Assembly (NCBI GenBank): GCA_041690395.1
Contig: JAWLHJ010000003.1
Span: 160,001-224,000 of the forward strand
Reading direction: 5' to 3'
DNA length: 64,000 nt
From: Longimicrobiales bacterium
Lineage (GTDB): Bacteria > Gemmatimonadota > Gemmatimonadetes > Longimicrobiales > Gaopeijiaceae
Notes under the pieces: model-generated
The model's input: the letters and a program-made list of their open reading frames with translations, nothing else
Database searches by the model: none
What the model was told of the DNA's origin: nothing
Part shown: piece by piece, positions 1 to 64,000 of the stretch
Layout of the letters: each line of letters starts with the position of its first letter
How positions within the stretch are numbered: the first letter of the stretch is position 1
Position numbers and translations under genes: made by a program

Positions 1-1
1 C

Positions 2-394
2 CTGCTGGAGTCGAGCTTCGGGCGACGGCTGGCCGCCGACTACTTCGAGACGACGATCCCGTGGCGCGTCTACCGGAGCGAGCACTACCGGGCCGCCGTC
101 GTCCTCACGCGCGAGCACGACCTCACCTACATGGACAAGCTGGCCGTGGTCGAGGACGCGCAGGGCGAGGGTCTCGGGGGGGCGCTCTGGGACGTTGTGC
201 GCAGCGACAACCCGTCGCTCTGTTGGCGCTCCCGCCGTGGCAACCAGATCAACGAGTTCTACTTCGCCAACGCCGATGGAGCGTGGAAGAGCGACAGGTG
301 GACCGTGTTCTGGTACGGTATGGACGGATGGGACCGCGTCCGAGATGCGGTGGAGACGGCGCTGGGCAAGCGGGCGACGTTCGAGGAGGCCTGA
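2..394 (+). CDS. C-terminal NAT (DUF619) domain of a bifunctional N-acetylglutamate synthase/kinase, 5' partial
   Basis: Frame open from base 2: LLESSFGRRLAADYF...YMDKLAVVEDAQGEGLGGALW...LCWRSRRGNQINEFYF..ADG...WTVFWYG, the typical NAT-domain motif set of Xanthomonas/Maricaulis-type NAGS-K. Confidence 0.85.
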   Translation: MLESSFGRRLAADYFETTIPWRVYRSEHYRAAVVLTREHDLTYMDKLAVVEDAQGEGLGGALWDVVRSDNPSLCWRSRRGNQINEFYFANADGAWKSDRWTVFWYGMDGWDRVRDAVETALGKRATFEEA

Positions 395-402
395 AATCCT
401 CC

Positions 403-945
403 ATGGACAGTCTCCGAGGCAAGCTCCTGATCTCTGCCGGTGGGCTCGTGGACCCGGACTTTCGCCACACGGTGGTGCTGGTCGGGGAGCATGGGCCGGA
501 GGGGGCACTCGGAGTCGTGCTCAATCGCCCGCTCGATCTGACGGTCGAAGAGGCGATTCCGGAGCTCCAGCGCTTCGTCGAATCAGGCACCCCCGTCTTC
601 CAGGGCGGCCCGGTTCAGCCCGAGAACCCGGTCCTCCTGGCTGAATTCATCAGGACCGGCGAGGCGCACCTGCCGGTGTTCGGGAATGTCGGATTCCTGA
701 TCGGGGATGTCCCGCTGGATGCCACCGAGGACATCCAGCGGGCCCGGGTCTTCGCAGGGTACTCGGGGTGGGGCCCCGGCCAATTAGAGGCCGAGATCGC
801 CGAGGGGTCCTGGATCGTGGATCCGGCTCGGGAAGACGATGTCTTCACGAATGCTCCGGAGCTCCTCTGGAGTCGGGTGCTCCGCCGGAAGGGACCGGAG
901 TACGAGGGGCTTTCGAAGATGCCGTACGACCCTTCGATGAACTGA
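403..945 (+). CDS. YqgE/AlgH family protein
   Basis: ATG at 403; LRGKLLI...DPDFRHTVVLV..H..EGALGVVLNRP, VFQGGPV, RVFAGYSGWGPGQLEAEI..GSW, ends DPSMN. Confidence 0.93.
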   Translation: MDSLRGKLLISAGGLVDPDFRHTVVLVGEHGPEGALGVVLNRPLDLTVEEAIPELQRFVESGTPVFQGGPVQPENPVLLAEFIRTGEAHLPVFGNVGFLIGDVPLDATEDIQRARVFAGYSGWGPGQLEAEIAEGSWIVDPAREDDVFTNAPELLWSRVLRRKGPEYEGLSKMPYDPSMN

Positions 946-1054
946 GTGACCGCGGCGAGCGCCTGGACGTCGGGTCGGTCCGTGGGCCCGACCAGGATCG
1001 TCATCCGTACCTCGGACCATCCGATCGGGCCCCAACCCTCGCTTGTCAGGTGAA

Positions 1055-1104
1055 CAGTCATGGACACTATCGATATCATTTTATATCTATATGGACACTG
1101 ACTG
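1055..1104. promoter_or_regulatory. AT-rich putative promoter/operator upstream of the PadR gene
   Basis: Direct repeat ATGGACACT at 1060 and 1091 around imperfect palindrome TATCGATAT-CATTTT-ATATCTATA (1068-1091), in an otherwise very GC-rich context. Confidence 0.5.
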
Positions 1105-1141
1105 ATCGACCGGTGAGCCACGACGGGGTGAGGAGGGGACG

Positions 1142-1465
1142 ATGGACGGGAAGAGCTTTCAGATCCTGGCAGCGTTGGCGGCCGAGCCGAGCCACGGCTA
1201 CGCCATTCGGCAGGACGTGGAGAGCCGCACGAACGGCGAGGTCCGTCTCTGGCCGGCGACCCTCTACGGCACCCTCGCCGAGCTGGACGAGCGCGGATGG
1301 ATCGGCGAGGTGGCCAGCCCGATGGGTGACGACGACGACCCGCGCCGACGCTACTACGCCCTCACCCGGGAGGGCCGCCAGGCCCTGGCCGACGAAGCGG
1401 CGCACCTGGAGGCGTTGGCGGGATTGGCCCGTGAGCGACTGGCCCTCGGCGAGGCGGGCTCGTGA
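1142..1465 (+). CDS. PadR family transcriptional regulator
   Basis: ILAALA..PSHGYAI...LWPATLYGTL..L...GWI...PRRRYYALTREGR; SD AGGAGG upstream. Confidence 0.93.
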   Translation: MDGKSFQILAALAAEPSHGYAIRQDVESRTNGEVRLWPATLYGTLAELDERGWIGEVASPMGDDDDPRRRYYALTREGRQALADEAAHLEALAGLARERLALGEAGS

Positions 1466-4143
1466 GCGCGCGGCATGACCCATGGTCGGTGCGCGCGGCC
1501 ATCGCGGTCTACGGTACCCTGGCCAGGCTCCTCCCCTACGACGCCCGGGCGCGATGGGGAGACGAGCAGACGGCATGCTTCATCGAATTCGCCCGTGCGG
1601 CTCACGAACGTAAAGGCGCCCTGAGCGTCGGCGCAGTGCTGCTGCAATCGACGGGGGACCTCATGCTGCGCCTACCCCGCGAGCACGTTCGCAACGGGGC
1701 GGCGGGCACGGCTTTCTCCGAACTCCGCTACGCGTTCCGCTCGCTCCTCCGGGCACCCGGCTTCAGCGCGGCCTCCGTCCTCACGCTGGGCCTCGGGCTC
1801 GCGGCTGCGCTCTCCGTCTTCACGCTGGTCTACGGGGTCCTCTTGAAGCCCCTGCCCTACGGCGAGCCGGACCGGCTGGTCGAGCTCGACCACCGAGCGA
1901 CGCGTCTCGACGTGGACGGCGGCCTGGGGATGACGTACGGCTTCTTCCGCTTCTACGCGGAGCGGATGAGCACGGTGGAGGAGCTCGCGCTCTACTCCAC
2001 CGCGACCCTGACCCTCACGGGTCCTGACCAAGCGGTGCGCATCACCGGTGCACGGACGACGCCCTCCCTGGCTCCGCTCCTCGAGGTGATGCCGGCTCTG
2101 GGTCGGTGGTTCACGGCCGATGAGGGCCGGGGCGAAGGGCAGCCGACCATCGTCCTCTCGCACCGGCTCTGGCGTGACGCCTTCGGATCCGATCCAGGCA
2201 TCGTGGACCGGACCGTCGAGCTGGAGGGCGCCCCCCACCGTGTCGTGGGCGTGATGCCCGACCGCTTCGCCTTCCCCGAGCGATCCATCGATATCTGGAT
2301 CCCGTGGCAACCGCCCACCACGGGGATCGGGGGGTGGAACCTCCGCTCCGTGGCCCGCCTGGCGGACGGGACGGAGATCGAGTCGGTGACCCGGGAGATG
2401 ACCGATCTCCTACCCCGGCTGGTGGAGACCGACGGCACGGGCCAGGCGCGCGACTACGTGGAGAACGCCGGGGTCGTGCCCTATGTGGTGTCGCTGCACG
2501 AGCGCGTGACGGGCCCGGTCCGCGGTACCCTCCTCGTGCTCCTGGGGACGGTCGGGTTCGTCCTCCTCGTGGCGCTGGCCAACGTCGGCAACCTGTTCCT
2601 CGTGCGCGCCGAAGAGGGGCGTCATCGGACGGCGCTGCGGCGCGCTCTGGGAGCATCCGCGGGCCGCCTTGCCACCGGCCACCTGCTGGAGGCCCTCCTC
2701 CTGACAGGGACGGCGGGGCTCGTCGGGACCGCCCTCGCCTGGCTCGCCGTCGACACCGTTCGCAGCGGGACGCCCGTGGCTATCCCGCGGTTGCACGAGG
2801 TCGGCCTCGATCCCGTGCTCGCCCTGGCCGCCGCCGGCCTGTGCGCGCTCATCGGTCTGGCCCTGGCGGCGATTCCCGCGCTGCGCGGAAGCGGCGAGGC
2901 CATGCTGCCCTTCCGCGACGACGGTCGCTCGACGGCCGGTGGCGGGCGACTGCGGGGTCGTAACGTTCTGGTGGCCGCACAGATGGCCCTGGCCCTCGTC
3001 CTCCTCGTGGGCTCGGGGCTGCTGCTGCGCACCTTCAGTGAGCTCCGCTCCGCGGATCCCGGCTTCCACGAGCGACAGGCTCTCACCTTCCGGGTCGGGC
3101 TACCGGCGGCACGCTATGGCGGACGCGCGGCTGCCCTCGCCTTCCACGAGGAGCTCGAGGACCGGATCGCGGCCATCCCGGGCGTGCGCCGCATGGGCGC
3201 GGTGGCGCCCTGCCTCCCCCTCTCCGGTGATCTCTGCTGGGGCGAGGTACTTCAGATCGAAGGCCGCCCCGCCGAGCCCGGTGCATCACCCATCGTGACG
3301 GGGACGCGTGCCGTGACCCCCGGCTACTTCGAGTCGATGGGGATCGCCGTCCGCGGGCGGGCGATCGAGGAGCGTGACCTGGTCGACGGCGAGGCGATCG
3401 CCGTGCTCAGTGAGACGGCGGCCGCGCGGCACTTCCCCGGAGAAGATCCCATCGGCCGGCGGGTGAGTCTTCGCGGACCTGAGCCGACGTGGTACACCGT
3501 GGTCGGCGTCGCCGACGACGTGCGGGCCCGGATCGAGGATACGAGCCTCACGACGCTCATCTACCTTCCGGCGCGCCCTGCCGGCACCGATGGCCCTCCG
3601 CCCCACACGATGGCGTACGTCGTGGCCACCTCGATTCCGCCGGCCTCCCTCGCCCCCGCCGTCCGAGAGGCGGTTAGGGCGCTGGACCCGGGTGTGCCCG
3701 TGGCCGACGTGGCGACCGTTCGCGAGCACATCGCCCGGGCCATGGCTCCCACGACCTTCTCCTTCGCCGTCATCGGCGTCGCCGCGCTCATCGCGCTTCT
3801 TCTCGGGGCGGTGGGGGTCTACGCCGTCACATCCTACGCTGTCAGCCGGCGGACGGCGGAGATCGGGATCCGCATGGCCCTCGGGGCGGGCGGACGCGAG
3901 GTGCGTACGATGGTACTGCGTCAGGGCGGCACCGCGGTCGCCGCCGGGGTGATCATCGGACTCGCGGCGGCCCTCGGGCTCTCCCGTTTCCTCGAGGGGA
4001 TGCTGCACGGCGTCCCCACCACCGACCCGGTGACCTACGCGGCCATCACCGGTATTCTCGCGGTGGTCGCCGGCGCGGCCCTCTGGTGGCCCGCTCGACG
4101 TGCCTCACGCGTGGACCCAGTGGAGGCGATACGGGAGCGGTAG
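1462..4143 (+). CDS. Duplicated MacB/FtsX-like ABC permease (ADOP-type orphan permease)
   Basis: ELRYAFRSLLRAPGF, LLKPLPY.EPDRLV, two periplasmic plus FtsX repeats, VSRRTAEIGIRMALGA, PARRASRVDPVEAIR; GTGA overlap with PadR stop. Confidence 0.92.
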   Translation: MSARHDPWSVRAAIAVYGTLARLLPYDARARWGDEQTACFIEFARAAHERKGALSVGAVLLQSTGDLMLRLPREHVRNGAAGTAFSELRYAFRSLLRAPGFSAASVLTLGLGLAAALSVFTLVYGVLLKPLPYGEPDRLVELDHRATRLDVDGGLGMTYGFFRFYAERMSTVEELALYSTATLTLTGPDQAVRITGARTTPSLAPLLEVMPALGRWFTADEGRGEGQPTIVLSHRLWRDAFGSDPGIVDRTVELEGAPHRVVGVMPDRFAFPERSIDIWIPWQPPTTGIGGWNLRSVARLADGTEIESVTREMTDLLPRLVETDGTGQARDYVENAGVVPYVVSLHERVTGPVRGTLLVLLGTVGFVLLVALANVGNLFLVRAEEGRHRTALRRALGASAGRLATGHLLEALLLTGTAGLVGTALAWLAVDTVRSGTPVAIPRLHEVGLDPVLALAAAGLCALIGLALAAIPALRGSGEAMLPFRDDGRSTAGGGRLRGRNVLVAAQMALALVLLVGSGLLLRTFSELRSADPGFHERQALTFRVGLPAARYGGRAAALAFHEELEDRIAAIPGVRRMGAVAPCLPLSGDLCWGEVLQIEGRPAEPGASPIVTGTRAVTPGYFESMGIAVRGRAIEERDLVDGEAIAVLSETAAARHFPGEDPIGRRVSLRGPEPTWYTVVGVADDVRARIEDTSLTTLIYLPARPAGTDGPPPHTMAYVVATSIPPASLAPAVREAVRALDPGVPVADVATVREHIARAMAPTTFSFAVIGVAALIALLLGAVGVYAVTSYAVSRRTAEIGIRMALGAGGREVRTMVLRQGGTAVAAGVIIGLAAALGLSRFLEGMLHGVPTTDPVTYAAITGILAVVAGAALWWPARRASRVDPVEAIRER

Positions 4144-4179
4144 GAATCGCTGTGAGCCGGACAGTCCCGATGCGACCAA

Positions 4180-4689
4180 TCAGGTCCCTCCGGGATCCCC
4201 GGGTGAGAAGCGCTGGAGCTCACCGCCCGGCGCCCAGATCACGAGGGTGCGGACCGGCTCGTCGGAGAGCACCCGGTGGGCGACCGTGTCCTCCGGCCGG
4301 ACGATCCCGACCATGCCCGGATCGAGGCGGTGGGGGACCCCGTTCACCTCGTGCTCGAGCACGCCGGAGAGCACGTAGAAGATCTCCACCCGACCGTGTC
4401 GGTGCTCACCTCCGCTGCGCGGTCCACCAGGCGGGAAGGTCATCTCGACGATCTCGACCTCCTGGCCCCCGAGGTTGGCCTCTTCCACCAGGACCTCCAC
4501 CGCGATCCGTCCAATGTTGAACGCGCGGGTGCCCGTGCTCACCGCGTCGTACCCGGTCGGGCCGTCCTGGGCGGACGCTCGAGCCGGGGCGGCCGGCAGG
4601 GCCGCGGCCCCGAACGCGAACGCCAAGGCCACCGGCCCGACCCTCCAGGCCCCCCAGACCCTCACGTCTCCGCTCTGCACACCGATCAT
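4180..4689 (-). CDS. Exported cupin domain protein
   Basis: ATG at 4689 with GGAGG SD; Ala-rich signal peptide ending ASAQ; cupin motifs EHRHGRVEIFYVLSG and PGMVGIVRPEDTVAH. Confidence 0.82.
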   Translation of the reverse strand: MIGVQSGDVRVWGAWRVGPVALAFAFGAAALPAAPARASAQDGPTGYDAVSTGTRAFNIGRIAVEVLVEEANLGGQEVEIVEMTFPPGGPRSGGEHRHGRVEIFYVLSGVLEHEVNGVPHRLDPGMVGIVRPEDTVAHRVLSDEPVRTLVIWAPGGELQRFSPGDPGGT

Positions 4690-5065
4690 CCCCAACCTCC
4701 CCCTCAACGGTAGGTGCCTCAAACCACGTCTGTGGCGCGACGGCCAACGTAGGAGAGGCGTTCTGAGCGAACAAGAAGGGTTCTGGAGCGGTATCCGGGG
4801 CATCCACGTGGAGGAGGGAGGCGGCCCTGCCACTGCGGCGGATCCGGGCTCCCCACCCGACAAGGCCGCCGGACGGCGCGCCGAGGCTTTCAAGCGGTTT
4901 GGCTCGCGCGGTGACGCATGGGATCGGGGGAGCTCCCAGACGTCGACCCGCCCCAGCCCGGCCGGCCCTGGCGCGGAATCTTCCTTGGTAGCTTGACGTG
5001 CCACCCCGCCGCGCCCAGGCTGCGTAGGTAGGTTCGGCAGCTCACCACTGCAGTAGGGTGCCCCG

Positions 5066-6844
5066 ATGGCTCGTCGTGTATCGTTGATGATCATCGCCCT
5101 CACCCTGTGGGCACCTGCGAGCGCCGCTCTCGCCCAGGACCGCGGAGGTGCCGTCTTCGACGGCAATAGCGGCCTTCCCATCGGCGGTGCGCTCATCGAA
5201 GCTCTGGACGCCGACGACCGGATCCTCTCCAGGGCGTTGACCGATGGAGACGGGCGTTTCCTGTTGCGAGGGATCGAGGGGCGTGGCGTCGCCCACATCA
5301 CGGTCGTGCGGATCGGCTACGAGACGGAGCGTATCCGCGTCGCTTCCATGGAGCGTCGGCTACGCATCGAGGTCTCCCGAGCGCCCATCGAGTTGCCCGG
5401 CCTCGGCGTGGTGGGCGACAGTCACTGCGAGGTCGGACGCGATGGAGGCCCGTTGGCCGCGGCGCTCTGGGCGGAGGCCGAGAAGGCGTTGGTCATGTCG
5501 ACGGTCACCGAGAGCGAAGTGGCAGCGTTCGAGGTGGAGCGATATCGGCGAGACCTGCACCCGCAGGGTATGCGCGTGCTCGACGGGACGACACAGCTCC
5601 GGAGCATTTTTTCCGATCGGCCCTTCGTGTCGGTCGAGGCGGACACGTTCGAGGTACGCGGCTGGGCGCATGAGGACGCCGGGGATCTCGTATACTACGC
5701 GCCCGATGCGGAAGCCCTGCTCTCCCCGGAGTTCTCGGATCACCACTGCTTCTGGGCGGAGCGTTCAGGCGATCAGTATGTGCTCCACTTCGAGCCCAAC
5801 CGTGTCCGTGACGTGCCTGAGCTCGCCGGCGCGTTCTTCCTCGACGCCGAGACGACGCAACTCGGACAGCTACGGTTCCGATACGTGAATCTCGCGATCC
5901 CGCCGGAGGGAGAGGCCGTGGCCGGAGGGGAAGTGCGGTTCACCACCGCACCGAACGGTCGGAGGGTCGTCAGCGATTGGGCCATTCGGATGCCCATCGT
6001 CGAGGTCAACGAGACCGTGTGGCGGAATCGCCGTACGGCCCCCGCACGCGTCACGGGAATCCTGGAAGAAGGAGGGCGCATTCTCTCGATCCAGGCGGCG
6101 GGACGCACACAGGACCTCCGACAAGACACCCACCTGGAAGGGGTCGTGCGAACGGCCGACACGCCTCTGACCGACGCCCACGTGTCGATTCTCGGAACCA
6201 CGTTCTCGACGCGAACCGAGGCAGACGGGAGCTTCGCCTTCTCCGGAGTCCCCGAAGGCCGCTATGTGCTGAGTCTCACTCATCCCTCGCTCGACTCCCT
6301 CCTGTGGCTCGAACGCTGGGAAGAGCCGGTAGAAATCAGGGAGGGCACCCCGGACACGGTCCATGTCGTTACTCCGGATGCGCCGGAGGCGGCCATGGTC
6401 GCCTGCCAGGAGAGCGGGCCGTGGAAGGCGGTCCTGGAGCAGTTGGATGAAGCGGCGGAAGTAGCCGTGGTATTCGGGCGAGTCTTTGGTGCGGATGAAC
6501 ACCCCGCAGGCCATGCGGTCGTCCGCGCCTCGCTCTCGCGGTGGAACGTCGGGGTGGCCGCCGGCCGACCGGGGATACCCGAGGGATTCGAGCGAAGGGA
6601 GATGATCGCGAAGTCGATACCCGGCCTCGCGCGTGTTCAACGGTTGACCCAGGGACAGCTCGTAACGGTCACCGAGGACCGGCAGATCATCGAATCCGTC
6701 ACCGACGAACTCGGACGTTTCGTCATCTGTGCCCCTCTCGGCGCACTCCTCGAGTTGGAGACTCCGGACATCCAGGGGTCGCCCGTCATGAGCGTGAGGG
6801 CGCTGGAAGCGATGACGAGGGTCGATCTGCGCGTGCCGGAGTGA
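5066..6844 (+). CDS. Secreted carboxypeptidase-regulatory-like (transthyretin-fold) repeat protein
   Basis: Signal peptide; repeated TD.DGRF / T.ADGSF..GVPEGRY.L motifs; central YYAPDA..LLS..F...HCF domain. Confidence 0.8.
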   Translation: MARRVSLMIIALTLWAPASAALAQDRGGAVFDGNSGLPIGGALIEALDADDRILSRALTDGDGRFLLRGIEGRGVAHITVVRIGYETERIRVASMERRLRIEVSRAPIELPGLGVVGDSHCEVGRDGGPLAAALWAEAEKALVMSTVTESEVAAFEVERYRRDLHPQGMRVLDGTTQLRSIFSDRPFVSVEADTFEVRGWAHEDAGDLVYYAPDAEALLSPEFSDHHCFWAERSGDQYVLHFEPNRVRDVPELAGAFFLDAETTQLGQLRFRYVNLAIPPEGEAVAGGEVRFTTAPNGRRVVSDWAIRMPIVEVNETVWRNRRTAPARVTGILEEGGRILSIQAAGRTQDLRQDTHLEGVVRTADTPLTDAHVSILGTTFSTRTEADGSFAFSGVPEGRYVLSLTHPSLDSLLWLERWEEPVEIREGTPDTVHVVTPDAPEAAMVACQESGPWKAVLEQLDEAAEVAVVFGRVFGADEHPAGHAVVRASLSRWNVGVAAGRPGIPEGFERREMIAKSIPGLARVQRLTQGQLVTVTEDRQIIESVTDELGRFVICAPLGALLELETPDIQGSPVMSVRALEAMTRVDLRVPE

Positions 6845-6856
6845 GCCGCGCCCGGA

Positions 6857-9271
6857 CTACTCGCCACCCGTGCGGATCAACACGACACCATTGGCGTGAT
6901 CCGTGAGTGCACCCGCGGTCCCGAATCTGAACGTCGCCTCCTGAGGCGAGACGAACTCCACCGACCTGAGCTCCGAGAGCGGGAAAGCGTCCAGGAGCCG
7001 GGCCGCTTCCTCCGTCGAAAGCCAAGCGCCGTCGAGCACCACTTGCGCGCAGCGGGCCCCGCCGCCGATGCCGCGACCCATCGCGCGGGAGTAGACGATG
7101 CAGGACCCGATGTACTGCGTGCCCGTGGCGAGCGTGCTCAGGTAGATCAGGCCCGGGGCGGCCGCCTGCAGAAGCTGGCCCAGGTCGGTGACCGCCCGCT
7201 CGGTGATGGCTGCATCGATGTCGGTTCGGGACAGCGCGAACGTGCCACTGGACCCGCTACGTCGATTGGCCGACGCCTCCGGGGACCGTACCTCGACCAC
7301 GACCGGCTCCAACTCGTACCTGGGCCGGGCCATCGGAACCGTCACTACCGTGACCGCGGAATCCGCGACCTGCACCGTCTCGGCCCGCGGGGCGAAGCCC
7401 GCATGCTCGACTTCGACCGGCACGGCACCGAACGCAACCGTCGGAAAGACGGCCCGGCCCTCCGCGTCGCTCGTCGCGGATCGCTCGACCGCCGGGAGCA
7501 CGACCCGCGCTCCCGGTAGCGGCCCGTCGGAGGTCACCACGCGTATGATGAGGGCCTGTGCGGTCGGGACCGGCCGCAACGGAAGCGTGATCCGCTCCAC
7601 CGTCTCCCCGGCTCGCACCGCAATCGTGTCGCTGACGAAGCCTCGCGAAGCCGCGCTCAGGTGATACGACTGGTCTTCCTCCAGACCGCACAGGAAGAAA
7701 CGACCGTCCGGGCGCGCCGGAACGGAAGCCGACCGATCGCTCTGCTCGAACGTCGCATCTACTCCCGGACTCAGCCACCGGATCCCTTCCCACTCGACCG
7801 TCAGGCGCGTGTCTTGCCGAGGATCGCCGTCGGGCCAGCTCACTGCTCCGACCAACACGGACTCGCCTTCTTCGGAGAAGGGCTCGGAGCAGAGGTCCCC
7901 GATGGCGCGCGCGGGGGAAGGAATACGCAGTACGGCTTCGGTTACGCGTTCCTCCTCGACCCGGACGGTCCGTGTCGGTGGCGGGGCACCGATCGTCTCC
8001 AGCGACGGAGTCGTGACCGTGACCTCGTAGTGGCCCGCGGGCACCTCGTCGAGAACGAACGATCCATCCGCCCCGCTTTCGGTCTCGATGAGCCCTCCCC
8101 GCAGCGCTACCCGAGCACCCCCCACCGGGACGTCGCCCGGCTCCTCGACGACCCGCCCCTGGACGGTGCCCAACCCGACCACCACGAAACGCTCTTCGTC
8201 CGTTCTGACCTCACGGACGACTCCGCCCTCCTCGATGATGGCATTCAGCCCGTACCGGACCTCGGGCTCCCCGGCACGGCTGAACCGAAACCGGCGCTCC
8301 TCCACCACGGGCATGCGCAGCCACCATCGACTCACGATCCAGGGCCCCTCCGGGAGCTGGGCGAACTCCACGCGCCCGCCGATCGCTCCGGCCCCCTCGA
8401 GATCCCAGGGAAGTCGGGTGAAATCGAAATCCAGGCGCTCGGGGGCGAAGGTCTCACGGTCGAACCAGAGGGTCCCCACGATGTCGCGTCCGGCCACGTC
8501 GTGTGGCCGAAACCGCAGTCCCGCCCAGCCAGGCTCGGGTCCGTCGTCCGTGAACCCGAAACAATGGGTGCTCTGGAACGTGCGTGACATCAGCACCGAT
8601 GCGTCGGGAGCGTAGTACCGAAGCTCGGCCTCTCCGCGCTCCCCCTGGACGTAGCCCTCCTCGGCGAGGCGCTCCGCCGGAAGCGAAGCGAACGGGCTCC
8701 CGGCATGGAAGCCGCTGCGCGGCCGTCGGCGCTCGTCCCGCACGCGCAGCGTCGCCGGATCGAGCGTGCGCGTCCACCGGTCGATGGAGAACTGGAAGAG
8801 CCCGGCCTCCTCCACCAGCACCGTGACCCTCAGCGCCTTGCGTAGCTCTTCCCAGACGGCCGCGACCCTCGAGGCGACGTCCGGCGACACCGCGCACTCT
8901 CGACCCGATTCGACCCTGAGGCCTTCGAGCTCGAGGGCGCGGGGTTGGAGGCGCAGTTCCAGCAACTCCGACGCGCCGGGCGTCAGCACGACGTCACGCA
9001 CGATCGACTCGTGGCCGATGTACTCGGCGCGGACGGTGTAGGAGCCGAACGAGGAAGCCGTCAGGATGAACCATCCGGACGGATCGGTGAGGGTGCTGGC
9101 GATCGCCGAGCCACCCGAGTCCTCGAGGCTGACGTAAGCTGCCGCCAGTGGACGTGTTCCGTCGCCGAGGAGGCGCCCCCTCACTTCCTGTGCGGGCGCA
9201 ACGGTAGCAGACCAGAGACCCGCGAGGGCGAGGGTCGCGGTCAGGATGCTCGTTCTCAGAAAGCAGGTCAT
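6857..9271 (-). CDS. Secreted carboxypeptidase-regulatory-like repeat protein with C-terminal TonB plug-like domain
   Basis: Signal peptide; several TD.SGWF / ADGSF / DAEGRA repeats; same central domain as 5066-6844; C-terminus LEPVVV...VVLDG...LRSVEFV...GVVLIRT. Start could be 9277. Confidence 0.78.
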   Translation of the reverse strand: MTCFLRTSILTATLALAGLWSATVAPAQEVRGRLLGDGTRPLAAAYVSLEDSGGSAIASTLTDPSGWFILTASSFGSYTVRAEYIGHESIVRDVVLTPGASELLELRLQPRALELEGLRVESGRECAVSPDVASRVAAVWEELRKALRVTVLVEEAGLFQFSIDRWTRTLDPATLRVRDERRRPRSGFHAGSPFASLPAERLAEEGYVQGERGEAELRYYAPDASVLMSRTFQSTHCFGFTDDGPEPGWAGLRFRPHDVAGRDIVGTLWFDRETFAPERLDFDFTRLPWDLEGAGAIGGRVEFAQLPEGPWIVSRWWLRMPVVEERRFRFSRAGEPEVRYGLNAIIEEGGVVREVRTDEERFVVVGLGTVQGRVVEEPGDVPVGGARVALRGGLIETESGADGSFVLDEVPAGHYEVTVTTPSLETIGAPPPTRTVRVEEERVTEAVLRIPSPARAIGDLCSEPFSEEGESVLVGAVSWPDGDPRQDTRLTVEWEGIRWLSPGVDATFEQSDRSASVPARPDGRFFLCGLEEDQSYHLSAASRGFVSDTIAVRAGETVERITLPLRPVPTAQALIIRVVTSDGPLPGARVVLPAVERSATSDAEGRAVFPTVAFGAVPVEVEHAGFAPRAETVQVADSAVTVVTVPMARPRYELEPVVVEVRSPEASANRRSGSSGTFALSRTDIDAAITERAVTDLGQLLQAAAPGLIYLSTLATGTQYIGSCIVYSRAMGRGIGGGARCAQVVLDGAWLSTEEAARLLDAFPLSELRSVEFVSPQEATFRFGTAGALTDHANGVVLIRTGGE

Positions 9272-9355
9272 GGTCACCGCTCCTTCAGCTTCCTGAAGCT
9301 GCGGGCCGCGCAGACCCTCGCGCAACCTGCGTGCAGAAGGTCGGCCGGCCTCCCG

Positions 9356-9856
9356 CTACTCCCCCGTCCGCCCCACCTCGTGCCCGCTCGTCTCCACGTC
9401 TGCCCTGCGCCCGGCCAGATACCCCACGCAGTACGCCCGCAGCGTCGCTTCGAAGCGGCTCATGTCGGGCGACGCGTGCAGGCCCGCCTCACCACGGCGG
9501 CGCAGCGCCTCGGCCAGCTTCATCACCGAGGTGGTGAGCGCCACCACGTGCGGATCACCGCCGGCCGCGAGCTCCTCGGGGGTGAGGTGCTCATCGTCGC
9601 CGATCCCGGTCGCGGTCCCCTGCTCCCCGTCGCCGTCCCGATCGGGGAACGGATCGTCCGGGGAAATGAACGAGAAATCTTCCGCCGACACTTCGTCCGG
9701 ATAGAAGAAGGCCTCGTGGCGCGACGCATCGCCCTGGTCCCCGGCCCCACCCTCGGCCCGGCCGGAGTCGGAGCTCGCGGACGAATGCCGACGTTTCCCG
9801 GGAGGAAACGCCGGTGGCGGCAGGCGGGTCGACTTGCGGTCCTGGTCCTCGGTCAT
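9356..9856 (-). CDS. Hypothetical protein (acidic disordered N-terminus, helical C-terminus)
   Basis: 166-aa ORF filling the gap, GGGAG SD upstream, same strand as neighbours. Confidence 0.65.
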   Translation of the reverse strand: MTEDQDRKSTRLPPPAFPPGKRRHSSASSDSGRAEGGAGDQGDASRHEAFFYPDEVSAEDFSFISPDDPFPDRDGDGEQGTATGIGDDEHLTPEELAAGGDPHVVALTTSVMKLAEALRRRGEAGLHASPDMSRFEATLRAYCVGYLAGRRADVETSGHEVGRTGE

Positions 9857-9908
9857 CTCGGCTCCCTGGGCTGGTCGCGTCCAACACGCAATATATGGCG
9901 CGGCGTGC

Positions 9909-10514
9909 TCACAGGACGAACTCGATGAGCAAGAAGCCGGCCACCACGAGAATGCCGAACGCCCATGCGAGCGCGTTGAAATACCGGTCGATGAAGCGCG
10001 CGATGGGCGGGCCGAACCGGTAGATCAGCGCGGCGAGCACGAAGAAGCGCAGGCCGCGGCTCAGCACCGACGCGACGACGAACACGAAGAAGTTGACCGA
10101 GAACACGCCTGCCGAGAGCGTGAACACCTTGTAAGGGATCGGTGTCAGGCCGGCGAGGAAGATGGCCCAGAAGTCGAAGCGGTCGTAGAGACCCTGAACC
10201 CGCAGGAACGCCTCCGGTGTCACCCCCGGGACGTACGCGAAGAACCAGCCCTCGGCGATGTGCCAGAAGCCGGCCCCCAGCGCATATCCGATGATCCCGC
10301 CGATGACCGACGCGAATGTGGCCACCGCCGCGAACCGGAACGACATGCCCGCGGCCCCGAGGCAGAGCGCGATCAGCAGCGGATCCGGAGGGATCGGGAA
10401 GAACGATGACTCCGCGAGCGCGAGCAGGAAGAGGGCGGTCGGCCCGTAGGGCGTCTGCGCCCAGTGCAGCACCCAGTCGTAGAGGCGCCGCACCACGTTC
10501 GGCTTGGTGTTCAC
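9909..10514 (-). CDS. YqaA/DedA (VTT) family membrane protein
   Basis: RRLYDWVL, AESSFFPIPPDPLL, AGLTPIPYKVFT..AG, SRGLRFF. Confidence 0.93.
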   Translation of the reverse strand: MNTKPNVVRRLYDWVLHWAQTPYGPTALFLLALAESSFFPIPPDPLLIALCLGAAGMSFRFAAVATFASVIGGIIGYALGAGFWHIAEGWFFAYVPGVTPEAFLRVQGLYDRFDFWAIFLAGLTPIPYKVFTLSAGVFSVNFFVFVVASVLSRGLRFFVLAALIYRFGPPIARFIDRYFNALAWAFGILVVAGFLLIEFVL

Positions 10515-11188
10515 TCGGCTCCCTCACCCTTCCACGCGAACCGTCCGAGGAGCGGGACGAACGAGCAGTCTCCACGCACGATCTCTTCGCTCACCTCGCC
10601 CCCTTCCCTCTTCACCATCACGAGATCCTGCGAATCACGCGAGCCCACCGGAACGAGCATCCGACCTCCGTCTGCGAGCTGGTCCACCAGGGTCGAAGGG
10701 ACCGAGGGCGCCGAGGCCGACACCACGATCACGTCGAACGGTTGGTACTTCCGCCACCCGATCGTGCCGTCGCCCACCAGGAGCGCGACGTTCTTCAGGT
10801 GCATGTCGTCGAGCGCCTTGCGCGCGCGCCGCGACAGGTCACGTACCCGTTCGACCGAGTAGACCCGGTCGGCCGAGAGGGCGAGCAGCGCCGTAAGATA
10901 TCCGCTCCCCGTCCCGATCTCGAGGACCTTGTCGTCCCGGGTCGGGCGTACGAGCGACAGGTAGTACGCCTGCAGCGAGGGCTGGGACGCGGTCTGTCCG
11001 AACCCGATGGGAATCGGCGCGTCCTCGTACGCCCGCGGCCAGACTCCTTCCGGGAGGAAGAGGTGCCGGGGCACGCGGTCGAAGATCTCGAGGATCTCGA
11101 GGTCGTCGATGCCCCGCTCCCGGATCTCCTCGATCAGCTTGCGCCGATACCCGACGAATCGGGTGTCGTCTAGAGACTCATGTCCCAA
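10511..11188 (-). CDS. pcm: Protein-L-isoaspartate O-methyltransferase
   Basis: VPRHLF, AYEDAPIPIGFGQTASQP, VLEIGTGSGY, GDGTIGW..QPFD.I, FVPLLG; probable TTG start at 11188 with GGAGG SD inside the surE end. Confidence 0.93.
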   Translation of the reverse strand: MGHESLDDTRFVGYRRKLIEEIRERGIDDLEILEIFDRVPRHLFLPEGVWPRAYEDAPIPIGFGQTASQPSLQAYYLSLVRPTRDDKVLEIGTGSGYLTALLALSADRVYSVERVRDLSRRARKALDDMHLKNVALLVGDGTIGWRKYQPFDVIVVSASAPSVPSTLVDQLADGGRMLVPVGSRDSQDLVMVKREGGEVSEEIVRGDCSFVPLLGRFAWKGEGAE

Positions 11189-11919
11189 GAACGGACCTCC
11201 TCGAGGAGCTTGTAGTTCGTCAGATCGAGGTGGAGCGGCGTGACCGACACGTATCCGTCCTCGACGGCCTGGAAGTCGGAGTCGCTCGAGCCGCGCCACT
11301 TCGCCACGCCGCCGCCGATCCAGAAGTACTCCTTGCCCTGCGGGTCCAGGGCGCGCGTGATGCTCTCCGAGTACCGGCGCCTCCCCAGGGATGTCACGCG
11401 GATCCCCTTCACGTCACCGGGCGCCCCGGACGGCAGGTTCACGTTGAACAGCGTGTCGTCCGGAAAGCTCCGCTTCCCGAGGATGTTCGACAGGATCACC
11501 GAGACGACGTCCTGCCACCCTTCGAGCTCCTCGTACTTGTCACCGGTGTACGAGATGGCGACCGAGGGAATGCCGATCACGGTCGCCTCCATGGCCGCCG
11601 CGACCGTCCCGGAGTAGAGCACGTCCTCGCCCATGTTCGGGCCGTGGTTGATGCCCGAGACGCAGAGGTCGGGCTTCCCGTCCAGGAGCTCGCTGACGGC
11701 GAGGATGACGCAGTCGGTCGGTGTCCCGTCGACGAACCATGCCCCGTCGGAGCTGCGCCGCGCGCGTAGGGGATGGTGGAGCGTGAGCGAGTGGCTGGTC
11801 GCGCTCTGCTCCCGGTCCGGGGCCACCACCGTCACCGATCCCAGCGAGCTGGCAGCCGAAGCCAACACGCGAATCCCGGTCGCGAGGTACCCGTCGTCGT
11901 TCGTACAGAGAATGTTCAT
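11170..11919 (-). CDS. surE: 5'/3'-nucleotidase SurE
   Basis: ILCTNDDG, VAPDREQSATSHSLT, GTPTDCV, SGINHGPNMGEDVLYSGTVAAAME, VSVTPL. Confidence 0.97.
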   Translation of the reverse strand: MNILCTNDDGYLATGIRVLASAASSLGSVTVVAPDREQSATSHSLTLHHPLRARRSSDGAWFVDGTPTDCVILAVSELLDGKPDLCVSGINHGPNMGEDVLYSGTVAAAMEATVIGIPSVAISYTGDKYEELEGWQDVVSVILSNILGKRSFPDDTLFNVNLPSGAPGDVKGIRVTSLGRRRYSESITRALDPQGKEYFWIGGGVAKWRGSSDSDFQAVEDGYVSVTPLHLDLTNYKLLEEVRSWDMSL

Positions 11920-11955
11920 GGCCTCGGGGTACCGGGAGGGCTCGGGCGGGTTCCG

Positions 11956-12330
11956 TCAGTCACGCTCGAGAGGCGTGCCGGGAGTCAGGACCTTGCGCAG
12001 CGTCTCCAGCTCGTCCTTGATGCCCGCGAGGAACTCCGGCGACACGAGCTCCTGACGCTCTTCCTTCAACGACCCCTCGGCACGAAGGTCGGTGAGGCGC
12101 TGCTTCGCGCCCTCGATCGTGTATTTCTCTTCGTAGAGGAGATGCTTCACCAGCAGGACGAGCTCGATCTCCTTCGCGCGATACACGCGGTTCCCGGCCC
12201 GATTCTTGGTCGGGTTCAGGACGTCGAACTGGGTCTCCCAGTAGCGGAGCACGTGCGGCTTCAGGTTGGTCAGGTCGCACACCTCGCCGATCGAGTAGTA
12301 GACCTTCTTCGCGATGGGCTCGTGGCTCAT
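11956..12330 (-). CDS. MerR family HTH regulator
   Basis: YYSIGEV...LKPHVLRYWETQF..L.P.KNRAGNRVY...LLYEEKYTIEGAK. Confidence 0.92.
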   Translation of the reverse strand: MSHEPIAKKVYYSIGEVCDLTNLKPHVLRYWETQFDVLNPTKNRAGNRVYRAKEIELVLLVKHLLYEEKYTIEGAKQRLTDLRAEGSLKEERQELVSPEFLAGIKDELETLRKVLTPGTPLERD

Positions 12331-13343
12331 GACCAGTCCTCCGGTTTGGGGTCGCGCTCCATCAGCGAAGCGAGCGCCTCAGCGGGGTCCCGTCCCCGGT
12401 GCACGATGGCGTACACCTCCTCGGTGATGGGCATCTCCACGTCGTGCTGCGCGGCCAGCGCCCGGACCGCTTCCGAGTTCCGCACGCCTTCCGCCACGGA
12501 GCTCATGTCGGCGAGAATGTCGTCGAGGGCTTCGCCCTGCCCCAGTCGATATCCGACGGTGCGGTTCCGGCTCAGCGAGCCCGTACACGTCAGGACGAGA
12601 TCGCCCATCCCGGCGAGGCCGTAGAACGTCTCGCGCCGGGCCCCGAGCGCGACTCCGAGACGCGTGATCTCCGCCAAGCCCCGGGTGATGAGGGCCGCCG
12701 TGGTATTGTGCCCGAAGCCGAGTCCGGCGGCCACCCCGGACGCGAGGGCGATCACGTTCTTCACGGCGCCGGCGAGCTCGACGCCCGTGACGTCGGTGTT
12801 CGTGTACACCCGGAAGTACCGCGTCTGGAAGACGTCCCGCACCGCGGTCGCCACCTCGACCGACCGACCGGCGACCACGACGGCTGTGGGCATCTCGGCG
12901 GCGACCTCGTCGGCGAAGCTGGGTCCGGACAGCACGGCGAACCGCTCCATCAGCCGTCCGGGCAGGACGTCGGTCAGCACCTCGTCCATCCGCTTCAGCG
13001 ACCCGAGCTCGATTCCTTTGGAGGCGCTGACGATGAGCGCGTCCTGCGGGATCGTGGGGCCCGCGCGCTCCATGACCTCCCGCACGAACTGCGATGGGGT
13101 GACGGAGAGCACGAGCTCGGCCTCACGCACCGCCGCGGGAAGATCCGCGACCACTCTCAGCCCGCTCGGGATGTCGACGCCGGGGAGATAGGAGCTCCGG
13201 CCCTCCCGCGCCACCCGGGCGGCGACGTCGGCGTCATGGGACCACAGGGTCACCTCGTGTCCCTTGCGTGCCAGGAGGACGCCGAGCGCCGTTCCCCAGG
13301 CCCCGGCGCCGACCACACCGACCCTGGCACCCCCGCCGATCAC
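12327..13343 (-). CDS. gpsA: NAD(P)H-dependent glycerol-3-phosphate dehydrogenase
   Basis: GAGAWGTAL, SKGIE, LSGPSFA.EV, GAVKNVIA, GLAGMGDLVLTCTGSLSRN; GTG start overlapping plsY stop. Confidence 0.96.
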   Translation of the reverse strand: MIGGGARVGVVGAGAWGTALGVLLARKGHEVTLWSHDADVAARVAREGRSSYLPGVDIPSGLRVVADLPAAVREAELVLSVTPSQFVREVMERAGPTIPQDALIVSASKGIELGSLKRMDEVLTDVLPGRLMERFAVLSGPSFADEVAAEMPTAVVVAGRSVEVATAVRDVFQTRYFRVYTNTDVTGVELAGAVKNVIALASGVAAGLGFGHNTTAALITRGLAEITRLGVALGARRETFYGLAGMGDLVLTCTGSLSRNRTVGYRLGQGEALDDILADMSSVAEGVRNSEAVRALAAQHDVEMPITEEVYAIVHRGRDPAEALASLMERDPKPEDWS

Positions 13344-13954
13344 GATGCCCCCGCGCTGCCGGACCGTCGTCCGAAGCGGTTCTCCTCGCCGCGCGCCAGA
13401 CGGCCGATGTTGGCGCGGTGCGCCCAGACCACGAAAGCGGCCAGCGTGAACGCGAAGACGGTGAGCGCCGACCCGCCGCGGTGCGGCGTGAGCAGCACGA
13501 GCACGGGGAGCACGACGGCGGCCCCGATGGAGCCCAGGGAGACGTATCCCGATCCGAAGGTCAGCGCCGTCCATACAAGGAACGCTCCAAGTACCGCCCA
13601 CGGCGCGAGCGCGAGGAAGACCCCGGCGCTCGTCGCCACCCCCTTCCCTCCTCTGAAGCCGACCCAGAAGCTGAAGATGTGCCCCGCGATCGCGGCGGCC
13701 CCGAAGGCCAGCGTCCAGAGCAGGCTGGCGTCCAACACCGCCGCGAAGACGCCGACTGGAATCCATCCCTTCACCACGTCGACGAGCACGACCGGGACGG
13801 CAGCCTTCCAGCCCAGCACGCGGTAGACGTTGGTGGCCCCCAGATTTCCCGATCCCTTCTCCCGTAGATCCACGCCGTAGACCCCCCGCCCGATCCAGAA
13901 GCTGGTCGGGGTGGCGCCGACGACGTAGGAGAGGGCCAGGAAGAGGAAGGTCAC
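13340..13954 (-). CDS. plsY: Glycerol-3-phosphate acyltransferase PlsY
   Basis: DLREKGSGNLGATNVYRVLG, DVVKG, GHIFS...FRGGKGVAT, HRANIGRL..GEE; GTG start overlapping der stop. Confidence 0.96.
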   Translation of the reverse strand: MTFLFLALSYVVGATPTSFWIGRGVYGVDLREKGSGNLGATNVYRVLGWKAAVPVVLVDVVKGWIPVGVFAAVLDASLLWTLAFGAAAIAGHIFSFWVGFRGGKGVATSAGVFLALAPWAVLGAFLVWTALTFGSGYVSLGSIGAAVVLPVLVLLTPHRGGSALTVFAFTLAAFVVWAHRANIGRLARGEENRFGRRSGSAGAS

Positions 13955-15282
13955 GAAGGTTCCTTGCTGCTGCGCATCTTCAGGCGGATGGGCGTGCCCA
14001 TGAACGACCAGGCGTCCCGGAAGCCGTTGTGCAGATAGCGAACGTAGTGGGCCGGGATCGACTTCGGAAAGTTCGAGAAGAGCGCAAACGTCGGCGGCTT
14101 CACGTCGACCTGGGTCCCGTACTTGATCTTCACCGCGCGGCCCCGATGATGCGGTGGCGGCTGCCGTCCCACCAGGCGCTCGAGCACCTCGTTGACCTCG
14201 TGCGTCTCGATGCGCCGGAACCGCTCTTCCTGGACCTCGAGGATGAGGTCCAGGCACTTCCGCACCCGCTGCCCCGTGAGCGCCGAGATGAAGACGATGG
14301 GCACCCAGTTCAGGAACGGTACGCGAGCCCTCGCCGCGCGGGTCCACTCCACCGCCGTCTGGGTCTCCTTCTCCACCAGATCCCACTTGTTGGCGAGCAC
14401 GATGACCGCCTTGCCCGCATCCCACGCCGTCTGGATGATCCGGATGTCCTGGGCGTGGATCTCCTCCTCGCTCGCGTCCACCAGCACGACACAGACGTCC
14501 GAGTCGAGCACCACGCGCTCGGTACGGAGCGCGCTGTAGTACTCCAGGCTGTCGCTGATGCGCGCCTGTCGCCGGAGCCCCGCGGTGTCGACCAGGACGA
14601 GCGAGCGGCCGTGATACTGGAGCAGCGTGTCGACCGGATCGCGGGTCGTGCCCGCCACCTCGGACACGACCACGCGGTCCTGTTGCAGCAGTCGGTTGAC
14701 GAAGCTCGACTTCCCGACGTTCGGCTTGCCGACCACCGCCACGCGGATCTCGTCGGGCGACTCCGACCGCTCCGGCGCACCCGGGAGGGCCTCGAGAAGT
14801 CGGTCGAGCAGATCACCGGAACCCTTTCCTGAAATGGCGCTTACGGGAAGTGGCTCACCGATGCCCAGAGTCCAGAAGTCCAGGTACCGGTTATCGTGCG
14901 GCAGGTTGTCGACCTTGTTCACGGCGAGCACGACCGGCTTGTCGGCCTTGCGGAGCACCGCGGCGAGTCGCTCGTCGAGCGCCGAGATCCCTTCCTTCCC
15001 GTCGACCAGGAACAGGATGGCGTCGGCCTCCTCGATCGCCGCCATCGCCTGACCGCGGATGGCCCGGTCCATCTCGTCGTCACTTCCCTCGACCACACCC
15101 CCGGTGTCGACGACGAAGAAGTGGCGTCCGGCCCAATCCGCGCGCGCGAAGTTGCGGTCGCGAGTCACGCCCGGGCGGTCGTCCACGATGGCCTGGCGGC
15201 GACCGAGGACCCGATTGAAGAAGGTCGATTTCCCGACATTCGGGCGGCCGACGACCGCCACCACCGGCAAGCGCGCGCTCAC
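13951..15282 (-). CDS. der: Ribosome biogenesis GTPase Der (EngA)
   Basis: Two G domains (GRPNVGKS, GKPNVGKS; DTGG/DTAG; NKVD/NKWD) and a KH-like C-terminus. Confidence 0.97.
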   Translation of the reverse strand: MSARLPVVAVVGRPNVGKSTFFNRVLGRRQAIVDDRPGVTRDRNFARADWAGRHFFVVDTGGVVEGSDDEMDRAIRGQAMAAIEEADAILFLVDGKEGISALDERLAAVLRKADKPVVLAVNKVDNLPHDNRYLDFWTLGIGEPLPVSAISGKGSGDLLDRLLEALPGAPERSESPDEIRVAVVGKPNVGKSSFVNRLLQQDRVVVSEVAGTTRDPVDTLLQYHGRSLVLVDTAGLRRQARISDSLEYYSALRTERVVLDSDVCVVLVDASEEEIHAQDIRIIQTAWDAGKAVIVLANKWDLVEKETQTAVEWTRAARARVPFLNWVPIVFISALTGQRVRKCLDLILEVQEERFRRIETHEVNEVLERLVGRQPPPHHRGRAVKIKYGTQVDVKPPTFALFSNFPKSIPAHYVRYLHNGFRDAWSFMGTPIRLKMRSSKEPS

Positions 15283-16550
15283 GCGTGTGCCAGCGCGTCG
15301 ATCAGATCATGCCCGGTCCGGATCTCTGCCCCGCCGAGGGCCGCGCGGAAATCCTTCATGGTCAGGTCGTCGATGAAGGCGTCGTCCTGATTCAGGGCTT
15401 CCGCCGGCAGGACCACGACGTCGTTCGGAGACGAGGGTCCGAGGGCGGCCAGGATGTCACGCCCACCGAGGAGCCCGGCGATGGTCACCGTTTCCCCGAA
15501 ATAGTCGTTCCGGACCGTGACGACCTCGACGTCCGCCCCCGTGATCCGCCCGAGTCGGGGCGCGCGCTCGGTCAGGAACGGGGTCATGGAGCGCCCCGTC
15601 ACCAGGCGGATCCGGCTTCCATCCATGCGAGGAATCCGGTCGGCCTCGTCGTCGAACAGGTCGATGAACCTGCGGACCGCCCCCACGCCGTTCTCGTAGA
15701 GCGCGCCGTCGTCGTAGTACACGGTCCCCGGCAGCTCGCGCCCGGCGATCAGGTACATCTCGTCGGCCGCGTAGCACCACCCCTCGGAGCGGTCGGCGAG
15801 CGCCCGTTGGCGGGCACGGTCGACCTGGTCGATCGCGCGCCCGGCCTCGTCCTCCATGAGCAAGCGCACCGGACGCCCGAGGTTGTACTTCGTGAGCCCC
15901 ACGGGCACGACCGAGAGCGACCGGATGGCCGGCCCGAGCGCCCAGAGATCCTCGATGGTGCGATCGAGCGCGTCGCCGTCGTTCCACTCGGGGCACAGGA
16001 CGATCTGGGTGTGCACGTCGAGCCCGCCGTCGATCAGGAACCGGAGCTGGTCCATGATGAGACCGGCCCGCTCGTTCACCAGCAGCTTCACCCGAAGCTC
16101 GGGATCGGTGGTGTGCACGCTGACGTACAGCGGGGAGAGCCGCTGATCGACCAGGCGCTGGAGTCCCTTGGGCCCGAGGTTGGTCAGCGTCACGTAGCTG
16201 CCGTAGGTGAACGACAGCCGGAAGTCGTCGTCCCTCAGCCAGAGCGTCTGACGCGCGCCCTCCGGATTCCCGTCGATGAAGCAGAATACGCACTTGTTGG
16301 CGCATTCCCGGATCGTGTCGGGAGCCGGCTGGATACCTACGGGGGTGCCCGGGTCGCGCTCGATCTCGTAGACGACGGTCTCGCCCCCGGGGCTCAGCGT
16401 CTCGAGCTCGAGCTCGGTGTCGGCGAGAAGAAACGTCAGATCGATACCGTCGCGCACGCGGGAGCCGTTGATCCGGACCACACGGGTCCCGATCTCGAGG
16501 CTGAGCTCCTCGGCGATGCTGCCCGACTCGATCTCGGCAATACGAACCAC
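15279..16550 (-). CDS. DUF512 family PDZ plus radical-SAM-like protein
   Basis: N-terminal PDZ-like segment, CANKCVFC (CxxxCxxC), DDDFRLSFTYGSYVTLTN, VVPVGLT, ENGVG. Confidence 0.9.
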   Translation of the reverse strand: MVRIAEIESGSIAEELSLEIGTRVVRINGSRVRDGIDLTFLLADTELELETLSPGGETVVYEIERDPGTPVGIQPAPDTIRECANKCVFCFIDGNPEGARQTLWLRDDDFRLSFTYGSYVTLTNLGPKGLQRLVDQRLSPLYVSVHTTDPELRVKLLVNERAGLIMDQLRFLIDGGLDVHTQIVLCPEWNDGDALDRTIEDLWALGPAIRSLSVVPVGLTKYNLGRPVRLLMEDEAGRAIDQVDRARQRALADRSEGWCYAADEMYLIAGRELPGTVYYDDGALYENGVGAVRRFIDLFDDEADRIPRMDGSRIRLVTGRSMTPFLTERAPRLGRITGADVEVVTVRNDYFGETVTIAGLLGGRDILAALGPSSPNDVVVLPAEALNQDDAFIDDLTMKDFRAALGGAEIRTGHDLIDALAHA

Positions 16551-16589
16551 TTGGGGTGCCTGGGCCTGCGGGGGATGGAGAGACCAGGA

Positions 16590-16618
16590 AAGTTAACGGC
16601 CGCCACCCCAGCCTTCAA
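16590..16618 (-). promoter_or_regulatory. sigma70-type promoter for the DUF512-der operon
   Basis: Minus strand TTGAAG-N17-TAACTT about 40 nt upstream of the start. Confidence 0.6.
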
Positions 16619-16747
16619 TTCACCGGCGGGTCTGGCTTCCATTGACCCCGGCCTCCTGTGGAGCGCAGCTTTCCAGTCGGGAACCTTTTCGCCGAAGCCG
16701 ACTTGTAGAGGCGTATCGCCGTCACCTCCGGAAGGCTGGAACATCTC

Positions 16748-18115
16748 TTGAGAAAGACGTTTTCCCAGGATATCGCACGGTTCCGGACGGCCGTGGCCGT
16801 CCTCGCGCTCTCCGCCATCGCGGCATGCGAGCAGGTCGAACAGGTCCAGGACCATTTTCGGGACCTGACCCCGCACGAAGCCTATCTGGAGTCGCTCAGG
16901 CAGGCGGGGCTGGACGGAACCGCGTTGGCCGTCGCCTGGCAGGAGGCTGCCGCGCAGGCCATCGCGGCCCCGGTCGAGGTCTCGCTCCCCTTCGAGGAGC
17001 GCGGCTACATCTCCCCGGAGGATCCCGGCGCGATGGGGTACCGCGTCTCGGTTCCCCGAGGTCGAAGGTTGACCGCGGAGGTCACGCTCGACACCGAGGA
17101 CGGCACCCGGGTGTTCGTCGACCTCTTTCGCGTGCCCACCGACGACGAGGACCCGGTGAGACCGCTGATCTCCACCGACTCCGTGCCGGGCACCTTCGTG
17201 CACGAGCCATGGAGGGGTGGTGAGTTCCTGCTCAGGCTCCAGCCCGAGCTCCTGCGGGGTGGCCAGTACACCGTGACGCTGCGCCTCGAGGCACAGCTGG
17301 CGTTCCCGGTGGAGGGACACGGCGTCCGCGCGGTCCAGAGCCGCTTCGGCGTGCCTCGCGATGGCGGCCGGCGAAGCCATCACGGCGTCGACATCTTCGC
17401 ACCCCGCGGCACACCGGTGCTCGCGTCGGCCGAAGGGGTGGTCAATCGAGTCCAGAACACGAATATCGGCGGCAAGGTGGTCTGGCTCCGCGATCCGGTT
17501 CGTAACGCCAACCTCTACTACGCCCACCTCGACAGCCAGTACGTCCGTTCGGGGCAGCGGGTCCGGCCCGGCGACACCATCGGGTTCGTGGGCAACACGG
17601 GCAACGCGCGCACCACGCCGCCCCATCTTCACTTCGGTGTGTACCGACGCGGCGAAGGGCCCGTCGATCCCTTCCCGTTCCTCGATCCTCCGCCGACCGA
17701 CATCCCCGAGCTGACCGCCGACGTGTCCCGCCTCGGGACGTGGGTCCGCCTTCAGAACGGCGGCATCCGCCTACGCTCCGATCCTGGGCTCGGAGGAGCG
17801 ATCCTCGACGAGCTCGAGCAGTACACGCCCGTGCGCGTCCTCGGCGGCTCCGGAGCCTACTTCCGGGTCCGGCTGCCGGACGGCGCCCAGGGGTATGTCG
17901 CGGCCCGGCTGACCGAACCCCTCGACGAACCGCTCACGGCCGAAGCGTCGACCTCGTCGCGTGCCGTGCGCACCGCTCCCGGTGAGGACGCGCCGATCAT
18001 CGGCACGTTGGGACCCGGTGACGAGATGACGGTGCTCGGCCGGTATGGTCAGTACCTCTACGTTCGCGCGCCGACCGGGCGGGGCGGTTGGGTCGGGGTG
18101 GACGTCGACGGGTGA
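16748..18115 (+). CDS. M23 family metallopeptidase lipoprotein with C-terminal SH3-like domains
   Basis: Lipobox-like [33 protein letters not shown]; two SH3b-like repeats at the C-terminus. Confidence 0.9.
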
Positions 18116-18149
18116 CGCACACGGCTCCGCTGTCGTCGGACGCCGGAAC

Positions 18150-19562
18150 GTGAGGGGCGCACGTTCCCGGCTCCTGGTTCTGGTGCCGGAAGGTGCTGAC
18201 AGGTCCGCCTTCACCGCGCTTGGCGATGTCGGCATCGACGTCGTCGTCCTGCACGGGCTTTCTCCCTATCTGAAGCGGCTGTCGGACGAGGATTGGCTCG
18301 GAACGCTGATCTCGCTCTCCGCCGACAACGTCGACGAACGGGTCGTGGAACGGGTCGCTCGCACACCCGGGTGTGGCGCGCTGCTTCTCTCCGCTCCTGG
18401 CGCTTCGCTCGACCGCGCGCTGCTGGCCGAGCGCGTCGGCGCAGTGGGCCTCGTCCGCGAGCCCTTCCAGGTCGCGGACCTGACCGAGCGCGCCTCGCTG
18501 CTTCTGGACGAGGGGGACGAGATCCCCCTCCCCATCCAACCCGGTCCCGGGGGAGGGTCCGAGTCCGACGGCGCGGCTTCCGCGGATCCGATCGTCGGGG
18601 AGGGTCCGGCCATGGCCCACGTGTTCGAGCGGATCGCCCGGGTGGCCCGGTCCGACAGCACGGTCCTGCTCACCGGCGAGTCAGGTACCGGAAAAGAGCT
18701 CGTGGCCCGCGCCCTCCATGCCGCTGGGCCTCGGGCACGAGGCCCCTTCGTCGCGGTGAACTGCGCGGCGATCCCGGAACAGCTGCTCGAGTCCGAGCTG
18801 TTCGGCCACCAGAAGGGGGCCTTCACCGGAGCGGTAGCGACGCGCTCGGGCCGCTTCGAGCGCGCCGACGGAGGCACGCTCCTGCTCGACGAGGTGGGCG
18901 ACATGAGCCCGGTCCTCCAGGCCAAGCTCCTACGGGCCCTGGAGGAGCGCACGGTCGAGCCGGTCGGGGGCGACGCCCCCCGCCCCATCGACGTTCGCGT
19001 CGTCGCCGCCACGCACCGGGACCTGCGGGACAGGATCCTCGACGGGTCGTTCCGAGAGGACCTCTACTACCGGCTCGCGGTCGTGGACATCCACCTTCCT
19101 CCGCTCCGTGAGCGCGGACCGGACGTGCGCGCGCTCGCGCTCCACTTCGCCGCCCGCTTCGCGCGACGGCACGGGAGTGAGGTCTCGGCGATCACCGAGA
19201 GAGCGCTCGAGCGCCTCGAGACCCACGCGTGGCCCGGGAACGTGCGGGAGCTCCGGAACGTGATGGACCGCGCCGTGCTCCTGGCCTCCGGCACCGTCCT
19301 GCGCTCGGGGCACCTACGGGTGGGCGAGGCGTCTCCACGCGCCACCTCCCGTCCCACGGCGCCAGGCCCCGTCGGATATCCGCCGGAGCTCTCGCTCGCG
19401 GAAGTCGAGGCACACCACATCGAGCGCGTGCTTGCTTCCACCCAGAGCCATATCGGTCGCGCCGCCGACATCCTCGGCATCCACCGCAACACGCTGACGC
19501 GGAAGGTGCGGGAGTACGGGATCGCCGTCGACGACGACACCGAATCCGATGGCCCGCCCTAG
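18150..19562 (+). CDS. sigma54-dependent enhancer-binding protein (degenerate receiver, AAA+, Fis-type HTH)
   Basis: [63 protein letters not shown]; start approximate. Confidence 0.93.
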
Positions 19563-19600
19563 CCGCCCGTCGGGCCCGGGGCCCTGGAATCGCGCGCTGC

Positions 19601-19617
19601 TGCACCAGAACGGTGCA
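19601..19617. promoter_or_regulatory. NtrC-like upstream activating sequence
   Basis: Perfect palindrome TGCACC-AGAAC-GGTGCA, matching the NtrC-type TGCACC-N5-GGTGCA pattern, just downstream of the activator gene. Confidence 0.6.
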
Positions 19618-19725
19618 CCGCCCGGACCGGGTGCGCGCGCCGTCATTCACGCATCACTTCATACTACAGAGTCTTTCTGCAATCGCCTCATTGCCTTAGG
19701 GCTGCGCACCCCGACGCTCGCGCTC

Positions 19726-19742
19726 GTGCACGAAACGTGCAA
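19726..19742 (+). promoter_or_regulatory. Variant sigma54 -24/-12 promoter or second operator
   Basis: GTGCACG-AAAC-GTGCA versus consensus TGGCACG-N4-TTGCW (the GG dinucleotide is TG here); also a palindrome TGCACG-AAA-CGTGCA. Confidence 0.4.
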
Positions 19743-19756
19743 CCGATATCCGTGAC

Positions 19757-21082
19757 ATGAGCGACAGCATCGACATCGACAGCCTTCGACGGCTTCTCCC
19801 GGACGTACCCGAGCTACGCCCGTTGCTCGACGCGGCACTCCGGGCCTCGGTCCCGGACCCCGACGACGCATGGACATCCGCGGGCGAGGTGTCGACGGTG
19901 GGCGCGCGCCGGGTGGATCCGGCCGCGATCGCCCGCGAGTCCGCTCGCATCGCCTCGCGCCATCGGCGGCACCTCGACGCCGTCTACGACGTGGTGGCGG
20001 AAGCGCTTTCCGGGAAGGCGGCCGGAGACGGAGGGAGCGTCGTGCGAGCCCTGCTTCGAGGCGCCGCGCTGGAGGAAGCCGCGGGACGCACGGACGCGAC
20101 CGTGGCGTTCGCCACGGCGGCGGTGGATGCGGCACGCTCGCATGGCGAGCCGGCGCTGACTATGCTCGCCCTCCGACGCCACGCGCGGGCCCGGCGGGCC
20201 GTCGGCGACCTCGAGACGGCCTCGCGGATGTACGAGGAGGCGCTCACGGGCGCCGAGGGCCTCGGAGACGCCGAGGCCCTCGCGGAGGCCGCCATCGGCG
20301 CCGGGAACGTGCACGAGCAGCAGGGGCGCTGGGACGAAGCCGAGGCCCGTTACGAGCACGCCCGCTCGGCCCTCGAGACGTTGAGCCCGCCCACGCCGGC
20401 GCATTGGCACGTCCTTCTCAACCTGCACATCGTGCACCGCTCTCGCGGTCACGTGGAGCGGAGCGTCGAATGGCTCGACCGGGCGTCCGCTCTCGCCGAG
20501 GCCCTGCCCGACCCCGCCGCGGTTCCACTGCTGGAGAACGCGCGCGGTCAGCTCGCGATGGCCGAGGAAGCGCCTGGGCGAGCGGAACAGCACTTCGTTG
20601 ACGCACTGCAGGCGGCAGACGGACTCTGGGCCCGAGCGACGATCCGACTCAATCTTGCCGAGGCCCATCTGGCCCGTGACCGGCTTCTCGACGCGGCCGA
20701 GCACGCGCGGGACGCGGAGCGCGATGCCATCGTCGGTAGCCTGACCGCCAAGCTACCCGAGGTCTACCGCATGCTCGGTCGGATCGCCGCAGCGAACGGG
20801 AACCCCGACGGCTTCGTGCTCTTCGAGCGCTCCCTCGCGCTGTCCGCGCCCACCCCCGGCCTCACGTTCGAGCGCGCTCAGACGCTCCAGGCGTACGCCA
20901 TGGCCGAACAGGCGCTCGACCACACGGAGTCGGGCGAGGACCTGTGGATTCGAGCGATCGACGCCTATCGGTCGCTCGGCATCACCGGGGTGCGCCGCCC
21001 GTGGGCGGACTGCTTCGACGCTCCACCGCACGACTTCGACCCGACCTCCCGAACCCCAGATCCCAGGAACCAAGACGAATGA
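19757..21082 (+). CDS. Tetratricopeptide-repeat protein
   Basis: Helical Ala-rich repeats such as GAGNVHEQQGRWDEAEARYEHA and LNLAEAHLARDRLLDA; no signal peptide. Confidence 0.8.
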   Translation: MSDSIDIDSLRRLLPDVPELRPLLDAALRASVPDPDDAWTSAGEVSTVGARRVDPAAIARESARIASRHRRHLDAVYDVVAEALSGKAAGDGGSVVRALLRGAALEEAAGRTDATVAFATAAVDAARSHGEPALTMLALRRHARARRAVGDLETASRMYEEALTGAEGLGDAEALAEAAIGAGNVHEQQGRWDEAEARYEHARSALETLSPPTPAHWHVLLNLHIVHRSRGHVERSVEWLDRASALAEALPDPAAVPLLENARGQLAMAEEAPGRAEQHFVDALQAADGLWARATIRLNLAEAHLARDRLLDAAEHARDAERDAIVGSLTAKLPEVYRMLGRIAAANGNPDGFVLFERSLALSAPTPGLTFERAQTLQAYAMAEQALDHTESGEDLWIRAIDAYRSLGITGVRRPWADCFDAPPHDFDPTSRTPDPRNQDE

Positions 21083-21738
21083 TCGATACCACGAGAGACG
21101 CCCGACACGCCCGCTCCGGGCTCGGCGCCGCCGTTCTGGCCGTCGCACTGACAGGCTTCCTGTCCGGGTGCGGGAATCTCACCGCCGGAGGCTTCGGTGA
21201 AGCCAAGGTCGTGGCCAACGGAGACGCACCCGACACGGCGGTCCAGACCGCCGAAGCGCTGCGTGCCCCCGCCCGGACGGATCACGAGGGTGATGAGGGC
21301 GAAGAGGACATCGACCCCGACGGTGAGATCGAGCTCGACTTCAGGCTCTACCTCGAGTCGCCCACCGGCGCGTCCCTCGAGCTGTCCGACCGAGAGCTCC
21401 AGGTCGAGCTGGAGCTCGATGGAAGCATCGAGGCCGACGTGATCACGGCGCGTGTGCCGGCGAACAGCTACTCGGGGCTCCGGATCGCGTTCAGCGAGAT
21501 CGAGATCAACGTCCAGGACGGCGTCATCATCGACGGCCAGCCGGTGACGGGGCTCGTCGACATCGAGTTCGAGGACCTCGAGATCCTGCTACCGCTCGAC
21601 CTCACCGTGCTGGACGGCTCCGTCGTCGAGATCCTTCTCGACCTGAACGCCGCGACCTGGCTCGCGTTCGTCGATCCGGACACGCAGACGGTCATGCCGG
21701 AGCACTTCGCCGAGGCGGTGACGGTCAGGCTCCGCTAG
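21079..21738 (+). CDS. Acidic lipoprotein, DUF4382-like beta-sandwich
   Basis: ATGA overlap with TPR stop; lipobox LSGC; VPANSYSGLRIAF and EILLDLNA resemble DUF4382. Confidence 0.65.
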   Translation: MIDTTRDARHARSGLGAAVLAVALTGFLSGCGNLTAGGFGEAKVVANGDAPDTAVQTAEALRAPARTDHEGDEGEEDIDPDGEIELDFRLYLESPTGASLELSDRELQVELELDGSIEADVITARVPANSYSGLRIAFSEIEINVQDGVIIDGQPVTGLVDIEFEDLEILLPLDLTVLDGSVVEILLDLNAATWLAFVDPDTQTVMPEHFAEAVTVRLR

Positions 21739-21780
21739 TGTAGCGTAGGAAGTCCCGAGCACCTCTCGGCGAAGGGCACG

Positions 21781-21820
21781 AAAAAGCCCCGGCGGTCCGA
21801 AGACCCCGGGGCTTCCTCTT
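21781..21820. terminator. Probable bidirectional intrinsic terminator
   Basis: AAAAAGCCCCGG-CGGTC-CGAA-GACC-CCGGGGCTTCCTCTT between convergent genes. Confidence 0.75.
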
Positions 21821-21908
21821 GCGACCGAGCCGGCCCTAGCTCCCGCTCGGCCGCGGACCTGACGTGCCCGAAGGCACGTCGAAGACCGCGCTTCCCGCCC
21901 TCAGTTCA

Positions 21909-23891
21909 TCAGCAGGTGAGGCAGTTGTTGTTGTTGATGGCGCCGAGGCTCTCGAGCAGCGCGACGGTCGCCGGGAAGGGCGACACACGCTGCACGGGAC
22001 CGTTGGCCATGTCGACCGTGGTCTGCCCTCTGCGGCTCACGGCCATGATGTCGGCCCCATGCTCCACGAGGTAGAGGATCATCTCGTTGTCCCCTCGGGC
22101 CGCGGCATGGTGCACCGCGTTGTAGCCGTTGTGGTCACGCACGTTGATGTCGACACCCATTTCCTCGACGAGGAACTTCACGGCCGGCAACCAACCGTTC
22201 ACGGCATGGCGGTGGGCGTTTCCGGCGAAGCCCTCACCGTACCCGACGCCGCTCGCGGCGTGGATCGGATACACCGCCGGGCCGTCCTCCTCGACGGGAG
22301 GCAGTCCGGACGGATCGAGCTGGTTCGCGAGCACCTCGTTCGCTTCCTCGACGGCGTCCAGCACCTGCTGGCGCAGCACGTCGGGGGAGCTCATCGCGAA
22401 GATCTCGTCGTCGAACCGGTAGCGGATCTCGTCCGGGAAGTCGTCACGCACGGACCGGAGCAGCACGAACTTTGCCGAATCGGTCATGGTCTCGAAGTCG
22501 TCGTCCTGAAGCGCCTGCACGTTCTGCTGCCGGAGGAACTCGTCCGGCGTACGACGCTCCCGGGGGGCCGGAGCCCTGGTGGCGATCGCCGGGTCGGCGC
22601 CGTACTCCACCAGCATCCGCATCGCCGCGAGGTCGGTGGCGTAGGCGGCCCTCAGGAAGGCCGTCGACCCGTCGGTGTCGATCAGGCCGCAGTTCCCGTT
22701 GCCGCACCCGGTGTAGACCATGTACCAGGGGTGCAGGGAAATGCGATGGTTGACGTCGGCACCGGCGTCCAGCAGCGCCTTCATGACGTCGAGGTAGCTC
22801 GCGTCCTGTCGCTCACGCTGCTGCGGCTGCGGGTAACGCGTGCGGGGCTGCCACTCGGCATTCACAGTGGCCCAGAGGGGCGTCACCGCGTTGAGCGTCG
22901 ACGCGACGTTCGGGTCGGCGCCGTGCTCGAGGAAGAGCAGCGCCATGTCGAACTGACCGTTCAGAACGGAGATCAGAAGCGGGCTCGTTCCATCGGCCGG
23001 GCTGACGAGGTTCGGATCCGCGCCACCCTCCAGCAACGCCACCGCGGCCTCGTGGTGGCCCTGCCGCGCAGCATGCAGCAGCGGGGACAAGCCGCCCTTG
23101 GCCGTGATGGTCGGAGGTCCACGACGGAACGGATTGTCGTCTTCTTCCTCCGCATCTTCCGGCACACCGGTTTCGAAGATCTCCCGCCCGGCGCGGACGG
23201 CGGCCTGCATCTCGCTCGGCGTGGGCTCGCGTGCACCACCGTTCGTGAACGCCGCGAGTACCTCGTCACGACGCTGATCGGCGGCCCGCATGAGGGCTTC
23301 CCACTCGACCAGGTCGCGCACGAAGGTCGTGACGTTCGGGTCCGCCCCCCGCGAAAGCAGGAGTCGGATCACCGGCGCCCGGTTCTCCGCGGCCGCGAAG
23401 ATCAGCGGCGTCTGCTGCCACTGATCCTCGACACTGTTGGGATCCGCGCCGTGATCGAGGAGCGCCTCCACGACGGCCACGTCTCCGGCGCTGGACGCCA
23501 TGTGTAGCGCGGTAGCGCGCGTTTCGGTGGTCTTGCGCTCGGCATCGGCGCCGGCCGACAGGAGCCAGCGGACCATGTCCTCGTTCCCTTCCCTGGCGGC
23601 GACGTGCAGCGGCACATAACCGCCGATCCGGGTCATGGCTTCGAGATCGGCCCCTGCTGCGCGAAGCACCCGGGCCATCTCGACGTCGTCCAGTTCTGCC
23701 GCCCAGTGCATCGCCGTCATTCCGTCGCCCTGGGCCGCGTTGACGTCAGCCCCCTGGCGCAGGAGCGCCACGATGGCTTCCGCGTCGCCCCGCATGGCCG
23801 CGTCGGCGACCGGGGACTCCAGCGGACCGGCGGCGGCGAGCACCATGGCAAACAGCGCCGTGAGTGTGCCGAGGCGTAGGCCGAATCTCAT
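21909..23891 (-). CDS. Exported ankyrin repeat protein
   Basis: Signal peptide; many GADVN..GDGMTAMHWAA / TPLIFAA / SPLLHAA repeats; C-terminal CLTC. Confidence 0.93.
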   Translation of the reverse strand: MRFGLRLGTLTALFAMVLAAAGPLESPVADAAMRGDAEAIVALLRQGADVNAAQGDGMTAMHWAAELDDVEMARVLRAAGADLEAMTRIGGYVPLHVAAREGNEDMVRWLLSAGADAERKTTETRATALHMASSAGDVAVVEALLDHGADPNSVEDQWQQTPLIFAAAENRAPVIRLLLSRGADPNVTTFVRDLVEWEALMRAADQRRDEVLAAFTNGGAREPTPSEMQAAVRAGREIFETGVPEDAEEEDDNPFRRGPPTITAKGGLSPLLHAARQGHHEAAVALLEGGADPNLVSPADGTSPLLISVLNGQFDMALLFLEHGADPNVASTLNAVTPLWATVNAEWQPRTRYPQPQQRERQDASYLDVMKALLDAGADVNHRISLHPWYMVYTGCGNGNCGLIDTDGSTAFLRAAYATDLAAMRMLVEYGADPAIATRAPAPRERRTPDEFLRQQNVQALQDDDFETMTDSAKFVLLRSVRDDFPDEIRYRFDDEIFAMSSPDVLRQQVLDAVEEANEVLANQLDPSGLPPVEEDGPAVYPIHAASGVGYGEGFAGNAHRHAVNGWLPAVKFLVEEMGVDINVRDHNGYNAVHHAAARGDNEMILYLVEHGADIMAVSRRGQTTVDMANGPVQRVSPFPATVALLESLGAINNNNCLTC

Positions 23892-23964
23892 TCTTCCTCC
23901 GTTACCGATCAGTACGTGTACGCGGACGGGGTCGGCCGCCGGACGGCGACCGACCCCCCGTTCC

Positions 23965-25389
23965 TCAGAACTGCTGCGTGGCGCTCCGGGGCATGCTCAG
24001 GGGCAGCTCACCCGTGCTGTCACCGAAGCTCTCGAGGTCGTCGAGACCCATCCGCTGGGCCACGCTCAGCATGGCGTTGGCCATCGGCGTGCCGTCACCG
24101 GCGCGCAGGTGCAGGTTCCCGTCGAGAACGCCGCCGCCGTGTCCGAGGAAGAACAGCGGGCAACGACGGTGGTTGTGGATGTTCGCGTCGGACATCGGCG
24201 AGCCCCACATGACCACGGACTTGTCGAGGAGGTTCGTGCCACCGTCGTCGGTGTTCTTGAGCTTCTCGATGAAGTACGGAAGCATCCCGACGCGGTACTG
24301 GTTGATCTTGTTGAACTCCAGGATCGCCTCCTCCCGTCCGCCATGGTGCGAGGACGGGTGGAACGGGCGGTCCGATCCGCTCTCCGAGAAGACACGGTTG
24401 TCGGCGTCACGTCCGGTCTTGAACGAGATCACCCGCGTCATGTCGGACTGGAGCGCCAGCACCTGCAGGTCGAACATGACCTCCATGTGCTCCTTGAAGG
24501 AATCCGGCACGCCGGCCGGAGCCTCGGGCATCTCACGCTCTTCACCGGAGGTGTTCTGCGCCTCGATCATCCCGATGCGCCGCTCGAGCTCACGGACGTC
24601 CGTGAGGTACTTGTCCATGCGCTGACGGTCCTCGGCCCCCAGCTGACGCTGGACCGCGGCGACCTCGCCGGCGATCCAGTCCAGGATGCTACGACGGGTC
24701 GCCCGGCGGGCGGCGCGGTCCTCCATCGAGGTCCCGGTGCCGAAGAGCATGTCGAACGCGACCCGCGGGTCCCGGATCATCGGGAGCGGCTCGCTGGGCG
24801 ACGCCCAGCTGATCGCGTCCGTGTAGGAGCAGGAATAGTTGTACGTGCAACCGCCGGCCGCATCGAGCTGCTCGATGCAGAACTGCATGGACGGGAGCGG
24901 CGTGTCCTGCCCGAAGCGCTGGGCGTAGATCTGGTCGAGCGAGGTGCCGACGAACAGATCGGAGCCCTGAGTCTGCTTGGGATGCGACTGCGTGAGGAAG
25001 ACGGCGCTGGACCGGAAGTGGTCTCCGCCGATCTCTGGCGGAGCGAACGCCTCCGCCATGCGGCAGTCCGTGTTGCTCACGATCGTGAGGTAGTCCTGGT
25101 ACGGACGGAGGGACGCGAGCGCGCTGTCCGGGATGATCTCGAAGTCCTTGCCCGTGGTCTCCGGGGCCCAGATGTACTGCTTCTCGGCCCACACGTTGCA
25201 GCCCGCGAGTCCGTGAACCTCTTCGATGGCGATGAAGGGGATACGGTCGGCGGCAGCAGCAGCGGCAGCCTTCTCACCGCGCAGGCGGCCCGCAGGGACC
25301 ATCGCATCGAGGAACGGCAGCGCTACCGACGCGCCCATTCCTTGAAGGAAGGTTCTGCGGTCGAGGTGGCTTCCGGTGATGAATTGCAT
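23965..25389 (-). CDS. DUF1552 family Tat-exported protein
   Basis: HLDRRTFLQGMGASVALPFLDAM Tat signal; SLDQIYA, P..AFD.LFG, RSILD, YLTDVRELERRI, ALQSDMTRV, FHPSSHH, FGDSTG. Confidence 0.88.
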   Translation of the reverse strand: MQFITGSHLDRRTFLQGMGASVALPFLDAMVPAGRLRGEKAAAAAAADRIPFIAIEEVHGLAGCNVWAEKQYIWAPETTGKDFEIIPDSALASLRPYQDYLTIVSNTDCRMAEAFAPPEIGGDHFRSSAVFLTQSHPKQTQGSDLFVGTSLDQIYAQRFGQDTPLPSMQFCIEQLDAAGGCTYNYSCSYTDAISWASPSEPLPMIRDPRVAFDMLFGTGTSMEDRAARRATRRSILDWIAGEVAAVQRQLGAEDRQRMDKYLTDVRELERRIGMIEAQNTSGEEREMPEAPAGVPDSFKEHMEVMFDLQVLALQSDMTRVISFKTGRDADNRVFSESGSDRPFHPSSHHGGREEAILEFNKINQYRVGMLPYFIEKLKNTDDGGTNLLDKSVVMWGSPMSDANIHNHRRCPLFFLGHGGGVLDGNLHLRAGDGTPMANAMLSVAQRMGLDDLESFGDSTGELPLSMPRSATQQF

Positions 25390-25438
25390 GTCGGTTCTCC
25401 TGAACTGAGTGCGCTAGGGACGCTACTGCTACTGACTG

Positions 25439-27877
25439 CTACTGACCCGCTTCCGCGGTGATTGTCGATGCCTGCTTGAGACGGAAGGCATCGCTCTTGA
25501 CTACTCCCATGATCAGCGAAGCGACCGGATACTCACCGTCACGCTCCGCTTCGTTCACGATGCTGCGAATCGTCGGATTGTCGTAGTACTCCATCCGGCG
25601 ACCGATGGCGTAGGCCAAGAGGTTCTCCGTGAAGGTCCGGACCAGCGGAAGAGGCCGCTTGAGCAGCGCATCCGTCAGGTCGCTCGGAGTGTTGATCGGC
25701 GTGCCGTCGTAGAAATCACCGCGGGTGTCGAGGGACGTGCCGTTCTCGCGTACCCGCCATTTGCCCGTAACGTCGAAGTTGTCGAGGGCCAGGCCGATCG
25801 GGTCGATCAAGCTGTGACACGAGTTGCACGTCGGGTTGGCGCGGTGCTGCTCCATCCGCTCACGCGTCGTGAGCACCCGACCATCGCTGGCGGCGTCCGA
25901 CGACTCGTCGAGCGTCGGCACGTTCGGCGGCGGCGGCGGCGGCGGCGTGCCCATGAGCACCTCCATCACCCACTTCCCGCGAAGTACCGGAGAAGTGCGG
26001 TTCGCCAAAGACGTGAGTACCAGAATGCTGCCGTGCCCGAGGATGCCGCTCCGGCCCGACCCTTCCGGATACTGAACCATCTGGAAGTCGTTGCCGGCCA
26101 CCCCGGGAAAGCCGTAATGCGCGGCCAACCGATCGTTGACGAACGTGTAGTCCGCAGTGAACAGGTCGAGCACGTCGCCGTTCTCGTCGACGAGATGGTT
26201 GAAGAGCATCTCCGTCTCGAGCTGCATCGCGTCCGCGAGGTTCTCGTCGAAATTCGGATAGTAGTTCGGGTCCGGCCGGACCTTGAACAGATCCTGGAGC
26301 CGGAGCCACTGCGACGCGAACCTGTGCGCCAGGGCGTCGGCCCTCGGATCCGCGAGCATCCTCTGCGCCTGCCGCTCGAGCTCGTCCACGTCGGACAGGT
26401 CGCCCTCACGCGCCACGGCCCGGAGCTCCTCGTCGGGCGGCGTGCCCCACAAGAAGAAGGAAAGGCGGGACGCGAGGTCCATGTCGTTCAACTCGTAGAT
26501 CTCACCCGGGCCGACGTTCTCCGGAGTCCGCTCGAGCCGAAGCGTGAAGAACGGGCTGGCCAGGATCGCCTCGAGGGCGTCGCGGATGCCTCGCTCGAAC
26601 CCTCCCTTCTCCACGCCGCCATGATAGAAGCCCATCAGGCCCTCGAGCTCGTCCTCTGCGACGGGCCGGCGGTATGCCTGGCTGGCCAGCCGCCCGAGGA
26701 TCTCGCGGGCGCAGGGCTCCATCTCGTCCTCACCCACGGGACGGCAGGAGAAGATGCGCTGACGCGCCTCCGTCTCGGACACGCCCGTCGTACGGATCGG
26801 GCCCACGATGACCATGTCGCGAAGGTGCGGCAGCGTGGTGATGCCCGATCCACCGGCACCGCCGCCCGCCATCGACCAGTCGTGCGGCCGCATGAGATCC
26901 TCGTAGGGCCCCTCGGTCGAGCGGATGAACGCGGCCGACACCGCATGCTGACCGGCGCGGATGAACACGGGCTCGGTCCGCTGCGGAATGGCGCCACGAC
27001 CGTCCGCGCCACGACCCATGCTCGTGTAGGCGAGCTTCGCCACCTGCTCGCCATCGATGGAGATGTCGAGGTCCTCGAACGGCGAGTTGTCGCCGGACGC
27101 GAACGTCACCTGGAAGAAGTACTCACCGTCCGCCGGGAAGGTGTGGTCGACCACGATGCCGCCACGGGTCCCGTACGGCGCCCCGGGCACGCGGTCCCAG
27201 GGGTGCTGGGAGACGTACTCGGAGTTCTTGTAGGCATGCTCCACGCTTCCCGCGTTCCGGTCGCCGAGGGCCATCCGGCTGATGTCCGACGCGGCGTTCA
27301 GATACGACTCGAGCAGCATCGGGGAGATCGCCTGCACGTCCGCGATGTTGTCGAAGCCCGCGCTGATCTGGTCGGCCGGCAGCCACTGGCTGGCGTCGAT
27401 CGACAGGCCGAGCAGGGACTCAATAGCCTGCTCGTACTCGGGCTGATTGAGGCGCTGGAACGTCCGGGTGCCCGGCGCGGGATCCCGCTCGGCGGCCTCG
27501 TCGATGGTGGTCTCGAGCGTCTCGACCAGAACCGCCAGCGTGTCGCCGGCCGGTGTACGTGCTCCGGGCGGGGGCATCATGCCGGCACGGAGCTTCCGGA
27601 TCATGCGCTCGGCAATCTGCGCCTGGTCCGCCGCCGAGGCGACGTCGAAGTCTTCGAGCGAGAGGTTTCCGGTCATCCGACGCTCACTGTGGCACCGGAC
27701 GCAGTTGGCCTGTACGACTTCGTTCAGGTCGGTCGAAGAAAGGTTCGCCGAAGCGGCCTCGACGGTATGGACCGCGGCGACGTCGATATCCGGCTGGACA
27801 TCGGTCGACGTGGCGGTCGTCCCCCACATCACGAGGGATGCTCCGAGGACGACGGAAGTGGCGGCGATGGTCTTCAT
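25439..27877 (-). CDS. Planctomycete-type cytochrome c domain protein (DUF1587/1595/1592/1588/1585)
   Basis: Signal peptide; CVRCH and CNSCH haem motifs; KLRAGMMPP, LASRLSFFLW.TPPDEEL, RTSPVLRGKWV, PPPPPP. Confidence 0.9.
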   Translation of the reverse strand: MKTIAATSVVLGASLVMWGTTATSTDVQPDIDVAAVHTVEAASANLSSTDLNEVVQANCVRCHSERRMTGNLSLEDFDVASAADQAQIAERMIRKLRAGMMPPPGARTPAGDTLAVLVETLETTIDEAAERDPAPGTRTFQRLNQPEYEQAIESLLGLSIDASQWLPADQISAGFDNIADVQAISPMLLESYLNAASDISRMALGDRNAGSVEHAYKNSEYVSQHPWDRVPGAPYGTRGGIVVDHTFPADGEYFFQVTFASGDNSPFEDLDISIDGEQVAKLAYTSMGRGADGRGAIPQRTEPVFIRAGQHAVSAAFIRSTEGPYEDLMRPHDWSMAGGGAGGSGITTLPHLRDMVIVGPIRTTGVSETEARQRIFSCRPVGEDEMEPCAREILGRLASQAYRRPVAEDELEGLMGFYHGGVEKGGFERGIRDALEAILASPFFTLRLERTPENVGPGEIYELNDMDLASRLSFFLWGTPPDEELRAVAREGDLSDVDELERQAQRMLADPRADALAHRFASQWLRLQDLFKVRPDPNYYPNFDENLADAMQLETEMLFNHLVDENGDVLDLFTADYTFVNDRLAAHYGFPGVAGNDFQMVQYPEGSGRSGILGHGSILVLTSLANRTSPVLRGKWVMEVLMGTPPPPPPPNVPTLDESSDAASDGRVLTTRERMEQHRANPTCNSCHSLIDPIGLALDNFDVTGKWRVRENGTSLDTRGDFYDGTPINTPSDLTDALLKRPLPLVRTFTENLLAYAIGRRMEYYDNPTIRSIVNEAERDGEYPVASLIMGVVKSDAFRLKQASTITAEAGQ

Positions 27878-28060
27878 CTAGCTCGACTTCTTGAGGGGTT
27901 GGTAGAGCATTCGAAGTGTAGGCCGTAGGCGCTGTTCCTCGCAAGGACGATCGGCCCTGTTCCAGGGTTGCGTCGCCCACTCATGAACAAGGACAGCGTT
28001 CGTGACCGTTTTGTTGAGAAGCCTTCCGATTACGGGGTGCTGTTCGTCGCGCATCGATAC

Positions 28061-28100
28061 ACGAAAGCGCCGAGTACCCGAAGGTCCTCGGCGCTTTCGT
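28061..28100 (-). terminator. Hairpin terminator after tRNA-Gly
   Basis: ACGAAAGCGCCGAG...CTCGGCGCTTTCGT, 14-bp perfect inverted repeat 6 nt past the tRNA 3' end. Confidence 0.75.
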
Positions 28101-28106
28101 CTTCAG

Positions 28107-28179
28107 AGCGGGAGACCGGGCTCGAACCGGCGACCCTCAGCTTGGGAAGCTGATGCTCTACCAACTGAGCTACTCCCGC
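28107..28179 (-). tRNA. tRNA-Gly (CCC), CCA not encoded
   Basis: GCGGGAGTAGCTCAGTTGGTAGAGCATCAGCTTCCCAAGCTGAGGGTCGCCGGTTCGAGCCCGGTCTCCCGCT folds as a cloverleaf with anticodon CCC. Confidence 0.97.
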
Positions 28180-28189
28180 ACACGGCGCA

Positions 28190-28217
28190 AATCTAGCAGC
28201 GCCCCGGAACCGGTCAA
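28190..28217 (-). promoter_or_regulatory. Stable-RNA type sigma70 promoter for tRNA-Gly
   Basis: TTGACC-N16-TAGATT with extended TG and GC-rich discriminator. Confidence 0.7.
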
Positions 28218-28271
28218 CAACCCCGCCCCGCCACGCGGCGCCCCCGCCGCCACATGGGCCGAGGGCACAAA

Positions 28272-28312
28272 CGAAAGCGGGCGGCCCGGATCGTCCGGAC
28301 CGCCCGCTCACT
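28272..28312 (-). terminator. Putative terminator after the TPR lipoprotein gene
   Basis: AGCGGGCGG-C-CCGGA-TCG-TCCGG-A-CCGCCCGCT hairpin followed by TTCGTTT on the minus strand. Confidence 0.6.
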
Positions 28313-28335
28313 TCATCGAGCCGAAGCTCCGTGGT

Positions 28336-29769
28336 TCAGCCCACCGACAGCGTGTAGCCGTAGCCGCCGACCTGCTGCGTGGAGTCGAACTCGATCTGGA
28401 AAAGCTCGCTCATGCCCTGCTCGCCCACGGACATCGTGTGGTCGACGGTGCCGAGCTGGCCGCCGTCGATCGAATAGAACGTGAACGTCAGGGTCACCGA
28501 CGTGCCGGCCGAAAGGTCCTGGTTCGACACCGTGCCCGTCACCTGGGCGCCGCCCGAGGGGTAACGCCGCATCTGCAGCTCGTCGACCGTCACCTCCAGG
28601 GCTTCGATCCGCTGCACGAGCTCGCCGGCCGTCTGGCCGTCGCCCATCTGGTTCGCCGACTGCGCGTAGATGAGCAGCGCGTTCTGGCTGTTCGGGTCCA
28701 GCTCGATCCAGCGCTCCGCGACATCCGGGACGTCGGCGTAGACCGAGTCGATCTGGAGGGAGCGCGCCCACATCTCGAGGGCGTCGCGGTCCATCCGGTT
28801 CGCCTCGGCCGCCCGGCCGAAGGCCTCGGCCGCGCGCTCGTAATCACCGCCCTGGTAGAAGCCGATGCCGATCCGGTAGAGATCCGTGGGTCCGACGGCC
28901 GGATCGTCGAGGAGCCGCCCGTAGATCTCCATCGCCCCGGCCTCGTCCCCGGTCTGCATCTGGGTGGCCGCGAGGTTCATGGCCATCTGGATGTCGCCCG
29001 GGTTCTCCGCGAGGATCTCGGTGAACACCGCGGACGCTTCCTCGAAGCGGCCGGCGTCGGACAGGACCTGCGCACGCAGCAGCGGCAGCTCCTCCCCCTG
29101 CTCGCGCCACGCCGCCAGCGTCTCGGCGTCCAGGTCCTCCTCGCTCGCGCCCTCGATGATCTCTTCCGCCGCATCGAGGTTCTCGAGGGCCTGATCGTGC
29201 TGCCGGAGCTGCGCGTAGATCTGAGCCGCCGTGATGAACGCTTCCGGCCGGCCCGTGAAGATCGCGTTGGCGTCGTCGAGGTACACGACCGCCGCCTCGT
29301 ACTCCGCCTCGCCGATGAGCGGCATGGCCTCGTTGTAGAGGTCGATCCAGGTCTGCTCCCGCAACTGTGCGTCCTGGAAGTCGTAGAGCGGATAGAGCTC
29401 ACCGGCGCGGTCGAAGAACGCACCGGCTTCCTGGTAGTTGCCGAGCCCCATGCTGGCCAGGGCCGCGAGCCGGTGACCCAGCGGGTTCCGCGGATTCGCG
29501 GCGATCTCGGCTTCAGCGGCGGCCAGAGCCTGCGTGTAGAGCGGTTCCGCCGCGGCCGGGCTACCGGCGTCCTCGGCGGACTCGATGAGCTCGCGGGCCT
29601 GGTCCGTGTTGTCCGTCTCGCTGGGCGGCACGCCTTCGTCGGCGCCCGACGCCTCGGCGATCATTCCGGCGACGCCGCCGCCACCGCCACCACCGCCACC
29701 GCCTGACGCGCAACCGGTAAGACCGAGTCCGAACGCTGCTGCCAGGACGAGTCCATAGCGGATCTTCAT
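28336..29769 (-). CDS. TPR lipoprotein with C-terminal FxLYD-like domain
   Basis: MKIRYG..LTGC lipobox, Gly10 linker, multiple TPRs, C-terminal VTGTVSN...VTLTFTFYSIDGGQLG. Confidence 0.85.
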   Translation of the reverse strand: MKIRYGLVLAAAFGLGLTGCASGGGGGGGGGGVAGMIAEASGADEGVPPSETDNTDQARELIESAEDAGSPAAAEPLYTQALAAAEAEIAANPRNPLGHRLAALASMGLGNYQEAGAFFDRAGELYPLYDFQDAQLREQTWIDLYNEAMPLIGEAEYEAAVVYLDDANAIFTGRPEAFITAAQIYAQLRQHDQALENLDAAEEIIEGASEEDLDAETLAAWREQGEELPLLRAQVLSDAGRFEEASAVFTEILAENPGDIQMAMNLAATQMQTGDEAGAMEIYGRLLDDPAVGPTDLYRIGIGFYQGGDYERAAEAFGRAAEANRMDRDALEMWARSLQIDSVYADVPDVAERWIELDPNSQNALLIYAQSANQMGDGQTAGELVQRIEALEVTVDELQMRRYPSGGAQVTGTVSNQDLSAGTSVTLTFTFYSIDGGQLGTVDHTMSVGEQGMSELFQIEFDSTQQVGGYGYTLSVG

Positions 29770-29812
29770 CCTTGGAACCTCCATTGGGTCATGTATTGGG
29801 GGAAGACTGGGT

Positions 29813-29841
29813 AACTTAGGAGGCCCTCGGAAAGACGCCAA
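29813..29841 (-). promoter_or_regulatory. sigma70-type promoter
   Basis: TTGGCG-N17-TAAGTT upstream of the TPR lipoprotein gene. Confidence 0.5.
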
Positions 29842-29890
29842 GGTCTCAGGAGTTCCTGCCGTGGAATCATGATGCAAGGACCCTGCCGTA

Positions 29891-31717
29891 TCAGCGCCCC
29901 AGGTAGGTGAGGATCCGGCTGGCCAGCGCTTCGGAGAAACCCGGAACCCGGGCGATCTCCTCCCTGGTCGCCTCCTTCACGCCCCTGAGCGATCCGAACC
30001 GTCGGAGCAGGGTCTCCTGCCGCTTCGGCCCGACGCCGGGAATGTCGGCCAACTCGCTCCGAATGGTGCGCCGGCTACGGAGCTTCCGATTGTATCGTAC
30101 CGCGAATCGGTGGGCCTCGTTCCGGATCCGTTGCAGCAGATGCAGCGCCCTGTCACGGCGATCGAGCACGACGGGCTCCGCGCGCCCGGGAAGGAAGACC
30201 TCCTCCTCCCGCTTGGCGAGGGCGACGACCGCCACGTCGTCGAGGCCCATGTCGCGAAGCGCGGAGACGGCCGAGCCGAGCTGACCCTTGCCTCCGTCGA
30301 TGACCGCCAGGTCGGGAACGGGCGTCTCGCGCTCGACACACCGTGCGAAGTATCGCTGGACCGCCTCGTGCATCGACCGATAGTCGTCGTTGCCCCATTC
30401 CCCGCGGATCTTCATGTGCCGGTACATCGAGCGCTTCGGCTCACCGTTCTCGAACACGACGGCGCTGGCCACGGTGTCGGTCCCCTGGATATGCGAGACG
30501 TCGAAGCACACCATAAGGCGGGGAACGACCTTGAGGTCCAGCTCGTCCTGCAGGCTGAACAGAGCGTCGTCGGCGCGGTCCGCCGCATACGCCAACGCGG
30601 TCACACGGTCCTCGAGCAGCTGACGGGCGTTCTGCTCCGCCAGCTCGACGAGCCTGAGCTTCTCGCCCTGTTTCGGAATCTTCATCGCCACCGCCCGGCC
30701 GGCCCGTTCCGAGAGAACGCCCGCCAGGACCTCGCGATCCTCGAAGTCCCCGGGGAGCAGCACCTCGCGCGGGAGATCGGCCATGCCCGCGTCGCCGCCG
30801 CCGAGGTAGTAGCGGGAGAGGAGCGAGCCGAGGAGCTCCCCGTCCGGAGCGTCCTCGAGGCCGGTGAAGCGTTGAGCCTCCCGACCCAGCAAAAGCCCGG
30901 CCCGCACCCGCATGACCGCGCCGGCGCCCAGCGCGCCGTCACGAGCCACCCCGACGACGTCGAAATCGCCTCCCCTGGCGCGTTGGACGCGCTGCTCGCT
31001 GGCGATGGCGTCCAGGCCGCCGAGCACGTCGCGTAAGTTCGCCGCACGCTCGAACTCCAGCTCACGCGATGCCTTCCGCATGCGGGCTTCGACATGCTCG
31101 CGGAGTCCTTCCGTATCGCCTTCCAGAATCCGCACGATCTCGTCGATCATGCCCCGATAGTCTCCCTCCGACTGGAGGCCGACGCAGGGCGCCGCGCAGC
31201 GTCCGATGTGGTAGTCCAGGCAGGGCCGATCGGGCGCCTCGCGCGGCAGGTCGTAGCGGCAAGAACGGACCGTGTGCAGCCGCTTGATCACCTCCAGCGC
31301 TTGCCGCATCGGCCCGACCGAGGTGTACGGCCCGAAGTAGCGGCCGCCGTCGTTGACGACCCTGCGCGTGACGAACACCCGTGGGAAAGGCTCCTGGACC
31401 GTCACCTTGATGTACGGATATCGCTTGTCGTCACGCAGCAGAATGTTGAAGCGAGGTCGGTGCTCCTTGATCAGGTTGGCTTCGAGGATGAGCGCCTCGG
31501 CCTCGGACCCGACCACGATCGTGTCGAGTCCGTCCACGTGCCGCATCAACTCACGATTCTTCGCGCTCAGGTCGGCGGAGCGCTGGAAGTAGCTTCGGAC
31601 CCTCGGCCGCAGCGACTTGGCCTTCCCGACGTAGAGCACCCGCCCCCGATCGTCCTTGAAGAGATAGACGCCGGGCTTCGTGGAGAGCCGGGGCAGCGCG
31701 TCCTTGTCGACCGGCAT
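29891..31717 (-). CDS. uvrC: Excinuclease ABC subunit C
   Basis: KPGVYLF..LYVGKAKSLR.RVRSYF GIY-YIG, UVR domain, FDVSHIQG, IDGGKGQL, RNEAHRFA, HhH repeats. Confidence 0.97.
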   Translation of the reverse strand: MPVDKDALPRLSTKPGVYLFKDDRGRVLYVGKAKSLRPRVRSYFQRSADLSAKNRELMRHVDGLDTIVVGSEAEALILEANLIKEHRPRFNILLRDDKRYPYIKVTVQEPFPRVFVTRRVVNDGGRYFGPYTSVGPMRQALEVIKRLHTVRSCRYDLPREAPDRPCLDYHIGRCAAPCVGLQSEGDYRGMIDEIVRILEGDTEGLREHVEARMRKASRELEFERAANLRDVLGGLDAIASEQRVQRARGGDFDVVGVARDGALGAGAVMRVRAGLLLGREAQRFTGLEDAPDGELLGSLLSRYYLGGGDAGMADLPREVLLPGDFEDREVLAGVLSERAGRAVAMKIPKQGEKLRLVELAEQNARQLLEDRVTALAYAADRADDALFSLQDELDLKVVPRLMVCFDVSHIQGTDTVASAVVFENGEPKRSMYRHMKIRGEWGNDDYRSMHEAVQRYFARCVERETPVPDLAVIDGGKGQLGSAVSALRDMGLDDVAVVALAKREEEVFLPGRAEPVVLDRRDRALHLLQRIRNEAHRFAVRYNRKLRSRRTIRSELADIPGVGPKRQETLLRRFGSLRGVKEATREEIARVPGFSEALASRILTYLGR

Positions 31718-31719
31718 GC

Positions 31720-33276
31720 TCAGTCCCTCCCCCCGCTCCCCGCTGCGGCGGAGCCGGGAACCGCACGTGGGCGGCGAACGCCGGCCACGGCCAGGTACAC
31801 CAGCCCTCCCGGTACCAGGGTGATCACCGCGGTCAGGATCGGATGCACGTCCGGCGCGACGCCCTGGAGGAATACCGCCACTCCGGCGGCGGCCGCCGCT
31901 CCGGCCGTGAACCGGAGCATGGGCGCCATGCCGGGGCCATGGGGACCGAGACGCCGCCCCAGGGAGCGCCGCAGCAGGCCGAGCTCGAGCCAAGCGCCCA
32001 GGCTCGCCCCCAGCGCGAGGCCGGCGGCTCCGAGCCTGAGCCCGGAAAAGCCCAGCCGGTCGAGTGGCAGCATGAGCGCCACTCCGGCGAGCGTCGAAAC
32101 CCCGACCCGGGCGTAGGCCACCCGGGCGGGGGTACGGGCGTCCCGCAACGCGTAGAAGGCGGAAGACAGGACCCGCGACGCCGCCGATGCCGGCAACCCG
32201 AGCGCGTAGGCCGCGAGCACGGCCCAGGTCACGAGCGTCTCGGGCGTTCCGAAAGCACCGGTCTGGTAGAGCGCGGCGATGACCACGTCGCCCATGAACA
32301 CATAGAGGATGGCCGACGGAATCAGGAAGTACGAGACGCGCCTGAGCGCACCCGCCACCCGGCCGCCCAGCACCTGCTCCGCCTCACCCCGCATGCGCGA
32401 CAGCTCGGGGAGCTCCGAGGCCGCCACGCTCATCCCGAAGAGCGAGATGGGGAGCACGTAGAACGTCTGCGCGTACCCGAGGACAGCGACCGCCCCGGAC
32501 GCCAGGCGGCCCGCCAGGATCAGGTCGATCCAACCGCTCAGGTTGACGACGCCTCGCGCCGCCACGACAGGCACGAAGTTGGTCACGGCTTCGCGCACCC
32601 CCGGTACCGACGGGTCGACCGAGATCGCCAGCCCACGCACGTGGCGCAGGAGGAAGGGCACCTGCCAGGCGAGCTGCAACACTCCCCCGACCAGGGCGCC
32701 CCACGCCAGCGCGACCACCAGCCTCCCGTCCTCGAGGCCCAGCCAGAACGCCCCGCCCGCCATGGCCGCGATCATGGCCACGTTCCAGAAGGCCGGCGCG
32801 ACATACGACACGAAGAAGCGCCGATGGCTGTTCAGTATGCCGAGCGCCCACGCCGAGAGGACCAGGATGCCCGTCATCGGGAAGAGGATCCGGATGAGCG
32901 TGACCGTGAGGGCCTGCTTTCCGGGATCCCACGTGGGGAAGAAGAGGTCGACGAGCCATGGCGCCACGGCCCAGCCGATGAGCACCACCGTCGCGGCCAC
33001 CACGGTCAGGATGCCGAGCGCGGCCCCGGCGAACCGACCCGCCTCTTCCTCGCGCCCCTGCTCGAGGAGCTCGGCGTAGACGGGCACCAGCGACGCCGAG
33101 AGCGTGCCTTCGCCGAGCAGGTTCTGCACGACGTTCGGGGTGCGCAGCGCCGCGCGCCACGCGTCCGCGTAGTCGCTCGAGCCGAAGAAGTAAGCGAACA
33201 CCCGGTCCCTCACGAGACCGAGTACCCGGCTCACCAGGATGCCACCGCCGACCCTCGTGGCGCCACGCCCGCTCAC
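31720..33276 (-). CDS. murJ: Lipid II flippase MurJ (MviN)
   Basis: SRVLGLVRD, PNVVQNLLGEGTLSASLVPV, LPISLFG..V, FYALRDARTP; GTG start with AGGAGG SD. Confidence 0.95.
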   Translation of the reverse strand: MSGRGATRVGGGILVSRVLGLVRDRVFAYFFGSSDYADAWRAALRTPNVVQNLLGEGTLSASLVPVYAELLEQGREEEAGRFAGAALGILTVVAATVVLIGWAVAPWLVDLFFPTWDPGKQALTVTLIRILFPMTGILVLSAWALGILNSHRRFFVSYVAPAFWNVAMIAAMAGGAFWLGLEDGRLVVALAWGALVGGVLQLAWQVPFLLRHVRGLAISVDPSVPGVREAVTNFVPVVAARGVVNLSGWIDLILAGRLASGAVAVLGYAQTFYVLPISLFGMSVAASELPELSRMRGEAEQVLGGRVAGALRRVSYFLIPSAILYVFMGDVVIAALYQTGAFGTPETLVTWAVLAAYALGLPASAASRVLSSAFYALRDARTPARVAYARVGVSTLAGVALMLPLDRLGFSGLRLGAAGLALGASLGAWLELGLLRRSLGRRLGPHGPGMAPMLRFTAGAAAAAGVAVFLQGVAPDVHPILTAVITLVPGGLVYLAVAGVRRPRAVPGSAAAGSGGRD

Positions 33277-33298
33277 GCTGGGGTCGCCCTCCTGGTGG

Positions 33299-33583
33299 CT
33301 ACGCTCCCTGGTCACCGGCGGGGAGACGCTTGCCCTCGTCGGGATCACGCTCCTCGATAAGCTTCTGCAGGAAGCGGCCTTCCTCGTCCAGCCGCTCCAC
33401 CTCCGCCGCCAGCCGCTCGACCTCCGACTCCAGGAACGCCAGCCGCTCGACGTTCACGTCCTGGCCACCCGTGAGGCCCTTCCCTTCCAACCGGGAGGCG
33501 AGCGCCCGCCCCACCTGCGAATCGAGCACGATCGCGAGGAGCGGGATCAGGACGACGAGGACGAGGATCAGCTGCAGGAACAT
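33299..33583 (-). CDS. Small membrane-anchored coiled-coil protein
   Basis: N-terminal hydrophobic helix, then ERLAFLESEVERLAAEVERLDEEGRFLQKLIE heptads. Confidence 0.75.
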   Translation of the reverse strand: MFLQLILVLVVLIPLLAIVLDSQVGRALASRLEGKGLTGGQDVNVERLAFLESEVERLAAEVERLDEEGRFLQKLIEERDPDEGKRLPAGDQGA

Positions 33584-33589
33584 GCGCCG

Positions 33590-33618
33590 AAGTTGACGAC
33601 GTGGCGTGGCGAAGACAA
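33590..33618 (-). promoter_or_regulatory. Possible leaderless promoter
   Basis: TTGTCT-N17-CAACTT, then 6 nt, then the ATG of the 94-aa ORF; no SD. Confidence 0.4.
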
Positions 33619-35241
33619 CTACAGCTCCACGTCGAAGCGCTCGTACAGCGCGTCGAGGTAGCCTTCGCCGTAGCGGGCGAGGAAGTAGAACACGTTGTGC
33701 ACGCGCTCGGCGGGCTTCCCGTCCGGATAGAGGTGGATGCGCGCCTTCTCGAGCTGGGACAGGGCGATCTCGGACTCGCGCTTGACGGCCTGCGCGATCT
33801 TTCGTTCGAGGTCGTCGAGCGCGGCGAAAGCCTGGCTCCGCACGTGCTGGACCGGTCCCTTCAGCGTCGGATCGACGGTCGCTGTGACCGACTGCAACTC
33901 GGAGACACCCTGCGCGATGGTTCCCCGCAGCTTGCCGAGCGCCGAGCGCACTTCCTTGGGGGTCTCCTCCTGGGCGATCTCCGATGCGAGCTCGTGGAAC
34001 GGCTGCTGGAGACGCGACATGTCCAGGTCGAACTTGTCGAGCACCTTACGCACCTTCGACTCCACCGTGGTCGCGGCCCAACGGGGGAAGACGACCGGCA
34101 TGCCGATGCCGTGCGCCGCGAAGTACGCGCCGAGCTGCCCGAAGTAGGCCATCTCCCCGGGGCCGCCCACGTAGGCGAGCGTCGGGAAGACGGCGCTCTC
34201 GACGACCGGGCGCAGCAGCACGTTGGGGCTCAGCACCCTGGGATCGGCCTCGAAGCGGTCCCGGATCGCCGCCTCGTCGACCGATTCACCCGACGTCCGG
34301 AGCCGGAAGCCACCGTCCTCGCGGTACAGGCGCTCCCTTCCCGCCGAACCCTCGAGGAAGAGATTGACCCCACCTTCCATGATAGGGACCTGGAGCCCGT
34401 GACCGAGCCCTTCCAGCGTCGCGGCGGTCTCTCGCAGCACGCCCTCGAGCTCCTCCGCGCGGCCGAGCTCTTCCAACATCAGCGACGCGGAAGCCTCCTT
34501 TACCGTCGGATCGGCCGCGTCGGTGAGATACAGACCGAAGCGGCCCAGGAGGGCCCGCATGACCGCGTGGTATCCCCGGGGCAGCGTAGATCCCTCCGCG
34601 AAGCTCGTGCGCAGGAGGGCGACGAGGTCGGGGGTGAAGTCCGTCTCGGGAAGGGACCCTACGAAGTCGTCGACCGCATCGCCCACCGCGTGGTCCAGCG
34701 GGATTCTGTGCAGCGGCGGAGACCGGTCCGGTTCGGGGTGTGGGAGCTCGAAGCGGTGGAGCTCGTTGTCCACGCCCACGATGTCGGCATGGTTCGCCTC
34801 GGCCCAGTCATGGTCGTCCGAAGCGATCCAGAAGAGCGGAAGGACGGGCCGCTCCAGACGTCTCTCGAGCTCCTCGGCCAAGCGAACCGCCGTCAGCGCC
34901 TTGTGGATCCCGTACAGCGGGCCCCCGAAGAGCCCTGGCTGCTGCCCGGTCGTCACCAGCAGTCCCCCCTGCTCGACCCAGCGCGAGAGCCGATCCGGGT
35001 CGGCCCCCTCCGGCGCGACCATCGCGCGGGCGGCCTTCTCACGGGCCTCCCGGTCGAAACGGCCGTCGACCTCGGCGGCCTTCTCCTCGAACCGGGCGAG
35101 GGTGCGGAAGCCGCCCCCGTAGAGCGCTTCGGCCTCGGGGTCTCCCTCGAGGTAAGCGCGTACCAGGGGGGCTCCCTGGGGTCGGGTCACGTGGATCTCG
35201 AGATCCGGTACGGGCGCGTCGGGGCGCCGGCGCTGGTCCAT
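33619..35241 (-). CDS. bshC: Bacillithiol biosynthesis cysteine-adding enzyme BshC
   Basis: VTTGQQPGLFGGPLY..HKA, PLFWIASDDHDWAE, SPNVLLRPV, YVGGPGEMAYFGQL, LYPDGKPAERV. Confidence 0.93.
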   Translation of the reverse strand: MDQRRRPDAPVPDLEIHVTRPQGAPLVRAYLEGDPEAEALYGGGFRTLARFEEKAAEVDGRFDREAREKAARAMVAPEGADPDRLSRWVEQGGLLVTTGQQPGLFGGPLYGIHKALTAVRLAEELERRLERPVLPLFWIASDDHDWAEANHADIVGVDNELHRFELPHPEPDRSPPLHRIPLDHAVGDAVDDFVGSLPETDFTPDLVALLRTSFAEGSTLPRGYHAVMRALLGRFGLYLTDAADPTVKEASASLMLEELGRAEELEGVLRETAATLEGLGHGLQVPIMEGGVNLFLEGSAGRERLYREDGGFRLRTSGESVDEAAIRDRFEADPRVLSPNVLLRPVVESAVFPTLAYVGGPGEMAYFGQLGAYFAAHGIGMPVVFPRWAATTVESKVRKVLDKFDLDMSRLQQPFHELASEIAQEETPKEVRSALGKLRGTIAQGVSELQSVTATVDPTLKGPVQHVRSQAFAALDDLERKIAQAVKRESEIALSQLEKARIHLYPDGKPAERVHNVFYFLARYGEGYLDALYERFDVEL

Positions 35242-35245
35242 GACT

Positions 35246-35716
35246 TCAGCCTTTGTGGTAGGGCTCTCCCCGGGCAATGGTCCCCGCCCGGTAGAGTTGT
35301 TCGGCAAGGAAGAGTCTCGCCATGTCGTGGGGGAAAGTCATGGGCGAGAGCGAGAGACGACGATCGGCCCGATCGAGGACCGCCGGGGCGAGGCCGAACG
35401 CGCCCCCGATCACGAAGGCGACCCCGGGATGGGCGCTCACCGCCCGCTGCTGCAGGTACCGGCTCAGCGTGGCCGATCGCATGCCCTTCCCTTCGCGGGT
35501 GAGCGCGACCAGATCGAGACCGTCGGGAACCCGGGCGAGGATCCGCTCCCCCTCGGCCTCCTTCACCCGTTCCGGGTCGGGGTCCCCCCCCTTCACGCCC
35601 TCGGCCACCTCGGCGACCTCGAGCTTCCAGTAGCGCGCGGCCCGCTCCTCGTAGTCCACGATGGCGCCGGTCAGCGCACCGCGGCTCCGTCCCACGGCGA
35701 TCACCAGGATCCTCAT
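35246..35716 (-). CDS. rlmH: 23S rRNA pseudouridine-1915 methyltransferase
   Basis: RILVIAVGR, FVIGGAFGL, LSLSPMTFPHDMARLFLAEQLYRA.TI..GEPYHK. Confidence 0.96.
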   Translation of the reverse strand: MRILVIAVGRSRGALTGAIVDYEERAARYWKLEVAEVAEGVKGGDPDPERVKEAEGERILARVPDGLDLVALTREGKGMRSATLSRYLQQRAVSAHPGVAFVIGGAFGLAPAVLDRADRRLSLSPMTFPHDMARLFLAEQLYRAGTIARGEPYHKG

Positions 35717-36735
35717 CGTGAGGAGCTCGTGACGCGACGGGCCACGGCCGCGATGGCGGCGCGAACCTCCACCTCGCCCCTGTCCCAAAGGACCCGGGAC
35801 GAGAGGATGCGCGTATCCGACGGAGTGGCGGACAGCCGCTCGAGCTTCACGGCGTCCTTCTCGGTCGCGACGACGGTTCGTCCGGGCGCCGCGCGGACGG
35901 CGCGGCGAACATCCTGCTCGGAGTAAACATGGTGGTCCGGGAACGCATGGAGGACGACGTCGGTTCCCGGGAGCGCCTCGCGCACGGCCTCCAGGAAGCC
36001 GTCCGGGCGCGCGACCGAAGCGAGCGCCAGGAGCGGTCCTTCGGGCGGTGACGCTTGGAGCCCATACACGTCGAGCCATCGGTCGGGGCAGAGCGTCGCG
36101 CACGCGGTCACGCAGGTGGGTGCGAGGCGGGCCACCTCATTCTGGTGGGCCCGCACCCACTCGTCGTCCGCGGTGCGACGTGTGATCACCACGACGTCCG
36201 CCCTCGACAGAGACGCCGGCGGCTCACGGTAACGTCCGCGCGGCATGAGACGACCCGGGAAAGGGTGCTCGGCCGCGAGAAGGACCACGTCCAGGTCTCG
36301 GGGGGCCCGTCGGTGCTGGAACCCGTCGTCCAGGACCGCCACGACCGCGCCCCCGGCACGTGCCTCGCGCAGCAGCGCTCTCCGGTCCCGGCCCGCGAGG
36401 ACGGGCACTTCGGGGTGCCACCTGCGGTGCATGAGAACCTCGTCCTCACCGTATCCGCTCAGCACGACCGCGCAGGGGACGGATGCTTCGCCGAGCACGT
36501 CGACGACCCAGCGCGCCATGGGCGTCTTGCCGGTCCCGCCCACCGCGAGGTTTCCCACGGAGATCACGCCCAGTCCGGGCACCGGGTCGGGTGGGCGCCG
36601 GTCGTGCCGAAGGTTGCGGGCGGCGGTCACCCCAGCCCAGATCCAGGAGAGCGGCGTCGTGACGAGCGTGACCAGGGCGGGTCCGAGCCCCCCTTTCCCG
36701 TCCCAGGACGAGCGGACCACCGACTCGAGCGTCAC
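35713..36735 (-). CDS. lpxK: Tetraacyldisaccharide 4'-kinase
   Basis: VISVGNLAVGGTGKTP, LDDGFQH, FPDHH.Y, TEKDAVK; start 36735 (GTGA overlap) or 36759. Confidence 0.95.
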   Translation of the reverse strand: MTLESVVRSSWDGKGGLGPALVTLVTTPLSWIWAGVTAARNLRHDRRPPDPVPGLGVISVGNLAVGGTGKTPMARWVVDVLGEASVPCAVVLSGYGEDEVLMHRRWHPEVPVLAGRDRRALLREARAGGAVVAVLDDGFQHRRAPRDLDVVLLAAEHPFPGRLMPRGRYREPPASLSRADVVVITRRTADDEWVRAHQNEVARLAPTCVTACATLCPDRWLDVYGLQASPPEGPLLALASVARPDGFLEAVREALPGTDVVLHAFPDHHVYSEQDVRRAVRAAPGRTVVATEKDAVKLERLSATPSDTRILSSRVLWDRGEVEVRAAIAAVARRVTSSSR

Positions 36736-37397
36736 CGGGGCCGTTCCCGCCTGGGCCATCCGCTCGGGTTGAGCCGCTCGGTGCACGCGTTGAGGTCCGC
36801 GCCGATCTCCCCGGCCATCTGCTCGAGCGTCCCCCGGTCCGCGTCCCGGGGGACGAATCGCGGCGCCAGGTATTCGACGGTGATCCGGGACAGCGGCCTG
36901 GGCACCAGAAAGCCGTCCCAGCTGTCGAAGTGCCAGCCTGACGATGCGCCGGCCGCGACCGGGATGACGGGCGCCCCGGTCATCTGGGCGACCGCGAGCG
37001 CGCCGGGCTTGAACACCCCGTGGGGGCCTCTCGGCCCGTCGGGCGTGATCGCGAGGTCCCGACCTTCCCTGCCCGCACGCACCAGTCCCTTCAGGCCCTT
37101 GGTGCCGCCCCGCGTGCTCGACCCGCGCACGGTGCCGAACCCGTTGCGGTGGAGGAGGCGGGTCACGTATTCGCCGTCTCCGTGCTCGCTGACGAGCACC
37201 ACGACGCCCTCGCCGCGATGGGCGTGGATGAGTGGCAGCAGCTGCCCATGCCAGCACGCGAACACGACGGGGCGACCCTGCGACCGGAACCCCTGGAGAT
37301 GCTCGTGGCCGACGCGTCGCTCCCGTGTGGTCAGGAACAACCCGCCGACGAGGCCGCTCCCGAGCACGCCCGCGGCGTCGTACTTCAGCTCGCTCAT
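36732..37397 (-). CDS. DUF374 lysophospholipid acyltransferase (LpxJ-like)
   Basis: ACWHGQL, LVSEHGDGE, VRGSSTRGG, AITPDGPRGP, SWDGFLVP.P. Confidence 0.88.
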   Translation of the reverse strand: MSELKYDAAGVLGSGLVGGLFLTTRERRVGHEHLQGFRSQGRPVVFACWHGQLLPLIHAHRGEGVVVLVSEHGDGEYVTRLLHRNGFGTVRGSSTRGGTKGLKGLVRAGREGRDLAITPDGPRGPHGVFKPGALAVAQMTGAPVIPVAAGASSGWHFDSWDGFLVPRPLSRITVEYLAPRFVPRDADRGTLEQMAGEIGADLNACTERLNPSGWPRRERPR

Positions 37398-38533
37398 CGC
37401 CGCTCTTCCAGAAGATCGACCGCCAGGTCGGCGACCCGGCCGGCCGCTCCCGGCGAGCCCAGGGCCTCGCGCACGCCGGCCAGCCCCTCCAGCTGACGAG
37501 TGCGAGCAGGGCCCGCCTCGTCGAGGAGGGGAGCGAGCGCGTCCGCGAGCGCCTCGGGGGTCACCTGGTCCTGCAGGAGCTCGGGCACGACCCTCTTCCC
37601 CGCCACGAGGTTGGCCAGGGCCACGTGATCAACCTGGATCACGCGCTTCGCGATCTCCCAGGTGACGCGGCTGGTTCGGTACGCCATGACGAACGGAGTC
37701 CCCTCCAGGGCGGCCTCCAGCGTCGATGTGCCGGACTTCACGACCGCGGCCCGGCTGTGACGCAGCAAGGCGCGGGAGTCGTCGACCATGGGCAGGTCGC
37801 TCGCGTCGTACAGGCTCGCGGGCACGCTCGATCCGCGCGCGACGACGGGCTGCACGTCGTGCCCCCGTTCGCGGATCAGCCGCGCCGCACCCAGGAACGC
37901 ATCCAGATGGCGCTCCACCTCCTGCGCCCTCGAGCCGGGCAGCAGGGCCAGCAGCGGGCGGTCGCCGACACTCCACCGGCGCCTGAAGGTGGCGGCGTCC
38001 GCGACGTCGTCCGGGCGTTCCAGCAGCGGGTGGCCGACGAACGTCGCGCGCGCGCCGGCCGCCCTCAGCATCTCCTCCTCGAACGGGAGGATCACCGCGA
38101 CGTGACGCGTGGTCTCGGCGAGCTTGCGCGCCCTGCCCGCACGCCACGCCCAGACCTGGGGGGCGATGTAATAGAGCACCGGAATGCCGCGGCCGTGGGC
38201 GTGCCGGGCCATCCGCATGTTGAAGCCCGGGTAGTCGATCGGGATGACGAGATCGATCGCCTCACGCTCGAGATGATCCCTGACCCGGCGCTCGAGCCGG
38301 CGGAAGAATCCCAGCCGCCGGACGACCTCGGCGAATCCCATGACGGCCAGATCGTCCAGGCCGGCCAGCAGCTCGACGCCTTCGGCCGCCATGAGCGGCC
38401 CCCCGAGACCACTGAGACGGACTCCGGGGAGGCGATCCTTCAGGGCCCCCGCCAGGGCCGCGCCATGATGATCTCCGGAGGGCTCGCCGGCCAGCAGCGC
38501 GATGTGCGGCCCTCCACGGCCGCGCTCGCTCAG
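37394..38533 (-). CDS. lpxB: Lipid A disaccharide synthase
   Basis: AGEPSGD.HGA, IDYPGFN, YYIAPQVWAWR, ILPFE, FVGHPL, LLPGSR..EV, SGTSTLE, VPELLQ; start uncertain (CTG 38533 or GTG 38626). Confidence 0.95.
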   Translation of the reverse strand: MSERGRGGPHIALLAGEPSGDHHGAALAGALKDRLPGVRLSGLGGPLMAAEGVELLAGLDDLAVMGFAEVVRRLGFFRRLERRVRDHLEREAIDLVIPIDYPGFNMRMARHAHGRGIPVLYYIAPQVWAWRAGRARKLAETTRHVAVILPFEEEMLRAAGARATFVGHPLLERPDDVADAATFRRRWSVGDRPLLALLPGSRAQEVERHLDAFLGAARLIRERGHDVQPVVARGSSVPASLYDASDLPMVDDSRALLRHSRAAVVKSGTSTLEAALEGTPFVMAYRTSRVTWEIAKRVIQVDHVALANLVAGKRVVPELLQDQVTPEALADALAPLLDEAGPARTRQLEGLAGVREALGSPGAAGRVADLAVDLLEERR

Positions 38534-38664
38534 AAGCGCGTGCTCAGGAACCAGATCACGAGCCCGGTGACGAACAGGAGCATCAGGAGCCGTCCGGGCG
38601 GCATCCCCTTGCGGGCCTCGATCCACTCCTTCTTCCGTTTACGGCGTGCGCGCAACAACGACAT
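38530..38664 (-). CDS. 44-aa small membrane protein, not in the ORF track
   Basis: MSLLRARRKRKKEWIEARKGMPPGRLLMLLFVTGLVIWFLSTRF*; basic N-terminus plus one TM helix, GC3-rich codons, GAGG upstream, fills the gap between two operon genes. Confidence 0.7.
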   Translation of the reverse strand: MSLLRARRKRKKEWIEARKGMPPGRLLMLLFVTGLVIWFLSTRF

Positions 38665-39640
38665 GAGCCTCGATCCTTTCCTGAATGGTCAGGGTCACCG
38701 CCAGGGCGTCCCGGCCTTCCTGGCCGGATACCGCGGGCGCTCTGCGTCCGCCGACGGCGTCGCGGAAGCTTTCGAGTTCCCGCGCCAGCGGCTCGCGGTC
38801 GTCGCCGACCAGCGGGATCCGCTCCACGATCTCGCCCAGGTTCTCGGCCCGGATGCCCGTGGTCACCCCGGCCGGAGAGAGCCCCGGCAGCGAATCCCGG
38901 AGTCGCAGGAACTCCCCGGACCCGTTCGCGAGGTCCAGGCTGACGTATCCGGATCGCTGGAAGATCCGGAGCTTCCGCATCCGCTCCAGCGAGACGCGGC
39001 TCGCCGTGAGGTTGGCCACGGCCCCGCCCTCGAACGTGAGGCGGGCGTTGGCGATGTCCACGTTGCCCGAGAGCACCGGAACACCCACGGCGGCGATCTC
39101 CACGATGGGCTTACCCACAAGGCGCATGACCAGGTCCACGTCATGGATCATCAGGTCGAGGACGACCGCCACGTCGGTGCTGCGTGGCGAGAACGGCGCC
39201 ATGCGGTGCGATTCGATGAAGATCGGCGCATCGATGTACTGCGCGGCAGCCACGACCACCGGGTTGAAGCGCTCGACGTGACCCACCTGGAGAAGGACGC
39301 CTGCGCTCCGGGCGGCCTCCAGGATGCCGTCCGCCTCCTCGAGGGTCGCCGCGAGCGGCTTCTCCACGAACGCGTGTACCCCGCGCTCGAGCGCAGCCCG
39401 GGCCACCGATTCGTGGGCGGACGTCGGTACGGCGACGACGATCGCGTCGGAGGCCTCGATCAACGCCTCGAGCGACGGGTGGACCGCAACGTCGAACTCG
39501 CCGGCCACCTGCGCCGCGCGCTCCGCGTCGGTATCGAACACCCCCGACGCATCGACGCCGGACATCCCGGCCAAGAGGCGAGCGTGGTGGTATCCCAGCG
39601 ATCCGACCCCCGCCACCCCGATCCGCGGAGCGGTCTGCAA
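38639..39640 (-). CDS. Gfo/Idh/MocA oxidoreductase, GnnA-like
   Basis: GVGSLGYHHAR, VEKPLA, QVGHVERFNP, DVAVVLDLMIHDVDL, NLTASRVS; lies between lpxA and lpxB. Confidence 0.88.
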   Translation of the reverse strand: MQTAPRIGVAGVGSLGYHHARLLAGMSGVDASGVFDTDAERAAQVAGEFDVAVHPSLEALIEASDAIVVAVPTSAHESVARAALERGVHAFVEKPLAATLEEADGILEAARSAGVLLQVGHVERFNPVVVAAAQYIDAPIFIESHRMAPFSPRSTDVAVVLDLMIHDVDLVMRLVGKPIVEIAAVGVPVLSGNVDIANARLTFEGGAVANLTASRVSLERMRKLRIFQRSGYVSLDLANGSGEFLRLRDSLPGLSPAGVTTGIRAENLGEIVERIPLVGDDREPLARELESFRDAVGGRRAPAVSGQEGRDALAVTLTIQERIEAHVVVARTP

Positions 39641-39663
39641 GGGTGCGCGGCTTCCCGGGGCGG

Positions 39664-40467
39664 TCAGAGCGTGACGCCCCGCTCACTTGCCCGAATGAAC
39701 GACAGCAGGTGCCGCACCTCGGGAATCCCGTCCACCTCTTCCTCCGCCTTCGTAAGGGCCCGCGTGAGCCCGAGGCTCGACTGGAAGAGCGTGCGGTACG
39801 TCTGCTTCAGCGCCTTACGGACCTCGTCGGTGAAGCCCCGACGCTCGAGCCCGACCGAGTTCAAGCCGAACAGCTTGGGCGGGTTGCCGGCGGCCCTGCA
39901 GTAGGGCGGGACGTCCTGCGAGATGCGGGAGCCGCCACCCACGAACGCGTGGGCGCCGATCCGCACGAACTGGTGAATCGGCGTGAGGCCGCCGACGATC
40001 ACCCAGTCCTCGATCATCACGTGCCCCGCCATGTTCACGGAGTTCGCGATGACCACGTGGCTCCCCAGCTCACAGTCGTGCGCGACGTGCGCGTAGGCCA
40101 TGAGCAGGCAGTCGCTTCCCACCACCGTTCGACCGGAGGCAGACGTCCCGCGATTGAGCGTCGCGAACTCGCGGATGACCGTCCGGTCGCCGATCTCGAG
40201 GACCGTTCGCTCCCCCTGGAACTTGAGGTCCTGCGGGTCGGTGCCCAGAACCGCGCCGTTCGCGATCCGGCAGTCCTCGCCGAGCGTAGTGTCACGCTCG
40301 ATGGTGACCCGGGGGCCGATCTGCGTGCCGTCCCCGACGCGGACGCGGGGGCCGAGAATGGCCCATGGGCCCACGACGACGCCCTCGCCGAGCTCTGCCT
40401 CGGAGTCCACGATCGCCGTGGGATGGATGCGCGTCTCGCCACGGGTGCCGACGGTGGTGTTGGTCAT
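39664..40467 (-). CDS. lpxA: UDP-N-acetylglucosamine acyltransferase
   Basis: IHPTAIV, PQDLKF.GE, IREFATLNRGT, MAYAHVAHDC, HQFVRIG, GLNSVGLERRGF. Confidence 0.97.
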   Translation of the reverse strand: MTNTTVGTRGETRIHPTAIVDSEAELGEGVVVGPWAILGPRVRVGDGTQIGPRVTIERDTTLGEDCRIANGAVLGTDPQDLKFQGERTVLEIGDRTVIREFATLNRGTSASGRTVVGSDCLLMAYAHVAHDCELGSHVVIANSVNMAGHVMIEDWVIVGGLTPIHQFVRIGAHAFVGGGSRISQDVPPYCRAAGNPPKLFGLNSVGLERRGFTDEVRKALKQTYRTLFQSSLGLTRALTKAEEEVDGIPEVRHLLSFIRASERGVTL

Positions 40468-41753
40468 TTGTCCACGATCCTTGCCATGAACTCGGCCTCT
40501 GCGACGACGTGGCCGTCGACGAATCCGAGCCCTTTCATTTTACAGGTGTGTCTGCGGTACTGGAGAATCTCCAGCTCGAAGACCAGGGTGTCGCCGGGGG
40601 TGACCGGACGACGCCACTTCACTTTGTCCATGGTCATGAAATACACGACCTTCTGCTCCGGGTCTTCGACCTCTTCCATGAGGAGCAAGCCCCCGACCTG
40701 AGCCATGGCCTCGATGATGAGGACGCCCGGCATGATCGGGTGACCCGGGTAGTGCCCCTGAAAGAACGGCTCGTTGATCGTGACGTTCTTGATCCCGACG
40801 ATCCGCTTCCCTCCCTCGTACTCCGTGATGCGATCCACCAGGAGCATGGGGTACCGGTGCGGGAGGTACTGCATGATCTTTGCCACGTCGACCACGGGCT
40901 GCCTTCCCCGGGTCCTCGTTTGGGCCCGGATCGCTCTGGCCAGGGCGACGTTTCCGGCGTGGCTGGGCCGGTCCGCGACGACCTGGGCGGCGAGCCCCCC
41001 ACCGAGCAGCGCGAGGTCGCCCACCATGTCTCCGACCTTGTGGCGTAGGAACTCGTCCGGATAGCGGAGTCCTCCCTCGTTCATGACCCCGTCGTCGTCG
41101 AGCACGACCGAGTTCTCGAGCGAAGAGCCGCGAGCGAGACCGCGAGCCCGGAGCGCTTCCGCGTCAGCCATGAAGCCGAAGGTCCGAGCGGCCGCCAGCT
41201 GCCTCCTGAAGGTGTGCTCGGAGATATCGAAGCAGCCGTACTGACGCCCTATGGCGTCGTGGTCGAAATCGATCGTGGCCGAGATACGGAGCCCCTCGGC
41301 CGGGACCGCCACATACGACTGGCCGTCGGCCCCTCGGGCCGTCACCGGCTCGGTGACCTCGAGCACGCGCATGGGCGCGTCCTGGTCCGTCGGCCCGGCC
41401 TCGTCGAGGGCGGCCACGTAGTCCTTGAACGACCCGTCACGAATCGGCGCTTCGGGGCCGTCCAGGTCGATGAGAACGTTGGTGAGCCCGAGGGCCGACA
41501 CGCTCGCCATCACGTGCTCGACCGTATGGACCTTGGCTTCCCCGGCGGCGAGCGTCGTACCCAGATCCGTATCGACCACGTGGTCGAGATCGGCCGGCAC
41601 GACAGGCTGGCCATCGAGATCGACGCGACGAAACCGGATCCCGGTGTCGGGATCGGAGGGGTGGAACGTGAGGCTCGCGGACGCCCCGGAGTGGACGCCA
41701 CAGCCTCGTAGCGTCACGGGTCGCGCGATGGTTCTCTGGGAGGCAGCGCTCAT
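40464..41753 (-). CDS. lpxC: Bifunctional LpxC/FabZ fusion
   Basis: QRTI..G.GVHSG, TVEHVMA, ARTFGF, RHKVGDMVGDL, followed by LPHRYPMLLVDRI, FFQGHYPGHPIMPGVLIIEAMAQ. Confidence 0.96.
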   Translation of the reverse strand: MSAASQRTIARPVTLRGCGVHSGASASLTFHPSDPDTGIRFRRVDLDGQPVVPADLDHVVDTDLGTTLAAGEAKVHTVEHVMASVSALGLTNVLIDLDGPEAPIRDGSFKDYVAALDEAGPTDQDAPMRVLEVTEPVTARGADGQSYVAVPAEGLRISATIDFDHDAIGRQYGCFDISEHTFRRQLAAARTFGFMADAEALRARGLARGSSLENSVVLDDDGVMNEGGLRYPDEFLRHKVGDMVGDLALLGGGLAAQVVADRPSHAGNVALARAIRAQTRTRGRQPVVDVAKIMQYLPHRYPMLLVDRITEYEGGKRIVGIKNVTINEPFFQGHYPGHPIMPGVLIIEAMAQVGGLLLMEEVEDPEQKVVYFMTMDKVKWRRPVTPGDTLVFELEILQYRRHTCKMKGLGFVDGHVVAEAEFMARIVDK

Positions 41754-41817
41754 GCGGATCCAATCGAGTTCGTCGGGCCTGTGCGAAAGGCTTCGTCACA
41801 GTACGACTCCGCCCGGG

Positions 41818-41826
41818 AAGTTAACA
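41818..41826 (-). promoter_or_regulatory. Extended -10 internal promoter for lpxC/fabZ
   Basis: TGtTAACTT on the minus strand in the lpxD-lpxC gap; same TAACTT hexamer as two other candidate promoters here. Confidence 0.45.
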
Positions 41827-41880
41827 GGATCGTGACGACGGAGTAGTGAATCCGCACCGGTCGAGCCGGGGGGACCCGTC

Positions 41881-42960
41881 TCATGCGTCCGAGGACAGCT
41901 CCGCCCGCAAGCGCGCCACCTCCTCCTCGAGCGCCTCGATCCGTTCGAGAAGCTTCGGGAGGCGCGCCAGGTGGGCCTGCTTCCGGAGCTCCTCGCGATG
42001 CGGGCGGGCCGGGTGTCCGGACACGGTCTCCCCGGCCGGGATGTCCCGGTAGACCTTGGACGCAACGGCGACCCTCGCGCCGTCACCGACCTCGAGGTGG
42101 CCGACGAGGCCCGCTTGCCCGCCGACCCAAACTCCCCGGCCGAGGCGGGTCGATCCTGCGATGCCGACGAGCGCGGCCATGAGGCTGTGGTCACCGACCT
42201 TCACGTTGTGCGCGATCTGGACCAGGTTGTCCACCTTCACTCCGTTGCCGATGATCGTGTCGCCGATGGAGCCGCGATCGACGGTCGTGTTCGCGCCGAT
42301 CTCCACGTCGTCGCCGATCACGCATCGTCCGACCTGCGGCACCTTACGTTGCACGCCGTCACGGAAGGTGTAGCCGAATCCGTCCGGGCCGATGCGCGCG
42401 CCCGCGTGTAGCGTGACGCGGTCTCCGAGCTCGCTCCCGGGATATACGACCACCTGCGGATGGATGTGACACCTGTCGCCGATGCGCACCCGTGATCCGA
42501 TCACGACGTGCGCGTCGATGTGTGTGCCGTCGCCGACATGCACGTCGTCACCCAGGACCGCGTACGGCCCCACCGACACCCCCTGGCCGAGGCGCACGCC
42601 GCGGCCGAGGATCGCAGTGGGATGGATTCCGGGCTCCCGTTCCGGATCCGGCGGATGCAGACGCTCCAGCACCGTCGTGACCGCGGCGTGCGCGTCCGGC
42701 ACCACGACCTTGGTCAGGGCGGCAGGCAGGTCGTCGGCCAGGCTCTCGTCGACGAGGACGGCGCCGGCCCGCGTCGTATCCGCGAAGCGCGCGTAGCGCT
42801 TGGTGGTGAGCAACCCCAGCTCTCCGGGTCCCGCTTCGTCCAGCGGGCGCAGGGCGCGTACCTCGACGGTCGCATCTCCCTCGACGCGTCCGCCGACCAG
42901 TTCCGCGAGGACCCCGACGGTCACACCGTTCGCGTCCCGATCGTTGTCGCGTTCGGTCAT
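41881..42960 (-). CDS. lpxD: UDP-3-O-acylglucosamine N-acyltransferase
   Basis: Hexapeptide repeats, IGPDGFGY, DDVEIGANTTVDRG, KVDNLVQIAHNV, GIAGST. Confidence 0.96.
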   Translation of the reverse strand: MTERDNDRDANGVTVGVLAELVGGRVEGDATVEVRALRPLDEAGPGELGLLTTKRYARFADTTRAGAVLVDESLADDLPAALTKVVVPDAHAAVTTVLERLHPPDPEREPGIHPTAILGRGVRLGQGVSVGPYAVLGDDVHVGDGTHIDAHVVIGSRVRIGDRCHIHPQVVVYPGSELGDRVTLHAGARIGPDGFGYTFRDGVQRKVPQVGRCVIGDDVEIGANTTVDRGSIGDTIIGNGVKVDNLVQIAHNVKVGDHSLMAALVGIAGSTRLGRGVWVGGQAGLVGHLEVGDGARVAVASKVYRDIPAGETVSGHPARPHREELRKQAHLARLPKLLERIEALEEEVARLRAELSSDA

Positions 42961-43036
42961 CGCCTGCACTCCTCCCGGATCCGCCCACGGACGTTCGGCT
43001 CCGTCCTGGACGTCCCGTCCCCTCGGGTCGACATGC

Positions 43037-43080
43037 GCGAAGGGCCCCCGCGCCGGCTGCTGCGCGATGGGCCCTTCACC
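43037..43080 (-). terminator. Hairpin between skp and lpxD
   Basis: GAAGGGCCC...GGGCCCTTC inverted repeat; weak U tract. Confidence 0.45.
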
Positions 43081-43114
43081 TCGATCCTGCCCCGTACCGG
43101 GTCGCGACTGCCGG

Positions 43115-43648
43115 TCAACGCCCCCCGGGGGTGGTAGAGCCGAGCCGCTGGATGACTTCCTCCGTCACATCGAGCGCCGGATCCGCCGACACGATCGACC
43201 CGGCCGCCACGTCCAGGATCAGCGCGTAGCCGCGCTCTTCACGCAGGGCTTCGATGATCTCCGTGATCTCGTCCATGACGGGCTGGACCAGTTCGGCGCG
43301 GCGCCGGGCGGCGCGCTCCTGGAGCGCGGTACCGCGCTGCTGGTACTCGTTCACCTTGGCCTGGATCTGAGCCTCGCGGTTCTGCCGGGCCTCCGGAGAG
43401 AGCGTCAGCTGCTGCTGCTGATACTGCTCCTCCATGCTCTGCAGCTCCGCCTCGAGCTCCTGGATCTCCTGCTGGAAGCCCTGCATCTCACGGTCGAACT
43501 GAGCCTGAGCCTCCGCGGCACCGGGAGCCGCGCTCATGACTTCCTGAGAATTGAGATACGCGATCCGAAGCGCCTGCGCCTCGGCCTGGGCAGCGCCCGT
43601 GACGAGCAGGAACGCCAGCGCGATGAGTGCGAACGGGATACGTCGCAT
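43115..43648 (-). CDS. skp: OmpH/Skp periplasmic chaperone
   Basis: Signal peptide, RIAYLNSQEV, long Q/E coiled coil, GYALILD, DVTEEVI; follows bamA. Confidence 0.92.
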   Translation of the reverse strand: MRRIPFALIALAFLLVTGAAQAEAQALRIAYLNSQEVMSAAPGAAEAQAQFDREMQGFQQEIQELEAELQSMEEQYQQQQLTLSPEARQNREAQIQAKVNEYQQRGTALQERAARRRAELVQPVMDEITEIIEALREERGYALILDVAAGSIVSADPALDVTEEVIQRLGSTTPGGR

Positions 43649-43821
43649 GTTGGTTACTCCCTCTGTAGTCTGCCGCCGCCCCTGGCCGCCACATGCGGCC
43701 TGCTCCGAGAGCCGGGGTGGCCCATGTGCGTGGTTCGTAATCCGCAGTCGTCGGCATGTTCCCGTGTTCCACGGCGCGTCGCGCGGATTCCCGCGACGCC
43801 GGACGAACAGCCGTAGAATGT

Positions 43822-46272
43822 CTAGAAACCCGGGCCCATTCGGAAGTGGAACTGCCAGCCCGGCGTGGTCTTGTCGAATCCGTAGGCGTAGTCGAGCCCG
43901 ATGGGCCCGAACGGCGTCACGAGTTGCAATCCGAATCCGGCGCCCCGATAGAGGCGTGTCGGGTCGATGTCGCCCGGGTTCCGCCACACGTTACCCGCGT
44001 CGAAGAACGCCCCGAGACCGAGCTGCCCGCTCAGTCGAATGGCGTACTCCGCCGTGAGGCTGAAGAACGCGTTCCCCAGCCGATCGATGTCGGAGATGCC
44101 GCGGGCGTTGTCGGCGAAGTATCCGACCGGGGTGATGGACGTTTCGTCATAGCCGCGCAGGTTCTGGCCGAACTGCACGCCACCCATCCAGAATCGGTCG
44201 AACGGGAAGGCCTCGGCGTTGCCGAACACGGTCCCACCCCGCAGGGTGAGGCCGAGCGCGAGGCGGATGCCGCTGGTCGGGTTCCCCGGATCGCCACCGA
44301 GGCGGCCCGCCGGGACCCACCAGGTTCCGTCCGCCAGCACTCGGGTGAAGTCACCGTCACCGCCCAGGAGGCCGCCGTTGACTTCGACGTTCACGTTCTG
44401 TCGGGAGCCCGTGGTGGGGAACAACGGGTGGTCCAGCGTCTGGCGGGTCACGCCCAGGGTCAGCTGACTCTGGAGCCCGGGCGGGCGGCCGAAGAGGGAC
44501 TGGTCGTCCACGTCGTTGAAGAGCTCGTACGTCGTCCTCGACAACCCGTAGCCGACGAACACCCGGGACAGTCTCGAGTTGGGCCAGGGCATACCGAAGC
44601 GAGTGTTCGCGCCGATCCGCTTACGGCGCCCGCTCGAGAACGAGAAGAACCGGTCACGCGAGTTGAACAGCGACAGCGAGCCCGAGATCATGCTCTGGAA
44701 GATGGCCGGGTCCGAATAGGTCATCTCGAAGCTGTTCAGATACCGGCCGAAGTCCCACCGCAGCGTCCCCGACTTGGCCTGTCCGAAGAGGTTCGGCTGC
44801 TCGTACCCGATGAAGCCGGAGAGCCCGACCCCACCCCCGACGGACGTGCCGAAGTTCACCGACCCGGTCTGCTTCTCCTCGACGACGAACGTGATATCCA
44901 CGTCGCCGTTGTCGAGCGGCTGGATGTCGGGGAACGGCAACGGCGCCTCGAAGAAGCCCAGCGACGAGATGTTCTGGTAGCTCCGGATCAGGCGGTCCTG
45001 GCTGTAGACGTCGCCAGGCAGGATGAAGAGCTGATTCCGGATGACCCACTCGTACGTGTACTCGTTCCCGGCGATCGCCACGCGGTTCACGATGGCCGGC
45101 TCGCCCTCGATGATCTGCCAGCTGGCGTCGACCGTGGGCGGCTCGTCTCCCTCACTCGGATTCCGCTGGAGCACCGGATTCACCTGGATGTACAGGTACC
45201 CTTCGTTCCTGTACGCCTCCATGACCCGCTCCATCGCGGCGTTGAAGGCCTCCGCGTCGAAAACCTCCCCCTCGATGTTCGAGGTACGGCTCCCGCCGAT
45301 ACCCAGGCTCCTGAGAAGCCCGCCTTCCTCGGTGCGGAAATAGGCGAGGATGTCGTCGGTGGGGAAGCGCGAGTTGCCTTCGACCGTGAACTCGCCCAAG
45401 CGGTACTGAGGGCCTTCGTCGACTTCGACCTCGACGCGAGCCTTCCCGGTCTCCGCATCGACGATGAGGGTGTCACGCACGACCGTGAAGTCGAGGAAGC
45501 CCCTGGATCGATAGAGCTGAGGCAGCCGTTCCTCGAGGTCCGCCTCGAACTGGAACTCGTCGAAGCGTCCCGACCGGAACCACCAGAAACCCTCGGGCCT
45601 GGTCGCCATGGCTCCGCGCAGGTCGGCGGCCGACACGTTCTGATTCCGGACGAACTCCACATCGGCCACCGTCACCCGGTGCCCTTCGGTGACCTCGAGA
45701 ACGACGTTCACCTCGCCCGGAGAGCCGGGAGCCGGATCCACGCGCTCCTGGATCTGGGCGAAGGGGATCCCACGCTCCGCCAGTTCCGTCCGGATGAAGC
45801 GCTTGGCGTCGAGGATGCTCTGCTGATTGAGCGGTGCCCCGGGCCGCAGACCGGTCGTATCCCGCACCTGGCTCGCCGAGATCGACTCGAGCCCGTCCAT
45901 GAGGACGGACCGGATCAACTCCTGCTCGTCCACCTCGATCACCAGCGTCACGGGCGCGGACGGATCGGCCCCGCGCGCACGGACCACGACATCCCGGAAC
46001 TGTCCCGTCCCGACCAGCGACTTGATACCTCGCTGGATGTCCCGGTAGGTGATGGACTGCCCGGGCTGGACACCGAACAAGGCGACGATCGCGCCGGGTT
46101 GGACGCGGAGGTTCCCCTCGACCACGACCGAGTCGACGACGGTCTCCTCGGGCTGGGGCTGCTGTTGGGCTTCCGTCAGTCGGGGAGCGAGCGCACACAC
46201 GACGAGGAAGGCCGCCGACAGCGCGGCGACCTTCCTCGACCGCCTTACCGCGCGGTTGATCTGGAATCTCAC
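43822..46272 (-). CDS. bamA: Outer membrane protein assembly factor BamA
   Basis: POTRA repeats (VEGN, YRSRGF, YRNEGY), EKQTGS, NLFGQ, LRGY motif, TPFGPIGLDYAYG, terminal F. Confidence 0.95.
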   Translation of the reverse strand: MRFQINRAVRRSRKVAALSAAFLVVCALAPRLTEAQQQPQPEETVVDSVVVEGNLRVQPGAIVALFGVQPGQSITYRDIQRGIKSLVGTGQFRDVVVRARGADPSAPVTLVIEVDEQELIRSVLMDGLESISASQVRDTTGLRPGAPLNQQSILDAKRFIRTELAERGIPFAQIQERVDPAPGSPGEVNVVLEVTEGHRVTVADVEFVRNQNVSAADLRGAMATRPEGFWWFRSGRFDEFQFEADLEERLPQLYRSRGFLDFTVVRDTLIVDAETGKARVEVEVDEGPQYRLGEFTVEGNSRFPTDDILAYFRTEEGGLLRSLGIGGSRTSNIEGEVFDAEAFNAAMERVMEAYRNEGYLYIQVNPVLQRNPSEGDEPPTVDASWQIIEGEPAIVNRVAIAGNEYTYEWVIRNQLFILPGDVYSQDRLIRSYQNISSLGFFEAPLPFPDIQPLDNGDVDITFVVEEKQTGSVNFGTSVGGGVGLSGFIGYEQPNLFGQAKSGTLRWDFGRYLNSFEMTYSDPAIFQSMISGSLSLFNSRDRFFSFSSGRRKRIGANTRFGMPWPNSRLSRVFVGYGLSRTTYELFNDVDDQSLFGRPPGLQSQLTLGVTRQTLDHPLFPTTGSRQNVNVEVNGGLLGGDGDFTRVLADGTWWVPAGRLGGDPGNPTSGIRLALGLTLRGGTVFGNAEAFPFDRFWMGGVQFGQNLRGYDETSITPVGYFADNARGISDIDRLGNAFFSLTAEYAIRLSGQLGLGAFFDAGNVWRNPGDIDPTRLYRGAGFGLQLVTPFGPIGLDYAYGFDKTTPGWQFHFRMGPGF

Positions 46273-48752
46273 GTCTTGGTCGCCGATTTCGCCTGAAGAT
46301 TGAGTCGCTTGCCGTCCGGGTCGACGCTCACTTCGATCTCGTCGCCCTCGCTGAACTCCGCCTGGAGGATCTTCTCCGACAGCGGGTCTTCGAGGTAACG
46401 CTGGATCGCGCGCTTGAGCGGGCGCGCCCCGAACTTCTCGTTGTAACCTTCCTCGACGAGGAAGGTGATGGCCGCGTCGGTGAGTCGGAGCGTGATGCCC
46501 TCGTCCTCGAGCCGCTTCCGCACGTCCTCCATGAGGATGTGGACGATCTGGCCGATCTCTTCCTTCGTGAGCGGATGGAAGACGATCGTGTCGTCCACGC
46601 GGTTCAGGAACTCGGGGTTGAACGCCCTCTCGATCTCCTGACCCACCCTGTCCTTCATCAGGTCGTAGCTCGACTGCGCGTCCGCCGCCTGGAAGCCGAC
46701 CCCACCGCCCTTCGTGATGTCCCGGGCACCGAGGTTGGACGTCATGATCAGGACGGTGTTCTTGAAGTCGATCACACGACCGTAGTTGTCCGTGAGGTGC
46801 CCTTCGTCGAGCACCTGCAGGAGGATATTGAACACGTCCGGATGTGCCTTCTCGATCTCGTCGAGAAGCACGACGGAGTAAGGGCGACGCCGCACGGCCT
46901 TCGTGAGCGTGCCGGAATCCTCGTACCCGACGTAGCCGGGAGGCGCGCCGATGAGGCGGGACACGGAGAACTTCTCCATGTACTCGCTCATGTCCACGCG
47001 GATGAGGGCCTCGCGGTCCGCGAACAGGAACTCGGCCAGCGCTCGCGCCAGCTCGGTCTTACCCACGCCCGTCGGTCCGGAGAAGATGAACGAGCCGATG
47101 GGCCGGCGCGGGTCCTTGAGTCCCGCGCGGCTGCGCCGGATGGCCCGGCTGATCGCCTCGATCGCGTCGTGCTGCCCCACGATCCTCTTGTGGAGCTCCT
47201 CCTCCATGTTGACGAGCCTATCGGACTCGGTCTGCCGGATACGGGTCACCGGAATGCCCGTCCAGCGGCTCACGATGAAGCCGATCTCCTCGTTTGAGAT
47301 CTCGGGGCGGAACTTCTTCCGCTCCTCCTCCCACGCGGTCTGCCGCTCGCGGATGGCCTGCCCCAACTCCCGCTCCTCGTCGCGCAGCTCGGCCGCGCGC
47401 TCGAAGTCCTGGTCGCCGATGGCGGCTTCCTTCCGCTTCGCGATCTCGGACAGCTCTTCCTTGAGCTCCTCGACCTCCGGCGGCGGAACCTGACTCGCGA
47501 TGCGCGCCCGGGCTCCGGCCTCGTCGATCACGTCGATGGCCTTGTCCGGCAGGAACCGGTCGGTGATGTAGCGGTCGGAGAGCTTGGCGGCCTGCTCGAG
47601 GGCCTCGTCCGGGATGATGACCCGGTGATGGTCCTCGTAGTGCGTGCGAAGCCCCTTCAGGATCTCGACGGTCTCGTCCACGGCGGGCGGATCAACGATC
47701 ACGGGCTGGAAGCGACGCTCGAGCGCGCCGTCCTTCTCGATGTACTTCCGGTACTCGTTGAGCGTGGACGCACCGATGCACTGGAGCTCTCCACGGGCGA
47801 GCGCCGGCTTGAGCATGTTCGACGCGTCGATGGCGCCCTCGGCCGCCCCCGCTCCGACGAGCGTGTGCAGCTCGTCGATGAACAGGATGACCGTCTGGCT
47901 CTGCTGGATCTCGTTCATGACCGCCTTCAGGCGCTCCTCGAACTGACCCCGGTACTTCGTGCCCGCGATGACCGCGGCCATGTCGAGCGCCAGGACGCGG
48001 TGGTCCTTCAACGCGTCGGTGATCTCGCCCTGAGCGATGATCTGGGCCAACCCCTCCACGATGGCGGTCTTGCCGACACCCGGCTCTCCGATGAGCACCG
48101 GATTGTTCTTCTTCCGGCGGCACAGGATCTCGACCACGCGCTCGATCTCGGACGCGCGCCCGATGGTGGGATCGAGCTTATCCTGACGCGCCAGCTCCGT
48201 GAGGTCGCGGCAGAAATGATCGAGCGCGGGCGTCTTGGACTTCTTGTCGCCGCTCTTGCTCGACCCCTGCGACTGTGAGCCACCACCGATCCCGGCCGGC
48301 TCGGACGGACTGACGTCGGAGCCGAGGACCTTGAGCGTCTCGGCGCGGGCCTCCTCGAGGGTCACCCCAAGGGAGTTCAGGACCTGGGCCGCGATCCCCT
48401 TCTCCTCCCGCAGCAGCCCGAGCAGCAGATGCTCGGTGCCGACGTAGGAGTGGTTGAAGTCACGGGCTTCGGCCATGGCGAACTCGAGCACCTTCTTCGC
48501 TCGGCTCGTGTAGGGCAACTCACCCAGGGCGATCGTGGCCTTGCCTTTGCGCACGGACTCCTCGACCCGCTCGTGGATCTGATCCAGATCCACGCTCAGA
48601 TTCGTGAGTACCGCCGCGGCGACGCCTTCGCCCTCACGGATGAGTCCAAGGAGGATGTGCTCCGTACCGACGTAGTCGTGCTGCAGGCGAATGGCCTCCT
48701 CGCGCGCCATCGCCAGCACTTTTCGCACTCGGTCGGTGAAGTTGTAGTTCAT
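46269..48752 (-). CDS. clpC: ATP-dependent Clp protease ATP-binding subunit ClpC
   Basis: Two Clp-N repeats, GEPGVGKT and GPTGVGKT Walker A motifs, UVR middle domain, VGF ClpP-binding loop, GARPLKR. Confidence 0.96.
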
Positions 48753-48755
48753 CCG

Positions 48756-49883
48756 TCAGGACCGGTCAGGGGACGCGTCTTCGTCGGACGAGGTGTCGTC
48801 CGCCGAAACGTATCCTTCGGTAGCGAGAACGCGCCGCACGTAGGCCGCTCGATGCGCGTCGCTCTCCGTTTGGGGAAGATCACGACCGGCGGCCTGCTCG
48901 AGGTGCGCCGGCTGTGTGAAGATCATCATCTTGTTGAGCGTGTATACACGGAGGCCTGGGAGTAGTTTCAGGCTCACGCCGAGTCGTACGCCCGAGAGGA
49001 GATTCATGAGCTCCTCGAACGAGAGCGACCGGGCGTATCGCAGGAGGCCGTAGGCGCGCCAGATCTTGTCCTCGGTCACCCCGAGCGCATCCCGCATGAG
49101 CACCTGGCGGGCGTGCATCTCGTACTGGATGACCTGGCGGACCACCTTGTCGAGATGGTCGACGAGGTCCTCCTCGGTCTTCCCGAGCGTGGTCTGGTTC
49201 GAGACCTGGAAGAAGTTTCCGACCACTTCGGAGCCTTCGCCGTAGAGGCCGCGGAATGTCAGCCCGACCTGTCCGAGGCCCTGGAGGACCTTCCCGATCT
49301 CCTTGGTGAGCACGAGTCCCGGCAGGTGCATGAACACCGACGCCCTGAGTCCCGTTCCCACGTTCGTGGGGCAGCTCGTCAGGAAGCCGAACTCGGTGTG
49401 GTACGCGAACGGAAGCTCCCGCCCGAGCTCCTCGTCCAGGCGGTCGACGATGCGCCACGCCTCTTCGATGCGGAGCCCCGACACGAGGCTCTGCACCCGC
49501 AGGTGGTCCTCCTCGTTCACCATCACGCTGAGCGGATCGGCACCCGAGAGGTGGACGGCGGCGCCGCGCGACGGTTCTCCGTCCTCCTCGCCCAGCAGAT
49601 CCTTCGAGACGAGCCTCCGCTCGAGTAGGATGCGCCGGGTCCGGAGGTTGGCCTCGGGCATCTCCATGAGCGTGCCTCCGCGCAGCGACTCGCACCGCGC
49701 CGCAGAGGCACGGAACTGCTCGAGCACCGCTTCGCGATCATTCACCCGGGCGCGTGGCCCAAACGCGTGACCCTGCAGGTTACGCGCCAGTCGTACTCTC
49801 GTGGACAGCACGATGTCGGCGTGATCGCCACTCGCTTCGAGCCAGCTCAGGCCGTAATCGGGAATGGAGGCGAACTCGTCCAT
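48756..49883 (-). CDS. mcsB: Protein-arginine kinase McsB
   Basis: LSTRVRLARN, MVNEEDHLR, GFLTSCPTNVGTGLRAS, RGLYGEGSE, QVSNQTTLG. Confidence 0.95.
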   Translation of the reverse strand: MDEFASIPDYGLSWLEASGDHADIVLSTRVRLARNLQGHAFGPRARVNDREAVLEQFRASAARCESLRGGTLMEMPEANLRTRRILLERRLVSKDLLGEEDGEPSRGAAVHLSGADPLSVMVNEEDHLRVQSLVSGLRIEEAWRIVDRLDEELGRELPFAYHTEFGFLTSCPTNVGTGLRASVFMHLPGLVLTKEIGKVLQGLGQVGLTFRGLYGEGSEVVGNFFQVSNQTTLGKTEEDLVDHLDKVVRQVIQYEMHARQVLMRDALGVTEDKIWRAYGLLRYARSLSFEELMNLLSGVRLGVSLKLLPGLRVYTLNKMMIFTQPAHLEQAAGRDLPQTESDAHRAAYVRRVLATEGYVSADDTSSDEDASPDRS

Positions 49884-50048
49884 CTAGTGTCCCGCGTCAG
49901 AAGTTCGTTGAGCACCGAGAGTGCGGCGGCGCCACTGCGGCGAGGCGCGACGACGAGGCATAGCACCGCTACGTCGAGGAGGAGCAACGCTGCCGCAGTG
50001 GATGCAGCGGCGCTCGACTGCCGACGAACTTCTGACTCGGGACACTAG
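49884..50048. mobile_element. Non-autonomous palindromic MITE-like element
   Basis: 25-bp terminal inverted repeats (24/25) CTAGTGTCCCG(C/A)GTCAGAAGTTCGT, nested CCACTGCGGC/GCCGCAGTGG stem, CTAG at both ends; removal restores mcsA TAG directly followed by mcsB ATG. Confidence 0.8.
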
Positions 50049-50548
50049 GCGGGCTCCAGGGAGCGGATCTGGTCACGCAGCTCGGCCGCGCGCTCGAAGT
50101 CCTCGGACTCGATGGCCCGGTGCAGTCGCCGCCGCAACCCCTCGAGCCGCTTCTCCATCTCGGAGGCGGTCGGGTCCGGCGGGAGGTACACCTTGCCCAC
50201 GTGCTGCGTCCCACCGTGCACCCGACGGAGCAGGCGACGCAGGGAACTCGAGAACGTCTCGTAGCAGTGTGGGCAGCCGAGCCGTCCGGTGTCCCGGAAC
50301 TGCTTGAAGGTCAGGCCGCAGTACGAACAGGTGTCGCCGCCCGACTCGACCTCCTCGACCTGATCGTGCCCCATCTGCGCGAGGAAGTCGGTGAGCGGAA
50401 CGCTCGCCGGCTCCGGGGCGCTCTCGAGCCCCTTCTCCGCGGCGCACCGCTCGCAGAGGTGATGTGTCGACATCTCGTTGTTCACGATCTGGGTGAGGTG
50501 AACGACGGCGTCCGTCGAGCCGCAGTTGTCACACACCATGTCGGACAT
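50045..50548 (-). CDS. mcsA: McsA (CxxC zinc motifs plus UVR domain)
   Basis: [40 protein letters not shown]. Confidence 0.94.
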   Translation of the reverse strand: MSDMVCDNCGSTDAVVHLTQIVNNEMSTHHLCERCAAEKGLESAPEPASVPLTDFLAQMGHDQVEEVESGGDTCSYCGLTFKQFRDTGRLGCPHCYETFSSSLRRLLRRVHGGTQHVGKVYLPPDPTASEMEKRLEGLRRRLHRAIESEDFERAAELRDQIRSLEPA

Positions 50549-50618
50549 CGAGCCTCCAGAGCCTCGAGCACGCGTCGCCGCCGGACGATTCCGGAGGTCG
50601 CGATCTCGTTCCCATCGG

Positions 50619-51335
50619 CTACACCCCAGCGTGCGGATGGAGCCGCCCGCCGTCGAGCTGGAGCACGCGGTCCGCTCTGCCGGCGAGATCGGCGTTATGG
50701 GTCACCACGACGAGCGAAAGGTTCCGTCGCTCGCGCAAGGCGAAAAGAAGGTCGTGCAGACGCTCGCTCGTGCGCTTGTCCAGATTGCCGGAGGGCTCGT
50801 CGGCGAGCAGGACCAGGGGCTCGTTGACCAGCGCACGCGCCACGGCTACCCGTTGCTGCTCGCCGCCCGAGAGCTGACGCGGCCGGTGCGTTTCGCGCTC
50901 ACCCAACCCGACCTCGTGGAGCAGCTCGCGCGCCCGGTCGCGAGCGGTGGCGTGCGCGCCGCCGCCCACGAGCGCGGGCATCATCACGTTCTCGAGCGCG
51001 GTGAACTCCCGGAGCAGGTGGTGGAACTGGAAGACGAAGCCGACGTGCCTGTTACGCACCGCGGCCAGCGCCTCGTCGGAGAGCTTGGAGACGTCCTGTC
51101 CGCCCAGGAGGACCCGGCCCGCCGTCGGCCGGTCGAGAGCGCCCAGAATGTGGAGGAAGGTCGACTTCCCCGCCCCGCTGGCGCCGGTGATCGCGATCGC
51201 CTCTCCCGATCCGACCGTGAGGTCGAGGCCGTCGAGGATCTCGAGTGGCGTCCCGTCGCCGCCGACGAAGACCTTCGTCACGTCGCTCGCTTCGAGCGGC
51301 GGCAGCGCGGACCCCGTCATGCGGACGTCACTCAT
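50619..51335 (-). CDS. lolD: Lipoprotein-releasing ABC ATPase LolD
   Basis: GASGAGKST, GFVFQFHHLLREFTALENVMMP, LSGGEQQRVA, LADEPSGNLD. Confidence 0.92.
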   Translation of the reverse strand: MSDVRMTGSALPPLEASDVTKVFVGGDGTPLEILDGLDLTVGSGEAIAITGASGAGKSTFLHILGALDRPTAGRVLLGGQDVSKLSDEALAAVRNRHVGFVFQFHHLLREFTALENVMMPALVGGGAHATARDRARELLHEVGLGERETHRPRQLSGGEQQRVAVARALVNEPLVLLADEPSGNLDKRTSERLHDLLFALRERRNLSLVVVTHNADLAGRADRVLQLDGGRLHPHAGV

Positions 51336-52587
51336 GACGGATCGCCTCGACGGGCTCCAGCCGCGAAGCCTGCAGCGCCGGATAGATGGTCGCGAGGAAG
51401 GCGACCAGGATGCTCGCCCCCACGATGAGGACCACGTCGGTGGCCTGCAGGGACACCGGGAGATGGTCGATGAAGTACACGTCGGGGGGAATCTTGATGA
51501 TCTCGTAGCGGCCGAGCGCCCAGGCCGACACGACCCCGAGCACGGTTCCGAGGGTCGTTCCTACGATGCCGATCCACGCGCCCTGCATCATGAACACCCG
51601 GAGGATGCCCGAGCGGGTCATTCCCATCGCCTTCAGGATCCCGATCTCCCGGGTCCGGTCGGCCACGACCATGACCAACGTGCTGACGATGTTGAACGCC
51701 GCCACGAGCACCACCAGGAAGAGGATCAGCCCCATGGCGAGCTTCTCGAGGCGCAGCGCGCTGAACAGGGCGCGGTTCGTGGTCATCCACGACTCGACGT
51801 GATAAGGATAACCCAGCTCCTCCGAGAGATCCGCCGCCACTTCGCCCGCCCGCTCGGGATCGCGCGTGCGGACGCCGATCCCACCCGCGCTCCCCTCGGG
51901 CATGCCGAGGAGCTCGGCCGCGGCCTCGAAGGTGGTGTAGATGTTCCGGGTATCGTAATCCCACATCCCGGTAGTGAATGTCCCGGTCACCTCGAACTCG
52001 CGGATCGTCGGCGTCAGCCCCCCGAAGACGTCCTGCCGCAGATTCTCCAGGGCGACGATCACGAGCCGGTCGCCCTCGAACACCTGCATCTGGTCGGCGA
52101 GCCGACCGCCCATCAGGATCGGGGGTAGGCCGGACTCGGTGGTCGAGAGGTTCAGGGAGCCCTCCACGATGCGCCGCTCCATCTCGGTCGGAGGCGCCAC
52201 GCGCGTGGTGTCCATCGAGACGCCGTAGAGGAGGGCCGGCTGGGAGTAGGAGCCGTCCTCCGCACGGTGGACCACCGACACCTGGGACAGCGCGAACGGA
52301 GCGGCGCCGATCACGTCCGGGTGATCCGCCACCGACTCGAGCACGGTCGACCAGTCGTCGAGCCGGAGGGTCGTCCCCCGCTGGAGGACGATCGCGTGGG
52401 GACTCGACTCCAGAATCTTGTTGCGCAGGTCCTCCTGCATGCCGGTCATGACGGCAATGACGACCACGAGCGCCCACACGCCGACCGTGACGCCCCCCAG
52501 CGCGATCCAGGTGATCAGCGAGAGCAGCCCCCGGCCCCGGCCCGCGCGCAGATAGCGCCGCGCGATGTACCAGTGCAGGCCCGTCAT
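51328..52587 (-). CDS. Lipoprotein-releasing permease LolC/E
   Basis: IARRYLR, GVTVGV.AL.VV.AVM.G, VAAFNIVSTLVMVV..RTREIGILKAMG, YFIDHLP, ATIYPA. Confidence 0.93.
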   Translation of the reverse strand: MTGLHWYIARRYLRAGRGRGLLSLITWIALGGVTVGVWALVVVIAVMTGMQEDLRNKILESSPHAIVLQRGTTLRLDDWSTVLESVADHPDVIGAAPFALSQVSVVHRAEDGSYSQPALLYGVSMDTTRVAPPTEMERRIVEGSLNLSTTESGLPPILMGGRLADQMQVFEGDRLVIVALENLRQDVFGGLTPTIREFEVTGTFTTGMWDYDTRNIYTTFEAAAELLGMPEGSAGGIGVRTRDPERAGEVAADLSEELGYPYHVESWMTTNRALFSALRLEKLAMGLILFLVVLVAAFNIVSTLVMVVADRTREIGILKAMGMTRSGILRVFMMQGAWIGIVGTTLGTVLGVVSAWALGRYEIIKIPPDVYFIDHLPVSLQATDVVLIVGASILVAFLATIYPALQASRLEPVEAIRHE

Positions 52588-52615
52588 GTCCGCCGCCCCT
52601 TCCCACCGCCGATCC

Positions 52616-54142
52616 TCAATCTTCGTTCCTGAGCGTCGGAAACAGGATGACGTCCCGAATCGACGCCTGGTCGGTCAGCATCATGACGAAGCGGTCCACG
52701 CCCATACCGACTCCGCCGGTCGGGGGCATCCCGTACTCGAGCGCGCGGATGAAGTCCTCGTCGACCTGCTGCGCCTCCTCGTCCCCGGCCGCCCGGAGCG
52801 CTGTCTGCGCTTCGAAGCGGGCGCGCTGGTCGATCGGGTCGTTGAGCTCGGAGAAGGCGTTGAAGATCTCGGCGCCGCCGATGTAGAGCTCGAAGCGCTC
52901 GGTGAGGCGCGGGTCGTCCCTGTGCACCTTGGCCAGCGGGCTGAGCTCGCGCGGATGATCCGTCACGAACGTGGGCTGGATGAGGCCCGGCTCCACGAGC
53001 TCGCCGAACAGCTTGTCGATCAGCTTGCCCCGCCCCGCCCCGTCGAGATCCGGAATCTTGAGCTCCTTGGCACGGGCTCGCAGATCTTCCTCGCTGAGGT
53101 CGTGGACGTTCGTCCCCAGGGCCTCGGACAGGCCGCCGATGAGGGGAAGTCGCCGAAACGGCGGTTTGAAATCGATCTCGTGCTCACCGAAGCGGACCGA
53201 GCGGCGGCCGAACACCGTGTCGAGCACGTGGAGCACCATGCGCTCCACTAGATCCATCTGGTCGTGGTAGTCGGTGAATGCCTGATACCACTCGAGCATG
53301 GTGAACTCGGGGTTGTGCACCCTCGAGAGCCCCTCGTTCCGGAAGTCCTTGCTGATCTCGTACACCCGGTCCAGCCCGCCCACGATCAGCCGCTTCAGAT
53401 AGAGCTCGTCGGCGATCCGGAGGTACATCTTCTGGTCGAGCGCATGGTGATGCGTGACGAACGGCTTGGCCGAGGCGCCACCGTAGAGCGGCTGCAGGAC
53501 GGGCGTCTCGACCTCGAGGAATCCCTCCCCGTCGAGGAAGCTCCGAAGCGCCGAGACGATGCGCGCTCGGACGCGGAACTGCTCCCGCACCTCCGGATGG
53601 ACGGCCAGGTCGGCGTATCGCTGCCGATACCGGGACTCCTGGTCCGCGAAGCCGGAGTGCGTGATGCGCTCGCCGGTCTCGGGATCGGTTTCGACCTTCC
53701 CGAACGGGAGGGGCCGGAGGGACTTGGTCAGGAGCGTCCAGCTGTCGGCGCGCACCGTGACCTCACCGGTCCTGGTGCGGAAGGTGCGCCCCTCGATGCC
53801 GACCCAGTCGCCGAGGTCCAGGAAGTCGAGCTGCTCGAACCGCTCGTCGCCGAGCACGTCCTTCCGCAGGTAGACCTGGATGCGGCCGCCGGCGTCCTCG
53901 ACGTGTGCGAACGCGCTCTTCCCGTGTCCACGCCAGCTCACGATCCGGCCCGCGACGCGAACGGATTGGCCGTCGCCGGATTCGTCGAGCTCACCACCCT
54001 TCTCCGCGGCCTCGAAAGCCTCGGCGGCCTGAGTGGACGTATGGGTGGCGTCGAAGGCGTACGCGAACGGCTCGATGCCCGCGGCTCGCAGCGCTTCGAG
54101 CTTCTCGCGCCGGACGCGCAGCACCTGGTTCAGATCTTCCAT
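52616..54142 (-). CDS. lysS: Lysine--tRNA ligase (class II)
   Basis: RYRQRYADL, EVETPVL, YLRIADELYLKRL, FRNEG...HNPEFT, GMPPTGGVGMGVDR. Confidence 0.97.
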   Translation of the reverse strand: MEDLNQVLRVRREKLEALRAAGIEPFAYAFDATHTSTQAAEAFEAAEKGGELDESGDGQSVRVAGRIVSWRGHGKSAFAHVEDAGGRIQVYLRKDVLGDERFEQLDFLDLGDWVGIEGRTFRTRTGEVTVRADSWTLLTKSLRPLPFGKVETDPETGERITHSGFADQESRYRQRYADLAVHPEVREQFRVRARIVSALRSFLDGEGFLEVETPVLQPLYGGASAKPFVTHHHALDQKMYLRIADELYLKRLIVGGLDRVYEISKDFRNEGLSRVHNPEFTMLEWYQAFTDYHDQMDLVERMVLHVLDTVFGRRSVRFGEHEIDFKPPFRRLPLIGGLSEALGTNVHDLSEEDLRARAKELKIPDLDGAGRGKLIDKLFGELVEPGLIQPTFVTDHPRELSPLAKVHRDDPRLTERFELYIGGAEIFNAFSELNDPIDQRARFEAQTALRAAGDEEAQQVDEDFIRALEYGMPPTGGVGMGVDRFVMMLTDQASIRDVILFPTLRNED

Positions 54143-54191
54143 GGACTCTGTCTTAGGGAGGACGAGGTGGCGCGAAGATCGCGCGCTCGAA

Positions 54192-55302
54192 TCAGGCCGC
54201 GGAGGCCGAGCCGATCATCTTGAGATACGCCTCGATGAACGGGTCCAGCTCTCCGTCCATGACGGAGTGGACGTCGCTGTCCTTCAGCTCGGTGCGGTGG
54301 TCGTTGACCATGGTGTACGGTTGGAAGACGTACGAGCGGATCTGGTTGCCCCACCCGATCTCGGTCTTCGTCGACTCGCGCTCGGCGCGCTCCCGCTCCT
54401 TCTCTTCGAGCGCACGCTGGTAGAGCGCCGCCTTCAGCATCTTCATGGCGGTCGCGCGGTTCTTGTGCTGTGAGCGCTCCTGCTGGCAGGACACCACAAT
54501 GCCCGTCGGCTCGTGCGTGATGCGCACGGCCGAATCGGTCTTGTTGATGTGCTGCCCACCGGCGCCCGAGGCCCGGTACGTGTCGACACGGAGATCACCC
54601 TCGTCGATCTCGATCTCGATGTCGTCGTCGACCGACGGATACACGAACACGCTGGCGAACGACGTATGCCGCCGGGCCTGAGCGTCGAACGGGGAGATGC
54701 GGACGAGGCGGTGCACGCCTCCCTCGGCCTTCAGGTAGCCATAGGCGCTGTCGCCGCGAATCTCGAGCGTGGCACTCTTGATACCCGCCTCCTCGGCCGG
54801 CTGGAGGTCCAGCACCTCGACCTCGTAGCCCTGTCGCTCCGCCCAGCGGGTGTACATCCGCAGGAGCATCTCGGCCCAGTCCTGCGACTCGAGCCCGCCC
54901 GCACCGGGGTGGACCGTGACGATCGCGTCGCGATGGTCGTCCTCGCCCTGGAGCATCGTCCGGACTTCGAGCGACTCCAGGCCCCGATCGACGGCGGCGA
55001 GACCCCGCTCGAACTCACCCTGGAGCTCCTCGTCGTTCTCCTCGGCCAACAACTCGGCGAGCGCGTCGAGCTCCTTCACCTTGGCGGAGAGGTCGTTCCA
55101 GGGATCGACCCAGCCCTTGATCTTGTTCGACTCGGCGATGGTGTCCCGGGCGGACTCGGGATTGTCCCAGAATCCCGGCTGCGCCATCTGTTCCTCGAGC
55201 GTGGTCAGGCGTCCTTCGCGTGAATCCAGGTCAAAGATACCCCCTGAGCTCCTGGACCTTCCGGCGTGCGGAAACCAGGCGCTGCATCTGCTCTTTGTTC
55301 AT
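54192..55302 (-). CDS. prfB: Peptide chain release factor 2, programmed +1 frameshift (join 55302-55234 and 55232-54192)
   Basis: 23-codon ORF ending AGG GGG TAT CTT TGA C; downstream frame has SPF and GGQ motifs. Confidence 0.97.
55230..55245 (-). other. prfB +1 frameshift cassette
   Basis: Internal SD AGGGGG, 3 nt spacer, slippery CTT TGA C. Confidence 0.95.
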
Positions 55303-55424
55303 GGTGCTACGGTCTCGTTGCTCGAGATGGTGCCGACCCTCGTCGACGGGCGAGGCGGCGGGACCCGAAAGCACGAAGGGCCGCCCCGAATCGGACGGCC
55401 CCTCGACGTGGTCCCGGGCGCGGA

Positions 55425-55453
55425 AATATACCGGCGGCCAGCAGGTGATTCAA
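55425..55453 (-). promoter_or_regulatory. sigma70-type promoter for prfB-lysS
   Basis: TTGAAT-N17-TATATT. Confidence 0.6.
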
Positions 55454-55478
55454 CGTCCCGCGAGCTGTCGGCCCACGC

Positions 55479-56366
55479 TCAGAACACCGACTGGCCCTTG
55501 GCCAGGATGTCGTTGAGGGCCAGCCTCCAGAACTCGCGGCCCTCGCCGTCGGCGATCTCGCCGCCGACCTGGTCGACGAACTCCTTCCAGGACTTCTCGA
55601 TCTCCTCCTCGAAGTCCTCGGTCAGCGTGCCCCGCGCGAGCGCCTCCTGATGACGCTCGGCGTTGTACATGACCATGTCTGAGACGAGCACCCGCGCGAG
55701 ACGGCGGGCTTTGTCCATGGGGTCGCGCTTGCCGAACGTGAAGCCCTGTACCGGGGCATCCGCCTGCACCTCGGCGGCGGTCGGCTCCACGGGACCGGCG
55801 GGCTCGGGCTCGGCGAGCGGTTCCGGTTCGGGAAGCGGCTCGGTCAGCTCCGGCTCCGGCACGGACTCGGTCAGCTCCGGCTCGAACTCCGACAGAGCCT
55901 GCTCCGTGGCCTCGTCGGACGGAGGAGCCGGCTGCGGCTCCGCGGCCCAGGCCGCGACCGCGGGGTCGACGGCCGGCGCCTCCGGCTCCGGCTCGGGAAG
56001 CGGCTCCGCTTCCGCGGCCGGCTCGGCCCACTCCTCGGCTCCCCCGGCAGCCCAAGCGGGCATCTCGGAGCTGCCGTCGGGAACCTCCTCAGGGGCCGGC
56101 TCGCCCGCGGGCTCCTCGGCCGCCGAGACTTCCTCGAAAGCGTCGCGCTCGATCGTCAGCGAGTCGTCGCCCGACTCCGCGGACGGCGTGGTCGGGTCCG
56201 GGAGTTCGGGCACCCCGACGGGCGCCTGGGGCTCGGGCTCCGGACGCTCGACACGAAAGACGTGCGCGCACGCGCTGCAGCGAACTTTCACGCCGGTCTC
56301 GGGAATCTTCGCGGGATCCACCGGGAACGAGGTGGCGCAGGACGGACAGGAGACGGTGATGACCAT
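55479..56366 (-). CDS. MJ0042-type zinc-ribbon protein with acidic Pro/Glu linker and helical C-terminal domain
   Basis: CPSC..F.VD..KIP..G.KVRCSAC; PEPE-rich linker; ARRLARVLVSDMVMYN...ALNDILAKG. Confidence 0.85.
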   Translation of the reverse strand: MVITVSCPSCATSFPVDPAKIPETGVKVRCSACAHVFRVERPEPEPQAPVGVPELPDPTTPSAESGDDSLTIERDAFEEVSAAEEPAGEPAPEEVPDGSSEMPAWAAGGAEEWAEPAAEAEPLPEPEPEAPAVDPAVAAWAAEPQPAPPSDEATEQALSEFEPELTESVPEPELTEPLPEPEPLAEPEPAGPVEPTAAEVQADAPVQGFTFGKRDPMDKARRLARVLVSDMVMYNAERHQEALARGTLTEDFEEEIEKSWKEFVDQVGGEIADGEGREFWRLALNDILAKGQSVF

Positions 56367-56384
56367 GATGTCTGGCTCGGGTTG

Positions 56385-57404
56385 CTATGGCTTGAACGGC
56401 TTCGCGTCCCGCAGGTCCGGGCCGCTCAGAGCGCTCGGATCCTCGGCGGAAGCCGTCCGAAGTGACGGCGACTGGTGCCGGCGGTCGACCACGTACTTCG
56501 ACCCCGGGAGGGACTTCGCGTAGGCCTTCATCTCGGCCGCGAGCTCGCTGATCTGCCCGGTGTGCTCGAACCGCTGGAACTGGTTCGTGACCACGCCGAT
56601 CGAAAGCGCCATCAAAGGTATCCGGTGGACATTGCCCCTGCGGTCCTTGCCGAGGAAGTATCCGGCCCTCCGGTCGTCCTCCGTGTACTGGTACGGGATC
56701 AACTCATCGAAGACGCGCACGATCTCGTCGCAGGTGGCCTCCAGGTGCTCGACCCGGAGGTTGAAGATGAAGTCGTCGCCGCCAATGTGCCCAACGAAGC
56801 CGCCGGGCGCGAGGCCTCGGACACAGTCGCGCAGCATCTTGGACAGCAGACGAATCACGCGGTCGCCGTTGGCGTAGCCGTACCGGTCGTTGAATTCCTT
56901 GAAGTGGTCGAGGTCCGCGTAGCACACCGCGAAGTCCTGATTCAGCTCCAGGCGGGCCTGCATGTCGCGCGCGATATGGTTGGTGCCGGGGAGGCGCGTG
57001 GTCGGGTGGACGGATACGTCCCGGTCGGCCCGGTGCAGGACCTGCTCGAGCCGGAGGCGCTTCTCCCGTCCCGGCAGACCGTGGCGAACCACCTCGTCCA
57101 CGCCGGCTTCGAGGAGATCGGAGGAGCGATCCTCGGCATCGGCGTCGAGCAGGACGATCACCGGCACGATCGCCGTGAACGGGTCTTCCTTGATGGCCTG
57201 CGCCAGGCCCACGACCTCGGGGCTCGCCCCGCCTTCTTCGAAGATCACGCAGCCCGGATACGTCCGGTTCAGCACCGCGCGCAGGTCGTCCGGCCGGTGG
57301 ACCCGCAGGATCTCCAGCCCGAAATCCCGGGCGAAGTCACGCACGAGCTCGGTCGGCTCGGCATGCTCGGGTCCGAAATGAAGGATCGTCTTGTCGGAAG
57401 CCAT
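56385..57404 (-). CDS. Degenerate receiver plus GGDEF-family (GGDDF) dinucleotide cyclase
   Basis: HPTTRLPG, YADLDHFKEFNDRYGYANGD, FVGHIGGDDF, LSIGVV. Confidence 0.9.
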   Translation of the reverse strand: MASDKTILHFGPEHAEPTELVRDFARDFGLEILRVHRPDDLRAVLNRTYPGCVIFEEGGASPEVVGLAQAIKEDPFTAIVPVIVLLDADAEDRSSDLLEAGVDEVVRHGLPGREKRLRLEQVLHRADRDVSVHPTTRLPGTNHIARDMQARLELNQDFAVCYADLDHFKEFNDRYGYANGDRVIRLLSKMLRDCVRGLAPGGFVGHIGGDDFIFNLRVEHLEATCDEIVRVFDELIPYQYTEDDRRAGYFLGKDRRGNVHRIPLMALSIGVVTNQFQRFEHTGQISELAAEMKAYAKSLPGSKYVVDRRHQSPSLRTASAEDPSALSGPDLRDAKPFKP

Positions 57405-57437
57405 GAAACCTCGGGTAGGGCCGGCGATCGGAGCACG

Positions 57438-57467
57438 AGGTTACCGCGCCCCGGAGCCCGGTGTCAA
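57438..57467 (-). promoter_or_regulatory. sigma70-type promoter for the GGDDF gene, overlapping the rnr stop
   Basis: TTGACA-N18-TAACCT. Confidence 0.6.
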
Positions 57468-59590
57468 TCGCTCCGCGGGAGCGCCTTGACGGGAACGAAG
57501 TCGATATGACGCGCTTCCTTGTCCACGCGCGACACCTGCACCTCGAGTCGGTCGCCGATACGGTACCTGCGGCCCTTCTTCTCGCCCACGAGCGCGTACG
57601 CCTTCTCGTCGAAGCGATAGTAGTCGTCGGAGAGCCCGCTGACATGCACGAGACCGTCGACGAAGTACTCCTCCAACGTCACGAAAAATCCGAAGGCGGT
57701 GACCCCGGAGATGCGTCCCGCGAACGTCTCGCCCAGGTGCCGCTCCATGAACTCCACCTTCTTCATGGCGACCGAAGCGCGCTCGGCTTCCTCCGCCGCT
57801 CGCTCCCGAGCGCTCGAACGCTCCGCCGCCGCCTCCAGGCGATCCGCGTCCATGCCCGCGGACGGGCCGTCCAGGAACGTCTGGGCGACCGCGCGATGCA
57901 CGACGAGATCGGGATATCGTCGAATCGGCGAGGTGAAGTGCAGGTACGCCTCCGACGCCAAGCCGAAATGGCCGAGGTTCTCCGGATCGTAGCGGGCTTT
58001 GGTCAGGCTGCGCAGGACCGACATGGAGACGAGCGTCTCTTCGGGCCGTCCGCGCACCGCCTCCAGGAGGCGCTGGGCGTCCCGCGGACGCAGCTTCTTC
58101 CGCTTGGGCACGTTGAGCCCGAACCGCTCGAGGAGCTCGCTCAGCTCCTCGACCTTCTCACGGCTCGGCGGCTCGTGCACGCGGAAGAGAGCCGGCGCCG
58201 AGCGGACCTCCATGTCGGTGGCCACGACCTCGTTGGCCAGGATCATGAAGTCCTCCACCAGTCGATGGCTGGCGGTACGCTCGCGCATCTTGATGTCGGT
58301 CGGGACGCCATCGTCGTCGAGGATCACCTTGGCCTCGGGAAGGTCGAGGTCCAGGCTTCCCCGGTCCGAACGGCGCGCCCTGACCGCCCGGGCGTGATCA
58401 TCCAACAGGCGCAGCGCATCATCGACCTCCGGGTCGATCGAGGCTCCCCCGTCGAGCACGGCCTGCGCTTCCTCGTAGGAGAGACCGCTGCGGCAGCGGA
58501 TGGTCGTCCGCTCGTATCGCCGATCCTGGATCCCGCCATCGGGCGTGAGCGTGATGTAGACCGACATCGCGAAGCGGTCCACGCCCGGGTTGAGGGAACA
58601 GACGTCGTTCGAGAGCTGCGGAGGGAGCATCGGTACGGTGCGGTCGACGAGGTACACGCTCGTGGCCCGTTCGTAGGCCTCTGCGTCCACGGTCGAGTCG
58701 CGCCTGACGAAGTGCGCCACGTCGGCGATGTGCACGCCGACCTCGACCCATCCGCGGTCCGTGCGCGTGACCGACAGGGCGTCGTCGTGGTCCTTGGCGT
58801 CCGCCGGGTCGATCGTGAAGCAGAGCAGGTCGGTCCGGTCCACACGGCCCGGACCCGGATCGGCCAGGCCTTCGCGCGCGGCCGCCTCGGCGGCCTCGAG
58901 GACGGCCTTCGGGAAGTCCAGGCTCACGCCGAACCCGTGTGCCACCGCCAGCACGTCCACGCCGGGATCGGAGAGTGGACCCAACACCTCTTCCACCGCA
59001 CCGGTCGGCCCGACCCGCCCCTCGCCGTAGGTGAGGATGCGGACCACCACGACGTCGCCCTCCGCCGCGCGCGCGTCCTCGTCGGGCGCGATCACGATGT
59101 CCTTGTTCAACCTGATATCGAGCGGCGTCACGTACGTGAGCTTCTTCCCTCGATGCAGCGTGCCCACGACGGTCTCCCGCGCCCGCTCGAGCACGCGGAT
59201 CACCCGGCCCTCACGGTTCCGACCGCGCGGCTTACGCTCGATCCTGACGGCGACGCGGTCGCCGTCCATCGCGGTGTCGAGCCAGGATCCGGGAACGAAC
59301 ACGTCCTCACCGCCGTCGCCCGGACGCACGAAGCCGTCGCCCTTCCGGGTCAGTGACAGCGTGCCGGACACGACGTCGATGTGGGACGGAAGCGCGTACC
59401 GATTCCCGCGCGTGCGGATCACCTTCCCCGCTCGTTCGAGTCCCGCGAGCATGCGCTTGAAGCCACGGTAGTCGTGCGTCGGGACTCCGAGGCGCTTCGC
59501 GAGCTCCTTCGGCTTGGCCGGTCGCCCGAACCGCGACAGGGCATCGAGCACGTCGGGCTTCTCCCGCCCGTCCTTGTCTTTCTTGCTCAC
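57464..59590 (-). CDS. rnr: Ribonuclease R
   Basis: HTH plus CSD, FTIDPADAKDHDDA, VHIADV, LVEDFMILANE, HFTSPIRRYPDL, S1 domain. Confidence 0.96.
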   Translation of the reverse strand: MSKKDKDGREKPDVLDALSRFGRPAKPKELAKRLGVPTHDYRGFKRMLAGLERAGKVIRTRGNRYALPSHIDVVSGTLSLTRKGDGFVRPGDGGEDVFVPGSWLDTAMDGDRVAVRIERKPRGRNREGRVIRVLERARETVVGTLHRGKKLTYVTPLDIRLNKDIVIAPDEDARAAEGDVVVVRILTYGEGRVGPTGAVEEVLGPLSDPGVDVLAVAHGFGVSLDFPKAVLEAAEAAAREGLADPGPGRVDRTDLLCFTIDPADAKDHDDALSVTRTDRGWVEVGVHIADVAHFVRRDSTVDAEAYERATSVYLVDRTVPMLPPQLSNDVCSLNPGVDRFAMSVYITLTPDGGIQDRRYERTTIRCRSGLSYEEAQAVLDGGASIDPEVDDALRLLDDHARAVRARRSDRGSLDLDLPEAKVILDDDGVPTDIKMRERTASHRLVEDFMILANEVVATDMEVRSAPALFRVHEPPSREKVEELSELLERFGLNVPKRKKLRPRDAQRLLEAVRGRPEETLVSMSVLRSLTKARYDPENLGHFGLASEAYLHFTSPIRRYPDLVVHRAVAQTFLDGPSAGMDADRLEAAAERSSARERAAEEAERASVAMKKVEFMERHLGETFAGRISGVTAFGFFVTLEEYFVDGLVHVSGLSDDYYRFDEKAYALVGEKKGRRYRIGDRLEVQVSRVDKEARHIDFVPVKALPRSD

Positions 59591-59619
59591 GCTCGCCCTT
59601 TCCCTGTTGTGGTTGTCCC

Positions 59620-60456
59620 TCAGCGGAGGGGTGTCCAGCGGACGGTGAATCGCAGGCCGCCCGCGCCCATCTCCGGGGCGGGCGCGACCTCGACCGCGAG
59701 TCCTCTGGCGGCGACGTACGCGTCGACGGCCGATACCAGATGGTTCGCGATCACTGCGCCGAACACCACGGTGGCCTGCCGGAAACGCTCGTCACTCTCA
59801 CGGATGAGCCCGTCGTACTGCTCGAGTGCCTCGGCATCGCCGGACCAATCCCACCGGAAGGCGTCGCCGTAGGCGTTCGCCGAATAGTAGTCGACGGCGG
59901 CCTGGTACGCCGGATCGGACGGTCCCTGCCCCGACATCACCGAATAGATGCCTCGAGCACGCTGCCACACGGAGCCGTTGAAGGTCGTAGGGTCCGGTTC
60001 CGGCTGCAGCCCCGGAGCTCCCGGATCCGCATCGAACCGGCCCGATCGCCCCCAGGACGCCATACGCTCGTAGAACTCGAAGTCGCCGTCCACCCGGGGT
60101 CCGTCGCGGAGCCGGGCCACTTCCCAGGCCAGATCCCGGTAGCGGTCCCGGGACCGTCCGCCGGCGGCCCTCCGGTCGGCGTAAACGACCCACGCGAGGG
60201 CTTCGATCGCCAGATAGGCCCAGCCGCGGCGCTGGTCGAGAGCCAGCTGGCCAGCCCCGGGGACGAGCGCCGACAGGGCCGCGGGACCGAGTGGATTGCC
60301 GGACCCGAAGGCCGAAGGAGCGCCCTGCTCGAGCCCGCCATTGGAGATCGACTGCGCCGCGGTCGGCGCCGGCCCGCCTGCGACCTCCACGAACAGAACG
60401 AGCAGGACGAGCATCACCGTCGTGAGCGACGACCCGGCGACCGGGCGGTCCGTCAA
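59620..60456 (-). CDS. Hypothetical exported/outer-membrane protein
   Basis: Signal-like N-terminus, SALVPGAGQL motif, ANHLVSAVDAY, terminal amphipathic beta strand LRFTVRW; TTGA overlap with the upstream gene. Confidence 0.7.
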   Translation of the reverse strand: MTDRPVAGSSLTTVMLVLLVLFVEVAGGPAPTAAQSISNGGLEQGAPSAFGSGNPLGPAALSALVPGAGQLALDQRRGWAYLAIEALAWVVYADRRAAGGRSRDRYRDLAWEVARLRDGPRVDGDFEFYERMASWGRSGRFDADPGAPGLQPEPDPTTFNGSVWQRARGIYSVMSGQGPSDPAYQAAVDYYSANAYGDAFRWDWSGDAEALEQYDGLIRESDERFRQATVVFGAVIANHLVSAVDAYVAARGLAVEVAPAPEMGAGGLRFTVRWTPLR

Positions 60457-61448
60457 AAGACGATCGAGAACGTCACGTGCACCGGCTCGGTCTCACCTGT
60501 GAGGCTCGAGACGGCGAGGGACTTCGCGATCGAGAGCTCGAAACGCTCGTAACGGAGCCCGAGGCCCACACGCGTGCCGTCTTCCTGGTCGATCTCGGAT
60601 ATCACGTATCCGGCGCGCAGCGCGATGGCGTCGGTGCGCCCGGCCGTGAACTCCGACCCGACGTATACGGAAGGCGACCCGGGATCGCGGAGCCGGTCTT
60701 CGAGCTCGAGGCCGAGCCACCCCGATATCGCCTCACCTTCGGTGACGGACCCGAGGATGTCGTAGGCCGCGGCCACGCGCATCCGGGCCGGAAGCGGATC
60801 GGCCTGTTCCGCGTTGCGAACCTGGAGGTCCGGCCCGACGTGCGCGACCATGGCACCTACCCGGAGACGCTCGATCGGACGTGCCTGAAAGCCGGCGTCG
60901 ACCGCCCAGGTGGTGGCCGCGGTCCCCGCGTCCGGGCAGATGCCTCGGCAGGAGAGACGGAACTGGATCAGCTTGAGGCTCACGCCCGCGCTCACCCGAT
61001 CGGAGAGCCGCGACGCCGCCGAGACGACGCCCAGATGGTTCCGGATCGTGATCGTCCCCGTGTAGTTCCCGTTCTCGTCCCGTTGGTCGAGCTCCCCGGC
61101 GTCGAGGAGGAAGTAGGAGACTCCGAGTGCGCCCAGCGAGGGGCCGCCCCAGACACCCGAGACCGCCGTGGCCGTCCCCGCCACGTGGTCGCCCCGGAAG
61201 AGGACCAGCTGGTTGTCGTCGACGCCAGCGAGCCCGGCGGGATTCCAGAACGCCGCCTCGGCGCCCTCGTGGGCCGTGACCACGCGCCCGAGCGACACGG
61301 CTCTCGCGCCAACCGGCAGGAGGAGGAAGAGCGCCCCTTCCGCGCCGCTGCTCCCGGGCGAGGACTGGGCGATGGCCGGAGCCGGCGCGACGTAGCCGAC
61401 GGTCAGGAGCACGAGGGCACAGACCGTGAAGACCTGCCTCATCGTCAT
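60453..61448 (-). CDS. PorV/PorQ-like outer membrane beta-barrel
   Basis: GALFLLLPVGARAVSLG...AAFWNPAGLA N-terminal motif, alternating beta strands, ALRAGY, terminal F. Confidence 0.82.
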   Translation of the reverse strand: MTMRQVFTVCALVLLTVGYVAPAPAIAQSSPGSSGAEGALFLLLPVGARAVSLGRVVTAHEGAEAAFWNPAGLAGVDDNQLVLFRGDHVAGTATAVSGVWGGPSLGALGVSYFLLDAGELDQRDENGNYTGTITIRNHLGVVSAASRLSDRVSAGVSLKLIQFRLSCRGICPDAGTAATTWAVDAGFQARPIERLRVGAMVAHVGPDLQVRNAEQADPLPARMRVAAAYDILGSVTEGEAISGWLGLELEDRLRDPGSPSVYVGSEFTAGRTDAIALRAGYVISEIDQEDGTRVGLGLRYERFELSIAKSLAVSSLTGETEPVHVTFSIVF

Positions 61449-62374
61449 GGTCCATCCTCCTCGTCGGGAACCTTGAAGCCGAGAGCGCCGAGGACCGAGC
61501 GATCCTTTCGCCACGACTTGAGGGGCTTCACCCACAGATCCAGGTACACGCTCCGCCCGAGAAAGTGCTCGATCTTTGCCCGTGACCGAGCGCCGAGCTC
61601 ACGGATCGCGGCGCCCGCCTTCCCGATCAGGATTCCCTTCTGTGACTTCCGCTCGACATGGATGTCCACTTGGATGTAGACGGGCTCCTGTCCTTCCCTG
61701 AACTCGCCCACGCGGCACACTGCCGAATAAGGGATCTCCTCGTGGTAGAGCTCGAAGATCGTCTCCCGAATGAGCTCCTCGACGAAGAAGCGCACCGGTT
61801 GCGACGCGATGTCGTCCTCGGGATAAAGGAACGGGCTCTCCGGCACGTCCTGCTCGAGCGCGGATACGAGCTCGTCGACGCCGTCGCCCGTGAGCGCAGA
61901 CACCCGGTGCACCCGCGCTGTCGCCCAGTGGGCGTCGATCCACCGACTCCAGGCTTCCACCGGTCCCGAGTCGGCCTCGTCGACTTTGTTGAGCGCGACG
62001 TGCAGCGGAGCGCGAATCCCTTCGAGGGCCCCCAGGAGCTTCCGCTCGTCCTTCTCTGATGGGGAGTGGGTCGCGTCGATCACCACCAGGACGACGTCGG
62101 CCTCGGCAAGCGCGGTCATCGCGGCCCCCAGCATGGACTTCTGCAGGAGGTCGCGTGCTTCGAGCAGCCCGGGCGTATCGAGAAACACCATCTGGGTGCT
62201 TTCGGTCGTCAGGATGCCCGTCACGCGCTCCCAGGTCGTCTGGGCCTTCGGCGTGACGATCGACAGGTGCTCCCCGATGAATGCGTTCATCAGGGTCGAC
62301 TTACCTGCGTTCGGGCGGCCCACGAGGGTCACGTAACCCGCTCGGGTCGGGGCGTCTGGCTCGGTCACGTTCAC
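61445..62374 (-). CDS. era: GTPase Era
   Basis: GRPNAGKST, KAQTT, DTPG, NKVD, EEIPY, SQKGILIGKAG, YLDLWVK. Confidence 0.97.
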   Translation of the reverse strand: MNVTEPDAPTRAGYVTLVGRPNAGKSTLMNAFIGEHLSIVTPKAQTTWERVTGILTTESTQMVFLDTPGLLEARDLLQKSMLGAAMTALAEADVVLVVIDATHSPSEKDERKLLGALEGIRAPLHVALNKVDEADSGPVEAWSRWIDAHWATARVHRVSALTGDGVDELVSALEQDVPESPFLYPEDDIASQPVRFFVEELIRETIFELYHEEIPYSAVCRVGEFREGQEPVYIQVDIHVERKSQKGILIGKAGAAIRELGARSRAKIEHFLGRSVYLDLWVKPLKSWRKDRSVLGALGFKVPDEEDGP

Positions 62375-62452
62375 AGCTGGTCGCAGGGAGTTGGTGCCCC
62401 GGGCCGGGCGGGCCCGGAGGCCCGTCGCTTGGCGCCGACGTCGGGGCGGGTC

Positions 62453-62481
62453 AAGTTACCCTCCGGCATGCACGGTGCCAA
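62453..62481 (-). promoter_or_regulatory. sigma70-type promoter for era
   Basis: TTGGCA-N17-TAACTT. Confidence 0.6.
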
Positions 62482-62517
62482 CGCCTCATCCATCCCCGAC
62501 CGGAGCCCCCTCTCGCC

Positions 62518-63306
62518 ATGCAGCTTCCCTACTCCGTGAGGACCGCCGGTCAGCGCATCCTGGGGAACGTCCGGGTCCGGGTCCGCTCCGGAATCAACCA
62601 GGGGCTCCGATGGAGCCTCGTGAGCACCGGGCGTGGGTACGGGTCGGGGGCGTTCGGCAGGGCACGGCTCGAGGTCGCCGAGGCACTCCTCGCCCCCGGC
62701 GACTGCGTCCTCGATCTCGGCGCTCACAAGGGATTCATGAGCCTCGCCGCCTCACGCCTCGTAGGTCCCGACGGGGTCGTCGTCGCCGTCGAGCCCGGGG
62801 CCACCAACCTCTGGTTCCTCCGCAAGCACATCTCCTGGAACCGAGCCGACAACGTGCGCATCGTCCGCGCGGCGGTCGGATCCGAGGCAGGCACCGTCTC
62901 GTTCGGCGGTCGCGGGGACTCGCTGGCGTATCAAGTGGGGGTCGGCGACGAGGAGGTCCCCCTCATGGCGATCCCCGACATCCTGCGGCAAGCCGATGCG
63001 CCGCTTCCGAGCCTGATCAAGATGGACATCGAAGGCCAGGAGCTCGCCGCGCTCGAGGGCGCCGGCCATGCTCTCTCCCCCACGGTCGCGCTGATCATCA
63101 GCGTGCACAGCCGCGAGCTCTACGATGCCTGCGCCGCGCTACTCACGGACCGTGGCTTCAACCTGTTTCCCAGCTGGGAGATAGCCCTCCGCCTCTCAGG
63201 TGCAGTCGAGACGTGGGGCGGCGACGATGACCTGGTCGCGATCGGCCCCGAGCGCGACTTCGATCGGGAGCGGCTCGAGAGCCTGTCGTTGTTCACGGAG
63301 CCGTAG
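62518..63306 (+). CDS. FkbM family methyltransferase
   Basis: VLDLGAHKG, VVAVEP, AAVG, LIKMDIEGQELAALEG. Confidence 0.9.
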   Translation: MQLPYSVRTAGQRILGNVRVRVRSGINQGLRWSLVSTGRGYGSGAFGRARLEVAEALLAPGDCVLDLGAHKGFMSLAASRLVGPDGVVVAVEPGATNLWFLRKHISWNRADNVRIVRAAVGSEAGTVSFGGRGDSLAYQVGVGDEEVPLMAIPDILRQADAPLPSLIKMDIEGQELAALEGAGHALSPTVALIISVHSRELYDACAALLTDRGFNLFPSWEIALRLSGAVETWGGDDDLVAIGPERDFDRERLESLSLFTEP

Positions 63307-63396
63307 CCAGCCGCGCCAGAAGCGCGTCGCGACCCGTAGCCCACCCTGCCCGACGCCTTCCCGGACGGGGCCCGGTGCCTTCCGCACTGCATTCGA

Positions 63397-63421
63397 AAGT
63401 CGTTCGAAAGTCGAACGACTT
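63397..63421. repeat. REP-like palindrome, copy 1
   Basis: AAGTCGTTCGA-AAG-TCGAACGACTT, perfect 11-bp stem. Confidence 0.7.
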
Positions 63422-63510
63422 CGAGAGGCGCTCCCGGGGTGACCCTCCGCGCGTACATCGGCGCCACACCTGCTCTTCCGACGCCAAGGTCATTCGAGCC
63501 GTGCCGGATG

Positions 63511-63535
63511 AACTCGTTCGAAGATCGAACGAGTT
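63511..63535. repeat. REP-like palindrome, copy 2
   Basis: AACTCGTTCGA-AGA-TCGAACGAGTT, perfect 11-bp stem with a compensatory change versus copy 1. Confidence 0.7.
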
Positions 63536-63565
63536 GCGATGTCGCGAAACGTCGCAGCCCCCCTG

Positions 63566-63688
63566 GCGGCGTTCAAATCGGCTGCGAGGCTAGGAGCGCA
63601 AGGCGATCGAACGAGACGTAGCACACGCTACGTCGCAGTGAGCGAGTCCGCAGCCGCGACGACGCCCCCGCGCCGATTTCAACGCCGC
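63566..63688. repeat. Palindromic element related to the mcsA/mcsB insertion
   Basis: 17-bp inverted repeats (16/17) around a core AGGCG..ACGAGACGTAGCACACGCTACGTCG..GCAGCCGC similar to 49943-49996. Confidence 0.65.
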
Positions 63689-63693
63689 ACCCA

Positions 63694-63732
63694 CAAAAAA
63701 AGGGCCCGCCTGGCTGAACCAGACGGGCCCTT
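63694..63732 (-). terminator. rRNA operon intrinsic terminator
   Basis: GGGCCCG.CTGG...CCAG.CGGGCCC stem followed by T7 on the minus strand just past the 5S gene. Confidence 0.85.
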
Positions 63733-63740
63733 CATAAGAA

Positions 63741-63858
63741 TGCCGGCGACGACGTACTCTCCCACCGGGCGGCCCCGGCAGTACCATCCGCGCTGCAGAG
63801 CTTAACGGTCGTGTTCGAGATGGGAACGAGTGTGACCTCTGCGCAATAGTCACCGACA
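63741..63858 (-). rRNA. rrf: 5S ribosomal RNA
   Basis: Minus strand TGTCGGTGACTATTGCGCAGAGGTCACACTCGTTCCCATCTCGAACACGACCGTTAAGCTCTGCAGCGCGGATGGTACT...GGGAGAGTACGTCGTCGCCGGCA. Confidence 0.96.
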
Positions 63859-63985
63859 AATTCTAGCGAGCCGTTCGAGACGGCACCGCGATAGAACTTG
63901 AGGTCGAGAGTGTGAGAGCCTTGCCGTAACGGCCGTCCATCTCCGAAGAGATGCGACCATTGATGAGATGGCAGGCGGGAGGAGA

Positions 63986-64000
63986 AGCTAGTCAAGCCTC
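63986..64000 (-). rRNA. rrl: 3' tip of 23S rRNA (partial)
   Basis: Minus strand GAGGCTTGACT at the window edge about 125 nt upstream of 5S, matching the usual 23S 3' terminus; only about 15 nt visible. Confidence 0.6.

Follow-up and report, generated by a model that had tools for sequence, protein, structure and literature searches.

The 165-nt palindrome that separates an mcsA-like gene from an mcsB-like gene is probably a 159-bp IS630-type MITE inserted in the mcsA stop codon, likely mobilised in trans and carried as a recent, tolerated passenger, with a hairpin through which, by prediction, translation of mcsB stays coupled to termination on mcsA. It lies in a 64,000-nt stretch of DNA from a Longimicrobiales bacterium (the window), whose genome (G000; 4.33 Mb in 7 contigs, 98% complete) carries this copy at C3:209884. 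As an insertion it is nothing out of the ordinary; what sets it apart is a conserved body with exchangeable ends.

The palindrome is real. Its arms (49884-49908 and 50024-50048) are complementary at 24 of 25 positions, CTAG included, and the plus strand folds into a single hairpin of -108 kcal/mol (z -10.4), a value that none of 200 shuffled sequences equalled. The coordinates, the 165-bp length, the CTAG at either end, the 24/25 repeats and the one long hairpin described in an initial annotation of this DNA were all confirmed. The host genes run on the minus strand, with the right CTAG containing the mcsA TAG and the left CTAG abutting the mcsB ATG, and the gene coordinates bear out the claim that the element lies exactly between the stop of the former and the start of the latter. 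Purine-rich internal loops, also noted in the initial annotation, exist on the plus strand, but the mcs mRNA has their pyrimidine-rich complement, and its strand of the element folds at -96.8 kcal/mol. The sole Rfam match of the palindrome, MIR918, was judged to be due to chance (31 bits vs. 268). The features of the locus are collected in Table 1.

Table 1. Features of the mcsA-mcsB junction in window coordinates, followed by elements of two further families in G000 (contig:position).
Feature	Position	Strand	Remarks
Whole palindrome with both CTAG flanks	49884..50048	.	165 nt
MITE proper, without transposase	49887..50045	.	159 bp; limits set by empty sites and by copies with flanking TA
TA target duplication, mcsB side	49885..49886	.	
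TA target duplication within mcsA TAG stop	50046..50047	.	
Left terminal inverted repeat, IS630-type	49887..49908	+	
Right terminal inverted repeat, IS630-type	50024..50045	-	
Covarying hairpin body with purine-rich internal loops	49919..50016	+	model positions 36-133
Tightest shared core within hairpin body	about 49939-49993		
Weak SD-like GGGA from terminal repeat	49890..49893	-	6 nt before mcsB ATG; -4.0 kcal/mol
Candidate 53-codon relay frame	49884..50045	-	GTG overlaps mcsA TAG by 1 nt; TAG abuts mcsB ATG
GGAG in mcsA tail (SD of the initial annotation)	50054..50057	-	-5.6 kcal/mol in reconstructed empty allele
mcsA-like gene	50548-50045	-	167 aa; NF053706, E 1e-40, under curated cut-off
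mcsB-like protein-arginine kinase gene	48756..49883	-	375 aa; NF002194, 383 bits vs. cut-off 385; PF00217
clpC-like AAA+ ATPase gene	46269..48752	-	downstream, 3 nt past mcsB stop
Second-family elements, G000	C1:41320, C1:894386, C2:82174, C2:128083, C2:268657, C5:214736, C6:135642, C6:255187		
Third family, yet other ends, G000	C1:15648, C6:223682		

The mcsA, mcsB and clpC genes sit in a one-strand array (window positions 43822-55187), in which these three and lolD were identified by search; the neighbours we take, from their translations, to be prfB, lysS, lolE and a bamA-like gene. A release-factor-like frame at 54192-55187 seems to start late, which would fit a prfB gene read through a programmed frameshift. 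CtsR was not found in the G000 genome, and positions 49700-50800 hold no promoter-like or terminator-like site. The heat-shock context given to the kinase in the initial annotation is unsupported, with CtsR not found and the genes lying within a lysS-lolE-lolD-mcsA-mcsB-clpC-bamA-like array.

A genome search bore out the expectation of further copies. Three full copies are present in G000, at C3:209884, C3:478416 (97.5%) and C1:555419 (92%), together with two partial element ends, and members of the family occur in many genera. The base outside the TA varies among copies, which are flanked by GTAG, CTAC, CTAT or CTAA. In the case of three of nine relatives' copies compared, the orthologous G000 site is empty and has a single TA (L204, L223, L201); one of the remaining sites has a diverged junction, and five are without a spanning match in G000. 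The TA-flanked copies and the single-TA empty sites together define the element as the 159 bp at 49887-50045, with a TA duplication in CTAG. CTAG as the duplicated target is ruled out, since the outer base varies and empty sites keep a single TA; the CTAG boundaries drawn in the initial annotation therefore stand as flanks, but not as the limits of the element. At positions unfixed by the search pattern, C precedes the TA at 117 of 127 ends, as it does at 67 of 74 partner ends. The target is TA within CTAG. The title of a 1991 paper by Tenzen and Ohtsubo reportedly names TA in CTAG.

The CTAG that holds the second G000 copy (C3:478416) is occupied in another genome, G002, by a different element, of the third family, which starts in it (L241); this CTAG is one target used independently by two elements. 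Longer variants of the element (L211, L214, L225, L227, L228; G000 C6:160075) share a post-core extension whose last part, a GGAGG-ATG motif, lies just inside the terminal repeat. The possibility that a transposase or RAYT gene follows the core in the longer variants was rejected, as the extensions end in the terminal repeat and the variants are longer MITEs.

The ends of the element are those of IS630. The right repeat with its CTAG has 0-3 mismatches in 25 to the nearer IS630 end in metagenome and genome loci, one IS630 end having been selected by the search pattern and the other being independent. The exact 25-nt end is present in 51 genome loci from several phyla, and a looser end pattern yielded at least 122 metagenome loci. 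Among 173 listed pattern loci, 34 match an IS630 transposase, and the repeat was found at both gene ends in 12 of these (11 distinct) and at one end in 17; the transposases of L051 and L130 score above the NF033545 cut-off. A protein search, which does not depend on the pattern, revealed IS630 in 38 of 251 genomes of the order. An end pair of the same type as the element ends was found in 22 of 25 loci from this search, one of which, from the same family (L338), has ends with 3 and 4 mismatches of 22 to the element. Both plasmid matches of the element lie on IS630 genes. The element thus matches both ends of full-length IS630 elements (the 11 distinct loci and L338), and of the initial proposal of a non-autonomous, IS630- or IS5-like element targeting TA or CTAG, the IS630 type and the TA in CTAG held, while duplication of CTAG did not.

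IS630 elements insert into and duplicate TA, as described in excerpts of PMC2170065. Searches of G000 with tblastn, NF033545 and PF13358 turned up no IS630 transposase, and all matches in 7 genomes of the genus fall below the cut-off. With no IS630 found in G000, the element copies are likely immobile now. The mcs copy was likely mobilised in trans, by a transposase that a visiting IS630 would have supplied, and its insertion would have doubled the TA in the stop codon of mcsA.

Other arrangements of IS630 ends were also observed. At L260 (G015:C1:1022500-1026500), a family member abuts the right end of a full-length IS630, and this right end matches the terminal repeat of another subfamily. 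A gene for a 471-aa DDE transposase (DUF772) interrupts a mini-element bearing these ends at L053:2501-4315. Many unrelated palindromic interiors, 61-427 bp long, lie between one and the same IS630 end pair (L021-L198), and some of them we take to resemble REP-like repeats, as if the ends had been repeatedly fitted around existing hairpins.

The body between the ends was aligned in 38 of 49 extracted members, after exclusion of near-duplicates, two mis-delimited copies and one expanded copy. Without the terminal repeats, 27 of 35 pairs have changes on both sides, and 94% of cells pair. The covariation score, for a structure derived from the same alignment of related sequences, is 0.42, compared to 0.06-0.10 in slid controls, and none of 500 shuffles scored as high. 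The covariance-model check suggested in the initial annotation thus reveals a strongly covarying hairpin body. The conserved unpaired purine-rich loops are present on one strand only. The body gave no blastn match in 46 IS630 loci (E 0.01), and the idea of an IS630 deletion derivative was rejected; judging from these sequences, the body is not derived from IS630.

The same body is joined to numerous distinct IS630-type end pairs, and several of these pairs correspond to the ends of different IS630 elements; in G000 the body is also found inside longer families with other ends. A second family in this genome consists of eight elements of 309-394 bp with different ends (most in L233-L239), and in each of the seven aligned elements this core is present in two copies of opposite orientation. 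The core occurs in Acidobacteria, Actinobacteria and 5 of 60 other genomes of the phylum, and in Streptomyces plasmids it lies between different terminal repeats, several of them CTAG-flanked (L323-L326). A tally of 70 of 151 takes in matches to flanks alone and should not be read as a number of elements. The literature searched yielded no account of the shared core; the supplementary MITE catalogue of PMC11602168, a source seen in part, may contain the family. Compensatory changes at 27 of 35 pairs, in a body that is absent from IS630 and carried by many ends, would imply that the spread of the MITE involves a single-stranded step or some binding partner.

A more far-reaching reading, possible but in our estimate unlikely, makes the body a portable, strand-specific folded module, maintained by selection on its structure in parasitic mini-elements across phyla as these exchange their transposase ends. 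Both arms would apparently come from one IS end. Among delimited copies, which were selected at a threshold of 15, the arms are near-perfect inverses (17-20 of 20), whereas the left and right ends of IS630 agree at 13-19 of 22. At the mcs locus, such a module would be a ribosome-opened gate tying McsB to McsA termination, in a lineage without RNase III, the loss of which would allow long hairpins in mRNA to be tolerated.

The initial annotation also held that the element lands in stop codons, and this was found for 19 of 32 scorable family copies. In G000, CTAG is depleted (929 sites vs. about 3100 expected from trinucleotides); 170 of the sites are at called stops, 335 inside genes and 424 elsewhere, all stop counts resting on a crude custom gene caller. 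The scorable copies lie at or between gene ends, and their proportion with the TA in a stop codon exceeds that of CTAG sites outside coding interiors (170 of 594; p 3e-4, a value overstated by the relatedness of the copies). Six copies had been dropped from this tally on account of short flanks, and 11 (duplicates, mis-delimited copies and other groups) were excluded beforehand. The rarity of CTAG and the purging of within-gene insertions would make stop codons a common surviving target. An ATG directly past the element end was seen at 13 of 321 ends against a background of 30 of 1590; without this locus and one near-duplicate, the count is 11 of 319, which is not significant (p 0.09). The orientation that places the purine strand in the mRNA is favoured 10:2 (p 0.04, from few and related copies), and the mcs copy belongs to the minority orientation.

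The distribution of the mcs insertion is narrow. Among 19 loci with both mcsA and mcsB, the insert is present in G000 and in the sister genome G002 only, and the other 17 gaps measure -4 to 43 nt. The estimated junction in 136 family genomes has a median of 13 nt and is 30 nt or shorter in 105; it exceeds 120 nt in three, namely G000, G002 and G139. The G139 junction, from another genus, holds an unrelated TA-flanked element of about 260 bp (L303, G139:C3:631700-633000). An element-free mcsA-mcsB junction of the GTGA type is present on contigs of sequencing runs X1, X2, X3 and X5 (three studies), and a second element-free form occurs in X5 and X6. The X1 and X2 contigs are clearly closer to G000 than G002 itself is (26 vs. 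81 differences per 861 nt; 5 vs. 20 per 194 nt); those of X3 and X5 are less clearly so. Contigs of the RNA run X4 fall on the region, but no listed contig spans the junction, and contig data are blind to expression level and strand; run X20 covered 160 nt only.

Removal of the element with one CTAG had been calculated to give GGAG CCC GCC TAG ATG as the empty junction. The arithmetic is correct, but this allele was not observed in relatives' junctions: mcsA ends in TGA in 15 of 17 element-free relatives and in TAG in 2, with short gaps or overlaps, and it ends in TGA on the element-free contigs as well. The exact TAG-ATG allele that would have preceded the insertion was not found among the relatives' junctions and element-free contigs examined, so that empty sites are documented for relatives' copies, with a single TA, but not for the mcs copy. 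The GGAG in the mcsA tail is unconserved; some relatives keep it and others have CGAG or CGAA.

The insert differs between G000 and G002 at 2 of 161 positions, the lowest value of 39 spacers, where about 25 differences would be expected from a background divergence of 15.4% in spacers (24.5% at third positions), and the two mcs copies share three private variants. This could mark an old, domesticated insertion, in which selection keeps the hairpin as a strict gate and McsB is made only with its activator McsA. That McsA and McsB form a complex (a passage of PMC11046695), that the junction is short in most relatives and that an unrelated MITE occupies the same junction in G139 would all fit. 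However, copies at different, unrelated sites in three genomes are nearly as alike, differing at 3-5 nt of 159, so that low divergence is a property of the family as a whole. Closer relatives are without the element, a junction of more than 120 nt is found in only the three family genomes named, and the gating predicted for the G139 element is small (an opening cost of 19.1 kcal/mol falling to 13-16). We regard domestication as rather unlikely. A young insertion passed between species is likely the simpler reading, and it would account for the near-identical allele in the sister genome without selection.

The consequences of the passenger insertion for mcsB translation were estimated using a folding model. 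Opening of positions -15 to +12 around the mcsB AUG is predicted to cost 33.3 kcal/mol in the filled allele, compared to 13.8 in the reconstructed empty one and to a median of 13 and a maximum of 29.4 kcal/mol at 300 random gene starts. The initiation region was thus rightly described as buried in a stem, and occlusion of the mcsB start is predicted. When a ribosome was placed at the mcsA stop and the 9-18 nt beyond it were forced to be unpaired, the predicted opening cost fell to 10.7-14.1 kcal/mol. In the case of the second G000 copy, which also lies between a stop and a start, the corresponding values are 30.3 falling to 10-18.

These values are consistent with a simple mechanism. The 5' arm begins inside the mcsA stop, and a terminating ribosome would therefore cover this arm and free the 3' arm; the freed arm would in turn expose the weak GGGA and the mcsB AUG. 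The energy of the GGGA (-4.0 kcal/mol) compares with a genome median of -4.2. RNA unfolding as a route of translational coupling is described in excerpts of PMC4538824 and PMC12548453, the latter of which also reports that stable structure directly past a stop reduces reinitiation. Under the model, coupling of mcsB to mcsA likely survives the insertion. A net damping of translation, as initially proposed, is doubtful: naked RNA is predicted to be occluded, but the terminating mcsA ribosome is predicted to lift the extra occlusion. The locus illustrates how insertion of a TA-targeting MITE in a tight operon junction need not break translational coupling, and it lends itself to a clean reporter test of whether coupling across 161 nt works by RNA unfolding.

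The 53-codon GTG...TAG frame would be a second possible route to mcsB. Were it the main one, ribosomes would be handed across the element in the manner suggested for mycobacterial interspersed repetitive units (MIRUs), which would also explain why such insertions are tolerated. The relay frame is open in G000 and G002, the modal length in the family is 159 nt, or 53 codons (26 of 46 members), and reinitiation requires overlaps or very short gaps according to a passage of PMC10666635. A relay frame kept family-wide was nevertheless rejected, since it is intact in only 17 of 46 members in the plus orientation and 18 in the minus orientation, and common end variants give a stop at relay codon 2 or 3. 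GC-rich DNA often leaves frames of such length open, and the GTG itself lies inside the stem. The relay is judged an improbable explanation for mcsB translation.

Least probable is the view that the stem works as a thermal switch, a target of RNase III or a net brake on a heat-shock kinase. In its favour, the occlusion predicted for naked RNA is above all 300 sampled starts and RNase III cuts Correia/NEMIS MITE stems in Neisseria (in the portion of PMC10969869 on these repeats). Against it, pairing of the terminal stem is predicted to hold (P of at least 0.99) at temperatures up to 75 C, searches of G000 with TIGR02191, PF00636, PF14622, tblastn and a signature motif gave no RNase III, and CtsR and a promoter-like or terminator-like site near the junction were likewise not found. 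At 65 C, the predicted opening cost is still 19 kcal/mol. Among 151 family genomes, a single one, a bin of 720 contigs, has an RNase III match above the cut-off. None of the 42 genomes examined from the class has the enzyme, as against 18 of 19 genomes that represent the phylum's other classes; a statement on RNase III loss in this class was not found in the literature searched, which for PMC3071783 comprised part of the text. The RNase III and melting readings are largely refuted, and neither the thermosensor nor the RNase III site suggested in the initial annotation was borne out.

The element can be compared to several known systems, here as they are portrayed in portions of the sources cited. 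In Geobacter uraniireducens, the Chunjie MITE is likewise a recently active MITE within an intact operon; it measures 178-235 bp, as opposed to 159 bp here, and no IS630 or TA link is stated for it in the portion concerned (PMC10969869). Rickettsia palindromic elements (RPEs) and the Caulobacter CIR are also palindromes of 100-150 bp, with several families per lineage and, in RPEs, open frames (PMC2229807, PMC10969869). RPEs often insert in frame inside genes (PMC2229807, PMC10969869), whereas the element described here adds a net 161 nt and its copies lie at gene ends; membership of the RPE class by in-frame coding insertion was rejected on these grounds. The kinship to RPE-type repeats suggested in the initial annotation is a possible one; two of the three open frames were compared with NCBIfam, which gave no palindromic-element model. 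Correia/NEMIS and ERIC repeats are TA-ended hairpin MITEs that are co-transcribed with their neighbours, as here, but they undergo processing by RNase III or RNase E (PMC2229807, PMC10969869), and RNase III was not found in the present lineage. MIRUs resemble the element in being small mobile junction repeats whose internal frame could keep downstream translation (PMC12548453). They differ in inserting at start codons with a -4 overlap (PMC12548453) rather than in the TA of CTAG, and in that the relay frame is not kept family-wide here.

The closest likenesses are to IS630 and its derivatives. IS630/ISY100 elements share the terminal repeats, the TA duplication and the CTAG context (PMC2170065, in part), but the element described here is without a transposase. 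RUP of Streptococcus pneumoniae, related to IS630-Spn1, and MITEEc1 are, like it, short intergenic stem-loops with a TA duplication and IS630-resembling ends (excerpts of PMC2229807 and PMC11602168). RUP has stops in all six frames (PMC2229807, in the same excerpts), whereas the element here has open frames. Compared to both RUP and MITEEc1, it is GC-rich, is 159 bp long, and has a conserved body with compensatory changes that is carried by many end pairs.
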